Source: a virus
IMG/VR virus record: IMGVR_UViG_3300034092_003233
Span: 11,050-75,049 of that record
Direction: 5' to 3' (one strand)
Length of the DNA: 64,000 nucleotides
Every line of letters begins with the position of its first letter. The stretch's first letter is position 1. A program made the translations under genes and the position numbers. Below, piece after piece: positions 1-64,000 of the stretch. The notes beneath the pieces are model-generated. The model was not told the DNA's origin. It ran no database searches and was given only the letters and a program-made list of their open reading frames with translations.

Positions 1-2
1 AC

Positions 3-1169
3 AAAAAAATAGTTGAAGAACAAGATAAATTAAAAGATGATGTGGCAAATATGTTCCGAGAAATTTTTGATATTAGTGAAGAATTCCAAACTTCAATGAT
101 ATTAGAATCATTTAGTGGTGTTGGTAAGTTTGGAGCAAATAATGCTGCATGTGCAACTCATTTACTCGGAATGAATAAAGATGGAACTGGTGTAAAAGTT
201 GATGTAATCAGCGAATCCCTTGTTAGAAAAATTCTTCCAGATTTAAAAATAAGAGGAGCATTCAAGGGGAGATCTAGGGCAGTTAAAGGACAGAAGAAAA
301 AAATGAGATCTTTTTCTACTTTGTTTAATATTGATTATACACCAAGACTACACGAACAAATGGAAAATTCTGCTTTAGGTGTCCCAATGAGTTCTGTGAT
401 GAAAAATGATTTAGATCAAATTGGAAATGATGTTAATGCACTTATGATGTATTCCGACTTAGAACCACAAATAATGGTATCTAATGAAATTGATGTTACA
501 GATTATATGGATGGAACATCTAGAGGTTATAATCAAATTGTTATAGATGGTAGAAAAGTTTTCTCTATTCCGGTTATGGATTACCAACAATTTGAGGAAA
601 ACCCACAGGAGATTAATGAACAATCATACGAGTTCATAAATGATTTCTTGATTGAAAATAAAAATAACGAAGAAGCACTCAACATTGCATTGACTTCTGG
701 CTTAGTTTCACCCGAAACAATAATGATGTGTGATTTAGAGTCAGACTTAGCAAGTTTGTTAAATGAAATGTGGGAAAATAGTTTATTGTCTCCAGAAATG
801 TTTGCAAGTTTTGTGAACGAGGCAAGAAATTATAGAAAAGAATATGATAATTATCATAGTAAACCAAAACAAAGAAAAAATAGATCTAGCAGAGTATTGG
901 CTCGGCGCAAAAAGATAAAAAAGGGACATGTCCGTAAAGGGGATGGAAATGATGTTCACCACGAAGATGGGAATCCACAAAACAATTCGGATTCAAATCT
1001 CAAGGTTCTTTCAAAGAGCAAAAATAGATCTATGAACGAAGAACATGGTGCAGGAGAAGCCGGAACAGATGAATTGCGAAAAAAATATGTGGAAGAAACA
1101 CCATATATGATTGATCCAGTTAAGAAGATTTTAAAAGGAGTAGTTAAAAATGGCATCAAACGCAACTGA
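3..1169 (+). CDS. Large hypothetical (probably virion-internal) protein with C-terminal HNH-like motif; 5'-truncated by the window edge
   Basis: Frame is open from position 3 (KKIVEEQDKLKDDVANM...). The C-terminal RNYRKEY...DVHHEDGNPQNNSDSNLKVLSKSKNRS resembles the HNH-type module common in T4-like phages. Confidence 0.6.
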   Translation, partial: KKIVEEQDKLKDDVANMFREIFDISEEFQTSMILESFSGVGKFGANNAACATHLLGMNKDGTGVKVDVISESLVRKILPDLKIRGAFKGRSRAVKGQKKKMRSFSTLFNIDYTPRLHEQMENSALGVPMSSVMKNDLDQIGNDVNALMMYSDLEPQIMVSNEIDVTDYMDGTSRGYNQIVIDGRKVFSIPVMDYQQFEENPQEINEQSYEFINDFLIENKNNEEALNIALTSGLVSPETIMMCDLESDLASLLNEMWENSLLSPEMFASFVNEARNYRKEYDNYHSKPKQRKNRSSRVLARRKKIKKGHVRKGDGNDVHHEDGNPQNNSDSNLKVLSKSKNRSMNEEHGAGEAGTDELRKKYVEETPYMIDPVKKILKGVVKNGIKRN

Positions 1170-1767
1170 CATAATACTTCATTGGTTTGAAGTGGCGAGT
1201 ATTGTCACCGCAGTAACTGTTGGTGTCTTTCTTACTGGTATTAAACTTTTATTCAAAAAGAAATGTGATGAAAACAAAAAATTTATTCAAGTTCATAGCG
1301 AAATACACGAAACCCTTACAGAACTTAGAATCAAAACAGATGCAGCAAGAGCACAAGTTATACAATTCCACAATGGAGAATACTTCATGGATGGAGTTTC
1401 GATGCGTAAGTTCACTCTCACTCACGAATCTTTGTCTCGCGGGATGTCGGCCGATGCCGGAAGAATTAAAGGATTGCTCTGCTCGATGTTTCTTCCACTA
1501 CTAAATGCAGTAGTAGCAAATGATCCAAAAATCATTTCAATGTATGATTTAGAGCATTCATTTTTTAAACAATTTTTTGAAGATAATAATGTAGAAGGAT
1601 TCTGTGTTTTACCAATAACTATAAAAAACCAAATTACTGGATTCGTATTATTACAATGGTGCAATTCGACTAAATTTGATTTAGTTGATACTGGCGTGGT
1701 GAAGGAAATGATGCAAACTGCGAGAAGCGCAATAGAAGTACAAATAGCATCTCAGAAAAAAGGTTAA
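1150..1767 (+). CDS. Single-pass membrane protein with GAF-like domain (T4 holin T-like architecture)
   Basis: N-terminal TM segment (WFEVASIVTAVTVGVFLTGIKLLF) followed by a GAF-like pattern (ARAQVIQFHNG...FCVLPITIKNQITGFVLLQW); 205 aa. Confidence 0.5.
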   Translation: MASNATDIILHWFEVASIVTAVTVGVFLTGIKLLFKKKCDENKKFIQVHSEIHETLTELRIKTDAARAQVIQFHNGEYFMDGVSMRKFTLTHESLSRGMSADAGRIKGLLCSMFLPLLNAVVANDPKIISMYDLEHSFFKQFFEDNNVEGFCVLPITIKNQITGFVLLQWCNSTKFDLVDTGVVKEMMQTARSAIEVQIASQKKG

Positions 1768-1773
1768 ATACTA

Positions 1774-2847
1774 ATGTTAAATGAAGATTTAAGAAGATGG
1801 TTTAGAGAAAAATGGGTTGATATATCCAAAAAGACAAAAGGTGGAAAACATCCTCCATGTGGAAGAGAAAAAGCCAAAGATTCAAAATACCCAAAGTGTA
1901 GACCATCTGTTAGAGTTTCATCAGAAACACCAGAAACTTCTGGGGAAATGACGAAAACAGAAAAGAAAAAGGCAGTGACACAAAAAAGAAGAGCAGAATC
2001 CAAAGTTAGCACAGAAGGAAAAGGAAGAAAACCAGTTATGACATCTCACAAAAAAATAAATGAAGAAACTTTAAACAAAATAACTAACTTTGTTTTAAAA
2101 CAATCTATACCTATGGTGAACAATCGGTTTGAATTTAATTTCAATAAAACAATACTAGAAAATATTGATTCTTCCTTCTTAAACAAAAAAGTAATAATTC
2201 AATACTTGAACGAAGAAAATGCCCCAGTATTCCAAAAAGGCATATTTAAAATAGCATCAAATGTAAAAATTAAAGAAGGTAAAGATTTTGAAATATTGAC
2301 AAATTCAGAATCAATTGGCGTTAATTATGAAGACATTCTTTCGTTAAAAACCATCAATGACAAACATATTATTCAATATGATATTTTAAATGAAGGAAAG
2401 AACAAACCAACAAATGCAAAACTCTGGTCAAAAGCAAAGTCACTAGCAAAGCAAAAGTTCAAAGTATATCCAAGTGCCTACGCCAATGGTTGGGCAGCAA
2501 AGTGGTATAAAAAACACGGAGGTGGTTGGAAAACCGTAAATGAAGAAGTTCAGAACAACATAGAAATAAATGAAGAAACAAAAAAAATAGTATCAAAGTT
2601 AGTTTCTAATCTTCTTCCCTCTTTAAATGAAGAAATTGTAAATGCAAAACACGCAGGAACAATGACTAAAAAGGAAATAAAAAGCAGAGACAAAATTGCG
2701 AAGAAAATAAAAGCAAAACCCATAAAGGGCAAAGATACTGAAGAAAATGCCAAATATCGGCTTGCTACTTATATTGAATTACGCAAGAGGGGTCAAGAAC
2801 CAAAACCCAAAAAGAAGAAAACAAAAAAGAAAAAAGGTAAACCATGA
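1774..2847 (+). CDS. Basic multi-module protein (DUF5872-like modules), probable head-internal protein
   Basis: EDLRRWFREKWVDI...PCGR...YPKCRP and KPTNAKLWSKAK...YPSAYANGWAAKWYKKHGGGWK modules, separated by LNE/INEE linkers. Confidence 0.55.
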   Translation: MLNEDLRRWFREKWVDISKKTKGGKHPPCGREKAKDSKYPKCRPSVRVSSETPETSGEMTKTEKKKAVTQKRRAESKVSTEGKGRKPVMTSHKKINEETLNKITNFVLKQSIPMVNNRFEFNFNKTILENIDSSFLNKKVIIQYLNEENAPVFQKGIFKIASNVKIKEGKDFEILTNSESIGVNYEDILSLKTINDKHIIQYDILNEGKNKPTNAKLWSKAKSLAKQKFKVYPSAYANGWAAKWYKKHGGGWKTVNEEVQNNIEINEETKKIVSKLVSNLLPSLNEEIVNAKHAGTMTKKEIKSRDKIAKKIKAKPIKGKDTEENAKYRLATYIELRKRGQEPKPKKKKTKKKKGKP

Positions 2848-3032
2848 AAAGTTTTACTGATTATTTAAAAGAACAAGAACAACCAAGTTTACCTTGGGAA
2901 CACGCCATAGAGGCAAAAAAGAAGAGAGAACAAGAGGAAAACTGGGATAAAGAGTACGATAAACACGCAGACAGAGGTGGCGTATCACACAAACAGATCA
3001 TAAATTTGATCGGTGAACGCCCAAAAGACTAA
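2844..3032 (+). CDS. Small hypothetical protein with capsid-targeting-like N-terminus
   Basis: MKSFTDYLKE resembles the T4 internal-protein capsid-targeting sequence MKTYQEFIAE; ATGA overlap with the upstream ORF. Confidence 0.5.
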   Translation: MKSFTDYLKEQEQPSLPWEHAIEAKKKREQEENWDKEYDKHADRGGVSHKQIINLIGERPKD

Positions 3033-3051
3033 ATCCCCAACAAAAAAGCCG

Positions 3052-3059
3052 CATAAATA
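3052..3059 (+). promoter_or_regulatory. T4-type late promoter (CATAAATA)
   Basis: One mismatch to TATAAATA; intergenic; followed by GAGGA SD and ATG at 3075. Confidence 0.6.
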
Positions 3060-3074
3060 AACAAAGAGGACAAC

Positions 3075-3566
3075 ATGAAACGATTTAAAGAACTCAGAAA
3101 CGAAATTCAAGAACTCGCAGAAGATTATTCCGAAGGTGGTGGAATGGGTTATGACCCAACCCTTTCATCAAAGGGTAGATCTGCTGTTGATATGGTTCAA
3201 CCAACAAACTATAACAATGTAGAGGAACTGGATAAACTAAATGCATTCTTATCCGCATTTACATCTAGAACCTATCTAGATCCAAAATCTGCTTTATTCT
3301 TGCTCAGAGCAAAAATGAATCATGTAAATGTTGATTTTGACATGACTAAAGCAACAGAATTAGAGATCGGAAAGCAGTATGAACTTCCACTAATGAGATT
3401 TGGTGGTACATTCGGAACTTCACCGACTCACGATCTTGCACAAGGTTTTGAAAAGACTAATGGGTTCAACGGTGGAAATTTTGTTCTTCAATTGACTGTA
3501 GAGCCATCAGGTGGAGAAGAACGAAGAGCACCATATTTCATCAAGGCAAGAATCGTAGAGAAGTAA
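3075..3566 (+). CDS. Conserved T4-like phage hypothetical protein
   Basis: 163-aa ORF with SD; N-terminus MKRFKELRNE is capsid-targeting-like. Confidence 0.6.
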   Translation: MKRFKELRNEIQELAEDYSEGGGMGYDPTLSSKGRSAVDMVQPTNYNNVEELDKLNAFLSAFTSRTYLDPKSALFLLRAKMNHVNVDFDMTKATELEIGKQYELPLMRFGGTFGTSPTHDLAQGFEKTNGFNGGNFVLQLTVEPSGGEERRAPYFIKARIVEK

Positions 3567-3573
3567 TATTTTT

Positions 3574-3954
3574 ATGAAGTTTGGAATTCTTAATGATGAT
3601 AATTTTATGATGTTTGCTATGCAACATTATGATAATCCTGTTTGTAAAGGCATACAAGAATTCAATGATGATTTGACTAGAGTAAAGTATATAAAAAGAT
3701 TACTCAACAGATATGATAAAACAAAAGACTTGAAAGAAAGATTAATTCTAAATCACATAATTTTATTGAATAATGTATTTGGCAATGAAGCGTGTTCTAG
3801 AATTCTTTTCTTTAAGGTCTGTCCCAAACTTCATCCATATTTAAAGTCGTTTTTGGAATATTTAAATATATTGCCAAAAACAATACCGGAAGCCGATTTG
3901 ACTAAAATTATGAGTGATCATAGAATAAACATACTTTTAAAGAATCTAAAATGA
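3574..3954 (+). CDS. Conserved T4-like phage hypothetical protein
   Basis: LNDDNFMMFAMQHYDNP...KYIKRLL...LKERLILNHIILLNNVFG is a recognisable core family of aquatic T4-like phages. Confidence 0.75.
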   Translation: MKFGILNDDNFMMFAMQHYDNPVCKGIQEFNDDLTRVKYIKRLLNRYDKTKDLKERLILNHIILLNNVFGNEACSRILFFKVCPKLHPYLKSFLEYLNILPKTIPEADLTKIMSDHRINILLKNLK

Positions 3955-5588
3955 ATTCACTTTCTTATTCCAACATAGTAACAAGTTTCACAATATGGGA
4001 GTTTTTGTCGGAATTGACAAAACCATTCACCCAAATGGATATTTACAGGGTTGGGATAATAGACGCGAATGGTAAATTTCTCAAAGATCCGCAAGACTAC
4101 AAAACACAACAAGAAGCCAGAGCAGGGAATGCCTTTTATCGTCTTATAGTTGTTCTAAAGAGAGCATTACGAACATCATCAGATCCAATGGTTAGATACG
4201 CCATGACAAATCCGATGGCTGCTCTACGAGCATTGTCAGAAGAAGTAGAAACTCTTGGTGGGAATTCTAATTACTTTTTAGAGTATCTTACTCCCATTGT
4301 AGAAGAAATGTCTGTTGGTGGTGGTGGAATTGTTGGAGTGGGAGTTCCTGCTGACAAACCAGAGGATGTTGTAGTTACTCCACAAGCAGCCAAAAAGCAC
4401 AAGAGAAGAGTAAAAACAGGAGTTGGTAGAAAACTCTTTGAACAGTTATTAACCGAAGCAAAACGAGTTGTAGAAACAACCGGTCACATGACACATGTTG
4501 GTGATTTCTTATATCATGGTGATCCTATGGTTGCTATAAAGCATTTAGAAGCAACTCATAAAAGGTTTCATACTGGTAGGGAAACAAAAGATCATAAATT
4601 ATCATTGAAGGCTGATGGTGGGATGAGCATTGTTATAAAACGACACAAAGACGGAACTCCTGCTGTTGCTTATAAAACTGGTGCCGCAGAGTATCGAACC
4701 GAAAAGGAAATAGAAGCCGCGGGAAAACCACACTTAACCGCATCTCTTGTTCCAGCACTTCAATTGGCGAAAAAACTAAATTTAAGACCAGGAACAGCAG
4801 TACAAGGAGATTTGTTGTTTGCCGGCTCTGAGCATCGCGGTAGAGCACAGCCAAATGCAATTAATTATTCTGTTCCACATAATTCCACAATTGGTTTTGC
4901 TCCACATTCTGAATACAAAACAGATGGCGGAACATTAGATCTTAGAAAGACATCAAGCCATCCAGATCATTCGGGATTGCAAGCGGAAGGTGCATTTATT
5001 CCAAATTTGGCAATAACTAAAAAAACCAAACTAGCATTGACACCAAAAAGAAATGCTTTGATTTCCAAATCATTGACTGCTGCTAAAAAAATTCTGTCAG
5101 ATAAACAACTGATAAAATTCAGCAAATCATTACCATCAAATAAAAAATTTCACAAAATGTTACAAGAATACTCAAATCACGCAGCAAGAACAAGTGGTGT
5201 TAGAACTACTGATAATTTGAGAAAGTTCATTGATATTCACATGAACAAGGCATCTCAACGAGGTTTATCCGAAAAAACCAAAAAATCTATGGTAGATTCT
5301 TTTCATGGATTCATAAACACAAATTCGCATCATTTTGATAACCTTTTTGCAGCACACGGACACATAAACACGGCAAAACACGCCATGTTAGATCAATTTG
5401 GAGAACATCACGATCAATTTAGTCTTCGTACTCATGGTGGTGAAGAACACGAAGGATTTGTATCTGCTTTAGGTGTCCCCGGAGTTAGGGAAACCCAAGC
5501 AAAGTTTGTCAGAGAAGGTCCCGGTGGATTCCCAGAGAAGAATGTCAAAAATGCCATTATTCGCTTCGGAAAAGCACCAGAAGCATAA
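3951..5588 (+). CDS. Fusion of a conserved T4-like N-terminal domain and a DUF6267-like ligase-type nucleotidyltransferase domain
   Basis: N-terminal LTKPF...GIIDANGKFLK; C-terminal KADG, VQGDLLF, EGFV and AKFV appear in the order of covalent-NTase motifs I, III, IV and V. Confidence 0.55.
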   Translation: MNSLSYSNIVTSFTIWEFLSELTKPFTQMDIYRVGIIDANGKFLKDPQDYKTQQEARAGNAFYRLIVVLKRALRTSSDPMVRYAMTNPMAALRALSEEVETLGGNSNYFLEYLTPIVEEMSVGGGGIVGVGVPADKPEDVVVTPQAAKKHKRRVKTGVGRKLFEQLLTEAKRVVETTGHMTHVGDFLYHGDPMVAIKHLEATHKRFHTGRETKDHKLSLKADGGMSIVIKRHKDGTPAVAYKTGAAEYRTEKEIEAAGKPHLTASLVPALQLAKKLNLRPGTAVQGDLLFAGSEHRGRAQPNAINYSVPHNSTIGFAPHSEYKTDGGTLDLRKTSSHPDHSGLQAEGAFIPNLAITKKTKLALTPKRNALISKSLTAAKKILSDKQLIKFSKSLPSNKKFHKMLQEYSNHAARTSGVRTTDNLRKFIDIHMNKASQRGLSEKTKKSMVDSFHGFINTNSHHFDNLFAAHGHINTAKHAMLDQFGEHHDQFSLRTHGGEEHEGFVSALGVPGVRETQAKFVREGPGGFPEKNVKNAIIRFGKAPEA

Positions 5589-5591
5589 ATA
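5584..5591 (+). promoter_or_regulatory. T4-type late promoter (CATAAATA)
   Basis: Precedes GGAGG SD and ATG at 5611. Confidence 0.6.
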
Positions 5592-5610
5592 ACATAAACG
5601 GAGGTATAGT

Positions 5611-6048
5611 ATGTTTCCAACAGAATTGATTTCCATGCTAGGCGGTGGGATCACAGGGTTTCTTTTTAGGTATTGGGCGCAAAGAGCACAAGATCAAAAA
5701 GAAATGTTCCAAATGGCAATGGAAGCTAATAAGCAGACAACCGAGAATCAGGACAAAGCAGTAAAGAGAGTCCCAATTGATGTGGGTAAGGGCGTTCGTC
5801 AATTTATTGTTTTAACTGTTTTATTCGGAACAATTGCAGCACCATTTATACTACCATTTTTTGGTGTACCAACTTTCGTAGAAGTTGATGCAAAGAATCC
5901 AGAGGGGTTATTTGGTTTAATCCCAGAAACCACTAAGAAGTTCTTTGTTCAGATAAATGGATTCCTTTATACTTCCGAGAATAGACAAATTCTTCTTAGT
6001 ATCATTGGATTTTATTTTGGTACTGCCGCTGGCGGAAACAAATCATAA
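5611..6048 (+). CDS. Membrane protein with ~3 TM segments (holin-like)
   Basis: Hydrophobic segments at the N-terminus, middle (FIVLTVLFGTIAAPFILPFFG) and C-terminus (ILLSIIGFYFG); strong SD. Confidence 0.55.
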   Translation: MFPTELISMLGGGITGFLFRYWAQRAQDQKEMFQMAMEANKQTTENQDKAVKRVPIDVGKGVRQFIVLTVLFGTIAAPFILPFFGVPTFVEVDAKNPEGLFGLIPETTKKFFVQINGFLYTSENRQILLSIIGFYFGTAAGGNKS

Positions 6049-6057
6049 GGAGTTGCA

Positions 6058-6351
6058 ATGAGACTTATCATATCAGCGATCATTTTATTTTTACTTTTTG
6101 GGTGTGACACAACACCACAAATAATTCCAGACACAACTCCGGATAATGCAATCATATTGGGGATGAAGGACAGAATAAACGAGCCTGGTGCCGGGCATTC
6201 TTCGTATAGTTGGGTATTTTGGTATGTTCCAATTCTTATCATAGCACTTTTATGGGCGTATAGAGAATATATCCGTAAGCCACTTTTGTGCGATGATGGC
6301 GAACAAAAAGACGAAGTTGTAGAAACAAAAAACACACCATCTGGTGTGTAA
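6058..6351 (+). CDS. Lipoprotein with C-terminal TM helix (u-spanin-like topology)
   Basis: Signal peptide with lipobox LLFG-C; second hydrophobic helix WVFWYVPILIIALLWAY; AAGGAG SD. Confidence 0.5.
   Translation: MRLIISAIILFLLFGCDTTPQIIPDTTPDNAIILGMKDRINEPGAGHSSYSWVFWYVPILIIALLWAYREYIRKPLLCDDGEQKDEVVETKNTPSGV
6323..6349 (-). terminator. Intrinsic terminator closing the - strand ncRNA unit
   Basis: ACACACC-AGAT-GGTGTGT 7-bp stem (6332-6349) followed on the - strand by TTTTTGTTT. Confidence 0.6.
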
Positions 6352-6540
6352 TTTGCTCCTCAGATTGGAAATCAATTAGAGGGAGCCATGCGAAAAAGGA
6401 TTAGTATGGTTTTACCGAAGCACTCTCAATTTGCACATCTTCAAAAGGGACCCCTATTACAAGGAGGTGATCCAGCCATTACACTCTGGGACAATCCCGG
6501 TATGAGAGCCGTTGATAAGGTTAACTCCACTCCAACTGAT
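6325..6540 (-). ncRNA. Candidate late-expressed ~215-nt ncRNA containing the 16S rRNA 3' tail (anti-Shine-Dalgarno)
   Basis: Perfect late promoter at 6545-6552 and terminator at 6323-6349. Exact GGCTGGATCACCTCCTT at 6477-6461. Several stems; only very short ORFs on this strand. Confidence 0.6.
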
Positions 6541-6544
6541 AGAT

Positions 6545-6552
6545 TATTTATA
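6545..6552 (-). promoter_or_regulatory. T4 late promoter, perfect TATAAATA
   Basis: + strand tatttata at 6545-6552, intergenic; gp55 late sigma is encoded in the window. Confidence 0.7.
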
Positions 6553-6581
6553 ATTTATTCAGTTTTGGAAAAATAAACATA

Positions 6582-7142
6582 CTATTCTTTGGCAGAAATA
6601 GTCTGCCATAAACTCTTACAGATGTAATAAGAGTCTACGATGTCGGAAACGGGGTTTCCGACATCTTTTTTATTGGGGGTAATAATATCTTTCAGCATTA
6701 ATCCAGTTTCGGATACAAAAGCATTGTACATCGATTCTTTGTCCGCATTTCCCTTCCCCGTCGCGTTCTTTTTCACTACTGTGGGTGGAATCGTATCCAC
6801 TGGTATCCCCTGCTGAAATAGTTTGTATTTCAAGATTCCAGTATTTTCCGCTATATGAAATACTCTGCCCTTGGCGGCGTAGGCGTAATCTTCTATGCCA
6901 ACCATCTTGCAACCGATTAGGTATTGAATAGCCCATTCCGAAATTGTGTCGTATCTTTGACATTCGCTATTGTAATCCTCAAATGATTCACCACGAACAT
7001 TTCCAATAAAGGTTGTTTGTAGTTTTTTAACATCAGACAAAAAGTAAACCATGCAAGTATTGAAAGAAAACCCACCCAAGGCAGAGTTGTATATACAAAT
7101 ACTAGGAGAGGTTAAACTATAATCAATTCCCGCATATATCAT
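6582..7142 (-). CDS. RuvC-like (RNase H fold) nuclease / Holliday junction resolvase
   Basis: AGIDYSLTSP (first catalytic D), GIEDYAY (E), KKNATGKGNADK, SDIVDSYYI (D..D). Confidence 0.8.
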   Translation of the reverse strand: MIYAGIDYSLTSPSICIYNSALGGFSFNTCMVYFLSDVKKLQTTFIGNVRGESFEDYNSECQRYDTISEWAIQYLIGCKMVGIEDYAYAAKGRVFHIAENTGILKYKLFQQGIPVDTIPPTVVKKNATGKGNADKESMYNAFVSETGLMLKDIITPNKKDVGNPVSDIVDSYYICKSLWQTISAKE

Positions 7143-7147
7143 GTAGG

Positions 7148-7155
7148 TATTTATT
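7148..7155 (-). promoter_or_regulatory. Late promoter (AATAAATA) 5 nt upstream of the RuvC-like ATG
   Basis: AATAAATA-cctac-ATG; no room for an SD. Confidence 0.55.
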
Positions 7156-7161
7156 AACCTA

Positions 7162-7242
7162 ACAGGAGTAGTGGTTCCGGCGGCCTGAAGATCGGTACTT
7201 CAAACGATCCTGAGGCGAAGCGGGTCCGGCCACTACTCCTGT
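7162..7242. ncRNA. GC-rich 81-nt long-hairpin element of unknown function
   Basis: Perfect 13-bp closing stem ACAGGAGTAGTGG/CCACTACTCCTGT with nested GCCT/AGGC and GATCG/CGATC helices; fills the dcm-ruvC gap. Confidence 0.5.
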
Positions 7243-7246
7243 ACTA

Positions 7247-8176
7247 TTATATAGTGGCTTTAAGCCGTTTTGCTACCCATTCTGCCACATTCACCGTGAC
7301 AGCATTTCCCATCTGATTATATCTTGCGCTATTAGATAATCCCTCTGTCCAATTATCAGGAAACCCCTGAAGTCTTTCCGTTTCAATTGGAGTAAGATAT
7401 CTAACTCTATCTTCGTTTTCTATTACTAAAACACTAGATCTTTGTCTGACATCAAATAAATTTAAAGTGTTTGCGTAATCAGTTTCTATCCAAGTCTCAA
7501 AGTCTTTTTTTGTTTGTGCTTTTCTAGACTTTCTAATTGTTATGGGGTATTTTTGATCAGGTTCGTCAAAGAGAGAGTTAACGGTGGATACAAAGTTTTT
7601 CCGTTGCGCTGTCCTCGCTCTAGAATCCCCTCGCATGTCTTCTTTGAGAGCAAGTACTTCTGATGCGCGTTCTCCTGCAAGATCTGCGATAACGAACACT
7701 CTTTCTCTTCTTTGGGGAACACCGAAGAATCTGCTGTCCAAAACTCTCCATGCGATAGATTTAGGGTTCCACTGTTTGACCATTTCGTGGAGAACGACGG
7801 CGAAATCCCTTCCTTTATTGCTTGTGAGCATTCCGGGGACATTTTCGACCACCACGAAGGATGGTTGTTTTGGCATGTCTCTGACGATTCGAATAAACTC
7901 ATAAAATAATCCTGATCTTTCTCCTGCTAATCCTTTTCTATTTCCAGCCACAGACAAATCTTGACACGGAAATCCACCAACAACCACATCTACTGATTCT
8001 ATTTTGGTTGGATCTATAGAGCAAACATCATCATATATTTTTGTATTTGGAAAATGTTTGCTGAGAATATTTCTGCATGTTTTCTCTTTATCACATGCCC
8101 AAGAAATAGAAAACCCTTGACGCTCAAATCCGAGATCAAGACCTCCAACTCCTGAGAATAACGATCCTACCTTCAT
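7247..8176 (-). CDS. dcm: DNA (cytosine-5) methyltransferase
   Basis: SLFSGVGG (I), GGFPCQD (IV), ENVPG (VI), QRRERVF (VIII), RLQGFPD and QMGNAV (IX/X). Confidence 0.95.
   Translation of the reverse strand: MKVGSLFSGVGGLDLGFERQGFSISWACDKEKTCRNILSKHFPNTKIYDDVCSIDPTKIESVDVVVGGFPCQDLSVAGNRKGLAGERSGLFYEFIRIVRDMPKQPSFVVVENVPGMLTSNKGRDFAVVLHEMVKQWNPKSIAWRVLDSRFFGVPQRRERVFVIADLAGERASEVLALKEDMRGDSRARTAQRKNFVSTVNSLFDEPDQKYPITIRKSRKAQTKKDFETWIETDYANTLNLFDVRQRSSVLVIENEDRVRYLTPIETERLQGFPDNWTEGLSNSARYNQMGNAVTVNVAEWVAKRLKATI
7540..7902 (-). CDS. Nested alternative-frame polypeptide resembling the beta subunit of heterodimeric C5 MTases (M.EcoHK31I type)
   Basis: Lies wholly within dcm in another frame; contains CSLSQILQE...KYLLSKKTCEGILERG; AGGA 7 nt before its ATG. 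Confidence 0.65.
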   Translation of the reverse strand: MSLFESSETCQNNHPSWWSKMSPECSQAIKEGISPSFSTKWSNSGTLNLSHGEFWTADSSVFPKEEKECSLSQILQENAHQKYLLSKKTCEGILERGQRNGKTLYPPLTLSLTNLIKNTP

Positions 8177-8371
8177 TTATTGCTTACCAGAGTTCATACA
8201 AGTTTTTGTTGACTTTGGTGGTTTTATTGTATCCCGAATTATTCCACACATGATTCCATATAATACCACAGGAATTAGAAATAGTAAACAACCATATAGA
8301 ACAAATGGATCATGCCATTTTGTGGGTCTATAATCGTCATAAAGATGATTGTTCGATTGCATATGTTCCAA
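8177..8371 (-). CDS. Small membrane protein
   Basis: 64 aa with one hydrophobic helix; fills the gap in the operon. Confidence 0.45.
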   Translation of the reverse strand: MEHMQSNNHLYDDYRPTKWHDPFVLYGCLLFLIPVVLYGIMCGIIRDTIKPPKSTKTCMNSGKQ

Positions 8372-9107
8372 TTTTTAGTTCTCCTTTGATATCCTCATAG
8401 AGAAAAGTGCAGTTATCTTTTTCAGTCCAGCATCCGCAGTTTGCGTATACCGTCCCATGCACTTCCGCAATCTTTGGATTGTGAAGATGTCCGCATATCA
8501 CACCATCATACTTCTTGTCCTTGGCGTATCTGCATATGACATCTTCAAAACTTTCAATGAACTGTGCTGCCCTCTTTACTTTAATCTTTACATACTTGGA
8601 CAAAGACCAGTATCGCATTCCTAATGCTCTACGACACCAATTGAAGATTTCATTTAGATCAAGCATAATTTCGTATCCAATGTCTCCAAGTTTGTAAACA
8701 GAAGAACTGATTGGATATTTGGTTAGCAAATCAAACTGATGTCCGTGAAGAACGAGAAACTTCTTTCCGTTCTTGGTGGTGTAATCCATTCTCTCGTACA
8801 GAGAAATGTTTCCAAATATTTCATGCCCTATAAACTTTGCCATGAACTCGTCATGGTTTCCATAGATGTAATGAACCTTGGTTCCCTTGCGAGAAAGTTT
8901 CAACAATCTTTCCACGACTTCAACCTGCCCAATCTGCTTCTCATGGCGCATGGAGAATGCGTCCTTGAATCTCCAAATGTCTATGATATCACCTACCAAG
9001 TAGATGTTATCGAAGGTATTGAACTTCAGGAAGTCTATGAGAGGCTTGTGTTTTGCCTTCTTGGAGGCAAGGTGAAAGTCTGACAGAAAGACTGTTGTGT
9101 AATGCAT
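8337..9107 (-). CDS. Calcineurin-like metallophosphoesterase, LpxH/YbbF (UDP-2,3-diacylglucosamine hydrolase)-like
   Basis: SDFH, GDIID, GNHD, HGH and GHLH motifs. Confidence 0.85.
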   Translation of the reverse strand: MHYTTVFLSDFHLASKKAKHKPLIDFLKFNTFDNIYLVGDIIDIWRFKDAFSMRHEKQIGQVEVVERLLKLSRKGTKVHYIYGNHDEFMAKFIGHEIFGNISLYERMDYTTKNGKKFLVLHGHQFDLLTKYPISSSVYKLGDIGYEIMLDLNEIFNWCRRALGMRYWSLSKYVKIKVKRAAQFIESFEDVICRYAKDKKYDGVICGHLHNPKIAEVHGTVYANCGCWTEKDNCTFLYEDIKGELKIGTYAIEQSSL

Positions 9108-11026
9108 TATGTGATATCAACTACTTCGCACTTATCGCCGGTACAAGCAAAGGTTTGAGTGCCAGAAGTCTTATCTTCTTTTTCATACTTCACAAGATCT
9201 GACCAATTAACATTTTTTGGCATCTTCTCAAGGAGTGCCATGTATTCTTCCTTACTGCACTCTTGATATGGTGCTTGACGATAATTGTGATCACTGTGTG
9301 GTAGGAATGATATACCACTGATTTCATCGAAGTGTTTATATACCCAAGCACCGACATCCATCCATTCATTTTCACGAACGGTTACAGTAATACTTGGCTT
9401 ATGCTCACACCAATGACGCTGATACACCAACCAAAGTTCTAGGTGCTCAATTGCACCCAAATCATTACGAGTCAGACATCCCTCTGGTGACTTCGTTGGG
9501 AAGGAGAATACCATTACAGAATCGGGTTTCATTACGCACTTTTCGTGAGGGAATCCCATGTCCATCATCATTTTACACAATGGATCCTTTTGATCTGCAC
9601 GAACAGTACGAATATAGTATTCGCTGTGTCTTGGGTGAATACCAGATGCGGCATCTACTAATTGCGAAACTGTGCCAGATGGTTTTATGCAAGTAATGGC
9701 GGCAGCAGATTCAATTCCAATTTTTGATGCATACTCTTTGTTTACTTCTACTGCAATGTTTTTAAGTTTGACAAGACCCTTTTCCAAATTAATAACATCA
9801 TTTGCCATATGTTCATTGTCAAGAATTCCTGTTAGAGATACGCCCAGAAGTGCCTCTTCCTCACAGTTCTTCTTCCATTCGCTGGAAAGATATGGGAAGT
9901 TCGTTAAAGACGCTTGGAATGTACCTAGGATCGTCGCTAAACGAACCTTACGAGCAAGATTGTCTGCGGTGTCATCTGCTCGCACAACGACTTCTGTGAG
10001 GTTACAGAACTCTCTATCTCGTAGAATGATTTCAGAGCAAGGATTGGTTCCAAACTCATAGTTTGGATCACGACGATCCCCTAGTTTGGCAACAGTCTTT
10101 TTGCAAGCCTCACGATTAAAGATACCGCGCTCGCCACTCTTGCTCTTATAAAGAGACATCCATTCTTCCATAAAGATGCCCATGTCTGGCTTTTCTTTGT
10201 ATGCAACTGAGTTATTGGCCAAGGCGCGTTGGGGATTGTCGTTCCACCATGCTCCTGACTTTGCATCGCGCATTCTCTCATCAGTGAGGTTGCTAAGTGA
10301 AATAAGTGCGGATCGTCGCACACCTCCAACCACGACAACCTCTGCAATTTTACAAACGATATCATGACATTCGATGGAAGTGAGTTTTCTACCTGAAGCC
10401 TTTTTAAAAGTTTCAATTGTAAACTTAAAGAGATCTTCCAATGGCCCCGGTCCCGATGCACGACCCCCAAATGTTTTAAGTCTCGCGCCAGCAGGACGAA
10501 CCTTTGAGACATCCCATTTTGGAATTTGACCTCCAATGAGTAGGGAGACAAGTTCCCTATAGGCTTTAGCCCAACCAGCCTTGCTATCTTGGACAACAAT
10601 AGTGGTTTCACTGTTAGTAAACTCCTCTGTAATAGTTGGAAGTTTTTCTATGTATTGTCTTTCAACAGAAAACCCAACTCCGGTGCCGCACATGAGTATG
10701 TATAGAATTTCATCAAACGCACGAACACGGTTCACTGCAACATAAGAACAGTTATAACCGGCGGTGTTATCACGCTCAAGTGCTTCTCCCGCAGTCATCA
10801 GTGCTCTCATGCTTGGCATGATTTCTAAATTCAACACAGAAGTTTCTAATTCAGAACGAAGTTCTTGAGACAAAGTAAACTTATGCTTTGTCTTTAAGTG
10901 ATTTTCAAAAAAGTTAAAATACCGCTTAACAGTTTCCTCCCATGTCTCTCTGCGGTTCTCACTTTCAATCCATCTAGAATAGCGAGAAAGATGGATAAAA
11001 TCTTGATAAAGGGTAGGTAAACTCAT
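9107..11026 (-). CDS. nrdJ: Class II (adenosylcobalamin-dependent) ribonucleotide reductase
   Basis: MPSMRAL, YNCS, VVVGGVRRSALI, TNPCSEI, IKPSGTVSQL and C-terminal CTGDKC; no nrdB adjacent. Confidence 0.9.
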   Translation of the reverse strand: MSLPTLYQDFIHLSRYSRWIESENRRETWEETVKRYFNFFENHLKTKHKFTLSQELRSELETSVLNLEIMPSMRALMTAGEALERDNTAGYNCSYVAVNRVRAFDEILYILMCGTGVGFSVERQYIEKLPTITEEFTNSETTIVVQDSKAGWAKAYRELVSLLIGGQIPKWDVSKVRPAGARLKTFGGRASGPGPLEDLFKFTIETFKKASGRKLTSIECHDIVCKIAEVVVVGGVRRSALISLSNLTDERMRDAKSGAWWNDNPQRALANNSVAYKEKPDMGIFMEEWMSLYKSKSGERGIFNREACKKTVAKLGDRRDPNYEFGTNPCSEIILRDREFCNLTEVVVRADDTADNLARKVRLATILGTFQASLTNFPYLSSEWKKNCEEEALLGVSLTGILDNEHMANDVINLEKGLVKLKNIAVEVNKEYASKIGIESAAAITCIKPSGTVSQLVDAASGIHPRHSEYYIRTVRADQKDPLCKMMMDMGFPHEKCVMKPDSVMVFSFPTKSPEGCLTRNDLGAIEHLELWLVYQRHWCEHKPSITVTVRENEWMDVGAWVYKHFDEISGISFLPHSDHNYRQAPYQECSKEEYMALLEKMPKNVNWSDLVKYEKEDKTSGTQTFACTGDKCEVVDIT

Positions 11027-11058
11027 TTGGTATTTCTCCTGAAAATTAAGTTGGTGTT

Positions 11059-11769
11059 TTATGTAGTTGAATTAGTAAGGGTTTTCCACGAAACGGGAAA
11101 GAGTGGTTGAATTATTTTGGCAATTGCATCTGCATACTGACGAACTTCCCATTGCGCATGAACATCACTTCTTTGATGATATACTCGCGCAAAAGCAGAC
11201 AAAGATCCAGTCCACCACCACTCGGTATAAGTTCCTTGAGGAAGAACTGATCTTGCTTGCTCGGGGGCAACTCCCAAATCAATCAATTGTTGATATGTTT
11301 CTACTGCATCTTTAATAGTAAATTCATAATGACGATTTGCTGTGTTATATTGTTCGTTGATTGGCATAAAATCTTCAGAACCTTGCTTTGCTCCGCCTGT
11401 TGGTTTTCCTCTCCAACGAGGAGAATATACCACCGGAGACTCGCTAACATACCTACGGGATACTTCATTTTCGACAAATCCAACTTTATGTTTAAAAAGT
11501 TGAGTCCGTATGAAAATAGGAGCCTTAATTCTGAGAGTAATTTGTGGATGGGCAAACGGTGTCCAGTGTTTATGTTTAGCAAGATAAGAAATTAGTTTTT
11601 CATCCTTTTTGGATAACTTTCGTTCACGAACCATGTTCCAATCCGGTTCGCTATCCCAATCACTTTCCTTATTGAAGGAGACTCTGGCTGCATTAACTAC
11701 AGTCAAATCGTTTCCCATATAATCAACAAGTTCAACAAATCCATAATCTAATACATCAATCTTTTTCAT
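11059..11769 (-). CDS. thyX: FAD-dependent thymidylate synthase
   Basis: VNAARVS, HWTPF, NEVSRRY, PEQARSVLP and HAQWEVR; start taken at MKKIDVLD. Confidence 0.93.
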   Translation of the reverse strand: MKKIDVLDYGFVELVDYMGNDLTVVNAARVSFNKESDWDSEPDWNMVRERKLSKKDEKLISYLAKHKHWTPFAHPQITLRIKAPIFIRTQLFKHKVGFVENEVSRRYVSESPVVYSPRWRGKPTGGAKQGSEDFMPINEQYNTANRHYEFTIKDAVETYQQLIDLGVAPEQARSVLPQGTYTEWWWTGSLSAFARVYHQRSDVHAQWEVRQYADAIAKIIQPLFPVSWKTLTNSTT

Positions 11770-12166
11770 CTTGTTTGTCCTCATCCTTTAAGTGATAAAA
11801 TTTAACTCGTCCTACTCCACCATAATCACTAGAATATTCTACTGCTTTTTTCCACAACTCTGGATTTATTTCTTTAATTCTGTCTGCAAATTTCATATAA
11901 ATGTTAATTATAGCATAGATAAAATCAGTATCATCCAATTCCGGATCGATTGGAGAGTAATAAAACTCTTCTTCCTCTATTACCTTTATCCCATACTCTT
12001 CTGCAAATGAGTGTGCATAAGTCATGGCGGTGTCACAAATTTCTTTTTCCATTTCGCAAACATATTCTTTAAAATGTATTCCAAAATTCAAAAAAGATTT
12101 AGTCATCTCTTCGCCATATTCTTCAAAGAATTCTTCATCTGATTCTTCCATTACACTTTTTTCCAA
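11756..12166 (-). CDS. Acidic hypothetical protein
   Basis: 136-aa ORF overlapping both neighbours; weak internal duplication. Confidence 0.55.
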   Translation of the reverse strand: MEKSVMEESDEEFFEEYGEEMTKSFLNFGIHFKEYVCEMEKEICDTAMTYAHSFAEEYGIKVIEEEEFYYSPIDPELDDTDFIYAIINIYMKFADRIKEINPELWKKAVEYSSDYGGVGRVKFYHLKDEDKQDEKD

Positions 12167-13158
12167 TCATTTAATTTAAGTTTTGCTTGTAACCCAGTAT
12201 AAGTATTGTTTGTTATTATTTCAACTAATTGTTCGGTTGTTTTACCGGATAAAATCATATCATTGATATCCTTTTCCCGAATTGTCGATGGCCAAATAAC
12301 AACATTGAATTTCTTCTCAATCAATGACTCTATAGTTTTAACAACATTTTTGTTTCTTGGCTCGTTATCAATAACAAAGATCAATTTCTTTTCCTTTATA
12401 AAATCCGGAATAGTAATAGTAGAATCCATTCCAAGTGTTGCTACTCCATTTGGAAGAAACATAGAATCAATAGGACCCTCCAGAACAAATACAGGTTCAC
12501 TCGAAATTTTATTCAAACCATACCAGAGTCGTTCCGCGCCCTTTTTCTTGATTGTTACATAACGAATTGATTTTGAATCTAAAGATCTACCCTGAACACC
12601 AATTAGAGTATTTTCTTCATCATAGATGGGGATAACCAATCTACTTTCTTTTGTCAGATCCTTTTTCTCTGGATCTATAGATTGTGCAACACTGGCAAAG
12701 TCTTCAGTAAAATACAATGTTTTCATAAAAGCCGATGGTATCTTTCGGGAAAGTACATATTTTTTACATGGATGACTATCGGGAAGGGTGGATACGGACA
12801 CACACCCCACTAATTCTGTTTTTTTGAATTTTGGTTTCTCAAACTTTATCTTTGGTTTCTTATAATTTGATTTACCATTTTCTCCATTCATCCATCTTTG
12901 TATTGCGTATTCTTTGCAATGAGTAGGAGAAATTTGTTCTAGAAAATTGTATAGATTGCTGCTGAAATTACAATTGTGACACTTGTAGAAAAAATCATTT
13001 CCTTTTTGAAAGAAAAATCCTCTTGCTTTGTTTTTGTGCTTTTGTGAATCCCCACAAATTGGGCATCTACAATTTGCAAGAGTTTCTTTTTTCCATGCAA
13101 ACTTTTCTAGCATAGAAGAAATCATGTTGATAAACATTTTGTCGATGTAAGTTGACAT
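12151..13158 (-). CDS. gp61: DNA primase (T4 gp61-like)
   Basis: Zn finger CPICGDS...KCHNC; TOPRIM EGPIDS and DNEPRN, KDINDM. Confidence 0.93.
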   Translation of the reverse strand: MSTYIDKMFINMISSMLEKFAWKKETLANCRCPICGDSQKHKNKARGFFFQKGNDFFYKCHNCNFSSNLYNFLEQISPTHCKEYAIQRWMNGENGKSNYKKPKIKFEKPKFKKTELVGCVSVSTLPDSHPCKKYVLSRKIPSAFMKTLYFTEDFASVAQSIDPEKKDLTKESRLVIPIYDEENTLIGVQGRSLDSKSIRYVTIKKKGAERLWYGLNKISSEPVFVLEGPIDSMFLPNGVATLGMDSTITIPDFIKEKKLIFVIDNEPRNKNVVKTIESLIEKKFNVVIWPSTIREKDINDMILSGKTTEQLVEIITNNTYTGLQAKLKLNDWKKV

Positions 13159-14567
13159 TAGAACTTCCAGTCTCCTGTTGAGGATGTTTTCAGTTTCTTA
13201 AATTTATCTCTCATGTCATAACCAGATCCGGCTTCTTGTTCGTCTGTTGTGTTTCCTGCCACCAAAGTTGGTTGCTCAACACTAGGAACATCGAACAATT
13301 TCATTTTTGCTCGATTTAGCCCAACAACAAATTTACGATTAGACATGGCATTATTGTAGCGATTCTTTAGTTGCTTTACCATGATTTGATTCTGCTCTTC
13401 AAGTTCGTCAGTAGAAATTAAAGCAATCATAAAATCTGTAGTGGCTGGCAAACCAAAAGATTCTGAAGTATTTTCAAGACCAACATCAGTGTTTGAATAT
13501 CCCTCACGATTTGTTTGCGTGGCAGTCCAAATAGGAATATCTTTTTCTACAGCAAGTGCGCGTAGTTCTTCTGCAATCGCTTTAATCAGCGTATAAGAGT
13601 TAACAGCACCGTTATTCCGTATTCGGGATGATGCACAAATATTTAAGTAATCAATAAAGATGATGTCTGGTTTGAATCCCTTTTTGATCTGTAATTCATC
13701 CAAGAGAGCACGAAAGTGTGTTGCACCAGCACTAGATGTTGGATATTCTTTGATAATCAATCTTGAATTGATATTCTTTGCGACATTATCAATTTTCTTT
13801 AAATAAGAACTTAATGGCATGTCCTTTAGATCATCCATAGTAACATCAAGTAGATTTGCATCGATTCTTTCTGCTATTCTCTCTTCTGCCATTTCACAAG
13901 TGATGTAAAGCACATTGTGATTCTGTACTAAACAGTTTGCAGCATGATGGCACAAAAATAATGATTTACCTACGCCAGTACCAGCCATTACCACATTAAG
14001 AGTTTTAGTTGGTGTTCCGCCTGCTGTAATTGTATTGAGATATTCAAGATCGAATGCAATCTTTCTTTCCTTTTGGTGGTAGAATTCAAATCGCTTCTCT
14101 GAATCATTGGTGTAATCGTGTCCAATGTGAACATCAAATGATACAGACAATGCTTTCGACAACAGTTCAGGAATTGCAGTTTTATTTCTTGATGTGTCTT
14201 TCCCATCAATAATCTGAATTGATTCCATGATTGAATTATAAATTGCTTTGTCTTTGCAGAAATTTTCTGTTTCGTTTACAAGCCAATCTTGATTTATTGA
14301 AGCAGAAAAATCAAATTCTTCAACAATAGAATTACATTCATTGAATTCTTGTTCTGATACGGTTTTTAGTTTTTCCAATGATATAATCACCGCTTCCTTT
14401 GAGGGAACGGTGTTATATTTGGTAAAAAACTCTAAAATGTTTTGAAAAATCAGTCTTTCAGATTTTTCATGGAAATATTCACTCTTTAAAAATGGGATCA
14501 CCTTGCGACAATAATTTTCGTTCGTCATCAATGTCCGTAATATTGTCAGTTCGATCCTCGAATTCAT
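13158..14567 (-). CDS. gp41: Replicative helicase (T4 gp41-like)
   Basis: AGTGVGKS Walker A, CEMAEERIAERIDAN, DYLNI, SESFGLPATTD. Confidence 0.95.
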   Translation of the reverse strand: MNSRIELTILRTLMTNENYCRKVIPFLKSEYFHEKSERLIFQNILEFFTKYNTVPSKEAVIISLEKLKTVSEQEFNECNSIVEEFDFSASINQDWLVNETENFCKDKAIYNSIMESIQIIDGKDTSRNKTAIPELLSKALSVSFDVHIGHDYTNDSEKRFEFYHQKERKIAFDLEYLNTITAGGTPTKTLNVVMAGTGVGKSLFLCHHAANCLVQNHNVLYITCEMAEERIAERIDANLLDVTMDDLKDMPLSSYLKKIDNVAKNINSRLIIKEYPTSSAGATHFRALLDELQIKKGFKPDIIFIDYLNICASSRIRNNGAVNSYTLIKAIAEELRALAVEKDIPIWTATQTNREGYSNTDVGLENTSESFGLPATTDFMIALISTDELEEQNQIMVKQLKNRYNNAMSNRKFVVGLNRAKMKLFDVPSVEQPTLVAGNTTDEQEAGSGYDMRDKFKKLKTSSTGDWKF

Positions 14568-14841
14568 CCTTAGTTTCCTCAATCCAATTTTCTAAAAGGT
14601 TCACCAATACATCACCAACTAGTTTAAAAAATACATCATCTAGTTTAACATCATTTGGATTTTTTACAATAATCGGATCAAATATAAATTTGGCAGTTGT
14701 TTTGTCTTCGGATTCAGACACACTAATTTTTCCATAAGTGTATTCTACTCCAACATATGGACCATCTTTTATGCGAATAATTACAAAATCTTCGTGAGTC
14801 TGATCGGATGCTTCGTAAAGATCATTTATCGATTTTTCCAT
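14479..14841 (-). CDS. gp40-like protein (head vertex assembly chaperone position)
   Basis: Between uvsX and gp41 as T4 gp40 is; [18 protein letters not shown]...VGDVLVNLL. Confidence 0.5.
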
Positions 14842-15832
14842 ATTTAAAATCCTTTTGAATCATTTCATCTAACTTGTCCAAAATATCCTTAGTAAAATAC
14901 TTTTCTGGTTCTTCGTTGATGTTTTTCATAAACACCTTTGATCCATCTGGCAATTCAATTCGTGTAGAAACACTCTTGAATATTCCGTATTCTACTGCCA
15001 ATTCAGCCAAACCATGATATCGACTAAGACCTGTTTCATAGTTCAAACGAGTTTCGATTTCCATGTTTTCTTTAGCAAAACGATTTTTGTAGTTTTTGCA
15101 AGTAATGAAATTACCAACAACTCCCTCATCAGTCTTATCCTTTTTTTTGCTCAAGAATAGAATTGTGCTCGCTGCATACTTAACACCACTACCACCAGAT
15201 AAATCCTTGGTTGGAACATAAGAACCAACAACTTGATATGTGTGGTTTGTGATTACCATTGGAATTTTTGCCTTACCAAGTTTTGCAGTTAACACACGAA
15301 ATGCTCCCTTGACTAATTGCGCCTTAGTCATATCACGAACATTTTTTCCCTCTGCTGTGTCGTTCATTTCTTTTTCGGTTGACAACATACCAAGAGAATC
15401 AAGACACATTAAAAGTGGTTTTCTCTTTGACTCCTCTTCTTCTAGATAAGAATTTACAATCTTAAGAGCCTGTGTCTTAAACTCTTCAATTGTAAGAACC
15501 GGAACAATAGCGATTCTTGATGAGTCAATTCCTCTTCCTTCAAGCATATCGCTATTGATTGCATTTTCTGTGTCAAAGTACAAAACCATAGATTCTGGAT
15601 TGGTATCCAAAAAGTTTTTACAAATTCCAAGCGCAAAGAAAGTTTTACCTGTTGCTTGTTCACCAGCCAAACAAGTAATTCTGTTGTTTGCAAATCCACC
15701 ATAAAGGCTTCCGCTAAGGAGTGCATTTAGTGAATATGAGCCAGTATCTACAAAACTAGTAGTTTCTGTGCTTTCGGCAGCAATGAATGCGTCTTGGTTT
15801 CCTGTAACTTTCAGTAATGATTTAATGTTCAT
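14822..15832 (-). CDS. uvsX: RecA-like recombinase UvsX
   Basis: [40 protein letters not shown]. Confidence 0.95.
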
Positions 15833-18381
15833 ATAAAATAATCCTCAAGAGTGTTTTGTTTTTCTGCGTTCCAACCAATCACATCAAGAATGTTCTTTAG
15901 TGGATCTAAGAATGTTTTTTCGAACTGTGTATCGTAGTCAATATATGTATGGAGATCAAGTTCATTTGGGAGGGAATTTAAAAATGTAATAACTTGATCC
16001 TTGCCATTTGGACCACATATTGGATTAGGCGACTTCAAATAAACGAATTTAATTTTGTCCCCGTCACCGATCAATTTGTATTTCTTTTCTAATTTTAATT
16101 TGCGAACATAATGATTGTGTAAAAGTGCTCCCTTTACAGCAATAGGCGTAGATTTACGATAAATCATAGTTGGATCATGATAATCTTTTAATCCATTTAC
16201 GCTTCTTGGAAATGCAATCTCTTCGGGTGACAAAGAAATGAATTTTTCTTTGAAGGAAGAAACAAATTCAATTAGTTCATCCTCCGATCCATTCATGATA
16301 ATATCAATTGCCTTTTTGAGTTTATCACGAACAACCTGTGGAGTTGAACTACGAGTTGTTTCAATTCCTTTGATCTTTAATTTAACTGATTTGTAACGAA
16401 CTCCTTCGCTATCCCAAACATTCAACATGTACCGTTTCTTCGCAGTCCAAATTCCTTTGCTTGCGATAACTTCTCGTTTCATGTGCATGTAATTTCCAGC
16501 ACAGTTCATCAACTTTGCTAGTTCTTCATATTTTTCTTCGATAAATGGTTCTATTAGTTTACTGACAGATTTATCAAGAAAGTCCACAATTTTGTCAATA
16601 TTTTTTTCATTTTTCAACACTTTTTTAACTAAAGAATCAAGGCAAATATAAATGGAATCAGTATCACTCGCAACAATGTAATCAACATCTGCTGTCTTGA
16701 GAGTTTCGTTAAGATACTTATTCAGTGCTCTTTCTATCCAACGAATGTTTAACTGACCAGAAAGTGTAACTGCTTCTGCCAGATCTGTGTCATAATACCT
16801 AAAAAATTCATTTCCGATTGCACCATAGGCTGAGTTTAATTGAATTTTACGAACAAGTTGGAAGTTGTTATATTTTGAAATATCATAATCCAACTTGATT
16901 TTTTCTTTCAAGTCAGTACAAGTCTCCCTTTTCTTTTCCGCATCAATCATCAAATTTTTGAAGTGTTTGCGTTCTTTATACATTTTTTCCATTAAAGCAG
17001 GAAACACCCCCTGAACATCTTTGCGAAATGTTACACCGTTTGCAGCAACAATTTCATTTCTGTTTTTGGCATCATCAAAGACTTGAACCGGATCCAAGAA
17101 AGTTTTAATTGGTTTACCTTCTTCCCGATCAAAAATAGAATCTGGTGTTAAATTGCCGGGTTTGCCCCAATCGGTTTTGGTTTCGGGAGAAATGTTATAT
17201 TGCATAATCAAATGCGGATATAGACTGTTTAAGTCAAGAGAAACAACCCAATTATAAAGACCGGGGATTGGTTCTTTAACATAAGCGCCAGCATATTGTC
17301 TATCTTTGCTATTATGTTTTTTTGGAGGAATCACAATACCACGCGCGTGGAGATAATGGAAAACGATTGCGTCCCAAGTCCGAACCTGACTGAAAATATC
17401 CATCAAATTTACTTTGGCTGAATATGCCAGCGCAACCGCAAGTTCCATGAGTCGTAACTTCTCCTCTAATTTTTTGATTAGAGTTACATCGTGAACATTG
17501 TATTCAATGAATTTTTGAAAGTCATTTTTGTAAAATTCATGAATGCTTTCGTACTCCGAATACGAAAGTTTACCCTCACCTAATTCAATGTTTGCGATGT
17601 TATCAAGACGGTACGACTCTTGATTGGTGTAAGTAAATGTAAGATAAAGTTCATAATAATCCAGTGTTGCAATCCCTGCAAGATCGTAAACATTATGATC
17701 TTTATTCCTACGATTTACCACCTTTTGATTTACAATATTCCAAAAAGAAAGACGCTTTGCTTCTTTTGTTCCCAGTATTATCGATATACGGGAATACAAA
17801 TATGGAATATCGAAGAATCGGATATTCCAACCAGTAACAATATCAGGTGCTAGAGATTGCCAAAAGTTGAGAAAATCCATAAGCATCGTTGCTTCATCAT
17901 CATAGCACTTAACATGATGATTCGCAGAGATACCTTTAAATGAGTTCAAACCAAAAGTAAAGTACTTTTCATCACAATAAATTGTGATTGCATTCACCCG
18001 CTCCACCGGATTTTCCATATTTGGAAACCCAGACTCGCATTCTGTCTCAATATCAATGATTGCTATTCTTAATTTTGAGTAATCATAGTCAATCTCACCG
18101 GAATATCGTTCTGCCAAAAACGGATAAACAAAATCCATGTTTCCATAGATTTCAAAATTAGACACATCTTCATACTCTTTCACAAAGTTTTTTGCTTCTG
18201 ACATGGAATCAAATTCCATTTCTGAAACAGAAACTCCGGTTAGAGTTGTGTGTGTCGAATTTTTACCCTTGATATAGAGTTTAGGTTGATATTGAACTCG
18301 TTCAGAAGTTCTCTTATTGTCCCGTATCTCACGAACAAGAATATTATTTCCGTAGACAAATGCGTTCGTATAAAAATTCAT
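15829..18381 (-). CDS. gp43: Family B DNA polymerase (T4 gp43-like)
   Basis: DIETE exo [34 protein letters not shown]; start taken at MNFYTN. Confidence 0.97.
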
Positions 18382-18695
18382 TCTGATTTTGATTTTACAT
18401 ATGCTGAAAATAAAACACAATAATTGATTATATCAAGAATCGCGTCATTGTATCCTTCGTTTTCAACAAGTAACTTTCCATCCTTTGCAAACGTGCTAAG
18501 CCTAGAAACTTTATCAACAATTCTTACCAAAAATCCTTGTTCTGTTGAACAAATTCCCATTGCCTCGCACCTTTCAAAATTGGCAAATGGTGTTCCGTTG
18601 CCTGCTCCTGCGTAATCATGATTCTTCATTTTCATGATGTGTAAAGCAGTCTGGCATAAATTATTATGATGTTGAAATAATTCTTCTCGCTTCAT
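18378..18695 (-). CDS. Nucleotide-modification-associated domain 1 (DUF1599-like) protein
   Basis: KNHDYA...PFANF...GFLVRIVDKVSRL...DIINYCVL pattern. Confidence 0.65.
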   Translation of the reverse strand: MKREELFQHHNNLCQTALHIMKMKNHDYAGAGNGTPFANFERCEAMGICSTEQGFLVRIVDKVSRLSTFAKDGKLLVENEGYNDAILDIINYCVLFSAYVKSKSE

Positions 18696-19126
18696 GATGA
18701 AACTCCTGTAGATCCAAACCCACCGACTCTATCGGTTTTTTGTACAGGCGCAGTATAACATTCTTCAATTGCATAGTCAAGGGACTTTATAAGTTCTCCT
18801 TGGGCAATACGATCACCATGACGCACAACAAAGTCAACATTCGATGTATTGTATAGAAGAATCATCAATTCATTTGTATAGTCAGAGTCGATGATCCCTT
18901 CTGCATTTAGAAGAGTTATTCCCTTTTTGTAAGCCAACCCCGAACGTGGATGAATACGCACAGAGTAGCCAACTGGAATGTCTAGAATTATACCAGTTGA
19001 AATTGGCATAGTGTGACGCGCGGGAACAGTAGTATCACCACACGCTGAAATGTCAAAGCAAGCAGATTGTTTTGTGGCAAATTTTGGTAAAATAGAATTT
19101 TCACTAATACGATAAACTTTTAGCAT
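18692..19126 (-). CDS. dut: Trimeric dUTPase
   Basis: SACFD, PRSGLA, GIIDSDY, GDRIAQ, RVGGFGSTG. Confidence 0.95.
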   Translation of the reverse strand: MLKVYRISENSILPKFATKQSACFDISACGDTTVPARHTMPISTGIILDIPVGYSVRIHPRSGLAYKKGITLLNAEGIIDSDYTNELMILLYNTSNVDFVVRHGDRIAQGELIKSLDYAIEECYTAPVQKTDRVGGFGSTGVSS

Positions 19127-19132
19127 ACAGAT

Positions 19133-19160
19133 ATTATACTACAAAAAAGTTAAAAGTCAA
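19133..19160 (-). promoter_or_regulatory. Sigma70-type promoter TTGACT-N16-TATAAT (dut, leaderless)
   Basis: -35 at 19160-19155, -10 at 19138-19133, ATG 6 nt downstream. Confidence 0.7.
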
Positions 19161-19359
19161 CTGGATCTACTTCTTCAAATATTGTCGAAACCAAATAAGG
19201 CATGATTCTTCCACTACTTAAACTTTGTACAATGCATCTTGTATTATCTTGAGCAATTAGTCCAAAGTATATAAATCTTTCATTTTCGGCAAAGTCAAAC
19301 ATTTTTGATTCTTGACATTGTGGATCAGAAAATTTTACAATAGATAAAAATCTTGGCAT
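19150..19359 (-). CDS. Small hypothetical protein
   Basis: 69-aa ORF with AAGGA SD. Confidence 0.55.
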   Translation of the reverse strand: MPRFLSIVKFSDPQCQESKMFDFAENERFIYFGLIAQDNTRCIVQSLSSGRIMPYLVSTIFEEVDPVDF

Positions 19360-19368
19360 TTGTTTCCT

Positions 19369-20256
19369 TTAACTGTAAAGTAATATTTCTCTTGTAAGTG
19401 GTCTTCTTATTCTTGCACCTATGTAATCCATAAGAATTTTTGGAGATACACTCGGATATCCTGCACCATCACCTATTCCATAATTAATCCAAAATGGAAA
19501 CATATAATCAGTATTTCCAGTTGGATAATGAGAATTACTTGACGGGGATGCAGTTCCTGATGTTTTTATTGAATCTGTTTTATTGTTTATAGAATAGCTT
19601 GTTACAAAATTTCCAGAAGAATCTTGTTCTATTCCAAGATACAGTTGATAAATTTTTTGAAATTCTACTAAAACTCCAGTATCGTATGAACTACTCGTTC
19701 CATCTTTAACCCATACAATATTCCATGTGGTGTTTATTGGAGTACTGTCTACAAAGTATGCTAAATCGAGATCAAAAACACCATTCACCCAAAATTCAAA
19801 ATAAACTCCGTCAGAAGGACTTGTTGCGCTATTTGCAAAACCAAATCTAAAGTAACCATACTGAACCGCAGAACCGTATATATTATTTGTTACAAATATT
19901 GCTGTTTCTGCTTCATATTTGGTTTTTAAACCAGAAGAGGGTTGCACTAATCCGGGTATGTGTCTTCCATTTGTTTGAATTAATTGATACGCATTAAAAT
20001 TTGAAGTTCCATCCATACTAAGAATTCCATGCCCATTTGATTGACCGTATTCTGTTGTATTTGCTGCGCTTCTTGTAATTGTGCTATATAAATGATTTAA
20101 ATAAAATGGGCTTCCATCAATTCCTGGACCATTGTTTGAAGAAGCAACACCTTGTACAAAATCTGTAAAATATAACAAATCTAATTGATTGGGATTTTCA
20201 CTTTGAGAAGTATTTAATAATATTGGATCATTTGATGATATTGCTGAATATGCCAT
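19369..20256 (-). CDS. Beta-rich (lectin-like) putative virion/fibre-associated protein, paralog A
   Basis: Shares N- and C-termini and internal blocks with 20258-21121. Confidence 0.55.
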   Translation of the reverse strand: MAYSAISSNDPILLNTSQSENPNQLDLLYFTDFVQGVASSNNGPGIDGSPFYLNHLYSTITRSAANTTEYGQSNGHGILSMDGTSNFNAYQLIQTNGRHIPGLVQPSSGLKTKYEAETAIFVTNNIYGSAVQYGYFRFGFANSATSPSDGVYFEFWVNGVFDLDLAYFVDSTPINTTWNIVWVKDGTSSSYDTGVLVEFQKIYQLYLGIEQDSSGNFVTSYSINNKTDSIKTSGTASPSSNSHYPTGNTDYMFPFWINYGIGDGAGYPSVSPKILMDYIGARIRRPLTREILLYS

Positions 20257-20257
20257 G

Positions 20258-21121
20258 TTAAGAATACAACAGAATTTCTCTGTTTAACTCCCTTCTTATT
20301 CTACATCCCATATAATCCAAAAACAACAATCTTGCAGTCGTAGACGTTGTTGTAATTTTTGAATTTGTCCAAACCATTCCTATATAATCTGCTGTTCCTG
20401 TTGGATAATGAGACGAACTTGATGGTGATGCTGTTCCTTCTACCGAAGAGTTATCAGTAACATTTTTAACTTTATAAGTTGTAGTAATAGTACCCGCAGT
20501 ATTAACTTCTACACAAAGATAAAGTCTATATGTTTTACTGGCTGAAACCGTGAGGGTAGTATCTGCTCTTGACTGTGTTCCATCTTTTCGAAATACTATA
20601 TTCCATGTTGTATCCGTTGTAGTTCCGTCACAAAGAAATTCAAAATAAACTCCATCAGCAGAGACACTATTGGTTAAGCCACTTTGTAGTCCAAAACGAT
20701 AAAATCCTCTGTTTGTTGTTGGTGAGTTTCCGTGTATTGTAGAATCAGTTCTTACCAAAGTTTCTACTTCATACTTTGATATTTTTCCAGAGCCGGGAGT
20801 AGATAGACCAGGAATAATAAATGGGCTCGTATAAACTGTGGTGTATCCTGTTGAATTGCTAGTTGTTCCTGTAGATATTGATATAACTCCAGAACAAGCG
20901 GTTATTCCAAAAGCCTCTATGTGAGATTGAGTGTTATTTGTTATTGCTCCGCCGTTTGCTGTTGTGGCATATATAACTCCACCTTGAGCAGGAATCGTGC
21001 CTGAAGTTGCAATTCCTTGACTAAAATCTGTAAAAATAATTGTATCTAGTTGCGAAGGATTTTCTGACTGTGCAACACCGGGAAGAACGTAATCATTTGG
21101 GCTATATGAACTGTAAGCCAT
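20258..21121 (-). CDS. Beta-rich (lectin-like) putative virion/fibre-associated protein, paralog B
   Basis: S/T/G-rich; tandem paralog of 19369-20256. Confidence 0.55.
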   Translation of the reverse strand: MAYSSYSPNDYVLPGVAQSENPSQLDTIIFTDFSQGIATSGTIPAQGGVIYATTANGGAITNNTQSHIEAFGITACSGVISISTGTTSNSTGYTTVYTSPFIIPGLSTPGSGKISKYEVETLVRTDSTIHGNSPTTNRGFYRFGLQSGLTNSVSADGVYFEFLCDGTTTDTTWNIVFRKDGTQSRADTTLTVSASKTYRLYLCVEVNTAGTITTTYKVKNVTDNSSVEGTASPSSSSHYPTGTADYIGMVWTNSKITTTSTTARLLFLDYMGCRIRRELNREILLYS

Positions 21122-21131
21122 AGTTTCTCCG

Positions 21132-22547
21132 TTATACTATAAACCAATTAGAGTTATCGCTTAACAAATCAATTGCTTGATATTGTTTTGACAAAGCATA
21201 ACCAGTAATACCATCTATTGTTTGTGAAGATGTGGTTAGTACTGTTAATATTCCAATATTAGAATTTTTAACTGTATATCTATTTGTGTTGCTAACTGCT
21301 GTTGGAAGAGTTAAATTAATGTTTCCTGATGTGTTTCCATTATACACATAATCTATATTTGCAGTAGAACCTGCTGTGGTAGATGATGTTATTATGTTTA
21401 TTGAACGAGAAAATCCTGCTGGAACTGCTGCCCACGTTATTCCGATTCCGGTAGATGTCAAAACTTGATTGTTGGACCCCTGAGAACCATTTATAAGCAG
21501 CGTGTTGCGAATATTTAAAGGACCAGATAGTGTCACCCCACCAGAAGCACTTATTCCCGAAAGAGCGTAAATATAATTAGCAGACAGATCAGAAAATCCA
21601 TTAAGGCTATTGGAGTTTCCGTACAAAGTGGAATCCGTTGCCGAATACGAAATATAATTTCCAGAATCAATTCCATTTGGATCACCTATGTCTATTGTTC
21701 CAAATGGATTTGACAACTGAAGTTGGCTGGTGGGATCTCTTAAATAGATGTAAGTACTATTGTTGTTGTAACTATAATCACCAATTGAAACTCTGGCATT
21801 GGATGTGTCTTCAAGATACAATTGCGAGTCAGACACAATAGTCATAACATTCAGAATGTTTGGAGAGTTTATAGTAACATTAGAGTTAAATGTGATACCA
21901 CCAGAAGCACTAATTCCCGCAGTGAATCTTGTGAGTGCGCTGAAGGTTCCTCCTGCTGAACTGATACCATTTGTAAAACTTTGAAGAGGACCAAAGGTAT
22001 TTGCAGTTCCTGTAGTAACCCCCGTAACAGCACCCGTAAGTCCATTAAAAGAACTTACAACATTTTTAGTAAGTGCAATTGTGCCCGTGTCATTTGGAAA
22101 TGTTACGGTATTGTCGTTTGTATCAAATTTTAATGTAGTAGATGCATTTAAATCGTTATAAAATATTTCGTTATTTTCAGGATCAACAAATAATTCATAG
22201 TCACCGCCATCAATCTGAATGGATTGCGCTACCAAAAAACCATTATCTGAATCAATTTTTGCAACATTCCCAATTGCACCAGTAAAACCATTAACACTCA
22301 GTACGCCAGTATTCGAAACAGTCAGAGTATTTCCAGAGACAGATAGACCGATTCCAGAGCCATTGGTGATACCGACAGCACCAGTAATACCTCTTACAGA
22401 AGAAACACCACCCGATGGGCTAGTTAATAATTCACTACCACCAGTTACTCCGATGTATAATTTTTTATTTGTAGCATCAAACGCAAGTTCAGCATAAGTT
22501 AAACCAGTCGGAACACCAGAGCCTCGTTTGATTTTTATAATAGCCAT
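21132..22547 (-). CDS. Tail/head fibre-like protein
   Basis: MAIIKIKRG...ELAFD...KLYIG N-terminus, SVNGxTG repeats, C-terminal TLPTA...TIDG...DNSNWFIV. Confidence 0.7.
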   Translation of the reverse strand: MAIIKIKRGSGVPTGLTYAELAFDATNKKLYIGVTGGSELLTSPSGGVSSVRGITGAVGITNGSGIGLSVSGNTLTVSNTGVLSVNGFTGAIGNVAKIDSDNGFLVAQSIQIDGGDYELFVDPENNEIFYNDLNASTTLKFDTNDNTVTFPNDTGTIALTKNVVSSFNGLTGAVTGVTTGTANTFGPLQSFTNGISSAGGTFSALTRFTAGISASGGITFNSNVTINSPNILNVMTIVSDSQLYLEDTSNARVSIGDYSYNNNSTYIYLRDPTSQLQLSNPFGTIDIGDPNGIDSGNYISYSATDSTLYGNSNSLNGFSDLSANYIYALSGISASGGVTLSGPLNIRNTLLINGSQGSNNQVLTSTGIGITWAAVPAGFSRSINIITSSTTAGSTANIDYVYNGNTSGNINLTLPTAVSNTNRYTVKNSNIGILTVLTTSSQTIDGITGYALSKQYQAIDLLSDNSNWFIV

Positions 22548-22577
22548 TCACTCTTCCATTTCAAAAGTAATACACTG

Positions 22578-22585
22578 TATTTATT
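22578..22585 (-). promoter_or_regulatory. Late promoter (AATAAATA)
   Basis: Upstream of the fibre gene starting at 22547. Confidence 0.5.
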
Positions 22586-22805
22586 AGTAACTTTCTCCGT
22601 CTAAAGATGGTTCATCTTTCTTTTTTCGCTTACTCAAATTTTCATTTTTAATTCGCAATTCAGATATTTGTTGTTCTAAATTTTGAACTTTTACTGAAAG
22701 TATATTGACATTCCCCTCTAATATAAGATTAGAGAACAACAATTCTTGACACTTTTTTTGAAGAAACGGTATAATCACCTCTTCATTATAATTCACTTCT
22801 TTCAT
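22584..22805 (-). CDS. Small coiled-coil protein (possible fibre chaperone)
   Basis: Heptad pattern; ends in DGESY like the DGGxY ends of its neighbours. Confidence 0.55.
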   Translation of the reverse strand: MKEVNYNEEVIIPFLQKKCQELLFSNLILEGNVNILSVKVQNLEQQISELRIKNENLSKRKKKDEPSLDGESY

Positions 22806-22827
22806 TACAAATCTCCTATTTTAAATT

Positions 22828-24480
22828 TTAATAACCACCACCGTCAATGTTCACTTCAAGGTAATTAGTGGCAGCATTATAAGCCAAGTTTGAATTATAT
22901 TTCAATGCTTGATTTGTATTTGATGCTGCGTTTACGAAAGATAGGAAGCAAGTTGTATCCGAAGTATCGCTTACCATTGTGACTGTTTGTGCAGTTCCTG
23001 CTGTGATTCCTGTAGGCGCAGCCCAAGTAGGTGCAGAACCAGAAGACAACAATATTGTTCCTGCGGAACCAATCGAAAGGAATGTGGTTGTTGTTGCTGC
23101 TGTGTTATATGGCAACGATCCGGCAAGACCTCCACCTATGTGCGTGGCAGCATATGCAGTGAATCCTGCGGCATTTGGGTTTATCCATGTTGGTTGCGCA
23201 GCTGCTCCATTTGATTTTATTATGAAATTAGTAGTACCTAAATCAGATGGAGCAACAACAGTACCATCAGCAACGCTTGGAAAAGTAAAAGTTCTGCTTG
23301 CAGCTGCACTTGCATCATATTGTAAAGTTGCGGCGACAGCAGCAACATTATTAAATAACCGAACTGTTCCAAATTGCGCCGCACCGGGAGCGCCACTAAC
23401 TATTTCAGATGCAATAGTTGCATCTCCAATAAAGGTAAAGTAACCAGTGCTATCGTCATATCCAAAGAATCCAGTTTTACCACCACTGCTATTATACTTA
23501 AATGCGATACCACGATCTTTATTATCGTCTACTGGAGGAGATCCGATACCACCAGTCCAACCAAGAGTAATGATTGGATCTGCGATTTCAGTAACGGTGC
23601 TATTAACATAAGTTGTGGTTCCGTTTACTGTAAGATTTCCAGTAACGGAAAGCGAACCAGGCATGGTGACAGAATTTGGGAACCCAACAGAGACTGATCC
23701 AGTTGTACCAGTTACAACTATTTGATTTGCAGTTCCAGTAATCCCAGTAACAATATTGGGAGCCGATATATTTCCACTAAAAGTTGCACCAGAAGCAATA
23801 ATGCCTGCATTGAAGGTAGTAAGAGCATTAAATGTCTTTGTCCCTCCGAATGTTTGAGTTCCAGAAAGACCTGCAAGGGTTGTTGTAAAATCTGGCAGAG
23901 TTGCAACTCTAGCGGGGTCGGGGAAAGATACAGGTGAGGGATTAAAATTAAGTACTGCTGAAAGTAATCCATTTCTCCATGAAATTGTATTTGCCAAAGG
24001 ATCAATCGTAACGCCCGCGCTATTTAAAGTGTCAACAATGTCGAATACTGCTCCAAACGCAGAAATTGTTTGTGGAGCATTAAAATTATTATTTACGTCA
24101 GTTTTAGCAACATTGGTAATAGCACCAGTGCTTCCATTTACACTATGCACTCCAGCATTTGAAACGGTAATGCCTTTTCCTGCTGCGGCAACATTAATAA
24201 AAGAGCCGGCACCAACAAAGACAGAACCAGTTAAACCATTTACAGCAGTTACAGCACCACCGGCAATATTATTATCAATATATGTTTTAACAGCATATTG
24301 AGTTGGTATTTTAACTTGGCTTGTACCAAGTGCAGTATTGTTATCTACCTCACCACCAACCCAAATTGCACTTCCAGTAACACCAATAAAGAATTTATTG
24401 TTTGCTAAATCAAATGCTGGTTCAGCAAGAGTTAATCCGCTTGGTGTTCCAGAACCCTTCTTGAATTTAATTATTGCCAT
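22828..24480 (-). CDS. Tail/head fibre-like protein
   Basis: MAIIKFKKG N-terminus, GNLTVNGTTTYVNS, DNKDRGIAFKY...GFFGYDDS, C-terminal IDGGGY. Confidence 0.75.
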   Translation of the reverse strand: MAIIKFKKGSGTPSGLTLAEPAFDLANNKFFIGVTGSAIWVGGEVDNNTALGTSQVKIPTQYAVKTYIDNNIAGGAVTAVNGLTGSVFVGAGSFINVAAAGKGITVSNAGVHSVNGSTGAITNVAKTDVNNNFNAPQTISAFGAVFDIVDTLNSAGVTIDPLANTISWRNGLLSAVLNFNPSPVSFPDPARVATLPDFTTTLAGLSGTQTFGGTKTFNALTTFNAGIIASGATFSGNISAPNIVTGITGTANQIVVTGTTGSVSVGFPNSVTMPGSLSVTGNLTVNGTTTYVNSTVTEIADPIITLGWTGGIGSPPVDDNKDRGIAFKYNSSGGKTGFFGYDDSTGYFTFIGDATIASEIVSGAPGAAQFGTVRLFNNVAAVAATLQYDASAAASRTFTFPSVADGTVVAPSDLGTTNFIIKSNGAAAQPTWINPNAAGFTAYAATHIGGGLAGSLPYNTAATTTTFLSIGSAGTILLSSGSAPTWAAPTGITAGTAQTVTMVSDTSDTTCFLSFVNAASNTNQALKYNSNLAYNAATNYLEVNIDGGGY

Positions 24481-24494
24481 TGTTTTTTCCCGTG

Positions 24495-25001
24495 TTAGTA
24501 GTTTCCGCCATCAAGGCTGACATCTAATAATCCTTCTAATTCATCATCTCCAGTAAAACCTTGGAATGCAGTTTTAGTTATTATTAAACCATCAGCAAGA
24601 ACATAACCACCTATATTTATATTTCCTAGAATATTCAAGTTTCCTGTAATAGTAACATCATCTGGAAGACCAATTGTTCTTTCTGAACCAGAACCTGTCA
24701 CCTGAATTTCCGCAGATGTGCCGTAAATTTCAGTTATTCCAGTAGAACCACTACCACTTATGAATTCTGTCCAAAATGCATCACCCGTACCACCAATTAA
24801 TGAGTAGTATTTGTTTTCATCCTCAACATAAACCAACATACCAATTTGTCTTCGCTGTTGTAATATTGCATCTCTTGCTGTTGTATTTGCAACTGTTCGA
24901 AGACCACCCAATCCATATTTTGGATCTTGTACAAATGTAGGATCATTTTCGGCGTTTGGACCGATTGGAAGACCGACTGAAATGTATCCTGTGATTGGCA
25001 T
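24495..25001 (-). CDS. Fibre-associated structural protein
   Basis: GGLRTVA...RRQIGMLVYV module; ends LDGGNY. Confidence 0.6.
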   Translation of the reverse strand: MPITGYISVGLPIGPNAENDPTFVQDPKYGLGGLRTVANTTARDAILQQRRQIGMLVYVEDENKYYSLIGGTGDAFWTEFISGSGSTGITEIYGTSAEIQVTGSGSERTIGLPDDVTITGNLNILGNINIGGYVLADGLIITKTAFQGFTGDDELEGLLDVSLDGGNY

Positions 25002-25002
25002 A

Positions 25003-26652
25003 TTAAGAGGCTGTTACCGAATAAGTACTTGTTGTTGGATTGCTAACTTGATACCAAGTCCACGATATTGTTACTCCATGACTATTTAACTCAGAAAATG
25101 TTCCTGTAACTGGAGAAAGCGATAGATTGTTTGGATCTTTCCATGAACTATAAGAACCGGGAGAACCCGGAGAAGTTGGAACGACAACATAACAATATTC
25201 TGGGCTTCCAGATGCTATAAATGAATATGTAAATGTACCAAGAGATGTAGTAGAACTTGTAAATCTACTTGATGAACCTGTTGTTAAATTTGAAATAGAT
25301 GTCAACGAAGCAGAAGAACTTTTTCCATAATATATTCTATGCAACCAACTATATGACTGTGTTCTAGAAACTAAGTTATTAGAAACTTGTTGACCAGTTA
25401 TTCCAAATTGTATTGTGGTGGGAACTGTATATCTGTAATCAGGATGCGTCACACCAGCCGGAGAACTGTTATAATTTAAACTACCACGAAGTAAGGTAGC
25501 AGTCGTATTATTTGATATTTGAACTGATCCTGCGATCCAATTTGCTCCGGGACCACTAGTGCTCCATGTTGCATTGTACGAACCAGCAGCAGAAGTTAAA
25601 CCAAGATCAAATGTGCTTGCACTCAGATTTATATTAAACGCGGTGAAAGATACAGGTTGATATGGATATATCAATTGCTCTAATACATCTATTGCACTAG
25701 AACCAACTGCAAATGTTATACCGTTTGCTATTCCGTTTGAATAACCCGGATCTGTGTTTGTCCAAGATGGTAAAACTACTTCTCCTGTTAGACCATCAAC
25801 TGATATTACATAATCGCCAACTGGTCCAGTATCACCTTTTTCTCCAGTTGGACCTGTGGGACCTGTGGGACCAGTTGGACCTGTGGGACCAAGCTGAGTA
25901 TACATAACCTGATTTGCTGAAAGAATTACAGAAGGAATTGCCGGTCTAGTTGGGCTTGTTCCTGCTGGATCTGCGATAAATTCTAAACGGGTATCAGATG
26001 TTCTCCACATCAATTCAACATAATCATTCGCATTAAGATTCAACATATAGTTCCACGCAGCAACTGTTTTGGCTGCGGCTGCGCCGCCGGAAACAGTTAC
26101 GATAGTGTTGCTATCTGGAATATCTGATCCATTCTTGCGGAACCATATATCAATAGTGTCTGTACCGGATCCAGAAACTCTGTCCGCCTGTGCTGAAAAC
26201 TGAATGTTATATACACCGGAATTACTGAATGTAATTCTTGAATTGGAAACAATACTTACACCATTAGAATTTGGATCTGTATTATTGTAAGTAATTGCAT
26301 AAGCAAGTGTTGTACTTGCTGCTGCTTGGTCTTGAGTTGACCAGAAACTACCCCAATATCCTAAAGCTCCACCTGCTCCAGTGGCTCCAGTGGCTCCCGT
26401 AGCACCAGTAGCTCCACCACCACCACCACCAGTTGATGCAATTGTAATTATATTACCCGATGGAGTTAGGGTAATATTTGATCCAGCCGCTAAAGTAACA
26501 CCACCACTTAAACCATTTAGTTGACTTACATAACTTCCAGATATACCAGCGGATGATATATTGTCCCATGCATAACCGTTCCATTGCCATGAACGACCAC
26601 CAAATGTGTAAATTTGATTAAGTGCTGGTGATGTAGGAAAATCTAGTGCCAT
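25003..26652 (-). CDS. Fibre/decoration protein with short collagen segments
   Basis: MALDFPTSP...W.W.G.AW N-module, GAT and GPT triplets, BclA/C1q-like beta segment (GVYNIQFSAQ). Confidence 0.65.
   Translation of the reverse strand: MALDFPTSPALNQIYTFGGRSWQWNGYAWDNISSAGISGSYVSQLNGLSGGVTLAAGSNITLTPSGNIITIASTGGGGGGATGATGATGATGAGGALGYWGSFWSTQDQAAASTTLAYAITYNNTDPNSNGVSIVSNSRITFSNSGVYNIQFSAQADRVSGSGTDTIDIWFRKNGSDIPDSNTIVTVSGGAAAAKTVAAWNYMLNLNANDYVELMWRTSDTRLEFIADPAGTSPTRPAIPSVILSANQVMYTQLGPTGPTGPTGPTGPTGEKGDTGPVGDYVISVDGLTGEVVLPSWTNTDPGYSNGIANGITFAVGSSAIDVLEQLIYPYQPVSFTAFNINLSASTFDLGLTSAAGSYNATWSTSGPGANWIAGSVQISNNTTATLLRGSLNYNSSPAGVTHPDYRYTVPTTIQFGITGQQVSNNLVSRTQSYSWLHRIYYGKSSSASLTSISNLTTGSSSRFTSSTTSLGTFTYSFIASGSPEYCYVVVPTSPGSPGSYSSWKDPNNLSLSPVTGTFSELNSHGVTISWTWYQVSNPTTSTYSVTAS
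25846..25891. repeat. 9-bp tandem repeat encoding (GPT)n
   Basis: ggacctgtg/ggaccagtt units in tandem. Confidence 0.8.
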
Positions 26653-26674
26653 GTGTTAACATTTATGTTAGATT

Positions 26675-26977
26675 TTAAACGTCTGTAGATCCAACAAACT
26701 CACCATTCGGAATAGACTTCGTAAAGGTATATGCAGATTTTACCTCATTCATTCCCGCAGCATCAATGACAGAAGGTGCAAACCACACATCAAAATCAAA
26801 CACATTGATGGTTCTTTCATCAAGAGGAATTTTATTGTCTAATCTGGCTTGTTCGGAAACATATCCATCCAAAATAATCGTACCTGTCTTGGCTGTATGA
26901 TTTAGATTCAAAGTACGAATCTTCCAATATTGCGAATAGGTTCCTGTAGGATGTTGAATAATTTGTTGTAGTGCCAT
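26675..26977 (-). CDS. Small hypothetical (fibre-assembly-associated) protein
   Basis: 100-aa ORF coupled to its neighbour. Confidence 0.55.
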   Translation of the reverse strand: MALQQIIQHPTGTYSQYWKIRTLNLNHTAKTGTIILDGYVSEQARLDNKIPLDERTINVFDFDVWFAPSVIDAAGMNEVKSAYTFTKSIPNGEFVGSTDV

Positions 26978-27297
26978 TATGTTGACTCCAATACTGATAC
27001 GATGATATCAAGTCCCGCAGTTAATCCTGCTGTAACTTTGAGTGTGTCTCCTGTTACGAGTGGAATTGGTGCATCAAGTGCTTGGTATGTTGCTTGAATT
27101 GGAACTGCTGCTGCACGAACAATGTAGTACCCTGTTGCTCCCTTGAACAACTGAACAGATACACTATTGGCTACTGTGGTGTTGCTGTTGGCAACATGAA
27201 TAGCATTCACTATTGCGGTTCCCGTGATTCCCGCATAGATTGTGGTGGCTGCTGTGACACCGACTGAAGTTGCGTAATTTGTGTATATGTCTGGCAT
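26977..27297 (-). CDS. Small beta-rich structural protein
   Basis: 106 aa; late promoter and AGGAG SD upstream. Confidence 0.6.
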   Translation of the reverse strand: MPDIYTNYATSVGVTAATTIYAGITGTAIVNAIHVANSNTTVANSVSVQLFKGATGYYIVRAAAVPIQATYQALDAPIPLVTGDTLKVTAGLTAGLDIIVSVLEST

Positions 27298-27315
27298 CTA
27301 TTGGTTCTCCTATGG

Positions 27316-27323
27316 TATTTATG
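27316..27323 (-). promoter_or_regulatory. Late promoter (CATAAATA)
   Basis: Followed by AGGAG SD and ATG at 27297. Confidence 0.55.
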
Positions 27324-28323
27324 TGTACGGTGCTGCGTTTTTGTATGGGTGGTCTGCGGGAAGATTTGCGATGAGTCCCCATTTATGGGCAAGGTAGCCT
27401 TCGATGATATTTCTATTTGTGGTAGTCAATGCACTCTTGTAGAAAACAATTTCAGCAATGTCGATGCCCTGCGCTTGTTGTGATGAGTTATTGAACCACC
27501 CACCGATGCCAACAACATTGCTAGTAGTTGCTGTTGACACAACAGTATTGGATGATTTATTCGTAAAGTCGCCGTTGTTCCACACATTATGAGTGGTTCC
27601 GTCCCGTTGATTGGCAATGATGTTCCATTGTGTGTCTGTTGCCGTAACGAACACACCATACGGTGGAGAGGATTCACGCACACCGCCACCAAAACTGTTT
27701 GCGGTGGTGTCGTTTCTACCAAACCAAAAACCATTTATGTAATCCTGATCTACTAGGCGTTCGAATGCATTATTTGTTCCGCTAGTATCCTTAAATACCA
27801 CATAGAAGGTGAAGTCCGTGAATGAGTATGACGATGTGGTTCTACAAGGATTGTTTGCAAACCTGTAGATGGGTAGGGAGTTGAGGGCGTTGGTCACATA
27901 GGTTGGACCAGTTCCAAATGCCGTGGCATTTGAACCACTCACCGTCAGATTCGTCATCGTAGATACCGACTGACCATTTGAATAGCCTATTTCATTATCT
28001 GCCGCATACCAAAGAAGAAGATTAGCGACATCTACATCTGACGGTGTTTTTATTGAACTCAAAACCCTCTCCATGTAATGCTTCAGAATAGGAATGGTTC
28101 CTGCTGCTGTACGGCGTTGATCGGTGGTTCCGTTGTAACCAGAGTTTAATCCAAATCCCCGTTTAGGAATTAGAAGATTCTGCTTTGCCCATATGTTGCT
28201 GCGTTGTATTCCACCAGTTTCCTGCCGCACACCCACCCAAGCAGAACCATCCCATGCCCACACCTTTCCTTCGTAGGTGTATTCTTGGTTTACTGACGGA
28301 GATGTTGGAAATTGTATGGGCAT
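27319..28323 (-). CDS. LamG/ConA-like lectin-domain protein
   Basis: LWYAAD...IAEIVFY...IEGYLAHKWGL...LPADHPYKNAAP; start taken at MPIQFPTSP. Confidence 0.7.
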   Translation of the reverse strand: MPIQFPTSPSVNQEYTYEGKVWAWDGSAWVGVRQETGGIQRSNIWAKQNLLIPKRGFGLNSGYNGTTDQRRTAAGTIPILKHYMERVLSSIKTPSDVDVANLLLWYAADNEIGYSNGQSVSTMTNLTVSGSNATAFGTGPTYVTNALNSLPIYRFANNPCRTTSSYSFTDFTFYVVFKDTSGTNNAFERLVDQDYINGFWFGRNDTTANSFGGGVRESSPPYGVFVTATDTQWNIIANQRDGTTHNVWNNGDFTNKSSNTVVSTATTSNVVGIGGWFNNSSQQAQGIDIAEIVFYKSALTTTNRNIIEGYLAHKWGLIANLPADHPYKNAAPYT

Positions 28324-29177
28324 GGTGTTTATGCTGTTGGTGCTGCGTTTAGATACGGATGACCCACAGGAAGACTGCCTTGCAATTTCCACTTCCATGC
28401 AAGATATCCTTCAATGAGTTGTCTGGTCGTGGTGTTTGTAGATTGCACCATTATGACCTCTGCAATTACTATGTTGGATGCTCTATTGACAGTATATTGT
28501 CTTGCTAATGAATAACCAACATTGGTGTTGTCTGGTGTTGCAATAGTGTTAGTGGTGCTTTCCAAGGTTCCGTTTCTCCACACTCCCCATCCCGTGGTAT
28601 TGCTTTGAAATGCCATTATGTTACCAACATTATTCGCGTATACAGTTCCGCTACTCAAATCATAATTTGCTTGTGCAGCCCCTTGGTAATATGGATAGCA
28701 AGCACCTAAATTGTTACTGTTTTTTACATAGTGTAAGGCACCACGATCCGTTCCCTGTCCTGCTGAAGCCAAAACGCCTATTGATGGTCTATAGGCATCA
28801 CTACCAGTTCCTGCTCCACTTCTTGACCATACCCAATACACTCCATGTGATTGATTTTGCATTGCTGTGGTGGAAATATCCATAGCATCGTTGGAACCAT
28901 CAAACAAAACTCCAGGCAATGAACCAGGAAAGGCGGTTGCAGAGTATGCTGGTTGATTTGCTGATGTTGCTTGCACAGCATTTACTCCACCACCTTTTCT
29001 ATCAGCCCATGTGGAAACACCTGTAGAAATTGTGAGGGTTGAAGATTGTGCTGCATCCAACCAAAATACTGTTGAGATTTCTTGGGGAGTCCAAAGCGTG
29101 CTATTAAACTCTCCCAAATCTCTCTCCATGTAATGCTTCAGACTAGGAATAGTTCCTGCCGCTGTACGGCGTTGATC
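28067..29177. repeat. 56-bp direct repeat (28067-28122 and 29122-29177, 3 mismatches)
   Basis: Both copies encode [19 protein letters not shown] just before the LamG-like domain of two adjacent genes. Confidence 0.85.
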
Positions 29178-29219
29178 TGTGTTGCCACAGTATCCTGAAT
29201 TGAGTCGCCATCTTCTCAT
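28329..29219 (-). CDS. LamG/ConA-like lectin-domain protein (paralog)
   Basis: FWLDAA...IAEVIMV...[11 protein letters not shown]...[12 protein letters not shown]. Confidence 0.7.
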
Positions 29220-31504
29220 GATAAGAACCACCCTCTCTTGAAGTCTACGATGTATTGAACTGTACCTGTGAGTCCGTTGACTGATATTACATAGTCTCCA
29301 ACAGGACCAGTCGCACCTTGAGGACCAGTTGCACCTTGAGAACCCGTTGCACCAGTAGCACCTGTTGCACCTTGAGAACCCGTTGCACCTTGAGAACCCG
29401 TTGCACCAGTAGCACCTGTTGCACCTTGCGATCCTGTTGCACCTTGCGATCCTGTTGCACCTTGCGATCCTGTTGCACCTTGAGGACCAGTTGCACCTTG
29501 AGAACCCGTTGCACCTTGAGAACCCGTTGCACCTTGAGAACCCGTTGCACCTTGAGAACCCGTTGCACCAGTAGCACCTGTTGCACCTTGCGATCCTGTT
29601 GCACCTTGAGGACCAGTTGCACCTGTGTTACCTTGAGAACCAGTAGCACCATTTGCACCAGCAACCCCTGCCGCACCAGTTGCTCCTTGAGGACCAAATG
29701 GTTCAACCCAATATGAAGACGAGCCATCTGTGATGTAAACAAACACATTTCCGCTGCTTGTGTTGAACCACATATCACCGTATGTGGCTCCTGCGGGTGC
29801 TGTGGTTGATGAGGTGAAACTTATTGCACCTGAGATACCTTGAGGACCCGTAACACCTGTTGCACCTGTATTACCTTGCGGACCAGTGGCACCAGTAGCA
29901 CCTTGTTCACCTGTAGCACCTTGAGGACCTGTAGCACCTGTTGTACCTTGAGGACCTGTGGCTCCTGTAGCACCAGTAGCACCTGTGGTTCCAACAACAG
30001 TAGAAGAAATAGCAGAAATAAAATCAGTATAAGATATTTGTTTGGTTTCTTCGTCGGCCGCATCAGTTACAAGAATATTTGAAGTCGATTTAAAGGTGGA
30101 GGCTGGAGCAGTATAATCAAAATAGTTATTAAGGCTGGCAACCGTGGTAACAAACATTTGATTTGCTTTTGCAGGGTTGCCAAGCACATTTGTAGTCTTA
30201 TCTTGTAATAATAAAATATCACCTTTTCCAATATCTTTAGCACTTCTAGTAGGAAATGTTAAACCACCCCGTGAATAGTCAATACCAAATGAATGCGTAT
30301 TTCCTGCAATCGCGTAAGAAATGCCCCGCAACCCTTGTAGATTTACTTCGCCTGTTGTTCCACTCAAAGAAACAACATAGGGGCCACTTATTCCGTCACC
30401 ACCTCCGCCTCCACCTGTAATGTTAACTTCTACATTTTTTCCTTTTCGTGTTACTGTAACACCAGAACCAGTGAAATTAATGTCATTTACAGATTTAATA
30501 ATCTGTGCTTTATTGAATTGTATTCCTACTGCACCACCACCAATAGAAGTTAAATCAAATGAACCACTCTTAAGAGATGATAATTTTTCTACTAGTTTTT
30601 CTATCTTTTTAGAATCAAACGAAAGGTGTTTAGTCTTTGCATCATAAACTAGTGGATGCGATACTTTTACAATACCAGTTTCACCGGGATCACCTTTGTC
30701 TCCCTTTTCGCCTTTCTTTCCTGCTGGTCCTTGTTTTCCAGTTTTTCCATCCTTCCCATCTTTTCCGGGTGATCCTTGTTTTCCTTCAGGACCAATGTTT
30801 CCGTCTTTGCCCGGATCTCCCTTGTCTCCCCTTTCTCCTCTTTCCCCATCTTTTCCGTTGCGACCGGCCGCGCCAGCGGGGCCAGGTTTGCCTTCAGGTC
30901 CTGGTTCACCGCGATCACCTTTTGGTCCAACAGGACCAGGCATTCCATCTTTACCATCTTTACCATTTGTTCCCGGTATTCCTTGATCTCCTTTGTCTCC
31001 TTTTGGACCAGGAATACCTAGTTCACCCCGTTCTCCGGGATCACCTTTCTCTCCCCTATCTCCCTTGTCTCCTTTGGGTCCTGCAAAACCAACGGGACCC
31101 ATAGGTCCTCGTTCCCCTGCTGTTCCTCTTGGACCTGGAGTTCCTTCTTCTATTATTTTTTGTTGTATTGTTTTATTAACAACTATTACTTTTGGTTCTT
31201 CTGGTTTTACTGTTTCTTCCACATATGGATCAAATAACTCTTGTATTTGCTTGGTAGAACCACGCAGAGTCATTTCTCCGTTGGGAGTGTTTATTGTAAC
31301 TTCAGAAAGACCATAACCAAGTTTCCAAACATTATCAGAAGATGAATTATCAGAAATGCTTACAATAGTTCCTTCTGATAGACCTAACTCTTCTCGTACT
31401 AATATAAATTTATCACCGGGAGAATGATTACCAACAACAATACGAGAAGAACCAATTTTTGGCTCCTCTTCGTTTGAATTGACATAATCAAAAAAATTCT
31501 TCAT
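29216..31504 (-). CDS. Collagen-like fibre protein with one charged (GxK/GxR) and two Thr/Ser-rich (GAT/GSQ) triple-helix regions
   Basis: Long uninterrupted Gly-X-Y runs; [10 protein letters not shown]...YW knob between the two GAT blocks. Confidence 0.9.
29305..29645. repeat. 18-bp-unit tandem repeat array encoding ([12 protein letters not shown])n
   Basis: Exact repeats of gaacccgttgcaccttga and gatcctgttgcaccttgc. Confidence 0.9.
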
Positions 31505-31626
31505 CTATGATAGACTATTGTTTTATTTTTTTCTTGAATTGTTATTGCAATAACTTTTCTGCTATTGGAAACAGTTTGACTTTTACTAACAATAACTTTG
31601 TATTTTTCGGTTAATAGAATTTTCAT
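31501..31626 (-). CDS. Small 41-aa protein absent from the ORF track ([41 protein letters not shown])
   Basis: ATGA overlaps at both ends couple it to 31623-32024 and to the collagen gene. Confidence 0.65.
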
Positions 31627-32024
31627 TTTGTTACACTCGGAGTAGTATCAAAACGACCTTCCATCAAACGAATATTACTGCCATTACTATTGCTAACTTG
31701 AATGTCGTAAACAAACTTTCCAACAGGCATGTCTGCCATTCCTGAACCAGAAACATATAAAAGAATACCACCAGTAGCACCAGTAGTACCACTGATATCA
31801 ACATTTAAAGTTATTCCTCCATAACCACCAGTCAACCCAACTGTAGCACCTAGTGGATTACCAGAAAACGATGCAAGAACAGTATCCAATTCATAAGAAC
31901 GGCGGACTTCCATCTTTGCGGTATAGTTGGTAAAATCAAATGGTGTGTCTTCGTTGTTTAAATAACGGAGGTACAACCAAAAATCAGAACCCTGTTCTGC
32001 TGGAATATCGTAATTTGCTGACAT
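31623..32024 (-). CDS. Fibre-attachment/adaptor-like protein (LtfC/BppU-type pattern)
   Basis: EQGSDF...PFDFTNYTAKMEVR...KFVYDIQV...RLMEG. Confidence 0.55.
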   Translation of the reverse strand: MSANYDIPAEQGSDFWLYLRYLNNEDTPFDFTNYTAKMEVRRSYELDTVLASFSGNPLGATVGLTGGYGGITLNVDISGTTGATGGILLYVSGSGMADMPVGKFVYDIQVSNSNGSNIRLMEGRFDTTPSVTK

Positions 32025-32044
32025 AGATTAGCTCCTAACTAATC

Positions 32045-32052
32045 TATTTATC
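32045..32052 (-). promoter_or_regulatory. Late promoter (GATAAATA) at the start of the fibre module
   Basis: Followed by AGGAG SD and ATG at 32024. Confidence 0.55.
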
Positions 32053-33249
32053 TTATCTCTTTGCTCGTTCTTTTTTCTTGTGGAGTTTGAGTTTTTTCTT
32101 TTCCATCTTTTGTTCAACTTTTTTTTCATTTAGTTGAATTTTTGTCTCAATAATGATTCTTTCATACTCGCTTAGATTTTTCTTAACTCTTTCAATTTCA
32201 TTGGCAGGGAGAAGATTACGATCTAACAATGCTTTACATGCGTTATAACCGATTTCAATCTTACCGGCATAAAACGCAGTGCTTCCAATTTCATCCAATA
32301 TCCCGTATCGATACACATCATTGTCTATGAACAGAATATCGTCTTTTGGGTAAGGTATCTCTGCTGCCATTTTGGCAAAGACATATCCAAGAGCAGGCTT
32401 TCCATTAAGTCTGTAGATTCTTGCAATTTGATATAAAGGTTCAGCGCGATTTGGTCGTGCATTATAAGCATCTAGGAATGCTTGTTGAATTTCAACCCAG
32501 TTCTTATTTTGCAGTGCTCTGGTTATTCCTATTCGATATATTGAATAATAAATCTCTTCTGGCCACCCACCCATCTCTACTCTCTTGACATATGCTTGTT
32601 CTGCCTTTTCCCATTGCTGAGAATCAAAATAACTTTGAGCAAGATAGAATTGATACCGAACATTTTCTGGCTCATCAATTAAAGCCTTTTCTAAGATTTC
32701 TGCATCTTTCTTATACTTTTCTACGGGAGTGATGTTTTGGTTTCTACCACCAACCGTTCTAGCCACAACTCTGTAATCACCAACCAATCTGTCAATTGTT
32801 GGTTGTCGTTGTTCTGTTAGTGCTGGATATTCGTGGAGAACACCATAATATTTCCATCCACATCCACTCTTAAAGATCTGAGTTCTCCACCAAGAGAAAT
32901 CCATTCTGCCCATGAGAACAGCATAGCCCTCATGTCCTACTAGTTTTTCTACTGGTAGTTTTCCTTCAACATAATCATCGGCATCAATCATGAAGATATA
33001 ATCTGCTTTACCATCAGCAAGTCTTAGTGCTTCCGTGCGATTTTCACCAAAGGAAACCCAAGGGCGTTCATGTAATTCGCCGGGAATTCCTTTTTCTGCA
33101 AAGTAGTTTTTAATCAGTTCTTGGGTTCCATCGGTTGAACCAGTATCAACTATTACCCAATAATCAATTTGATCATAAAGACTGTCGAAACATTCTTTAA
33201 TAATGTGCGATTCATTTTTAACGATCATCGATAGGCATAATTTATGCAT
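32053..33249 (-). CDS. GT2 glycosyltransferase with C-terminal TPR repeats
   Basis: LSMIVKNE, VDTGSTDGT, DADD, GVLHE, then YQFYLAQSY and TPR-like helices. Confidence 0.88.
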   Translation of the reverse strand: MHKLCLSMIVKNESHIIKECFDSLYDQIDYWVIVDTGSTDGTQELIKNYFAEKGIPGELHERPWVSFGENRTEALRLADGKADYIFMIDADDYVEGKLPVEKLVGHEGYAVLMGRMDFSWWRTQIFKSGCGWKYYGVLHEYPALTEQRQPTIDRLVGDYRVVARTVGGRNQNITPVEKYKKDAEILEKALIDEPENVRYQFYLAQSYFDSQQWEKAEQAYVKRVEMGGWPEEIYYSIYRIGITRALQNKNWVEIQQAFLDAYNARPNRAEPLYQIARIYRLNGKPALGYVFAKMAAEIPYPKDDILFIDNDVYRYGILDEIGSTAFYAGKIEIGYNACKALLDRNLLPANEIERVKKNLSEYERIIIETKIQLNEKKVEQKMEKKKLKLHKKKERAKR

Positions 33250-34024
33250 AATTATTATTCTCCAGTAAACACTTATATGTATTTAAAATTCCTCTATGCA
33301 ATCCAATAGTTTGAATAGGTAATTCTGAATCGCCACAATAAAAATCAAATTCATCTTTATTGTCAATGACTATAGGAACTTTATGTTCTCCAAGCACATT
33401 TATAAAATTTGCTATATTTTTTAATGAATATTTGTGACTGTATGAACAATTTATTTGTTTATCTAATTTATCATTTTCAATAAAATGTTGCACCAGTGTT
33501 ATAAAATCTTTCATATAAAAAAAATCCATTATTTTATTTTGATGAATTACCATCGATTCTTTTTTTAGATATCTAATTAAATTGGCTTTAATGAATCTTG
33601 TATTCAATTCATTTTCATCAAATAATCCAAATATTCTTAAATTGTAAAAGTTATCATATTTTTCTATTTGTTTTGCAATTTCTCTTTTACTGTTGGCATA
33701 CGGTGTGTCTCCATGAAAAATTTCAGCGCCCGAACCAAAAGATATTAACTTGGAAAAGGACTTTTGGTTGGCGATCAAATTGTTGAACATCGCCATATTA
33801 TTATCAAACACACAAGAATCATCTAGTTGTAGTCTACTGCCTCCACTAATGGCAGTATGAATCACAACATCGAATGTTTTACCGTCAAACCATTCACAGG
33901 TTTGTTGGTGATTTGTCAAATCAAAATCATTTCGTGTAATATAAGTAATTTGGTATTTTTGATTCAATGCATGATTTAAACTTTTTGCAATATAACCATT
34001 ACCGCCAGTAATTAGTACATTCAT
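33242..34024 (-). CDS. NAD-dependent epimerase/reductase (extended SDR), possibly YerF-like
   Basis: ITGGNGYIA; YANSK (YxxxK). Confidence 0.8.
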   Translation of the reverse strand: MNVLITGGNGYIAKSLNHALNQKYQITYITRNDFDLTNHQQTCEWFDGKTFDVVIHTAISGGSRLQLDDSCVFDNNMAMFNNLIANQKSFSKLISFGSGAEIFHGDTPYANSKREIAKQIEKYDNFYNLRIFGLFDENELNTRFIKANLIRYLKKESMVIHQNKIMDFFYMKDFITLVQHFIENDKLDKQINCSYSHKYSLKNIANFINVLGEHKVPIVIDNKDEFDFYCGDSELPIQTIGLHRGILNTYKCLLENNNYA

Positions 34025-35787
34025 TTCATAATTTCTTTCATTTCACTTTCATCAAGATAGGGGAACATATTTTCTAATGAATTTGATATTATCCTACCAT
34101 CAGCATCTTTAGAGCTTTGCACCCGTGGTATTAGTAATTGATTTTCTGTCATCATAATTTCACATAATACTGGTTCAGCTTTGTTTAAAATTAAACTAAT
34201 ATTATCTTCTAACTCTTTATTGTTTTTTAGTTTAAAAGTTTTAAACCCATAAGCTTCTGCTAATTTTGTAAAATTGGGAGAACTAATTCCACTTTTACTG
34301 TTAGAACCAATGTAATTACTATTGAATAGATTGTCTTGCATTAATGTTATTGCAAGATAACTGTTGTTGTTTAACACAAAAATTTTTAAAGGTATTTTAT
34401 TATGGATTACTGTTTGTAATTCTTGAATGTTCATTTGCAAACCACCATCACCAGAAATCAGGATGACTTCTCTTTGTGGATTTGCATAATACGCACCAAT
34501 GGCTCCGGGTAAACCAAATCCCATAGAACAGCAAGCACTCGAAGTAAATAATCGGTTTTTACCATTCATTTGTAGTGATTGCATGGTACAAGTGTAACTG
34601 GTTCCCATATCAGTTACTATTATATTATTGTCAGTCAAAACTGATGATAATATTTCCATAAAGTAAAATGAATTGATATTCTTTGTATTTGTTTTATATT
34701 CCGACTGAAATACTGGATATTTTTTTTTCCACGATTGAGTTTTATTTACCCAACAATTCCATTTTGGAATATTTTTATTTTTTAGTTCCAATAGGAGTCT
34801 AGGAAAAAATGATTTTAAATCTTCCACTATAGGATGATCTATTTTAATAGTTGGTTTTTTAATTTCATTTTCGTCTATGTCAACCATTATCTTGATTGAG
34901 TTTGGAGAAAATAAATCAGATTTATATCCTATATTTGGGATAGACATCCTACTTCCTAGAATTAGTAATAAATCTGCTTTTTGAACTGCAAAATTTGCTG
35001 CTCGTTCTCCCAACAACCCAAAATTTCCAACAAACAATGGATCGTGCTGACTCATTAAATCTTTGGATGTCCATGTAGATATTACAGGAATCTGTAATGT
35101 ATTTTTTAATTCAACAAATAGTTCTTCAGTTTCTGATAAATGTATACCATTACCAGTAACAATAACAGGAGATTTAGCTTTAAATATGAGATTTATTATT
35201 TGATCTAAATCATATCCAGTCGTGCTACTTTGTGGTTGAGCAAAAATTTTTTTTATTTCTATTCTACTATTTTGTATATCTAGAGGAATGTCTAACCATA
35301 CAGGACCCTTTCTTCCTGACATAGCGATATTGTATGCTTTATCAAGATGAAACTGTAAAGTATTTGGATCTGTTATCTGAACTGCATACTTAGTAATCGG
35401 TTTTACCATACTAATAATGTCACATTCTTGTACACCCAACTGTCTTAATTTTACATCATCTAAACTACAAAGAGATTGGTTTACCGGAACTTGACCAGAA
35501 ATTACAATCATTGGAATAGAATCTTGATAAGCACCCAACACTCCAGTAATAGTATTTGACGAACCGGGACCATTTGTAACTAATACACATGCTGGTTTAT
35601 TTGCCACTCTAGCATATCCTTCAGCAGCCATAGCACATGCTTGTTCGTGATAATTGCAAATATAAGTAAATGGTTTTTCTCTGACAGAATTTAGTAAATG
35701 TGCGGCCGCTCCACCAGACACAGAAAAAATAGTATCAACATTCTTGGATAATAGATAATCGAAGATATAATCAGAAATTTTAATCAT
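34021..35787 (-). CDS. ThDP-dependent acetolactate-synthase-like carboligase (YerE-like)
   Basis: HEQACAMAAEGYAR, TNGPG, GPVWLDIPLD, MGFGLPGAIG, GDGGLQMN...NN; located inside a deoxysugar cluster. Confidence 0.85.
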   Translation of the reverse strand: MIKISDYIFDYLLSKNVDTIFSVSGGAAAHLLNSVREKPFTYICNYHEQACAMAAEGYARVANKPACVLVTNGPGSSNTITGVLGAYQDSIPMIVISGQVPVNQSLCSLDDVKLRQLGVQECDIISMVKPITKYAVQITDPNTLQFHLDKAYNIAMSGRKGPVWLDIPLDIQNSRIEIKKIFAQPQSSTTGYDLDQIINLIFKAKSPVIVTGNGIHLSETEELFVELKNTLQIPVISTWTSKDLMSQHDPLFVGNFGLLGERAANFAVQKADLLLILGSRMSIPNIGYKSDLFSPNSIKIMVDIDENEIKKPTIKIDHPIVEDLKSFFPRLLLELKNKNIPKWNCWVNKTQSWKKKYPVFQSEYKTNTKNINSFYFMEILSSVLTDNNIIVTDMGTSYTCTMQSLQMNGKNRLFTSSACCSMGFGLPGAIGAYYANPQREVILISGDGGLQMNIQELQTVIHNKIPLKIFVLNNNSYLAITLMQDNLFNSNYIGSNSKSGISSPNFTKLAEAYGFKTFKLKNNKELEDNISLILNKAEPVLCEIMMTENQLLIPRVQSSKDADGRIISNSLENMFPYLDESEMKEIMK

Positions 35788-36173
35788 AATTTATCAATAA
35801 AAGCTAAAGTATCATTCCAATTTTCAAAACGATACCCATTATCGTCAATGTATAACATTGCTCTAGGTTTTTCAGAAGTAATACCACTAATACAATCGAA
35901 CACATCGTATTTTTTTAACCACTCTTCCACTAGTTCAATTCCAGTTTTACCATTTACTAATGGTCTGTCGGATTTTGCTTTTGCAGTAAAAATGATAATT
36001 TTGTGTCGTTTTGATAAAGTTTTTATTGCTTCCAAAGAACCAGCAATTGGTTCCCCATAACAAGTTCCATCATACCATCCCTTATCAAATGTGTGAATAA
36101 CTCCATCAAAATCTATGGCTATGTTATTTTTATCATTTTCATGACCGGGAGGAAACTGTATATTATTTTTCAT
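35784..36173 (-). CDS. HAD-family phosphatase-like protein
   Basis: DFDGVIH, FTA, KP...YIDD. Confidence 0.75.
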   Translation of the reverse strand: MKNNIQFPPGHENDKNNIAIDFDGVIHTFDKGWYDGTCYGEPIAGSLEAIKTLSKRHKIIIFTAKAKSDRPLVNGKTGIELVEEWLKKYDVFDCISGITSEKPRAMLYIDDNGYRFENWNDTLAFIDKL

Positions 36174-36846
36174 TTTTAGAAATTGTCAATAAAATTGTAT
36201 TAGAAATCACGCCATCTAATTCTTTTGATACTTGTTTTACGATTTTACCAAATCCAACATCACCGGGTATTGTGACACAATGTGATATTTTATCAATAGT
36301 TCTTACCATACCACCTTTAAGAAAGACGAGCAAATCATCATCTTGTTTGTTGTTGATTGTTTCAATATCATTTATAGTTTGTACTGTTATGGTGGAATTT
36401 GCAAATCGATAAGTATTACTTTTATTTAATTCTGGTTCTTTGATCCATAAACATCTATCTGTTTTAGACTCTTCCGATGTGTGATCTTCATACGGTTTAT
36501 GTGAACGGCCATATTGATCTTTTAATCTAACTAAATCTTGTTTATCTTTTGGTGTTTCGATTTCAAATACCCAAGCACCATTATCGGACAATGCTTTGGT
36601 TGAGTGAAACAAACCCCGTCTAATCATAACTTTATCTAATGAATTTATTACGCGAGTGTCTGCTAAAAATGATAATTCTGCTTTTCCATCTAATAAAATT
36701 AATCCAGTAGTTTTTTTAGGATGACAATGCAAAGAAGTACTTTGATTAGGAGCAATATACAAAAACCACAGACCAACATCGTTGTTTTCATATACCAAAT
36801 ACTCATACCCCCAAGGTTTTTTAACAATATTGGTATCGTAACTCAT
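36163..36846 (-). CDS. Cupin-fold sugar isomerase-like protein
   Basis: VKKPWGYE...TSLHCHPKK...FHST...EIETP...DLVRLKDQYGR. Confidence 0.75.
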   Translation of the reverse strand: MSYDTNIVKKPWGYEYLVYENNDVGLWFLYIAPNQSTSLHCHPKKTTGLILLDGKAELSFLADTRVINSLDKVMIRRGLFHSTKALSDNGAWVFEIETPKDKQDLVRLKDQYGRSHKPYEDHTSEESKTDRCLWIKEPELNKSNTYRFANSTITVQTINDIETINNKQDDDLLVFLKGGMVRTIDKISHCVTIPGDVGFGKIVKQVSKELDGVISNTILLTISKNEK

Positions 36847-37394
36847 TACTTCTTGTTTCTTTCATTATGAACCTGATGTCCAATTCGTAACCACTCTCCC
36901 ATGAAATCATAGTGAGGACACGATACAATGTTACCATCAACTACTACAGATTCTCTGCTGTAGGTTGCTCCTGCGTTTTCAATATCAATATCAATTGAAT
37001 AGTAACCAGAAACAGTTCTACCTTTTAAAATCTTAGCAGAAATTAATAGCTGTGCGCCATTACACACGGAAAATATTGTTTTGTTTGCTGCATTCCACTC
37101 TTGTACAAATTTAAGAACTCCCTTTTCCTGTCTTAACTTCTCCAACGCTTTAACTCCACCGGGAACTACAAGAAGTTCATAATCATTCAAGTATTTTTGT
37201 CGTGTTGTTTCATTTTCAAACAATTTAGTTTCTATATCACAATTCATGTGTGTACCTAAACTACCCCAAATTTTACCAGTTTTATTAGCCATCAATGTAA
37301 CATTAAATCCTGCTTCTTTTAAACTGTAAAATGGATAGATTAATTCATGATCTTGAAACTTTTCCCAAGTAATAATTAGTGCATTTTTTACCAT
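36846..37394 (-). CDS. DJ-1/PfpI family protein
   Basis: FQDHEL, VPGG, VCNGAQLL nucleophile elbow, VVVDGNIVS. Confidence 0.85.
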   Translation of the reverse strand: MVKNALIITWEKFQDHELIYPFYSLKEAGFNVTLMANKTGKIWGSLGTHMNCDIETKLFENETTRQKYLNDYELLVVPGGVKALEKLRQEKGVLKFVQEWNAANKTIFSVCNGAQLLISAKILKGRTVSGYYSIDIDIENAGATYSRESVVVDGNIVSCPHYDFMGEWLRIGHQVHNERNKK

Positions 37395-38338
37395 ATAAAA
37401 GTATCCTTATAATATTCAACAATCTTTACTAATTCTTCATCAAACTGCTTAACGGGACTCCAACCTAGCGAACGAAGTTTTGTGTCATCAAGAGCATATC
37501 GTACATCTTGCCCCTGTCTATTGCAAGACAAATCAACATATTTGTCAAATTCAGATAAATCTATACCATTAGCAGTCAATATTTTCTGAACAGTTGTAAG
37601 ATTACTCTGTTCGAATCCTCCGGCAATATTGTAAATCTCATTCTTAACACCGCTTTCGATTATTGTTATGATTACATTGGCTGTATCTTCTGCATGAAGC
37701 CAATTTCGAATAGGTGTACCATTATTATGCAATGGAATTTTTCTTCCTAACTTTAGATATTTACATGCTTTTGGTATTAGTTTTTCAACATATTGTCCTA
37801 TACCATAATTGTTTGTTGGACGAATAATAACATATGGTATCTTATAAGTTCTAGCCCAAGCCAATACTAACATATCTGCTGCTGCTTTTGAAGCAGAATA
37901 TGGATTGGATGGTTTTAGTAAATCAGATTCAGTGTGCGCGCCTTCTACAATATCACCATACACTTCATCTGTGCTAAAGTGTAGTAGGGTAGGAATTTTA
38001 GTGTTCTCTTGCCTATAGTTTTTTATTAATTCCAAAATGTTATGAACACCGTTTATGTTACTGGTGATGAAATCGTCACTATTGGCTATGGAATTACCAA
38101 CATGAGTTTCTGCTGCTGTATTAATAATATAATCGCAATCGTATAAAAACTTCAAGTCATTAATGTCACAATGCACAAAAGAGAAATTACTATACTGCTT
38201 AAATTCTTGCAATAGTTCTTTATTGGCTGCATATGTCATCTTATCTACACCTTTAACATACCATCCTTTTTTAAGGCATAAACGGGTTACATATGATCCA
38301 ATAAAACCCAAACAACCAGTAATATACACGACTTTCAT
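37388..38338 (-). CDS. rmlB: NDP-glucose 4,6-dehydratase (RmlB-like)
   Basis: TGCLGFIG, AAETHV, STDEVYG, PYSASKA, TNNYG, RNWLH. Confidence 0.88.
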   Translation of the reverse strand: MKVVYITGCLGFIGSYVTRLCLKKGWYVKGVDKMTYAANKELLQEFKQYSNFSFVHCDINDLKFLYDCDYIINTAAETHVGNSIANSDDFITSNINGVHNILELIKNYRQENTKIPTLLHFSTDEVYGDIVEGAHTESDLLKPSNPYSASKAAADMLVLAWARTYKIPYVIIRPTNNYGIGQYVEKLIPKACKYLKLGRKIPLHNNGTPIRNWLHAEDTANVIITIIESGVKNEIYNIAGGFEQSNLTTVQKILTANGIDLSEFDKYVDLSCNRQGQDVRYALDDTKLRSLGWSPVKQFDEELVKIVEYYKDTFIW

Positions 38339-39189
38339 TATTGACTTTCCTTTTTATAGAAGTTCACTAACATTTCAATTGTAGTATCAATATTAAGTTT
38401 TTGCTTGAAGCCATAAGATACCAACTTTGCAGTGTCAAGATACGAATGTCGTACCTGAACAATATCATGAAAAGTTGTTGGTTCGATGTGTATTATTTTT
38501 GATGTCGAACCAGAATACTCAATGGCTTTGTTTATCATATCCAAAAATTTGTATGGTTTACCACTTCCAATATTTATTATTTGATTTGGTGGTGATTTAT
38601 CAATACACAATTTAATAGCAGAGCAAACATCCTCCACATGAATATAATCTCGCAAAACTTCTCCACCATAGTAAAGAGGAACATCTCTATTATTAACAAT
38701 TTCTCTGATTAAAAATTGAAGAGCATTTTTCTTCTTGGAGATCTTCTTATCTCCTTCTCCTATAACATTGGCTAATCTCAGTATTCTGTACTTTATATTA
38801 TGAGTTTGACAGAAAGAAATTAATAATTGCTCGGCACAATATTTTGTAATGGAATAGAATCCAGAGGGATTACATTTAGAATAATCTTCTCGGAATGGCA
38901 TTTCATAGTTCTTACCGTAAACAAACCAAGAACTTATGAAATTAAAAGTAGTATCACTGTTTTTTGGCAGAGTTTCTAATACATTCATAAGAACTGTTAG
39001 ATTGGTATCAATATCAATGTGAAGATCAGTATGCACATTGTAATTGTCTACCGTACTTATAAAGTACAAAACATTATTTGTTTTTGTTTTATAATCATTT
39101 CTGTCTATTCGCACAACAGAATCTGAATATAGTTCACAAAATTTAGATCCTATGAATCCCGTAGAACCAAAAACAGATATATCATTCAT
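38338..39189 (-). CDS. NAD-dependent sugar epimerase/reductase
   Basis: GSTGFIG, SSWFVYG, YSITK, RDYIHVED. Confidence 0.82.
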   Translation of the reverse strand: MNDISVFGSTGFIGSKFCELYSDSVVRIDRNDYKTKTNNVLYFISTVDNYNVHTDLHIDIDTNLTVLMNVLETLPKNSDTTFNFISSWFVYGKNYEMPFREDYSKCNPSGFYSITKYCAEQLLISFCQTHNIKYRILRLANVIGEGDKKISKKKNALQFLIREIVNNRDVPLYYGGEVLRDYIHVEDVCSAIKLCIDKSPPNQIINIGSGKPYKFLDMINKAIEYSGSTSKIIHIEPTTFHDIVQVRHSYLDTAKLVSYGFKQKLNIDTTIEMLVNFYKKESQ

Positions 39190-39958
39190 CTAATATAACC
39201 TTTTCAAATTTTGCTATATTGTGCTTATTGTTTTTAATAAACATTTCATATGGATACTGCTGAATATCTGAAACTATTTTCTTAATTGGAAACGGACACA
39301 TAAGAGTAGGATATCCGTCAATATCATTTTTTTCATACAACAATTCTATTAATTTTCTATTGAAAAGAGGCTTATTATCTTCGTGTGTTTCTATTTTTTC
39401 ATTTTTTAAATTATATGCAGCAATATTATAGATTCCACCGACCATCAATTTTGGTATAGAATAACCAATCTTAGTCATATGTCTCCAATGCATATCTGCA
39501 TCCTCTTCACCAAATCCACAAAGTCGTTCATCAAAATAACCAATTTTATGCAAAACAGACTTGGTACACACAAAATGGGAAAACCCATGATTGATGGTAA
39601 AAAATTCTTGTTTAGTAGTGTTGATGTGATTTACAATTTCATTGTATATGTTAGGATTTGCCCATGCAACATCATCACATACGATAAAATTATATTCGGT
39701 TTTACTAAAAATAACCAAATTGTTCCAAAGTTTGCTTAGTCCTTTAAACTCTGGACAAAATATAGGATAAATGTTTTTATATTGTTTTGCCAAATCTAAC
39801 ATTTCAACTCTGTAACTATCTGGCATTTCTTCTTCATTATTACCATTTATAGCCAATAAAATATCAACAGTTTCTGGAACTGTTAATCGGATTCTTCGAA
39901 TTAATTCTGATACTAATTCTTTTCTTTGTCTAAATGTAACTATTCCTATACTGAACAT
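39182..39958 (-). CDS. GT2-family glycosyltransferase
   Basis: LSKLWN, CDD, IGYFDER...GEEDAD. Confidence 0.75.
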   Translation of the reverse strand: MFSIGIVTFRQRKELVSELIRRIRLTVPETVDILLAINGNNEEEMPDSYRVEMLDLAKQYKNIYPIFCPEFKGLSKLWNNLVIFSKTEYNFIVCDDVAWANPNIYNEIVNHINTTKQEFFTINHGFSHFVCTKSVLHKIGYFDERLCGFGEEDADMHWRHMTKIGYSIPKLMVGGIYNIAAYNLKNEKIETHEDNKPLFNRKLIELLYEKNDIDGYPTLMCPFPIKKIVSDIQQYPYEMFIKNNKHNIAKFEKVILDE

Positions 39959-39968
39959 ATATCACTCC

Positions 39969-40661
39969 TCAAAGATATTTACTAAAATGATTATTTAAAA
40001 TTTTAACTCTATTGTTATTAGACACACCAGTAAGATGTGCTAGAAAACATTTTTCATTCCAAGGAGCATAAAGATTTCGGCGATCAGTCCAACAAGTCGT
40101 ATCCATGATTTGTGCTGGAACAGAATTTAGAAAATTATGTTCCAATATTTTTATTACACTATTTGGAGAAGAACCACGATGTATGGCATTCAATGCATCT
40201 TGTTCGGTTGGAAATCGTTTTGCAGAATTATAAAATACACTCAAAAATGCATCTGTGTGCTGCGTCCGTTGTATGATAAAGTTTCCAGTACTAAATGACC
40301 ACTTACCAATCCAATCATATGAAGCATAGAATGTATTATATTCATCCAATTGGAATGTTTCTATAGAATAAGTATCATCAGTTATAATAGAATCTGCATC
40401 GATCCACATAACTATATCATAATATTCCAACATTTCAAATGTACGAACTGCGCGCAAAAATCCAAGATCGACATCCTTGAACCCATATTTTTTATCGGTT
40501 CCAAAAGTTCGCAGAGTCATCAAATCGTAACCATGTTTCTTTGCGTAGCGTTGTTTAGATGGTAAAGTTAATTCAAAAACTTCACTCATAGTGTTATCTG
40601 TTTCTTCTGGATGCCGAATAATTTCCGATGAACCAGTTAATATCAATACTCGTTTATTCAT
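39969..40661 (-). CDS. GT-A glycosyltransferase (GT34/MNN10-like)
   Basis: YAKKHGYD, WIDADS, EQDAL, FLAHLTG. Confidence 0.72.
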   Translation of the reverse strand: MNKRVLILTGSSEIIRHPEETDNTMSEVFELTLPSKQRYAKKHGYDLMTLRTFGTDKKYGFKDVDLGFLRAVRTFEMLEYYDIVMWIDADSIITDDTYSIETFQLDEYNTFYASYDWIGKWSFSTGNFIIQRTQHTDAFLSVFYNSAKRFPTEQDALNAIHRGSSPNSVIKILEHNFLNSVPAQIMDTTCWTDRRNLYAPWNEKCFLAHLTGVSNNNRVKILNNHFSKYL

Positions 40662-40662
40662 A

Positions 40663-41973
40663 TTATATTCCTGCAAAAAAGTTTGTAGTAATTTGTTCAA
40701 TATAGTCTAACTGTTCATCAGTAATTACTGGACTAGTTCCCAAAAAGAAAGTATCAGTTGTAACTTTTCTTGCATTTGGAAAATTCTTGATTACATCATC
40801 CTGATTCATAATACCAGCATAAGCAGGTTGTAACATGACATTACCGGCAAAGTATGGTCTAGTTTGAATCTTATTATCTTCAAAGTAATTTACAATATCC
40901 TTACGCTTAAATGGCGCACCATCCTTGATGGTCAAAGCAAAGGCAAACCAACTTGGATTTGCATGTTCTGTTGCTTTTGGAAGAACAAAGAACTCTTCAT
41001 ACTTAGCAAAGATATCACTTAGTCTCTTGTGATTATGATTTCTCTTTTGTGTGATTGTTGGTAACTTCTTTAATTGAGCAAGACCCATAGCAGCCTGTAA
41101 TTCAATTGGCTTTAGATTAAATCCAATCTCATCATAGACATACTTGTGATCAAATACTTCATCAGGCAAAGAAGGAAGCCAATTAGAGAATCGTGTCTTA
41201 CACATACCATTCTTTAACATATTGGCTTTCTTACCAACACAATAACAACCTCTTCCCCACTCACGGAAACTTCGAACTACGATCTCTTGCTGTTGTGTAT
41301 TACAAGCAACGAATCCACCCTCACCCATAGTAATATGATGGGCTGGATAGAAAGAACAACTTGCAAAGTCACCAAAAGATCCTAGTGGTTTACCGTTATA
41401 AGTAGAATCTAATGCATCACAGCAATCCTCAAGGAATACTAAACCATACTGATTGACAATATCCATGAGTCTATTCATGTTTGGTGGATTACCCAAGACA
41501 TGAGCAAAAGTAATTATCTTGCAACCTTCTTTTGCTTTTTGCTCTACTTGATCTAAATTAAGATTGAGAGTGTCGATATCAATATCAACAAACTCAGGAA
41601 CAAATCCTACTTGGAAAATAGGATTGATTGTGGTGGGAAATCCAGCAATAGGAGTTATTACCTTTGTTCCCTTTTGGAAGTTTGTCAGTCTCTTGGATGT
41701 AAGAGCAGACATCATAAGCAGATTAGAACTGCTTCCGCTATTAGTCAGAATACCAAAATCCTTCCCAACATATTTTGGGAATTGATGTTCAAAACGAATA
41801 CCGTTTTCTCCCAATACAAGCCATCCATTTAGCAAGGCTCGTATTGCTTCAACATATTCTTCTGTACCAAAGTAAGGACCAGCATACTGAACAACATCTT
41901 GTCCAGCGATCCACTTCTTTGATTCGTTCTTTTTTGTTATGAATTCTTCTACTGCTTTTAAAATTTCTTCCAT
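40663..41973 (-). CDS. rfbH: NDP-4-keto-6-deoxyglucose 3-dehydratase E1 (RfbH/DdhC/AscC-like)
   Basis: NSGSSSNL, EDCCDAL, SFYPAHHITMGEGG (His in place of the Schiff-base Lys), WGRGCYC...C Fe-S segment, DHKYVY. Confidence 0.88.
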   Translation of the reverse strand: MEEILKAVEEFITKKNESKKWIAGQDVVQYAGPYFGTEEYVEAIRALLNGWLVLGENGIRFEHQFPKYVGKDFGILTNSGSSSNLLMMSALTSKRLTNFQKGTKVITPIAGFPTTINPIFQVGFVPEFVDIDIDTLNLNLDQVEQKAKEGCKIITFAHVLGNPPNMNRLMDIVNQYGLVFLEDCCDALDSTYNGKPLGSFGDFASCSFYPAHHITMGEGGFVACNTQQQEIVVRSFREWGRGCYCVGKKANMLKNGMCKTRFSNWLPSLPDEVFDHKYVYDEIGFNLKPIELQAAMGLAQLKKLPTITQKRNHNHKRLSDIFAKYEEFFVLPKATEHANPSWFAFALTIKDGAPFKRKDIVNYFEDNKIQTRPYFAGNVMLQPAYAGIMNQDDVIKNFPNARKVTTDTFFLGTSPVITDEQLDYIEQITTNFFAGI

Positions 41974-41975
41974 AA

Positions 41976-42812
41976 TTAATGAATACCCATTCCCCAATCA
42001 TTCAAGTTTGGAATGTTATATTTTTGAACATTTTCTTTTATAGATTTATACTTAAAACTCTCTTCTACATTATGATTTTCATAAACATTATATGGAACTT
42101 TCAATGGAAAATCAAACAATTTAACATCCCAATTAAAATTATTTACAGAATAATCGTATTCTTTTGCCTGTATAGTTTTAACTCCAAACTTAAGTTGAGC
42201 AACATAATCAGTGACTTTCCAATAGTATTGTTTAACTGCAACTGTTTTTTTGTCTAACCATTGTATGTGTGCAACAAATAACATTGGCTGGTTTATTTTA
42301 ATGGCTTTTCCGGGATGTGGTAAATGTTCGGAATGTCGTTGTGCATCTTTGAATGCGGTTCTAGAAGAATAAGAACCAATTCTATCGGCTATATGATCTC
42401 TCCACTTTCCATCTACTCGTATCTTATTGTAATCTGTATACTGTATCCAATCCATATAAATTAAAGTATCTTTATATGTTTCTAAAATTTGTTCTAATTG
42501 TTCTTTAGTCAGATTACCATCAAGATATTCATCTGTATCTAAGCAAATAATTTTACCAGAGTGTTTAAATGCTTCATCATATAATAGTTGCCTATTATTA
42601 GATTCTATGGCACATTTATTTTCTATATGTGTATCTGTTCGTAAGACATTCAAAATATTGAATTTATCTTTATTTTCTAACAAATATTCATATGTGCCAT
42701 CAGTTGAACTGTCATCCATGAAAATAAAAGCATCGGCATATTTTTTCCAATGAGGAAGCATTTCCTTTAAGATAAACAATTCATTTTTCGTAAGTGTGAT
42801 TTGTATTATCAT
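41976..42812 (-). CDS. GT2-like glycosyltransferase
   Basis: KNE, DDSSTDGT, CLDTDE. Confidence 0.75.
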   Translation of the reverse strand: MIIQITLTKNELFILKEMLPHWKKYADAFIFMDDSSTDGTYEYLLENKDKFNILNVLRTDTHIENKCAIESNNRQLLYDEAFKHSGKIICLDTDEYLDGNLTKEQLEQILETYKDTLIYMDWIQYTDYNKIRVDGKWRDHIADRIGSYSSRTAFKDAQRHSEHLPHPGKAIKINQPMLFVAHIQWLDKKTVAVKQYYWKVTDYVAQLKFGVKTIQAKEYDYSVNNFNWDVKLFDFPLKVPYNVYENHNVEESFKYKSIKENVQKYNIPNLNDWGMGIH

Positions 42813-43513
42813 TTTTGTGTTATTATTGGAAATCCAGAAGACTTTCGATTCATATACATCTGTTTGTCATAATTAGAACCTATTTGCATATTTCTTGCCA
42901 TTAAACTATCTTGATTTTCAAACCACTTGTGAATAATTGGTCTTCTCTTTATGTGCTTCAGAACTCCTAGTGATTCAAAAACTTCAGTCTGTTCGTTATC
43001 ACACCATTCTGATTTGTAGTCTGGATGATACACATATCCAAATAAATTATACAATGTCCTTCCAATAATAGGAAGAGTAATTAAAGTTTTATATCCTTCT
43101 GGACCTTTAGGATCAAGCCGAGGATCTGTGTCGTAATTTAAACTACCTTTTAAGTCGGGAAAAAAAGAAAACATATCATTGACAATGATATCATCCCAAT
43201 TGGTTTCAACTGGTTCCATGTCATCTGCCGTAGAAATCAAAATATCCCAAGAACTATCGGGAATATCTCTATTTATGGCATGGATCTTTCCTTTACTTTC
43301 ACCATAAAAATAAATAACAGTTACATTGTTTGTATTTTTAGATTCTAGGAATTGACGAATATGTTCATTGTTCAATAGCACATCATCAGTATCCATGCTA
43401 ATGATTACTGTTATTTTATGTTTACCAGAAGCCTTATTTAAATAAGAATTCAAATTTGACATAAATTTTTCAGGTCGTTGTCTTGTCGGGTATTTTAATA
43501 AAATGTGTTTCAT
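42809..43513 (-). CDS. GT-A glycosyltransferase
   Basis: PTRQRP, KIHAINRD, ADDM, WCDNE. Confidence 0.72.
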   Translation of the reverse strand: MKHILLKYPTRQRPEKFMSNLNSYLNKASGKHKITVIISMDTDDVLLNNEHIRQFLESKNTNNVTVIYFYGESKGKIHAINRDIPDSSWDILISTADDMEPVETNWDDIIVNDMFSFFPDLKGSLNYDTDPRLDPKGPEGYKTLITLPIIGRTLYNLFGYVYHPDYKSEWCDNEQTEVFESLGVLKHIKRRPIIHKWFENQDSLMARNMQIGSNYDKQMYMNRKSSGFPIITQK

Positions 43514-43523
43514 AGTAAAAATC

Positions 43524-44192
43524 TCACAATACAAAAATCATATTTTCCCATCTATTTTCTATTAATCTATAACCTAATTTTGTGAATTTATCAAATAATA
43601 GATGATGCATGTTATCATTCTCTACGCAGATTATTTTGCAGTTATAGTCTCTTGGATTAAACCAATCCTGAAGTGTCAATTTTGCAGAATATCCTTCTAC
43701 ATCTATATTGATAAAATCAAATGTAGGACCAAATTTATTAAGAAGTTCTTTCATTCCTATATGCCCAATATAAACCTTTCTTGGATTTACTGGATCACCT
43801 TCTGAGTTAAATTCTTTATTGTTTTCAATTCCTCTCTGTGTCCAACTCTGAATAGTAGAAGAAACAGAACTCATAGGAGAATCATAAAATTCCAACATTC
43901 TTTGATCTGTTAATTCTTCTTCTAATACTACGGCTAGATTAACTAATTCTGCTCTCCTCGGTATCATCTTATACATATCACATAATTTGTAAAAACAATA
44001 AGAAGAAGGTTCTACAAATACTCCACTCCAATTATTAAATTGTAACATAATTTGGCGAACATTACTAAATGTTTCTCCATCATACGCGCCAATATCTAAC
44101 AATTTTCCAGAAGTCATATTATTATCTAAAATGTATTTTATAATTACATCTTGTTCATTATTTTGTGAATAATTTTTAATCATATAAGTCAT
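43524..44192 (-). CDS. FkbM-family SAM methyltransferase
   Basis: YSQNNEQ, LDIGAYDG, VEP, NIDVEG. Confidence 0.82.
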   Translation of the reverse strand: MTYMIKNYSQNNEQDVIIKYILDNNMTSGKLLDIGAYDGETFSNVRQIMLQFNNWSGVFVEPSSYCFYKLCDMYKMIPRRAELVNLAVVLEEELTDQRMLEFYDSPMSSVSSTIQSWTQRGIENNKEFNSEGDPVNPRKVYIGHIGMKELLNKFGPTFDFINIDVEGYSAKLTLQDWFNPRDYNCKIICVENDNMHHLLFDKFTKLGYRLIENRWENMIFVL

Positions 44193-44200
44193 CTTTCATT

Positions 44201-44914
44201 TCATTTCATTTCATGACTATCCACCAGATTACGATCTGGCAAATAACCATCAAATTCATAAATATCGTTTTTGGCATTTACATGTATCTGCTGTCCGACA
44301 AAATAAACACCACCATTATTAACTCCACGATGAGTTCCGGGTGGAAATGGTTTTTTAGAAAAAAATGGATCATGTTCAATATAAGTTAATTTATCATTTT
44401 TTATTTTATGAGTTAAATATGCAGACATAAAATTCTGGTCTTGTGTTTTTTCTAAAGATGGATTATATCGTTTAATTGCATTAAACATTTCACCTTTAAA
44501 TTTATCACATTTAAGCCCAAACATTCCTGCTTGTATAAACCAAGCATGGTATGGATGATCTCGCATTATATGAATATCTGCGTCAGATGCAATCCAATCA
44601 TCTACTGCTAATTTTTCTCTAAAAGAAACTCTAGAGTCAGCATCTCTAAAAATTGCTCGCTGCACATCTATAAAGTCAACAGCCAAAAATCTATTCATTG
44701 CTGATCTATTATCACCAATAGATTCTATCTGTTTCACATTAGTATTTTTTCTGCTTTTAAGTTCTTCTATTACTTCAGCGGGAACACAAGAATTACAGAA
44801 ATAATAACATATCCATCCCGGATATACATCTAATGCCAAATCTGCATTATTTATTGCTCCTCTTGTATAGAGAGGATTGTTGCCCCATAAACTAAAAGAA
44901 ATCACATTTTTCAT
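44201..44914 (-). CDS. Putative glycosyltransferase
   Basis: ISFSLWG...RFL...RDADSR...HIMRDHPYH...DQNFM family pattern. Confidence 0.6.
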   Translation of the reverse strand: MKNVISFSLWGNNPLYTRGAINNADLALDVYPGWICYYFCNSCVPAEVIEELKSRKNTNVKQIESIGDNRSAMNRFLAVDFIDVQRAIFRDADSRVSFREKLAVDDWIASDADIHIMRDHPYHAWFIQAGMFGLKCDKFKGEMFNAIKRYNPSLEKTQDQNFMSAYLTHKIKNDKLTYIEHDPFFSKKPFPPGTHRGVNNGGVYFVGQQIHVNAKNDIYEFDGYLPDRNLVDSHEMK

Positions 44915-44916
44915 TT

Positions 44917-45519
44917 TTATTTTTTCATAAATTGTATCGATTCAGATGTTCTGTCATCATATCGATACAAGTGTAGTATTTTATTTATGTGTGTTTCTGA
45001 TTTTACTTTAGGATACATCAACAGACACCAAGCAAAATCTTCACCATAAGAAGATGCTTCAAGTTTTGCTTGTTTTGCTATATCTGATTTCCAAAAACAC
45101 ATATGAAAAGGTGGTCGTTTTACATGAGTCATTCCCGGAACATATCTTTCGTTTGGATTGCTCATGTTAAAATTAACTATAAATTGATTGCCGTTTACTA
45201 TGCAATGTTGATCAAAACTTATAACATCGGCTGGCTTTTCTTTTATATTATTGATAATAGTTGACATGTAATCATCAGTAATATCATCGTCATCATCCAT
45301 AAAAGCAATCCATTTGCCTCTAGCAGAGTCTAATAGTGATTGTCTTTTTTCACCAATAGTCATACTTTTATTATCAATAAGACAAAGAATTTCAACCTCT
45401 GGATAGTTTTTTGTTTGCTCTAACATTTTATTGTATAGAGGTATTAGATATTTTTCAATTCTAGATGGTATTGAAAGTATAAGTATACTAACCAAAACGC
45501 TGTCTTTATTAGTTGGCAT
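44917..45519 (-). CDS. GT2-family glycosyltransferase
   Basis: TIGEKRQ, ARGKWIAFMDDDD, YGEDFAW. Confidence 0.8.
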   Translation of the reverse strand: MPTNKDSVLVSILILSIPSRIEKYLIPLYNKMLEQTKNYPEVEILCLIDNKSMTIGEKRQSLLDSARGKWIAFMDDDDDITDDYMSTIINNIKEKPADVISFDQHCIVNGNQFIVNFNMSNPNERYVPGMTHVKRPPFHMCFWKSDIAKQAKLEASSYGEDFAWCLLMYPKVKSETHINKILHLYRYDDRTSESIQFMKK

Positions 45520-46366
45520 ATTTTATTTCTCCTGCTGCTTTAATAATTCTATCTACAAAATTTACACAATATTGTTTTGCCTTTTCAAAATTGTAATTAA
45601 CTTTTTCCAAATTTTCTTGGTAATAATTTTCACTGTATTGAGTTGTTAATATCCGCTGTGGATTGATCCAGTAACTAGTATCAAAGAAGTCAGAAATATT
45701 TGGACATCCCCAATAAATTGGAATGGTCTTTGTTATTAGACAATCTATAAGTTTCTCAGAAAAATAATTTGGCTCACTAGAACTTTCAACCACTACCGAA
45801 TACATTGAATTAAACAAATGGATTTTGTTGTCATTGGGCAATAATTGTTCACCCGGAATTGGAAATCTAGTTGATGAATAGAAGTTCAATTTTGCTGGAA
45901 TATTCTTACGATGATTCCATATTGTATGTCTAACGCTATAACCCAGTTTACCAGATAGTGCGCCACAAATCATACTAACAGAATTTTCTTTTGGAAGATC
46001 ACCAAGTTCTTCTGTAAAGGTTCCAAGAGAATCTGGATGGTGGTTGGATTTGTTCAACCAAGTAGTTCCATATGCAAGAAACACTGCATTAGGGCAGTTT
46101 TCTAGAATTTTTGGATTAGATGTTACTATTTTTGTATAGTGATGCTGATTTGCAATCACATGATCGGCTTGTTCAACCCATGCTGATGTGCTAGGCTCAT
46201 TAACATTTACAAAAATCTTATGTTTTGCATCAGAATAAAAAACAACATCTCCACCGGGTCTAGAGTTTTTACCAAACCTAGTAAAGTGAATTTCACATGA
46301 TTCTTTTAAGTCTGGTATTTGATTAGGAGCAAAAAGATAATCTGCATTAATTATTAATGGCTTCAT
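45509..46366 (-). CDS. GT10 (alpha-1,3-fucosyltransferase)-like glycosyltransferase
   Basis: VVESSSEPNYFSEKLIDCLITKTIPIYWG. Confidence 0.75.
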   Translation of the reverse strand: MKPLIINADYLFAPNQIPDLKESCEIHFTRFGKNSRPGGDVVFYSDAKHKIFVNVNEPSTSAWVEQADHVIANQHHYTKIVTSNPKILENCPNAVFLAYGTTWLNKSNHHPDSLGTFTEELGDLPKENSVSMICGALSGKLGYSVRHTIWNHRKNIPAKLNFYSSTRFPIPGEQLLPNDNKIHLFNSMYSVVVESSSEPNYFSEKLIDCLITKTIPIYWGCPNISDFFDTSYWINPQRILTTQYSENYYQENLEKVNYNFEKAKQYCVNFVDRIIKAAGEIKYAN

Positions 46367-47216
46367 TTGTTTTTCTCCATAAAGTATCATCAGCCATTTC
46401 TAGATTAATAACACGATTTAGATTATCATGAATTGCTTCTAGTTTAGAATGATAAAGGTCTAGTGTCAAACTATTAATATCAAAATTTGAATCTAAAACA
46501 ATAATACCATCCATGTTAAACAACGCACCAATAGCAGGATTACCAAGATAAATTGGAATTGTACCTGTTGCAAAACAGTCTGTTAATTTTTCTGTATAGT
46601 AGCCATCATAAAAATCATTTTCAACAACTACATGAAACATATAATCCTTCAAACCAAACATTTTGCTTTTCCATGGCTGTGTTAAATCTGTATCAGGAAG
46701 CCGCGGCGAATCACATGCTCCACCAAACAAATCTAGTTTATCTTTGAATTGTTTTGCATAACCATGACGAATCATGTGTCCCTTTGTGTGCTTTTTGGGA
46801 GATGCAATCATACTCACCATTTTTGTTTTCTTGTAGATTCCGTATTCTGATTCGGGAATCCAAGGAAGATTGCTGCCGGCTGGACAATATTCAAATACTC
46901 TAGAAATGGAAACAAGATTCTTGTCAGAAACAAAAATCTTCTTAAATCTTAGTTCTAATTTGTCATAGTTCCAAGCCAAAAATTGAGATAGATTATTTAC
47001 AATAGATCTGGATTCGCACACCCAACCATATAGATTATCTAATCCCTCTGGAAGTTGATCATGCTGTAATATAGTATTATCAATTAACAACAAATGATCT
47101 ATTTTGCCATAACTTGGCAACTTCCATTCAAAATTTTTAGGTTTTCGGTTTGAACAAGATGAAGTCTCCGGATCAAACGGAAACCCATATGCATATAAAA
47201 AGTTTTGTTGTTTCAT
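46347..47216 (-). CDS. GT10-like glycosyltransferase (second copy)
   Basis: YMFHVVVENDFYDGYYTEKLTDCFATGTIPIYLG. Confidence 0.78.
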   Translation of the reverse strand: MKQQNFLYAYGFPFDPETSSCSNRKPKNFEWKLPSYGKIDHLLLIDNTILQHDQLPEGLDNLYGWVCESRSIVNNLSQFLAWNYDKLELRFKKIFVSDKNLVSISRVFEYCPAGSNLPWIPESEYGIYKKTKMVSMIASPKKHTKGHMIRHGYAKQFKDKLDLFGGACDSPRLPDTDLTQPWKSKMFGLKDYMFHVVVENDFYDGYYTEKLTDCFATGTIPIYLGNPAIGALFNMDGIIVLDSNFDINSLTLDLYHSKLEAIHDNLNRVINLEMADDTLWRKTNEAINN

Positions 47217-47218
47217 GA

Positions 47219-47959
47219 TTAATAATTAAGCACCCAAGATTTTTTAAAGATACCTGATATGTATTCGTAATCTTTGTGTTGATTCACACCATCGAATTTT
47301 CGAGGATACATTATCAAGTTTTTTGTTGTATTCAACACATCAATAAGATAGCACAAAGATGTCTCAACTGTATGAATTTCTTTTGCATTTTCTAAAAGCC
47401 AACAATAGTCAAATATGTGCCTTGACTTTGTGTCGTTTTTTATAACTCGTAAATTTGTGTTTACTTCAAAATTCGTTTCTTTCACTTGAAATAAGCCACG
47501 AAAAAATGTATTAACAAATACAAAAGGCTCATCCTCTTCCAAACCAAACTCTTTTCTTAAATCGGTTTCTCTTTGTGGGTTTCTAGTAAACTTAAGATAT
47601 GATTGCCAATTTGTTCCAGAATTGCCAATCAATTGATATTTTGTTCTCATTGCATGTCGCCAATCCCAACCAAAATGTCCATGAGAGTTTCCAAAAGGCA
47701 AATACAAAATGGTGTCAGTTTCATCTTTATGAATTCGAACATCTGCTGTGTGTTTTTTATACAGATGCTTGAATGGAAATTCAGAGTTAACATCATAAAA
47801 CTCTATATTATATTCTTTAATATATTCACTCAAGTAAAGATACTCAGGAATAACAGGCCATATTATCTTGTAACCTTTGTCATGAAATAAACTAACTGCT
47901 TTTTGCAGATAAAGCATACTACCTATGCCGGTAGATTGATCAAGCAAAACATATTTCAT
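47219..47959 (-). CDS. Putative GT-B glycosyltransferase-like protein
   Basis: QSTGIG...WPV...LENAKEIHTVETS pattern inside the glycan cluster. Confidence 0.5.
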   Translation of the reverse strand: MKYVLLDQSTGIGSMLYLQKAVSLFHDKGYKIIWPVIPEYLYLSEYIKEYNIEFYDVNSEFPFKHLYKKHTADVRIHKDETDTILYLPFGNSHGHFGWDWRHAMRTKYQLIGNSGTNWQSYLKFTRNPQRETDLRKEFGLEEDEPFVFVNTFFRGLFQVKETNFEVNTNLRVIKNDTKSRHIFDYCWLLENAKEIHTVETSLCYLIDVLNTTKNLIMYPRKFDGVNQHKDYEYISGIFKKSWVLNY

Positions 47960-48321
47960 AAATGTTCTTTTTCATCAATAATCAGAGACTGTGTTTCTTT
48001 GTTTATCTTTTGCTTATACGAAAACCGTAAGTCATTGAGTTTAAATATTTTTCTACAACATTCAATAAATTTCTCATCAAATTTATTTAACTTTTCAAAC
48101 TCTCTTACTTGATTTTCAAGATTCCACAACTCGTTATTGACTGAAAGCAAATCCGTTATAAATTCATTTAAAGTTGAAAACTTTTTAACATGTTTTTGTA
48201 AAAGTTCTAATTCTTCAGAAACATTTTTTCTCTTTTCATTGTCTTTGATGTTTTTCATCTTGACAAGAAGAATAGTATACCGATCTAGCAATTCACCATT
48301 GGAAATAGAAATGCAATTCAT
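47956..48321 (-). CDS. DUF6165-like protein
   Basis: ISNGELLDRYTIL...LWNLE...NDLRF..K..IN. Confidence 0.65.
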   Translation of the reverse strand: MNCISISNGELLDRYTILLVKMKNIKDNEKRKNVSEELELLQKHVKKFSTLNEFITDLLSVNNELWNLENQVREFEKLNKFDEKFIECCRKIFKLNDLRFSYKQKINKETQSLIIDEKEHL

Positions 48322-48977
48322 CGTGACTCCGCCATGAAAGAATTACCCGGCGATTGCCATTCAATCAATTGATCTGTATATCCCATCTTTTTCAATACTT
48401 CTTTCTTAGATGGCATATCAGATAATCCCATCATAAAAACTGTTGAATTAGATTGTTTTCCTGGCCATTCACAATAATCTCGGTTGAGTATTGCAATCTT
48501 TTTTTCTTTTATGTAATTAGTCATACATGCTATAAAAGTTTCATGATCAAATAGATTGCTCTGTGTTTGTCGAACTACATCACATTGCTGTATCCACATC
48601 TGAATAAATTCTAGGGTTTCACTGTTATAATTAAACCAAAGAGGAGATGCCTTTATCTGTCTCAACTCTTTTGCATCAGTAGAAGCCACACCCATATTAA
48701 CACCGAGAGAAGAAAATCCATCAAATATAGATGGTTCCTTTAGAATAAAAGTATCAATATCTAACCAAAGTATTGGTCTTTGTTTTTCTATTAATTTTTT
48801 GTAAATGAATTTTGGTTTAATTAAACAGTTATTTTGGTAAGAACCCTGAGATTCCAGATGATCTATTGAGTAAGGAATTCCAAATGATTCACACTCTTCC
48901 TTAAATCTTTTTGCGTGATCTGTATAATATGTTCTACCATCTACATCACAAAAATAACTTATCACAAGTGTTTGCAT
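48318..48977 (-). CDS. Nucleotide-diphospho-sugar transferase-like protein
   Basis: KPKFI...LWLDIDT (DxD), FDHE. Confidence 0.62.
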   Translation of the reverse strand: MQTLVISYFCDVDGRTYYTDHAKRFKEECESFGIPYSIDHLESQGSYQNNCLIKPKFIYKKLIEKQRPILWLDIDTFILKEPSIFDGFSSLGVNMGVASTDAKELRQIKASPLWFNYNSETLEFIQMWIQQCDVVRQTQSNLFDHETFIACMTNYIKEKKIAILNRDYCEWPGKQSNSTVFMMGLSDMPSKKEVLKKMGYTDQLIEWQSPGNSFMAESR

Positions 48978-48983
48978 AATTTA

Positions 48984-49385
48984 TTACTTTCCTATATGGT
49001 ATTTAGGAATCAATTCCCATTCTTTCTTTTCCTTAAAAGGAATAATCTTTAGTTGAGCAATGCTCAATTGGTTTGTTTTATACTTGTCGCTTATTGGAGT
49101 CAATAGACCCCATTCGTGTAACAATTTAACTATTGTATTTCTACGAGCAAGATCACTTTCACTTGTATCTGTTTCTAATCCATCTAGAGCCAATAGTTCT
49201 TTAAAATGAAGAATTGCATATCTTCCTCTCTTGTGAAGTATATGGCAACTTTGATACAACTTTTTATCTTTTTTGGAAGAAACTCCTATTCTTGTTAGAG
49301 TTTCTTTTATCTTGAGGAAGTCGTCTTCATTTTCAAATTTAATCTCTACACCATAACCTTCAAATATATCTTCCGTGTGTTTCAT
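48984..49385 (-). CDS. regA: Translational repressor RegA
   Basis: DDFLKIKETLTRIGV...LYQSCHILHKRG...HFKEL...KYHIG. Confidence 0.95.
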   Translation of the reverse strand: MKHTEDIFEGYGVEIKFENEDDFLKIKETLTRIGVSSKKDKKLYQSCHILHKRGRYAILHFKELLALDGLETDTSESDLARRNTIVKLLHEWGLLTPISDKYKTNQLSIAQLKIIPFKEKKEWELIPKYHIGK

Positions 49386-49454
49386 ATTAAAGCCATTTCT
49401 ACTAATAATACCTATTATGCCTTTTCATTGTTGGCACAGATATTTAGAATTTGG

Positions 49455-49853
49455 CTACTTTTGACGAGATGAACCACCACGGTAAGTTTGCTTCTTCAGT
49501 TCTTCTATGTCCTCCGGACTGAGAAGGTCTAATACCTCCTTGGAACGCTTATAAGAATAACCATATACTTCTTTCAGCATATCCAATAGTTCCATCATTC
49601 CATGTTCATCTTTTAGCCATTTGCTGTACCTCTTTCTCTGTCGTACAGATAACCGCAAGTAGTCAAAATGCATCTTTTTTTGAATTCCGGGAATGGAATT
49701 CATTTGATTGCACTGCATGATGGTATCTGGAAAATAAGAAAGAGAATGATTTATGATGTAAGGTGCATACTCTCTTTCTGAGGGATTATTATCCCCATCA
49801 AGGATCGGTTCCTTTGAGTAGTTAATAGCAGTTAAAAAGTCACCCAATTTCAT
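49455..49853 (-). CDS. gp62: Clamp loader small subunit (gp62)
   Basis: YAPYIINHSLSYFPD...RKRYSKWLK; synteny. Confidence 0.88.
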   Translation of the reverse strand: MKLGDFLTAINYSKEPILDGDNNPSEREYAPYIINHSLSYFPDTIMQCNQMNSIPGIQKKMHFDYLRLSVRQRKRYSKWLKDEHGMMELLDMLKEVYGYSYKRSKEVLDLLSPEDIEELKKQTYRGGSSRQK

Positions 49854-50788
49854 TTAAATTCACACCCCATCATAAGTTCAACGATACATGCCACTAAATT
49901 GATCTCCTGATCCGCGACAAATGCCGATTTGTATTGGTATTCCGCTAGAGCAAGAATGGCAGTTGGAATAGATCCGCTCTTTAAGTTTTCATATAAGCCG
50001 TCATATAACTTCCTAAAGATGTGCTGTGGATCATTGTCTATATTCGATACAACCCAAACTCTGGCTGCACTGAAGTCTTTATTCTTCATGTGATCCATGA
50101 GTTCTTTTATCTTTATATCCCCGACTTCGCTCAAGATACCAATGTCTATGATTCCAGCCGAGGAATACCTCTGCAACTCATTTAAAGTCCTTCTGAAGTC
50201 CGGGAAATGCTTTATAATGAGTTGTGTGAGAACTTTTTTATCATAACCAATCTTTTCTTCCTTTAGAATAAACTCACAACGAGAAAGGAAGTCTTTTGCC
50301 AATTGTGGCTTTTCTTTGATTGGAATAGAGAAGTCTATGCAAGTACAACGAGAATGAATTGGCTCAATGATTCGATTCTTATAATTACATGTCAGAATGA
50401 ATCGGCAGTTCTTTGCAAACTCTTCAATTGCGCCTCGTAGTGCTGGCTGGATTGATTGTGCATTTGAATAATCAAACTCATCTAGAATAACAACTTTCTT
50501 TGTATCGGACAAAGAAATGGTGGAAGCAAACTGACGAATTTTAGTTCGAAGCGTATCAATGTTACCATCTTCAGAGCAGTTAATGATAATCCAATCTGCT
50601 CCTAGTTGGTTACACAATGCTCGGGCAACACTTGTTTTACCCGTTCCAGCCTTTCCTGAAAGTAAAAGGTTGGGACATTCTCCACCTTTTACAATATCAT
50701 TGAATGTCTTTTTAAGAGAAGCAGGAAGAATACACTCATCAATGGTTTTTGGACGATATTTTTCTACAAACAAATTAATAGTATTCAT
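49850..50788 (-). CDS. gp44: Clamp loader large subunit (gp44)
   Basis: VEKYRP, GKAGTGKT, LDEFD, SRC; start at MNTINL after GGAG SD. Confidence 0.95.
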   Translation of the reverse strand: MNTINLFVEKYRPKTIDECILPASLKKTFNDIVKGGECPNLLLSGKAGTGKTSVARALCNQLGADWIIINCSEDGNIDTLRTKIRQFASTISLSDTKKVVILDEFDYSNAQSIQPALRGAIEEFAKNCRFILTCNYKNRIIEPIHSRCTCIDFSIPIKEKPQLAKDFLSRCEFILKEEKIGYDKKVLTQLIIKHFPDFRRTLNELQRYSSAGIIDIGILSEVGDIKIKELMDHMKNKDFSAARVWVVSNIDNDPQHIFRKLYDGLYENLKSGSIPTAILALAEYQYKSAFVADQEINLVACIVELMMGCEFK

Positions 50789-50801
50789 AATTAACTCCAA
50801 G

Positions 50802-50830
50802 AAAAAGGACGATTGGAAATCCAATCGTCC
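50802..50830 (-). terminator. Intrinsic terminator between gp45 and gp44
   Basis: Perfect 10-bp stem GGACGATTGG/CCAATCGTCC, 4-nt loop, followed by TTTTTC. Confidence 0.75.
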
Positions 50831-50852
50831 TCTTCAGACACATGGGATTTAC

Positions 50853-51545
50853 TCAGTTATGGTAACTGCTAGTCGATTCCAATGCAACCCAATACTTCAA
50901 AGAAATATCTTTATGGCTAAATTGGCTAATAGTGGACTTCGCAATCTTTACTTGATATTCACCCGGCAAGAACTTTAGATTTTCGATTCGGAAATCAAAC
51001 TCAAAATCTGCATCGGAAGTATTCTTTCCAAGTTCAACACTAAACTTGTTACATGTTGGATCGTTCTTGTCACAAACAACACCAATCAACTTATTCCCAT
51101 CTCCAGTTATAGAGAGGTGCGGTAGTTGCAGAACTGAAGACGCACGAACAATCTCATCAAAGATCGTTTCAGTCAAATCAAATTCAACAACAGCATCTGG
51201 CATGTTAATTGACTTGGTTGGTACTGTCAGTAGTTTGGGTTCAGAGTAGTAATAAGTCACGCTTGAACTATTATTACCAGAAATAATAACATGCTTATCG
51301 TTGAATACAAATTCAGGATCCTTGAACAATGAAACAGTTCCTAGAAACTTGTTCATATCCCAGATTCCAAACTCTACATCAAATGTTTCAGAAACATTTG
51401 CTTCTGCCATTACATTTTTAGCGGGAGCAACAGTAACAATCTTATTACCTGGCTTTACCAGAAGATTGGAATTGATTGAAGTAAAATTCTTTAGAATTGT
51501 AAGTGTTTGTTTTGAAATTTTTGTTGTTGTCTTAGTATCAGTCAT
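50853..51545 (-). CDS. gp45: Sliding clamp (gp45)
   Basis: TLTILKNFTSINSNL...FRIENLKFLPGEY...YWVALE. Confidence 0.93.
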   Translation of the reverse strand: MTDTKTTTKISKQTLTILKNFTSINSNLLVKPGNKIVTVAPAKNVMAEANVSETFDVEFGIWDMNKFLGTVSLFKDPEFVFNDKHVIISGNNSSSVTYYYSEPKLLTVPTKSINMPDAVVEFDLTETIFDEIVRASSVLQLPHLSITGDGNKLIGVVCDKNDPTCNKFSVELGKNTSDADFEFDFRIENLKFLPGEYQVKIAKSTISQFSHKDISLKYWVALESTSSYHN

Positions 51546-51727
51546 TGGTAATCCTCGTTTTCCATTTTATCCATAATATCATCAAAGTCAACTGTTCCAT
51601 GTTTTAAATCATCTAAAATACGACGAGTATCGTGTCTTGTGCCACGGCTTTTCTTTACCCGTGTCTTCTTGACTGTGCGCTTAAAATCCCGATTGTCTGG
51701 TTCTTTACCCTTGTAGTAATCTGACAT
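51542..51727 (-). CDS. Small basic hypothetical protein
   Basis: 61 aa, coupled to both neighbours. Confidence 0.55.
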   Translation of the reverse strand: MSDYYKGKEPDNRDFKRTVKKTRVKKSRGTRHDTRRILDDLKHGTVDFDDIMDKMENEDYQ

Positions 51728-52567
51728 TTAAAAATCCTCTATGTTTGTAATTAGATTCTTTAGTTTCTTTTCAATCATGTATGTCATGACTTTTGCTTTT
51801 GAGCCAATAACTGGTTTCTCAAATTGTTCGATAACCGCTTGCTCCAAATCACTAGGAATGCAAGACAGATCAATAATAGACTTGTTTCTGTCATAAAAAG
51901 GTAACTCTTGAATGCGGTTATTCACGATGTCATCCATAACTTTAGACATAACCTTGGTTGTAAGTCTCTTTTGAGATTTTTCTTCATTAACAAATGTGTC
52001 ATCATCCGAAAGGATGTTAGGCACACCATCAGAAGAATCTCCGCGAATGATATGCTCCAACAAAAATATCTTTGGATTATCGCTCTTAATGTATCCCTTT
52101 TTCAAGGGACTGTACTGGTAAACATTTTCAAATTGACCAAGTTGCATAAAATCTTTGTCATTAGACAAAATAAGTATCTTTTCCAACTTGTGATAATGCT
52201 TAGTCAACACAAAAATGATATCATCGGCTTCCGTTGTTTCAACTGTGATGTTTCTATACGGAAAAATTTCTTTAATTTCAGAACGAATAGTATGAAGACT
52301 GTTATAGATTGCATCCCAATCCATATCAGAATTTGACTGGTTCTTCTTTCTATTCTGTTTGTATTGTGGGAAGATTTTTTTCCTCCAACAATTACTAGAA
52401 TCATTACAAATTACGAGTTGCCCGTATTCCTCACGAAACTCTGAATTATATTTTCGATATGTGTTTAGAACCATATGCCTAATATAGTCTTCATTTAGTT
52501 CGGGATAATCTTTCATAGACTGAAAGATACTGGCTAAAATTATTTGGTTGTTATCTAAGAGTATTAT
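51728..52567 (-). CDS. rnh: T4-type RNase H (5'-3' exonuclease/FEN family) with non-AUG (ATA) start
   Basis: WRKKIFPQYK, EADDII, SNDKDFMQL, GDSSDGVPNI. The in-frame upstream ILLDNNQII carrying the first catalytic Asp is reachable only from ATA/ATT, after a GAGGTG SD. Confidence 0.88.
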   Translation of the reverse strand: MILLDNNQIILASIFQSMKDYPELNEDYIRHMVLNTYRKYNSEFREEYGQLVICNDSSNCWRKKIFPQYKQNRKKNQSNSDMDWDAIYNSLHTIRSEIKEIFPYRNITVETTEADDIIFVLTKHYHKLEKILILSNDKDFMQLGQFENVYQYSPLKKGYIKSDNPKIFLLEHIIRGDSSDGVPNILSDDDTFVNEEKSQKRLTTKVMSKVMDDIVNNRIQELPFYDRNKSIIDLSCIPSDLEQAVIEQFEKPVIGSKAKVMTYMIEKKLKNLITNIEDF

Positions 52568-52587
52568 AATTGCACCTCGTTATATTC

Positions 52588-52615
52588 ATTATAAAGAAAT
52601 AGTAATAAAAGTCAA
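52588..52615 (-). promoter_or_regulatory. Sigma70-type promoter TTGACT-N16-TATAAT (rnh)
   Basis: -35 at 52615-52610, -10 at 52593-52588. Confidence 0.72.
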
Positions 52616-52938
52616 TAATTATTTACCCACTGCTCACTATTGCCATCCGGTAGATACTTGTATATTTTACCATTAGTTGTATTAAACCACTCATCTCCAA
52701 TATTAGGATTCAACGGAACATCAGGACCCCAATAAAACTGAATGGGCTGTGAACCACCAACAAGTTGTTGCCATCCACCATTTTGGACATTATCCGGAGC
52801 CAAATCTCGTATTGTATTTGTGGCAACATAAGTTTTTCCCTGATAAAAAACAACATCTCCCGTTTGATATGTTATAACCAAACCAGATGCAGTTCTCGCT
52901 TTATAATTTCCCTTAAAATTAAATGAATTAACTGTCAT
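52612..52938 (-). CDS. Small protein with CBM5/12-like and fibre-knob motifs
   Basis: YQTGDVVFYQGKTY...W; PNIGDEWFNTTNG...QWV. Confidence 0.55.
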   Translation of the reverse strand: MTVNSFNFKGNYKARTASGLVITYQTGDVVFYQGKTYVATNTIRDLAPDNVQNGGWQQLVGGSQPIQFYWGPDVPLNPNIGDEWFNTTNGKIYKYLPDGNSEQWVNNY

Positions 52939-54062
52939 TTAAGTGCTCGGAGTAAAAGAACATTAGAATTAATGCGCCCATTTGGCTTAGTTTCCTTTGT
53001 CTTTATGTCCTTCCAATGGTTATTTATAGCACGAATACCATCATTTTTTGCAGACTTAATAAATTCATTTATCTTCTTAATTGTCTTTTCTTTAGAAGTT
53101 TTTTCATCATAGCCAATTAAAGTGGTTCCCTTTACTGTGATTCCACTTTTGCCTGGATCGGCATAATAAATTGATGCTTTTCGATTCTTAGTGTTGTAAA
53201 CAATAAGAGTAGAGCAACCAACAATTGCTTCTGGAAGAATTGATTCTGCGCCTGTAGTTTGATCGCGGATCATGTACTTCAATTTCTTTACTACTTGATC
53301 TGCCTTCTTTTTCTTTTTCTTTCTTGGCTTACGATTGCTCTTGGCAATTCCTTGTCTAACAATAACATGATCACGAATTAACTTGATGAAATCATGAAAC
53401 TTCTTTATTTGTGCCTTCTTTAGATGACTATAACCTTCCACCAAGTCTTTATTTTTGCCTGCAATTACATCCGACAGTTCCTTTATCTTTGGTTCCAAAA
53501 ACTCAATCATAAATTCGCAGTGCATTGCACTTGGTTGTTTTTCTTTTAGCCATTCTTCTGTTTGAAACTCCTTATATTTGGAATTATTGCCACACAAATA
53601 CATCATATAGTTGTCAATAATTAATTCCAATTCAGAACAAAGACTAGATGCATTCTTTCGCACCCTATCCCGCACAGAAATAGGGTTTTCTTCTTTAACA
53701 TCAGAAGAAATTGACTTTCCAAGATTGATTAGTTTTTCAATTGTTTCATCTACTTTAGCCTGAAAATCATCTGGCAAAATACAACCGCGATTTGCGGCTC
53801 CACATTTTGCGCCTATTGTTCTAAATTCAAATCGTTCTGTTCCAAGTTTTCTAATATATTCACCGTCTTTAATTTTTAACCGATCCACATACTCACAGAC
53901 GGCATTTCTATAATCTCGTTCTGTGTAACGAATATTATACCAATTTGCCGCAAGAGCAATAGACCAAGTAACTTTTTCATAATCAGAAAAATCCTCTGGT
54001 TTCCAATGCTTCCAGTTGGGTTCTTTGCCGTAAAAAATGTCTTCTGTATTTTTAGGTGTCAT
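52935..54062 (-). CDS. Conserved T4-like phage hypothetical protein
   Basis: 375 aa; ...VYNTKNRK...VKGTTLIGYD...NGRIN..LL C-terminus. Confidence 0.6.
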   Translation of the reverse strand: MTPKNTEDIFYGKEPNWKHWKPEDFSDYEKVTWSIALAANWYNIRYTERDYRNAVCEYVDRLKIKDGEYIRKLGTERFEFRTIGAKCGAANRGCILPDDFQAKVDETIEKLINLGKSISSDVKEENPISVRDRVRKNASSLCSELELIIDNYMMYLCGNNSKYKEFQTEEWLKEKQPSAMHCEFMIEFLEPKIKELSDVIAGKNKDLVEGYSHLKKAQIKKFHDFIKLIRDHVIVRQGIAKSNRKPRKKKKKKADQVVKKLKYMIRDQTTGAESILPEAIVGCSTLIVYNTKNRKASIYYADPGKSGITVKGTTLIGYDEKTSKEKTIKKINEFIKSAKNDGIRAINNHWKDIKTKETKPNGRINSNVLLLRALK

Positions 54063-55642
54063 GGCTTATAGAATACGAATATCGGTTCATATTTTATATA
54101 ACTTCCATCAACTTTGCAATAGTTTTTACACTTGGGAATTCCATTTTCATCCAACCTATTTTGCCCCGGCATAGATTCTAATGCCATCTTTAGTACACCT
54201 TTATATTGCATTCCTATACTTTCTAGGAATTCCTTAGAATCTTTCTCCAAAGGTAAATAATCTCCTCCTATTAGGAGGTCTGCAATATTCCATAAAAGAT
54301 ATCGATCATTTTTTAAATAATCATAACATGTCTGTAGTGTTGGCTTTAAAAAGCCATCTCTCCAAGAATCATATGTGCTAAACTTCTTGTAAGATTGTTC
54401 TGCATCGTCAGAATACGCCTCTCTGTTAAAATACGGAGGAGAAGTAAACACTAAATCAAGTTTTCCCTTGTATTTTTGAAACTGTGGATTATTTGATATT
54501 ACTTCTGATCCTTCACAATACACTTCGTAGGTATTTGTGTGGCTGAAGAATGGATTGGCTCTGTATGTTTTTTCGTTAAAGAAATCAGCCAATTTACCAT
54601 ATCTTGACCCCTCCGGTAAATGATTATCGGTGTTAGGATCAGTACCAATGTAATGCACAACCCTATCATCGCGCACAGCCATAGCACCCAGAATGCGACC
54701 TCCCCAACCGCTAGAAGGATCATATATGTGAATTGTTTCATTGGTTGTAATATGATTTGTAAATCTTTCATATAGGTACTTTGCGGTTAGCGGCGGGAAA
54801 TTAACAGCAACTTGAATATAGCCAATACGGAAAGAAGCAAAACCGGCAGGAAATACTCTTTCTCCCTTTTTGTAAATACGGATTGAATATACTTTATCAT
54901 CTTTTAGGTTCTCCGAATCAAATGTAGAATAATGTCTGTACGACATCTTTGGCTTCCACGCCAAGAATTGATCTTTTGTTATTTGTAAAATATCACTCTG
55001 CTGAATTTGAAAATAGCCCGTGTTAAGCCCATCACGAATGGCGACTTCCTCAAGCATGAAGTCATATCCCTCAAAAATGCTTGGATTACCAAAGAATGCT
55101 TCTAACCATTCTTCGCCAGAAGAGACATCAACGATTGAATATTTTGTATTATGCTTTATCGCAGAAAGAGCGTGTCGATAAAACGAATCTCTTCGCAAAT
55201 GACGAGTGGCACCACGAACAACTCTATCTTGGAATTTATTATCAGAAAACAAATCATAAACAGAATAGCCATTATCTTTTTCAGAATAATTGATTCTAGT
55301 TTTCATCATATTTGAAAACCATTGATCTGCTTCTCCACCTATTCTTGCTTTGTTAATAATAACATCTTCAACAGTACCATCGGTGTTTAACTCATCGGTA
55401 TGAGTAAAATTTGAAACTGGATATGTTGTCATTTTATTGAACTGATCTATAATATCCAGTTCATTTTTGCCTGTTCTTGGTGGACACCCATATGTGTCCC
55501 ATGAATGCAATATTTCTTCTCGCATCTTTTTTACCCAAACACCAAACTCTGCTGGTGTCATTGCAAGAAGGTCTTCGAAGAATACATTAATCTCCGAATT
55601 GATTACATGATCATTTCGTTCATAAAATCCGTAGTTATTCAT
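54059..55642 (-). CDS. Amino (N6A/N4C)-type DNA methyltransferase-like protein
   Basis: NFPPLTAK, YDPSSGWGGR (SAM binding), FTSPPYF (catalytic); start at MNNYGF with ATGA overlap. Confidence 0.75.
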   Translation of the reverse strand: MNNYGFYERNDHVINSEINVFFEDLLAMTPAEFGVWVKKMREEILHSWDTYGCPPRTGKNELDIIDQFNKMTTYPVSNFTHTDELNTDGTVEDVIINKARIGGEADQWFSNMMKTRINYSEKDNGYSVYDLFSDNKFQDRVVRGATRHLRRDSFYRHALSAIKHNTKYSIVDVSSGEEWLEAFFGNPSIFEGYDFMLEEVAIRDGLNTGYFQIQQSDILQITKDQFLAWKPKMSYRHYSTFDSENLKDDKVYSIRIYKKGERVFPAGFASFRIGYIQVAVNFPPLTAKYLYERFTNHITTNETIHIYDPSSGWGGRILGAMAVRDDRVVHYIGTDPNTDNHLPEGSRYGKLADFFNEKTYRANPFFSHTNTYEVYCEGSEVISNNPQFQKYKGKLDLVFTSPPYFNREAYSDDAEQSYKKFSTYDSWRDGFLKPTLQTCYDYLKNDRYLLWNIADLLIGGDYLPLEKDSKEFLESIGMQYKGVLKMALESMPGQNRLDENGIPKCKNYCKVDGSYIKYEPIFVFYKP

Positions 55643-56403
55643 GCCCCTACATTCCAAAAAAGTACAGTTCCTGTTCCGCGATGTTTCATTATAAATTCCC
55701 AAGCCTTTGCATCATATGTTGGTGCAGAGGGAAATGGTGGAAGAATTTTTGCAGGTTTATTAAAAGGAATATCACAATTATAAACCTTTGCTCTTCCATA
55801 ATTTCCTTTATGACCAACAGTGACAACATTAAATTTTGTGTTTGGCCATGCCAACTGTAATCCTCGCGTCAGAGTTCCACTTGAGCCAACAGTCCAAACT
55901 TCATCTGGAACCATTCCAATATTATATCTTGCAACTTTTATAATGCAAGCCAAAACATCAACATGATCACCACCAATTGGAATCAACACCCGATTCGTTG
56001 TATCTTCTTTTACATAATCTTTTGCTCGTTTTTCAGTCACACTGAGCATACCATTTGGAACCCACCGCATATCAGCACCAGAATTTATTGCTTCTTGTTG
56101 ATACGGATGTAGGTTATTCATATCTCTTTGAGCCATGAATATGACTGCTTTCTTACCATATTTTGCCGCAACTTTAGCAAAACTGATTTGTGCATATCCA
56201 GTAGCAGGAGAACTACCATATACAAATTCCTTATATGGCCATGTCTTGATCATGTTGTCTATAAACCGCATCTTTGAACCACCACCAAGAAGGTCATCCC
56301 TAACAACAAAAATACCGTCTTCAACAGTAATGACAGGGAAAGGATTTGGATCTTGCCAATCCTGAACCGAATATAGAAAATCTTCTGCTGTTGCCAAAAT
56401 CAT
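55639..56403 (-). CDS. PLP-dependent fold-type-II enzyme (ACC deaminase/D-Cys desulfhydrase-like)
   Basis: VVRDDLLGGGSKMR (PLP Lys), VGSSGTL, PTYDAKAW, LFWNVG. Confidence 0.75.
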   Translation of the reverse strand: MILATAEDFLYSVQDWQDPNPFPVITVEDGIFVVRDDLLGGGSKMRFIDNMIKTWPYKEFVYGSSPATGYAQISFAKVAAKYGKKAVIFMAQRDMNNLHPYQQEAINSGADMRWVPNGMLSVTEKRAKDYVKEDTTNRVLIPIGGDHVDVLACIIKVARYNIGMVPDEVWTVGSSGTLTRGLQLAWPNTKFNVVTVGHKGNYGRAKVYNCDIPFNKPAKILPPFPSAPTYDAKAWEFIMKHRGTGTVLFWNVGA

Positions 56404-58121
56404 GATACATTTAGTTTACTAAAATTCTTTTTCTTTTCAAGGGTAATGATTGTTGGAAATTTATCAGCCAATGTATCTGCTCGATGTGATATCACAAAAA
56501 TATTTGTTTTAGAATCAAGACCAGTTAATAGTTTCATGAATTCTTCTGCGCCGACTGCATCCAAAGAAGAATCAAATACTTCATCCAGAATCAACAAATT
56601 ACAATTTGCACTATTTTTGACTCTAGCGACTTCTCTCCAAGCCAATAGAAGAGAAAGATCAATACGCATCTTTTCGCCTTCACTGAAACTCATGTAACTA
56701 AATGTGTCTCTGTTCCGGCTTTTGATTGTTTCATTGAATTCTTCATCTAAATTAAACTGGGCAAAGAAATCCATAGCAGACAAAAACTTATTTACCGTTT
56801 TATTGATGATTGGCAAATAGTTCTTGATGATTTTGCCCTTAATACCAGAATCTTTCAATAAAATAGAAGCAATGTCCATACAACGAAGAGATTCTTGAAG
56901 TTTAATTCTTTCTTGATAAATGACTTCTAGTTTTTCTTCAATTGCCTCTAGTTCTTTTGTTTCTAGTTCTATTTCATCACTGCTAACAGATGACTTTTCG
57001 ATATCTTTTGTTAATTCTTTTATGTTTGCCAAAAGATTATCGTGAGTAATTTTTGTCTGTGCAATGATAACTTTAATGTCATTAATTTCATTTTGAAGTT
57101 TAATATATTCTTCTAATTGAGTTTCTGCCTTAACTATTTGACTTTCAATTTCAGTTATTGCCTTTTTGTATTCATCATTTTTTTGGCTTTTTGAATCTAT
57201 TTGATCTTTTTTAAATGATTCTGTAATCGCTTGTTTACAAGTTGGGCAGTTATCATTATCGTGATAAAAACCGATATCTCTATCACAATTATCTTTGTTT
57301 TGTTGAATCTGAGTTTTAAGTTTTTCAAACCTCTTTATGGCAGTTTCTACTTTGTTTTTAGCAGCAATATCAAAAGATATAGATGCTAGTTTTGTTTCTT
57401 GATCTTTCTTTTTAACAAGAACAGTATCACAGTCTGTATTCAACTGTTCGATTTTTTTACTTATTGCATTTCTTGATTCTGCGCTTTTGTTCTTTAGACT
57501 CTGAATGAACTTTTTCTTTAGTTGAATTTTTTCATTTTCTAAAGTCATATTATTTTCATGCGTGTAAAGAATGCTTTTTGTTTCAGCAATTTTACCCTTA
57601 AGTAATGTGTTCATGGTAGTGAAAACATTGATATCCAAGATATCTTCGATTACAGACCTACGATCCGCAGCAGAAAGTTGCATGAATGGCACAAACGAAG
57701 AACTTCCCAAAATCACTACCTGTGTAAATGATTTGTAGTTCATTCTAAGAATCTGATCTTCAAAATATTCTTGATAATCTTTATTTTTTGCGTCTTGGTT
57801 TAATAGTACATCATTCTTAAAAATTTCAAAAATCTTTGGAGACAACCCACGGCGAACAAAATACTGATCCTCACCAATTTCAAATGTTAGTTCAACAATA
57901 CAATCTTTCTTGTTTATCGAATTCACCAACTGAGGGATATTAATTTTCCTAAATGGCTTTCCAAATAAAGCAAAGGTTATAGAGTCAAGAAATGCAAATG
58001 ATTTACCATTTCCGTTTGTTCCTGATACTAGTGTGTTTTTCCTAGAATCTAAATGAATCTCAGTAAACACATTTCCAAATGAACCAAAATTTTTAAAACG
58101 AATTTTCTTAAAAACAATCAT
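56400..58121 (-). CDS. gp46: Recombination ATPase gp46 (Rad50/SbcC-like)
   Basis: GTNGNGKS, CPTC zinc hook, FSEGEK, LDEVFDSSLD. Confidence 0.95.
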   Translation of the reverse strand: MIVFKKIRFKNFGSFGNVFTEIHLDSRKNTLVSGTNGNGKSFAFLDSITFALFGKPFRKINIPQLVNSINKKDCIVELTFEIGEDQYFVRRGLSPKIFEIFKNDVLLNQDAKNKDYQEYFEDQILRMNYKSFTQVVILGSSSFVPFMQLSAADRRSVIEDILDINVFTTMNTLLKGKIAETKSILYTHENNMTLENEKIQLKKKFIQSLKNKSAESRNAISKKIEQLNTDCDTVLVKKKDQETKLASISFDIAAKNKVETAIKRFEKLKTQIQQNKDNCDRDIGFYHDNDNCPTCKQAITESFKKDQIDSKSQKNDEYKKAITEIESQIVKAETQLEEYIKLQNEINDIKVIIAQTKITHDNLLANIKELTKDIEKSSVSSDEIELETKELEAIEEKLEVIYQERIKLQESLRCMDIASILLKDSGIKGKIIKNYLPIINKTVNKFLSAMDFFAQFNLDEEFNETIKSRNRDTFSYMSFSEGEKMRIDLSLLLAWREVARVKNSANCNLLILDEVFDSSLDAVGAEEFMKLLTGLDSKTNIFVISHRADTLADKFPTIITLEKKKNFSKLNVS

Positions 58122-59158
58122 ATAGAAAGGCTCTCAATATACAATTCATGAATAAGAGTTTTTATCTTTGTTTTATCTTCTGATATTTCTAACTTGTCTA
58201 TTTCTTCATTAATAATACTCATAGTATCCTGAGTTGTGTCTATATCATCTGAAGATGTTTCTACCATTTCTTCGACAATATTAAGATTTATAACACCAGC
58301 CAAAACCATTTTATCTACCCATTGATCAAACTTAACGGCGTTTGTTTTCTTAGAAACTAGAACCTTAACATAGGAGTTCTTGTAATGAGAAAAATCATCA
58401 CCCATTGGATCCTTTTTAGTATCATCATAAACAATGATATGATACATTTTTTCTGGGTTTTGAATGAATTCTAATTCTCTAGTTTCTGTATCAAATACAT
58501 GAAATCCTTTGTTTAGTCTGGCATCAGAAAATGTAATTTGATATTGTGTTCCCAGATAATGAACATTTTTCTTTGATGCTTTACCATGAAAATGACCACT
58601 CAATACCATGTCATAACAAGACAACACAGTATCATCCATACCGCCTTCAAAATTAATTCCCGGTATTACTTCATATCCATTGAGTTCAAAATGACCACAA
58701 ATAATTGAAGCGGGGCAAGTCTTTATAAAAGAATGAAATATTTGCTCGTTTTCTTTGTTTATCCAAGGAACCATTGCAATTTTAAGACCATCAAACTCTA
58801 AAAGAGTTGGTTCTTCATATAAATGAATATGCTTATACCGATTGGTAAATAGTTCCCGTATTGAATTAATCGCATTGGTGTTCTTAAAAAATGTATCATG
58901 GTTGCCAAGAATACAATGCAAATCTATATTATTTTTTTCAAACACTTCAATAAAATCACTTCGAACTCTTGCAAGTGTATTGAAGTTAACAAACTTTCTG
59001 CGATCCATAAGGTCGCCCAAATGAAGTACTGTTTTTATTGCATGTGTTTCACAGTATGGAAAAAACTGCTCATTAAAGAAACGCATGAAATAATCCAGAA
59101 ATAATGGAGAATCATTTCTGGCACCAAAGTGCGTATCATTGATAATTGCAATCTTCAT
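58118..59158 (-). CDS. gp47: Recombination nuclease gp47 (Mre11/SbcD-like)
   Basis: DTHFG, GDLMD, GNHD, GHFE, SGHFH. Confidence 0.95.
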   Translation of the reverse strand: MKIAIINDTHFGARNDSPLFLDYFMRFFNEQFFPYCETHAIKTVLHLGDLMDRRKFVNFNTLARVRSDFIEVFEKNNIDLHCILGNHDTFFKNTNAINSIRELFTNRYKHIHLYEEPTLLEFDGLKIAMVPWINKENEQIFHSFIKTCPASIICGHFELNGYEVIPGINFEGGMDDTVLSCYDMVLSGHFHGKASKKNVHYLGTQYQITFSDARLNKGFHVFDTETRELEFIQNPEKMYHIIVYDDTKKDPMGDDFSHYKNSYVKVLVSKKTNAVKFDQWVDKMVLAGVINLNIVEEMVETSSDDIDTTQDTMSIINEEIDKLEISEDKTKIKTLIHELYIESLSI

Positions 59159-59712
59159 CTCTTCTTTTTTTTCTTCTTTGGTTCAAACTTTTTAATATCG
59201 TTTTCACTTATTTGAAAATATTCAGACATGGCTTCTCTTACATTGTCTTTATCAAAATAGTTTTCTTTGAACCATTTGTGATAATTGCCATCGTCATGAA
59301 TTTCTGTCATCTTAAGTTTAATGTATGCCTGTTTTTTCTCTTTTTCTATTCTTCGCAAGAACGCATAATATATGATCTGCGTAAAATACGAAAATGGATT
59401 TTTTGATTTTTCTGGGTCGAAATTATGGGCATACATTAAACAGTTTTCTATACCATCAGAAACCATTTCCTCCCTGTATGGGTAGTTCATAAAATTTACT
59501 TTTCTAGACAAATGTTCAGCAATATTCATAAAACACTCGCCTATGTAATTTGTTATGGGTGGTCTAGGTTCATCTAATTCTTCTGCTTCTGTGCATAATT
59601 TCTTCCAAAGAATCATTTCTTCATAAAACTTTTTATTATCGATGTAATGATCCTTGATGTCGTTATCTAATTTTAATTCGACATCAGGTTTCTTTTTTTT
59701 CTTTTTAGCCAT
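59155..59712 (-). CDS. gp55: Late-transcription sigma factor gp55
   Basis: HYIDNKKF...NFMNYPYREEMVSDGIENC...NPFSYFTQIIYYAFLRRIEKEKKQ. Confidence 0.95.
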   Translation of the reverse strand: MAKKKKKKPDVELKLDNDIKDHYIDNKKFYEEMILWKKLCTEAEELDEPRPPITNYIGECFMNIAEHLSRKVNFMNYPYREEMVSDGIENCLMYAHNFDPEKSKNPFSYFTQIIYYAFLRRIEKEKKQAYIKLKMTEIHDDGNYHKWFKENYFDKDNVREAMSEYFQISENDIKKFEPKKKKKKR

Positions 59713-59864
59713 ACTAAATGTACTCCAGAGCAGAATATTAATTCAAACCATCATAAAAATCAAGAAAAATTACTTGATTTCTCTTGACATGAGTGTTACA
59801 CTTTCTGTGTATGGTATGAGAAAAGGTATAGTTCTTAAAGAATATACTAAGTATCTCTATATAC

Positions 59865-60602
59865 TCACTTATAATCTGTTGAGTCCGGATCCGGATCCCA
59901 GTCAGTCCACTTATTACCAAAGTCTTTTCTATTGGTTTGATCTCCGGTAAATTTTTTATCATTAATAGATTCACGATTATTTTTTCTTTTCTTTTTCTTG
60001 TTTTTATTATTTAAATTGAAGTGTTCGATCATTTCCATTATATCACGGGGATCAATTAATCCTTCGTTTATCATAAAAGCCAAAACTTCAGGACCAAAAA
60101 CCATATTCATATGGATAATATGATCTTTATTCATATCGTTTTTATTTGATTTATTTTTTGGTCTTCTTTTAGACTTTATCTCTTCTTCTAAGTCTAGATC
60201 TTCGAAGATGCTGGCAAACATGTCAGATATCATATTTTCATATTCTTCGGGAGAAGGAGGTGTCTTCTTTTGTTTGGGGGCAAAATCTTCTAATTCTTTT
60301 GTCTCAAAGACAGAATCAATTTGCATTTCCTTTTGTACCAGATAATGTGAAACAACATCTCTTGTTGGTTCTAACATTGTGGCAATAAAGTCAGAAGGAA
60401 TTGTTGTTTGTGTTTCTTTACCAAAGAGTAGCCAATTTTTTAGAACTATACCTTCACGCGGCAAACCAGTGTGATCAGAAATCACTACTGTTTTAAAAAC
60501 CATTGGCTTATCTAAAAGAAAATTTCCGCCATCTGTTTCCGAAACAGTTGCTATTAATTCTTCGCCACTCTTTAACTTAATTATTTTGTAACTCTGGGAC
60601 AT
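59865..60602 (-). CDS. Conserved hypothetical protein (Sm-like N-terminal domain) between uvsW and gp55
   Basis: IIKLKSGEELIA...P N-terminus; synteny. Confidence 0.6.
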   Translation of the reverse strand: MSQSYKIIKLKSGEELIATVSETDGGNFLLDKPMVFKTVVISDHTGLPREGIVLKNWLLFGKETQTTIPSDFIATMLEPTRDVVSHYLVQKEMQIDSVFETKELEDFAPKQKKTPPSPEEYENMISDMFASIFEDLDLEEEIKSKRRPKNKSNKNDMNKDHIIHMNMVFGPEVLAFMINEGLIDPRDIMEMIEHFNLNNKNKKKKRKNNRESINDKKFTGDQTNRKDFGNKWTDWDPDPDSTDYK

Positions 60603-60604
60603 TT

Positions 60605-62101
60605 TTAATTCTCCTTTATTCGCAGAGATACCAACTTATTCTTAAACTTCTCTTTATTATATAGTTTTATTCTTTCATCCATATGATTGAGAGAATGGTT
60701 TCGATATTTTTTGTATCGCAAATCGTCACCTATGTCATACACATCCACTGCGGTTTTAGATTCACTTTTTCTTAATCCTCTACCAATAGATTGTAAAACT
60801 CTAACTACGGACTTTGAGGGAGAAGCAAAAATTATATTATGAATGTTTTTAATATTTATTCCCGTAGAACATGTACCGTAAGATGCTAACAATATTGCAT
60901 TGCTTCCTTTATCTACAACTTTTCGTATTTCTTCCCGTTGTTCTACATCCGTGCCACCGTGAATAAAATATATTTCTTTTTCTGAAATGGATTGTTTAAA
61001 CATTTCAAAAAGTGGTTTTCCATGAAGTTCTACAAAATTAAATAAAACTAAAGTATTTCCTTTTAACTGTTTGGCTAAATCTTTTATAAACAAATTTCTT
61101 CGTTTACATGTTATTAACCATTTAATTTCTTCTTTGTAGAGCATTCTTTTTGTTTCTTCTATATCTTTATTTCCATAGTTCAATAGAATGCAATTTATGG
61201 TTAGATCAGATAATAGATTTTTTTGTATTAAAGCAGAAGTAGAAGTGACATGCAAAACTCTACCAAACAATCCTTCTATTACTAGTTTATGAGTGTGAGT
61301 CCCATCTAGAGTACCAGTTGTACCAATTCTGATTGGGCATTCTGTTAATTTTGACATCAAAGATGATAATGATTTTGCTTTGAATAAATGGCATTCATCT
61401 CCTATTACCATATCAAAGTCATCGAAAAATTCTTTTGGCATTTTGTAAATACTTTGCCATGTAGATATCACTACTTTTTTGTGCGTGTGTTTTTCTTTTC
61501 CGGAGGAAATGGTATGACAGTACCGATTTACTGACCATTTATTTTCAGTAGAATAGTCTTCAAAATCACTAAACATTTGGGAAACTAATCCAATTGTAGG
61601 AACTACTACTAATATTTTTTTGTCTGTTTTTATTCTGTCTAGAAAGAATCTAATTAAGCAATAAATTATTAAAGATTTACCACTTCCTGTAGGACATAGT
61701 AGTAGAGTTCTTTCTTTGTTTATCGCATGAGTTATTGCTTTTATTTGGTAATCGTGTGCTGTTATTCTTTTCTTTGACGCAGTAGGTCTTATAAATTCTT
61801 CAACGAATTTTCCGATTTGTTCCTCTGTGAATTTATTATCCTTTTGATTTGGAACTTCTACTGTATAGTTTCTGTCATTAGCAAACTTTACAACATAATC
61901 CAATAGACCTGAATAAATTGTATGAGTGAACAGATTGAACAAACGAATCTGTCCATCCCATACTTTATTTTTATATGCAGGAGTAAATTGATAATTTGGA
62001 ACAGCAAAGGTGAAGTATTGGTTTAACTCCTTTGCTATAGACCGTTCGCAATTAATTCGAATATAAACTGAGTTTACTTCTTCAATAACCAAATTAGACA
62101 T
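60605..62101 (-). CDS. uvsW: SF2 helicase UvsW
   Basis: WDGQIRLF, PTGSGKS, DECH, TGT, LQSIGRGLR. Confidence 0.95.
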   Translation of the reverse strand: MSNLVIEEVNSVYIRINCERSIAKELNQYFTFAVPNYQFTPAYKNKVWDGQIRLFNLFTHTIYSGLLDYVVKFANDRNYTVEVPNQKDNKFTEEQIGKFVEEFIRPTASKKRITAHDYQIKAITHAINKERTLLLCPTGSGKSLIIYCLIRFFLDRIKTDKKILVVVPTIGLVSQMFSDFEDYSTENKWSVNRYCHTISSGKEKHTHKKVVISTWQSIYKMPKEFFDDFDMVIGDECHLFKAKSLSSLMSKLTECPIRIGTTGTLDGTHTHKLVIEGLFGRVLHVTSTSALIQKNLLSDLTINCILLNYGNKDIEETKRMLYKEEIKWLITCKRRNLFIKDLAKQLKGNTLVLFNFVELHGKPLFEMFKQSISEKEIYFIHGGTDVEQREEIRKVVDKGSNAILLASYGTCSTGINIKNIHNIIFASPSKSVVRVLQSIGRGLRKSESKTAVDVYDIGDDLRYKKYRNHSLNHMDERIKLYNKEKFKNKLVSLRIKEN

Positions 62102-62106
62102 ATCAT

Positions 62107-62114
62107 TATTTATT
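62107..62114 (-). promoter_or_regulatory. Late promoter (AATAAATA) 5 nt upstream of uvsW ATG
   Basis: AATAAATA-atgat-ATG. Confidence 0.55.
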
Positions 62115-62548
62115 CACTGACCATTAGTGAATTTTAACCAATCAATAATGGAACGAATATTCCATTGTCTGTTATTGATTATCTTAATGATATTCTCTAG
62201 GTAATTAACTTTTTCTTTTTGATAATCTAACTTCAACTTAAGTTTGATTACATCATTATCGGATTCAATTAAACGATCAATATCGCCTCTTAAAATACGA
62301 AGATCGTATTGTTCCCATCCATTTTCGTCTAATTCATCCTGACTCATATTGCCATTATAATACAACCACTTCTTCTTTTTTAGAACATTAAGTTCTGATT
62401 CAATTCTAGATAGGCAAAGTTTTTCTTCCATGAAAAACAACAGATACTTATTGTGTATCTGTGGAGTTCTTGCAGATTCTCTTTCTAGTTGAGTTTCATC
62501 TAGAGAGATATCTTTCTTGACCATTTCTTTGAGTTCGTCAAATGTCAT
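62114..62548 (-). CDS. uvsY: Recombination mediator UvsY
   Basis: ESARTPQIHNKYL...YYNG...INNRQWNIRSIIDWLKF. Confidence 0.9.
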   Translation of the reverse strand: MTFDELKEMVKKDISLDETQLERESARTPQIHNKYLLFFMEEKLCLSRIESELNVLKKKKWLYYNGNMSQDELDENGWEQYDLRILRGDIDRLIESDNDVIKLKLKLDYQKEKVNYLENIIKIINNRQWNIRSIIDWLKFTNGQ

Positions 62549-62555
62549 GGCAAAT

Positions 62556-62583
62556 ATTATATCTCAGATATCAATCAAGTCAA
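62556..62583 (-). promoter_or_regulatory. Sigma70-type promoter TTGACT-N16-TATAAT (uvsY, leaderless)
   Basis: -35 at 62583-62578, -10 at 62561-62556, ATG 7 nt downstream. Confidence 0.72.
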
Positions 62584-63102
62584 GGTGCTGAATTCAAAAT
62601 ATGTGTATTTAAAAACGGCTGTTCCGATCAAAGGAACATTGTCTGTGCTTGTAATGTTTAGAGGTATGCTTGACAGAGTAGATGGATATGCGTTTCTAAA
62701 TGTTATTTGAAATTTACCTTTATACGAACTATTTGTCAATATCAATTGAATGTCAGAAAACCTATCTTTAAATTTTAGTGTGTTATCCGTTGATTTGTAA
62801 TTGGCTATTACTGTGATCCAGTCGTATATTTCTCTCCAACCACGCATTTCTTCGTCCATGAGAAATGATACTGATAATGGTCTAAATTGATATTGATTTC
62901 CGGGTATATTTACTACAGTGCTTAATGTTGTGGGTTGAATTAATTCGGCTAGATCTATACTTGGTATGTCAACCTGTTGGGCAAAATATGCAACTGTTGG
63001 TGCTCTGCCTATTTCTAACCGGAAAAAATTACTACTCAAGTAATTGTGATTACTTGGTCTGGATGTGTCTTGTAAAAATTCTCTATCTGGTTTTGTTGCC
63101 AT
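62575..63102 (-). CDS. gp3: Tail completion/sheath stabiliser gp3
   Basis: NYLS...F...P.VAYFAQQVDIP...FLMDEEMRGWREIYDW...FKY; follows gp23. Confidence 0.85.
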   Translation of the reverse strand: MATKPDREFLQDTSRPSNHNYLSSNFFRLEIGRAPTVAYFAQQVDIPSIDLAELIQPTTLSTVVNIPGNQYQFRPLSVSFLMDEEMRGWREIYDWITVIANYKSTDNTLKFKDRFSDIQLILTNSSYKGKFQITFRNAYPSTLSSIPLNITSTDNVPLIGTAVFKYTYFEFSTLT

Positions 63103-63107
63103 ATAAT

Positions 63108-63115
63108 TATTTATC
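63108..63115 (-). promoter_or_regulatory. Late promoter (GATAAATA) 5 nt upstream of gp3 ATG
   Basis: GATAAATA-attat-ATG, right after the gp23 terminator. Confidence 0.6.
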
Positions 63116-63148
63116 AAACAGAAAGGGGGGAGTCTTTCGACTCCCCCC
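63116..63148 (-). terminator. Intrinsic terminator after gp23
   Basis: GGGGGGAGTC-GAAA-GACTCCCCCC followed by TTTCTGTTT. Confidence 0.9.
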
Positions 63149-63175
63149 GATCCATTCTCCCCTGTTAATTACTTA

Positions 63176-64000
63176 TCAGAGTCCGAATCCGGTGTTACCA
63201 TGTAGGTTGGTAACTTGGAAGATTCGGTAGTATTGGTTTCCACCAAGAGCATTGATGTCAGTGTTCTCGGAGAATGGGTTTGCAACCATTCCGTAACGAG
63301 TCTTGAATCCAATCTTTGGTTGGAAAGTGTTTTGATCAACCGCTCTGACCATTTGTAGTGGAACATATGGGCAGTAGAAGATACCGGCATCATATGGTGA
63401 TGTACCACGGTATCCGACTACACAGAAGTTAACACCCAATTTGGCGTATGGATCGATATAAACCTTCATCTTGTTGTTGAGAACACCAACGAAAGTGTTG
63501 CCGGTGTCATCAACATCGAGGTTTGCAGTCATTGCTGGTGCGAGGTTGAGGAAGCCACCCATAGTGAGGGCGCTTGCAACATCGCTTGAGCAGACGAGGA
63601 AGTTACCCTTACCACGACGAGTCTCCTTAGCAATTACATTGCACTCGCGTTCGATTTGGAACATGAGTCCACGGAATCTTTCAGCAGACCAACGACCATC
63701 AGAGTCGGTGTTTAAGTCATAGACACCACCGGTGGCGAAGTTGGTGAGATCGCTTTGAGTTGCACCAGTCTTAGCGACGCGGTAGATGGTGGTGATGAGT
63801 TCGCGGTTGATCTCGTTTAGAATCTCAGTGCTGAGAATGTTGGCGAGTTCGCTTTCTGCATCAAGCCCGTGAACAGCCTTGAGGTCTTGTGCGAGTTCTG
63901 TGGTGTACTCAGCCTTTAGAGCGCGAGTCTTTGCTTCTACAGCAATACGCTCAATGCTGAATGCCATCTCACGGAATTGGGTTCCGCCGGCTTCGCCGAG
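63176..64000 (-). CDS. gp23: Major capsid protein gp23, C-terminal part (5'-truncated by the window edge)
   Basis: EMAFSIE...RALKAEYTTELAQDLKAVHGLDAESELANILSTEI...FYCPYVPL...FQPKIGFKTRYG. Confidence 0.98.
   Translation of the reverse strand, partial: LGEAGGTQFREMAFSIERIAVEAKTRALKAEYTTELAQDLKAVHGLDAESELANILSTEILNEINRELITTIYRVAKTGATQSDLTNFATGGVYDLNTDSDGRWSAERFRGLMFQIERECNVIAKETRRGKGNFLVCSSDVASALTMGGFLNLAPAMTANLDVDDTGNTFVGVLNNKMKVYIDPYAKLGVNFCVVGYRGTSPYDAGIFYCPYVPLQMVRAVDQNTFQPKIGFKTRYGMVANPFSENTDINALGGNQYYRIFQVTNLHGNTGFGL

What the first reader, a model, noticed from the sequence alone, without database searches (positions are those of the whole stretch)
6323..6552. Late-promoter-driven phage ncRNA carrying an exact copy of the 16S rRNA 3' tail (anti-Shine-Dalgarno)
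Seen: + strand 6461-6477 is AAGGAGGTGATCCAGCC, so the - strand reads GGCUGGAUCACCUCCUU. A perfect TATAAATA (6552-6545) points into the element and a hairpin plus U-tract terminator (6349-6323) closes it. This defines a ~215-nt unit with no - strand ORF longer than ~30 codons. It has internal pairings: GCUCUCA/UGAGAGU long-range, GGGA/UCCC, the GCUCC...GGAGC hairpin, and a stem that could sequester the anti-SD against AGGGGU. Known: this 17-mer is the conserved 3' end of most bacterial 16S rRNAs (3' strand of helix 45 plus anti-SD). The chance expectation for a given 17-mer in 2 x 64 kb is about 1e-5 at uniform composition. Inference: a phage-encoded mimic of the ribosome's 3' tail. It could (i) sponge SD sequences of host or early mRNAs late in infection, (ii) decoy host RNases/toxins that cut near the 16S 3' end (MazF or colicin E3 type) or anti-SD-binding proteins (bS21, bS1), or (iii) supply a replacement tail for cleaved ribosomes. 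I know of no described RNA family matching this.
Basis: partly seen in the sequence, partly recalled or inferred. Interest (0 to 1): 0.95.

Follow-up and report, generated by a model that had tools for sequence, protein, structure and literature searches.

The report
Phage RNA copying the 16S tail
A group of uncultured freshwater T4-like phages keeps a roughly 215-base non-coding element whose unchanging 15-base core is identical to the end of bacterial 16S ribosomal RNA, so it probably interferes with how ribosomes or their helper proteins recognise that tail, but nobody has seen the RNA or tested it.

Summary
AAGGAGGTGATCCAGCC is at 6461-6477, TATAAATA at 6552-6545 (-), and a hairpin plus T run at 6349-6323 (-). 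It is not a primer or 16S chimera: about 30 independent IMG/VR and JGI contigs carry the element with diverged flanks.

The element always lies in the convergent gap after a RuvC-like gene. The invariant block is 15 nt, GGCUGGAUCACCUCC; the two final U vary.

A + strand ORF (53-60 aa) is open in every lineage. It evolves like non-coding sequence (pN/pS about 1, against 0.13-0.23 in RuvC next door) and has no relatives outside the clade.

The - strand reading is favoured. The promoter box is invariant in a phage that has a gp55-like late sigma. The terminator and two outer helices show compensatory changes, and the consensus fold is better (-36 vs -25 kcal/mol).

The core helices never vary, so the anti-SD hairpin is only a prediction. 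A conserved + strand terminator inside ruvC means the complementary strand is probably transcribed too. That strand would resemble the published rreB/rreR RNAs, which dock on 30S subunits.

No Rfam family matches. Function is inferred only. The scan had already met this RNA family in another genome.

The parts
6545..6552 (-). TATAAATA box, T4-type late promoter of the element
   Evidence: Exact match. It is invariant in all 13 distinct family sequences while both flanks vary. It is read in two DNA-verified reading frames of the + ORF (window lineage L-F-I; L002 lineage E-Y-L-Y). A third frame is consistent with protein P0013. A gp55-like late sigma is encoded at 59155-59712. ATAAATA occurs 14 times on the - strand against 4 on the + strand, often just upstream of starts.
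6323..6538 (-). predicted body of the non-coding RNA (about 215 nt); start inferred from the T4 rule, -13 to -6 box
   Evidence: The covariance model R1 matches 6328-6547 at 223.6 bits, and there is one copy in the record. RNAalifold gives -36.1 kcal/mol for this strand against -24.9 for the other. 97% of cells are paired, and 6 pairs show changes on both sides, all in outer helices. There is no Rfam match. The RNA ends are inferred, not observed.
6463..6477 (-). invariant 15-mer GGCUGGAUCACCUCC, identical to the 16S rRNA 3' region (base of helix 45, GAUCA linker, anti-SD core)
   Evidence: Invariant in all family members. Synonymous positions of the overlapping + ORF never change here. The two following U (6461-6462) vary.
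6448..6473 (-). predicted hairpin pairing GGAUC(A)CCU with AGGGGUCC, leaving CCUUGUAAU in the loop (intramolecular SD/anti-SD-like duplex)
   Evidence: Predicted by RNAalifold and by a single-sequence fold. All 8 pairs never vary, so covariation neither supports nor contradicts it. At -7.9 kcal/mol it is no better than shuffles. All variable positions (columns 86-89) fall in the loop.
6423..6508 (-). long-range helix CUCUCA (6508-6503) with UGAGRG (6428-6423) enclosing the core
   Evidence: 13 of 13 sequences are paired. U-A alternates with U-G, which would be a C-A mismatch on the + strand.
6323..6349 (-). intrinsic terminator of the - strand RNA (hairpin plus U run)
   Evidence: Found by the scan. 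There are compensatory changes C-G to U-A and A-U to G-C (helix 10), and a U run follows in every lineage.
6406..6576 (+). ORF of 56 aa (62 aa from the upstream ATG at 6388) that overlaps the element; probably not a protein gene
   Evidence: It is open in all lineages, but 9-17% of column shuffles stay open too. Variable columns by codon position are 13/15/16. NG86 dN/dS is about 1, and its synonymous divergence (dS 0.04-0.47) is well below RuvC's pS of 0.31-0.75. There is a frame shift in the L002 lineage. There are no Pfam, PHROG or NCBIfam hits and no relatives outside the clade among 1.84 billion representatives.
6639..6675 (+). + strand intrinsic terminator (12-bp stem plus T6) embedded in the 3' end of ruvC
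   Evidence: Found by the scan. The nucleotides are invariant across about 10 synonymous sites of ruvC in all lineages, while only the loop varies. This implies + strand transcription across the element.
6591..6607 (.). conserved hairpin GGCAGA-N5-TCTGCC at the ruvC stop codon
   Evidence: The stem is invariant and the loop variable in all lineages. Its role is unknown.

Best explanation
The stretch 6323-6552 is a non-coding RNA gene of a narrow clade of uncultured freshwater T4-like phages. It is transcribed late from the - strand, starting about 6 nt after an invariant TATAAATA box read by the phage's gp55-type sigma. It ends at an intrinsic terminator beside the convergent + strand genes. 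The RNA folds into a multi-helix structure. Its invariant centre, GGCUGGAUCACCUCC, copies 16S rRNA from the base of helix 45 through the GAUCA linker to the anti-SD core.

I think it most likely acts as a decoy of the 16S 3' tail. It would offer that sequence, partly paired with an SD-like AGGGGUCC, to whatever normally reads the tail.

The identity extends 10 nt beyond what SD pairing needs. It ends exactly where the Era and anti-SD recognition sequence ends. I therefore rank a tail-binding protein (Era, bS21 or bS18 type, or a tail-cutting nuclease) above simple sponging of mRNA SD sequences.

Shown: conservation, non-coding evolution, the promoter box and terminator, and outer-helix covariation. 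Inferred: that the RNA exists, its ends, the core hairpin, and every step of the function.
For: - The family has about 30 contigs from different samples, always downstream of ruvC, with the 15-mer invariant.
- It evolves as non-coding sequence: pN/pS is about 1 and synonymous sites are 2-10 times more conserved than in RuvC.
- TATAAATA is invariant and is read in different frames of the ORF. A gp55 homologue is present. The T4 late promoter is defined as TATAAATA at -13 to -6 (PMC1524935). The DNA polymerase is T4 g43-like.
- The terminator and helices 1 and 9 show compensatory changes.
- The - strand consensus fold is 11 kcal/mol better, and 56 G-U cells would be mismatches on the + strand, against 21 the other way.
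- No - strand gene lies downstream, so it is not a leader.
- Era reads GAUCA plus CCUCC and the base of h45 (PMC10582724). bS21 binds an anti-SD/SD mimic in OLE RNA (PMC12054373).
Against:
- The core helices, including the anti-SD hairpin, never vary, and the hairpin is no more stable than shuffles.
- Whole-element folding gives only z = -1.9.
- The 17-mer occurs in IMG/VR about as often as chance predicts, so coincidence is not excluded.
- The conserved + strand terminator shows that the other strand is probably made too.
- The + ORF is open in all lineages.
- No bS21 gene is in the record, which is 41% complete.
- No extended SD target was found in the record.
- The host is unknown.
Confidence: 0.42

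Rival explanations
1. The working molecule is the + strand. The element is the 3' part of the late + strand transcript (ligase-like gene, two small membrane proteins, then the element), which ends at the conserved terminator inside ruvC. Its AAGGAGGUGAUCCAGCC is an extended Shine-Dalgarno sequence without a start codon. It docks 30S subunits through the free 16S tail, as the rreB/rreR small mRNAs do. It could also serve as a splint. The - strand RNA would then be its late antisense partner, or a by-product.
For: - A + strand terminator at 6639-6675 is invariant at synonymous ruvC sites.
- The T1 hairpin has only a weak U tract on the + strand, so read-through is likely.
- CATAAATA boxes lie upstream of the + genes at 3075 and 5611.
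- rreB/rreR carry 16-17 nt complementary to the 16S 3' end and co-sediment with 30S subunits (PMC5711450).
- The element lies on the same strand as the ligase-like gene, about 0.9 kb downstream of it, in every member.
Against: - No start codon follows the complementarity region in any lineage.
- No + strand promoter of its own is conserved.
- The consensus fold is weaker on this strand, and many G-U pairs become C-A mismatches.
- The invariant TATAAATA and the - strand terminator would be left unexplained.
- The part pairing with the most accessible 16S end (UU) is the variable part.
Confidence: 0.2
2. It is a real structured RNA or convergent-transcription control region whose identity to the 16S tail is coincidence. 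It would work through other features, for example as an antisense or terminator module that separates the two late transcription units, or as the processed 3' end of the ruvC message.
For: - IMG/VR holds about 8 independent unrelated copies of the 17-mer, close to the chance expectation.
- A scan of some 250,000 windows is expected to meet such a word by chance.
- Two further conserved hairpins and two terminators crowd this gap.
- The core hairpin has no covariation or stability support.
Against: - The invariant block is exactly the 15 nt that match 16S, and variation begins at both of its borders.
- The chance that a given invariant 15-mer equals this region of 16S is about 1e-9 per register.
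- Synonymous sites are frozen there.
Confidence: 0.2
3. The conserved element is a small protein gene on the + strand (MVLPKH...GGDPA...TLW...), and the 16S-like word simply encodes Q-G-G-D-P-A.
For: - The ORF is open in every lineage, with a conserved ATG and an AAAGGA 5-6 nt upstream.
- One indel is in frame.
- Some third-position changes are synonymous.
- Gene callers predicted it in 14 clusters.
Against: - pN/pS is about 1, against 0.13-0.23 in the neighbouring gene.
- Synonymous sites are far more conserved than in RuvC.
- There is no codon-position bias.
- 9-17% of shuffles stay open.
- The C-terminal frame changes between lineages.
- There is no family hit and no relative outside the clade.
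Confidence: 0.08
4. It is an assembly or primer artefact: universal primer 1525R or a 16S fragment joined to phage DNA.
Against: The same junctions, with diverged flanks, occur in about 30 contigs from different metagenomes. The word lies inside a conserved alignment without any break.
Confidence: 0.01

Closest known systems
rreB / rreR small mRNAs of alpha-proteobacteria (Hahn et al. 2016, PMC5711450)
   Same: They are small transcripts of about 165 nt with 16-17 nt of perfect relation to the 16S 3' end, reaching into the base of helix 45. They bind 30S subunits strongly. The + strand of the phage element shares AAGGAGGUGAUCCAG with the sequence deduced for that region.
   Different: In rre the complementary strand is the functional one. 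A GTG start overlaps its last base and a conserved 14-18 codon ORF follows. Here no start codon follows, the favoured strand is the opposite one (a copy of the tail, not its complement), and the element is phage-borne.
OLE RNA P6 substructure, an anti-SD/SD mimic bound by ribosomal protein bS21 (PMC12054373)
   Same: It is a structured non-coding RNA carrying a copy of the 16S anti-SD, predicted to pair within the molecule with an SD-like purine run. In OLE, mutation of the mimic abolishes binding of a ribosomal tail-binding protein.
   Different: OLE is a roughly 600-nt RNA of Bacillota that copies only CCUCCU. The phage RNA is about 215 nt, unrelated in sequence, and copies 15 nt including GAUCA and part of helix 45. 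No protein partner is known.
Natural ligand of Era: h45 plus GAUCACCUCC of 16S rRNA (Tu et al. 2009, 2011, as reviewed in PMC10582724)
   Same: The invariant phage 15-mer equals the last bases of h45 plus the complete 10-nt Era recognition sequence, and it stops at the same C.
   Different: Era reads this stretch single-stranded, next to a full helix 45. The phage RNA shows no h45-like hairpin upstream, and it is predicted to pair GAUC. Binding is untested.
C-rich anti-SD seed sRNAs (RsaE/RoxS, RNAIII type; recalled, not tested here) and T4 RegB, which inactivates early mRNAs at GGAG (PMC3014915)
   Same: These are trans-acting factors that target SD sequences to shut off groups of mRNAs. RegB shows that T4-type phages do this.
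   Different: Those sRNAs use short C-rich loops, not a 15-nt copy of the 16S tail. RegB is a protein nuclease.

Membership tests
Any Rfam 15 family | match to a curated covariance model | tested here: not met
   cmscan of 5500-7500 with permissive filters gave only chance-level rows (E 0.9-7), and none covered the core of the element.
rre small mRNAs (rreB/rreR) | at least 16 nt of perfect complementarity to the 16S 3' end | tested here: met
   The + strand has 17 nt in this window. 15 nt are invariant across the family.
rre small mRNAs (rreB/rreR) | GTG/ATG start whose first base ends the complementarity region, followed by a conserved 14-18 codon ORF | tested here: not met
   The next codon is ATT, GTT, AAG, GAG, ACA or ACG depending on the lineage. 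The overlapping long ORF evolves with pN/pS about 1.
rre small mRNAs (rreB/rreR) | co-sedimentation with 30S subunits | not testable with these tools
   This needs biochemistry.
T4-type late transcription unit | TATAAATA box at -13 to -6 and a gp55-type sigma in the phage | tested here: met
   The box is exact and invariant. A gp55 homologue scores E = 1e-56. The rule comes from PMC1524935. The transcript start itself was not observed.
Independent structured sRNA gene | secondary structure supported by compensatory changes | tested here: inconclusive
   6 of 46 pairs show changes on both sides, all in helices 1, 9 and 10. The five core helices never vary. Only 13 distinct sequences, about 7 lineages, were available.
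Protein-coding gene (+ ORF) | purifying selection on amino acids (dN/dS well below 1, third-position bias) | tested here: not met
OLE RNA | roughly 600-nt conserved architecture of Bacillota with OapA/B/C sites | tested here: not met
   There is no Rfam OLE hit. Length and host differ. Only the anti-SD/SD motif idea is shared.

The most novel reading that the evidence does not exclude
The element and the co-transcribed ligase-like enzyme form an RNA-guided repair module for the ribosome. The + strand RNA is complementary to 16S nt ~1525-1541. It would splint a 16S tail cut by a host anti-phage ribonuclease, so that the nick-sealing-type RNA ligase encoded 0.9 kb upstream can reseal it. The late - strand copy would act as a decoy for the same nuclease.
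Probability: 0.04. Interest if true: 0.95.

Novelty: new variant of a known kind. Interest (0 to 1): 0.62.

Why it matters
If the RNA is made and really imitates the 16S tail, it would be the first phage-encoded mimic of a ribosomal RNA segment. That would be a new way for a virus to interfere with translation start-site selection, 30S maturation (Era) or tail-directed host nucleases. It would join OLE P6 and the rre RNAs as natural molecules built around the SD/anti-SD interaction. It is directly testable: the RNA is short, the critical 15 nt are defined, and candidate partners (30S, Era, bS21) are standard reagents. If the identity is coincidence, what remains is an ordinary clade-specific phage sRNA.

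Tried and rejected
- **Chimera or primer artefact:** rejected.
- **Protein gene on the + strand:** rejected as the main explanation. The only extra hits of the profile search were translated repeat arrays (P0054, P0056), each unit too weak to count.
- **Known RNA family:** none. No tRNA or tmRNA in the window.
- **More distant members:** none in RuvC-bearing relatives with 55% identity or less, in four further virus records including one complete 145-kb genome, in distant DUF6267 loci, or in GTDB species genomes.
- **Mimicry of a pre-16S trailer (CCUCCUU...UAGGGGU):** no 16S gene with such a trailer was found.
- **A specific phage mRNA target with extended complementarity:** none in the 75-kb record.
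- **A helix-45-like hairpin upstream of the 15-mer:** no consistent pairing across lineages (manual reading).
- **A long-range partner for the variable 19-nt linker:** a covariation scan was too noisy with 13 related sequences.
- **bS21 gene:** none in the record, which is 41% complete.
- **Functional link to the ligase-like gene through independent co-occurrence:** not found; the two are linked only by clade synteny.

Full report
**1. The observation**

The + strand reads AAGGAGGTGATCCAGCC at 6461-6477. It occurs once in the window and in 0 of 100 shuffles. TATAAATA lies at 6552-6545 on the - strand. A 7-bp hairpin followed by a T run lies at 6349-6332 and beyond on the - strand.

The window is part of a 75-kb IMG/VR virus record estimated 41% complete. 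Plus-strand genes run from 3 to 6351 and minus-strand genes from 6582 to 64000. The stretch is therefore a convergent gap.

**2. Not an artefact; a clade-wide element**

- The 17-mer with its flank is present in six other IMG/VR contigs.
- Searching through the neighbouring RuvC-like protein gave 39 loci. All 25 with RuvC at 82% identity or more carry the element directly downstream. All 14 with 55% or less lack it.
- Two searches with other conserved blocks returned the same 25 contigs.
- A metagenome scan added freshwater JGI contigs and one new lineage, L070.
- The flanks and the variable parts differ between lineages, so a primer or 16S chimera is excluded.
- The invariant block is 15 nt, GGCUGGAUCACCUCC. 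The two following U change in four lineages.

**3. What kind of phage**

The DNA polymerase is 50% identical to g43 of T4-like cyanomyophages. UvsX, gp41- and gp61-like genes, RNR and tail genes are present. A gp55-type late sigma is encoded at 59155-59712, with E = 1e-56.

T4 late promoters are TATAAATA at -13 to -6, with a variable first base in relatives (PMC1524935). In the window ATAAATA occurs 14 times on the - strand and 4 times on the + strand, and several copies lie 5-30 nt before starts.

**4. Coding or not**

A + strand ORF (6406-6576, or 6388-6576 from the upstream ATG) is open in all lineages at 53-60 aa. It has a conserved ATG and an AAAGGA upstream.

- Variable columns fall 13/15/16 on codon positions 1, 2 and 3.
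- Pairwise Nei-Gojobori ratios scatter around 1, from 0.46 to 4.4.
- RuvC next door has pN/pS of 0.13-0.23, with pS mostly 0.45-0.75 (0.31 for the closest pair). The ORF's corrected synonymous divergence is only 0.04-0.47.
- Keeping the frame open is not rare under shuffling of the variable columns (9-17%).
- The C-terminal part changes frame in the L002 lineage and, judging from the predicted proteins, in others. The nucleotides TATTTATA stay fixed even so.
- No Pfam, PHROG or NCBIfam family matches.
- Profile searches find only the clade itself. The extra hits are translated repeat arrays.

The constraint is on nucleotides, not on a protein. Translation of some peptide is not excluded.

**5. 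Which strand**

For the - strand:
- The late-promoter box is invariant.
- The terminator has compensatory changes.
- Two further outer helices have compensatory changes.
- The RNAalifold energy is -36.1 kcal/mol against -24.9.
- 56 cells are G-U on this strand and would be C-A on the other, against 21 the other way round.
- No downstream - strand gene exists that it could regulate in cis.

Against certainty:
- The five core helices never vary.
- The anti-SD hairpin (-7.9 kcal/mol) is no better than shuffled sequence.
- Whole-element z-scores are modest on both strands, -1.9 and -1.7.
- A 12-bp hairpin plus T6 on the + strand at 6639-6675, inside the ruvC reading frame, is invariant over about ten synonymous sites in all lineages while only its loop varies. 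This is best read as a + strand terminator, so + strand transcripts very probably cross the element.
- CATAAATA boxes precede the + genes at 3075 and 5611.

Both strands are thus likely made late in infection.

**6. What the 15-mer corresponds to**

It equals the last five bases of helix 45 (GGCUG) plus GAUCACCUCC. According to the Era review, the KH domain of Era reads GAUCA and the anti-SD CCUCC as a single strand and touches the base of h45 (PMC10582724).

In OLE RNA a copy of CCUCCU paired with an SD-like run forms an SD/anti-SD mimic, and bS21 binding there is lost when the mimic is mutated (PMC12054373). The phage RNA is predicted to pair GGAUC(A)CCU with AGGGGUCC and to leave CCUUGUAAU in the loop. 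All positions that vary lie in that loop.

On the opposite strand the sequence is a 17-nt extended SD. Small mRNAs with exactly such 16-17-nt regions, rreB and rreR, are known to bind 30S subunits (PMC5711450). The phage element lacks their start codon and short conserved ORF.

**7. How likely is coincidence**

In all of IMG/VR the 17-mer occurs in 34 contigs:
- 22 belong to this family;
- 3 are true 16S ends;
- 9 (about 8 independent) lie in unrelated coding-like sequence.

That is about the chance number, so frequency gives no support. The support comes from position. The invariant block of a conserved non-coding element coincides base for base with the 16S stretch, and variation starts at both borders. 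I put the probability that the identity matters functionally, on either strand, at roughly two in three.

**8. Mechanism**

My best reading (0.42) is a late - strand RNA that acts as a decoy of the 16S tail. I rank a tail-reading protein above plain sponging of SD sequences. Ten of the fifteen invariant bases are not needed for SD pairing, and the anti-SD core is partly sequestered in the predicted fold.

The rivals are:
- a + strand rre-like docking element, or a sense/antisense pair (0.20);
- a structured RNA or control region with a coincidental match (0.20);
- a small protein gene (0.08);
- an artefact (0.01).

No extended target was found in the record. No 16S trailer resembles the 3' half of the hairpin. 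No bS21 gene lies in the available 41% of the genome.

**9. Neighbourhood**

The 545-aa protein at 3951-5588 (DUF6267) has invariant K-A-D-G, E-G and K motifs. Its model (pLDDT 74.8, with the C-terminal 360 residues mostly above 85) aligns best with RNA ligases:
- Naegleria nick-sealing ligase, Z 9.8, rmsd 3.9 over 189 residues;
- T4 Rnl2, Z 8.4;
- T4 Rnl1, Z 8.2;
- DNA ligases, about Z 7.

It sits on the + strand about 0.9 kb upstream of the element in every clade member. Distant homologues have no such element. The link is therefore synteny, not independent co-occurrence. This allows, but does not support, a splint-and-ligase repair idea; I give it 4%.

**10. Novelty and earlier notes**

No Rfam family matches, no GenBank phage DNA matches, and my literature searches found no paper describing such a phage RNA.

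The scan had already met the same RNA family in another genome (e1-5785799), with a similar verdict. That note pointed me to the OLE paper. A note on a different phage family (e1-5644303) pointed me to the rre paper. I read both papers myself.

Noticed in passing
window 3951-5588 (+): The 545-aa DUF6267 protein has invariant KADG, EG and K motifs and a predicted ligase nucleotidyltransferase fold. The fold is closest to nick-sealing RNA ligases (Z 9.8) and T4 Rnl2/Rnl1 (Z about 8). It is probably an unannotated phage RNA ligase family.
   Followed up: partly
window 6639-6675 (+), inside ruvC: A 12-bp hairpin plus T6 is embedded in the RuvC reading frame (K-K-D-V-G-N-P-V-S-D-I-V). It is frozen at synonymous sites in all lineages and looks like a terminator for the opposite strand placed inside a gene.
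   Followed up: partly
window 7163-7242 (-): A GC-rich long hairpin (13-bp outer stem ACAGGAGUAGUGG/CCACUACUCCUGU around a structured interior) lies between the C5-methyltransferase stop and the AATAAATA box of ruvC. Lineage L024 has RNR directly upstream of ruvC and lacks this segment.
   Followed up: no
window 5611-6351 (+): Two small membrane proteins precede the element. The 97-aa one has a lipoprotein-type signal (LLFGC) plus a C-terminal membrane helix, like a unimolecular spanin. Both have among the strongest SD sequences in the window and a CATAAATA box upstream, so they may form a late lysis cassette.
   Followed up: no
proteins P0054 and P0056: The profile of the + ORF weakly hits translated repeat arrays. 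One is a 48-nt tandem repeat (..TLWASPHMAAVDKIH..). The other is a CRISPR-like array with period 24 aa (LQRGPVFADGDR). Each unit alone is not significant, and the DNA could not be fetched.
   Followed up: no
window 6591-6607: A GGCAGA-N5-TCTGCC hairpin lies over the last codons of ruvC. Its stem is invariant and its loop free to vary in all lineages.
   Followed up: no
window 7247-8176 (-) and 8337-9107 (-): A C5 DNA methyltransferase and a calcineurin-type metallophosphoesterase lie between RNR and ruvC in this lineage. They are absent at that place in L024, so they look like a lineage-specific insertion.
   Followed up: no
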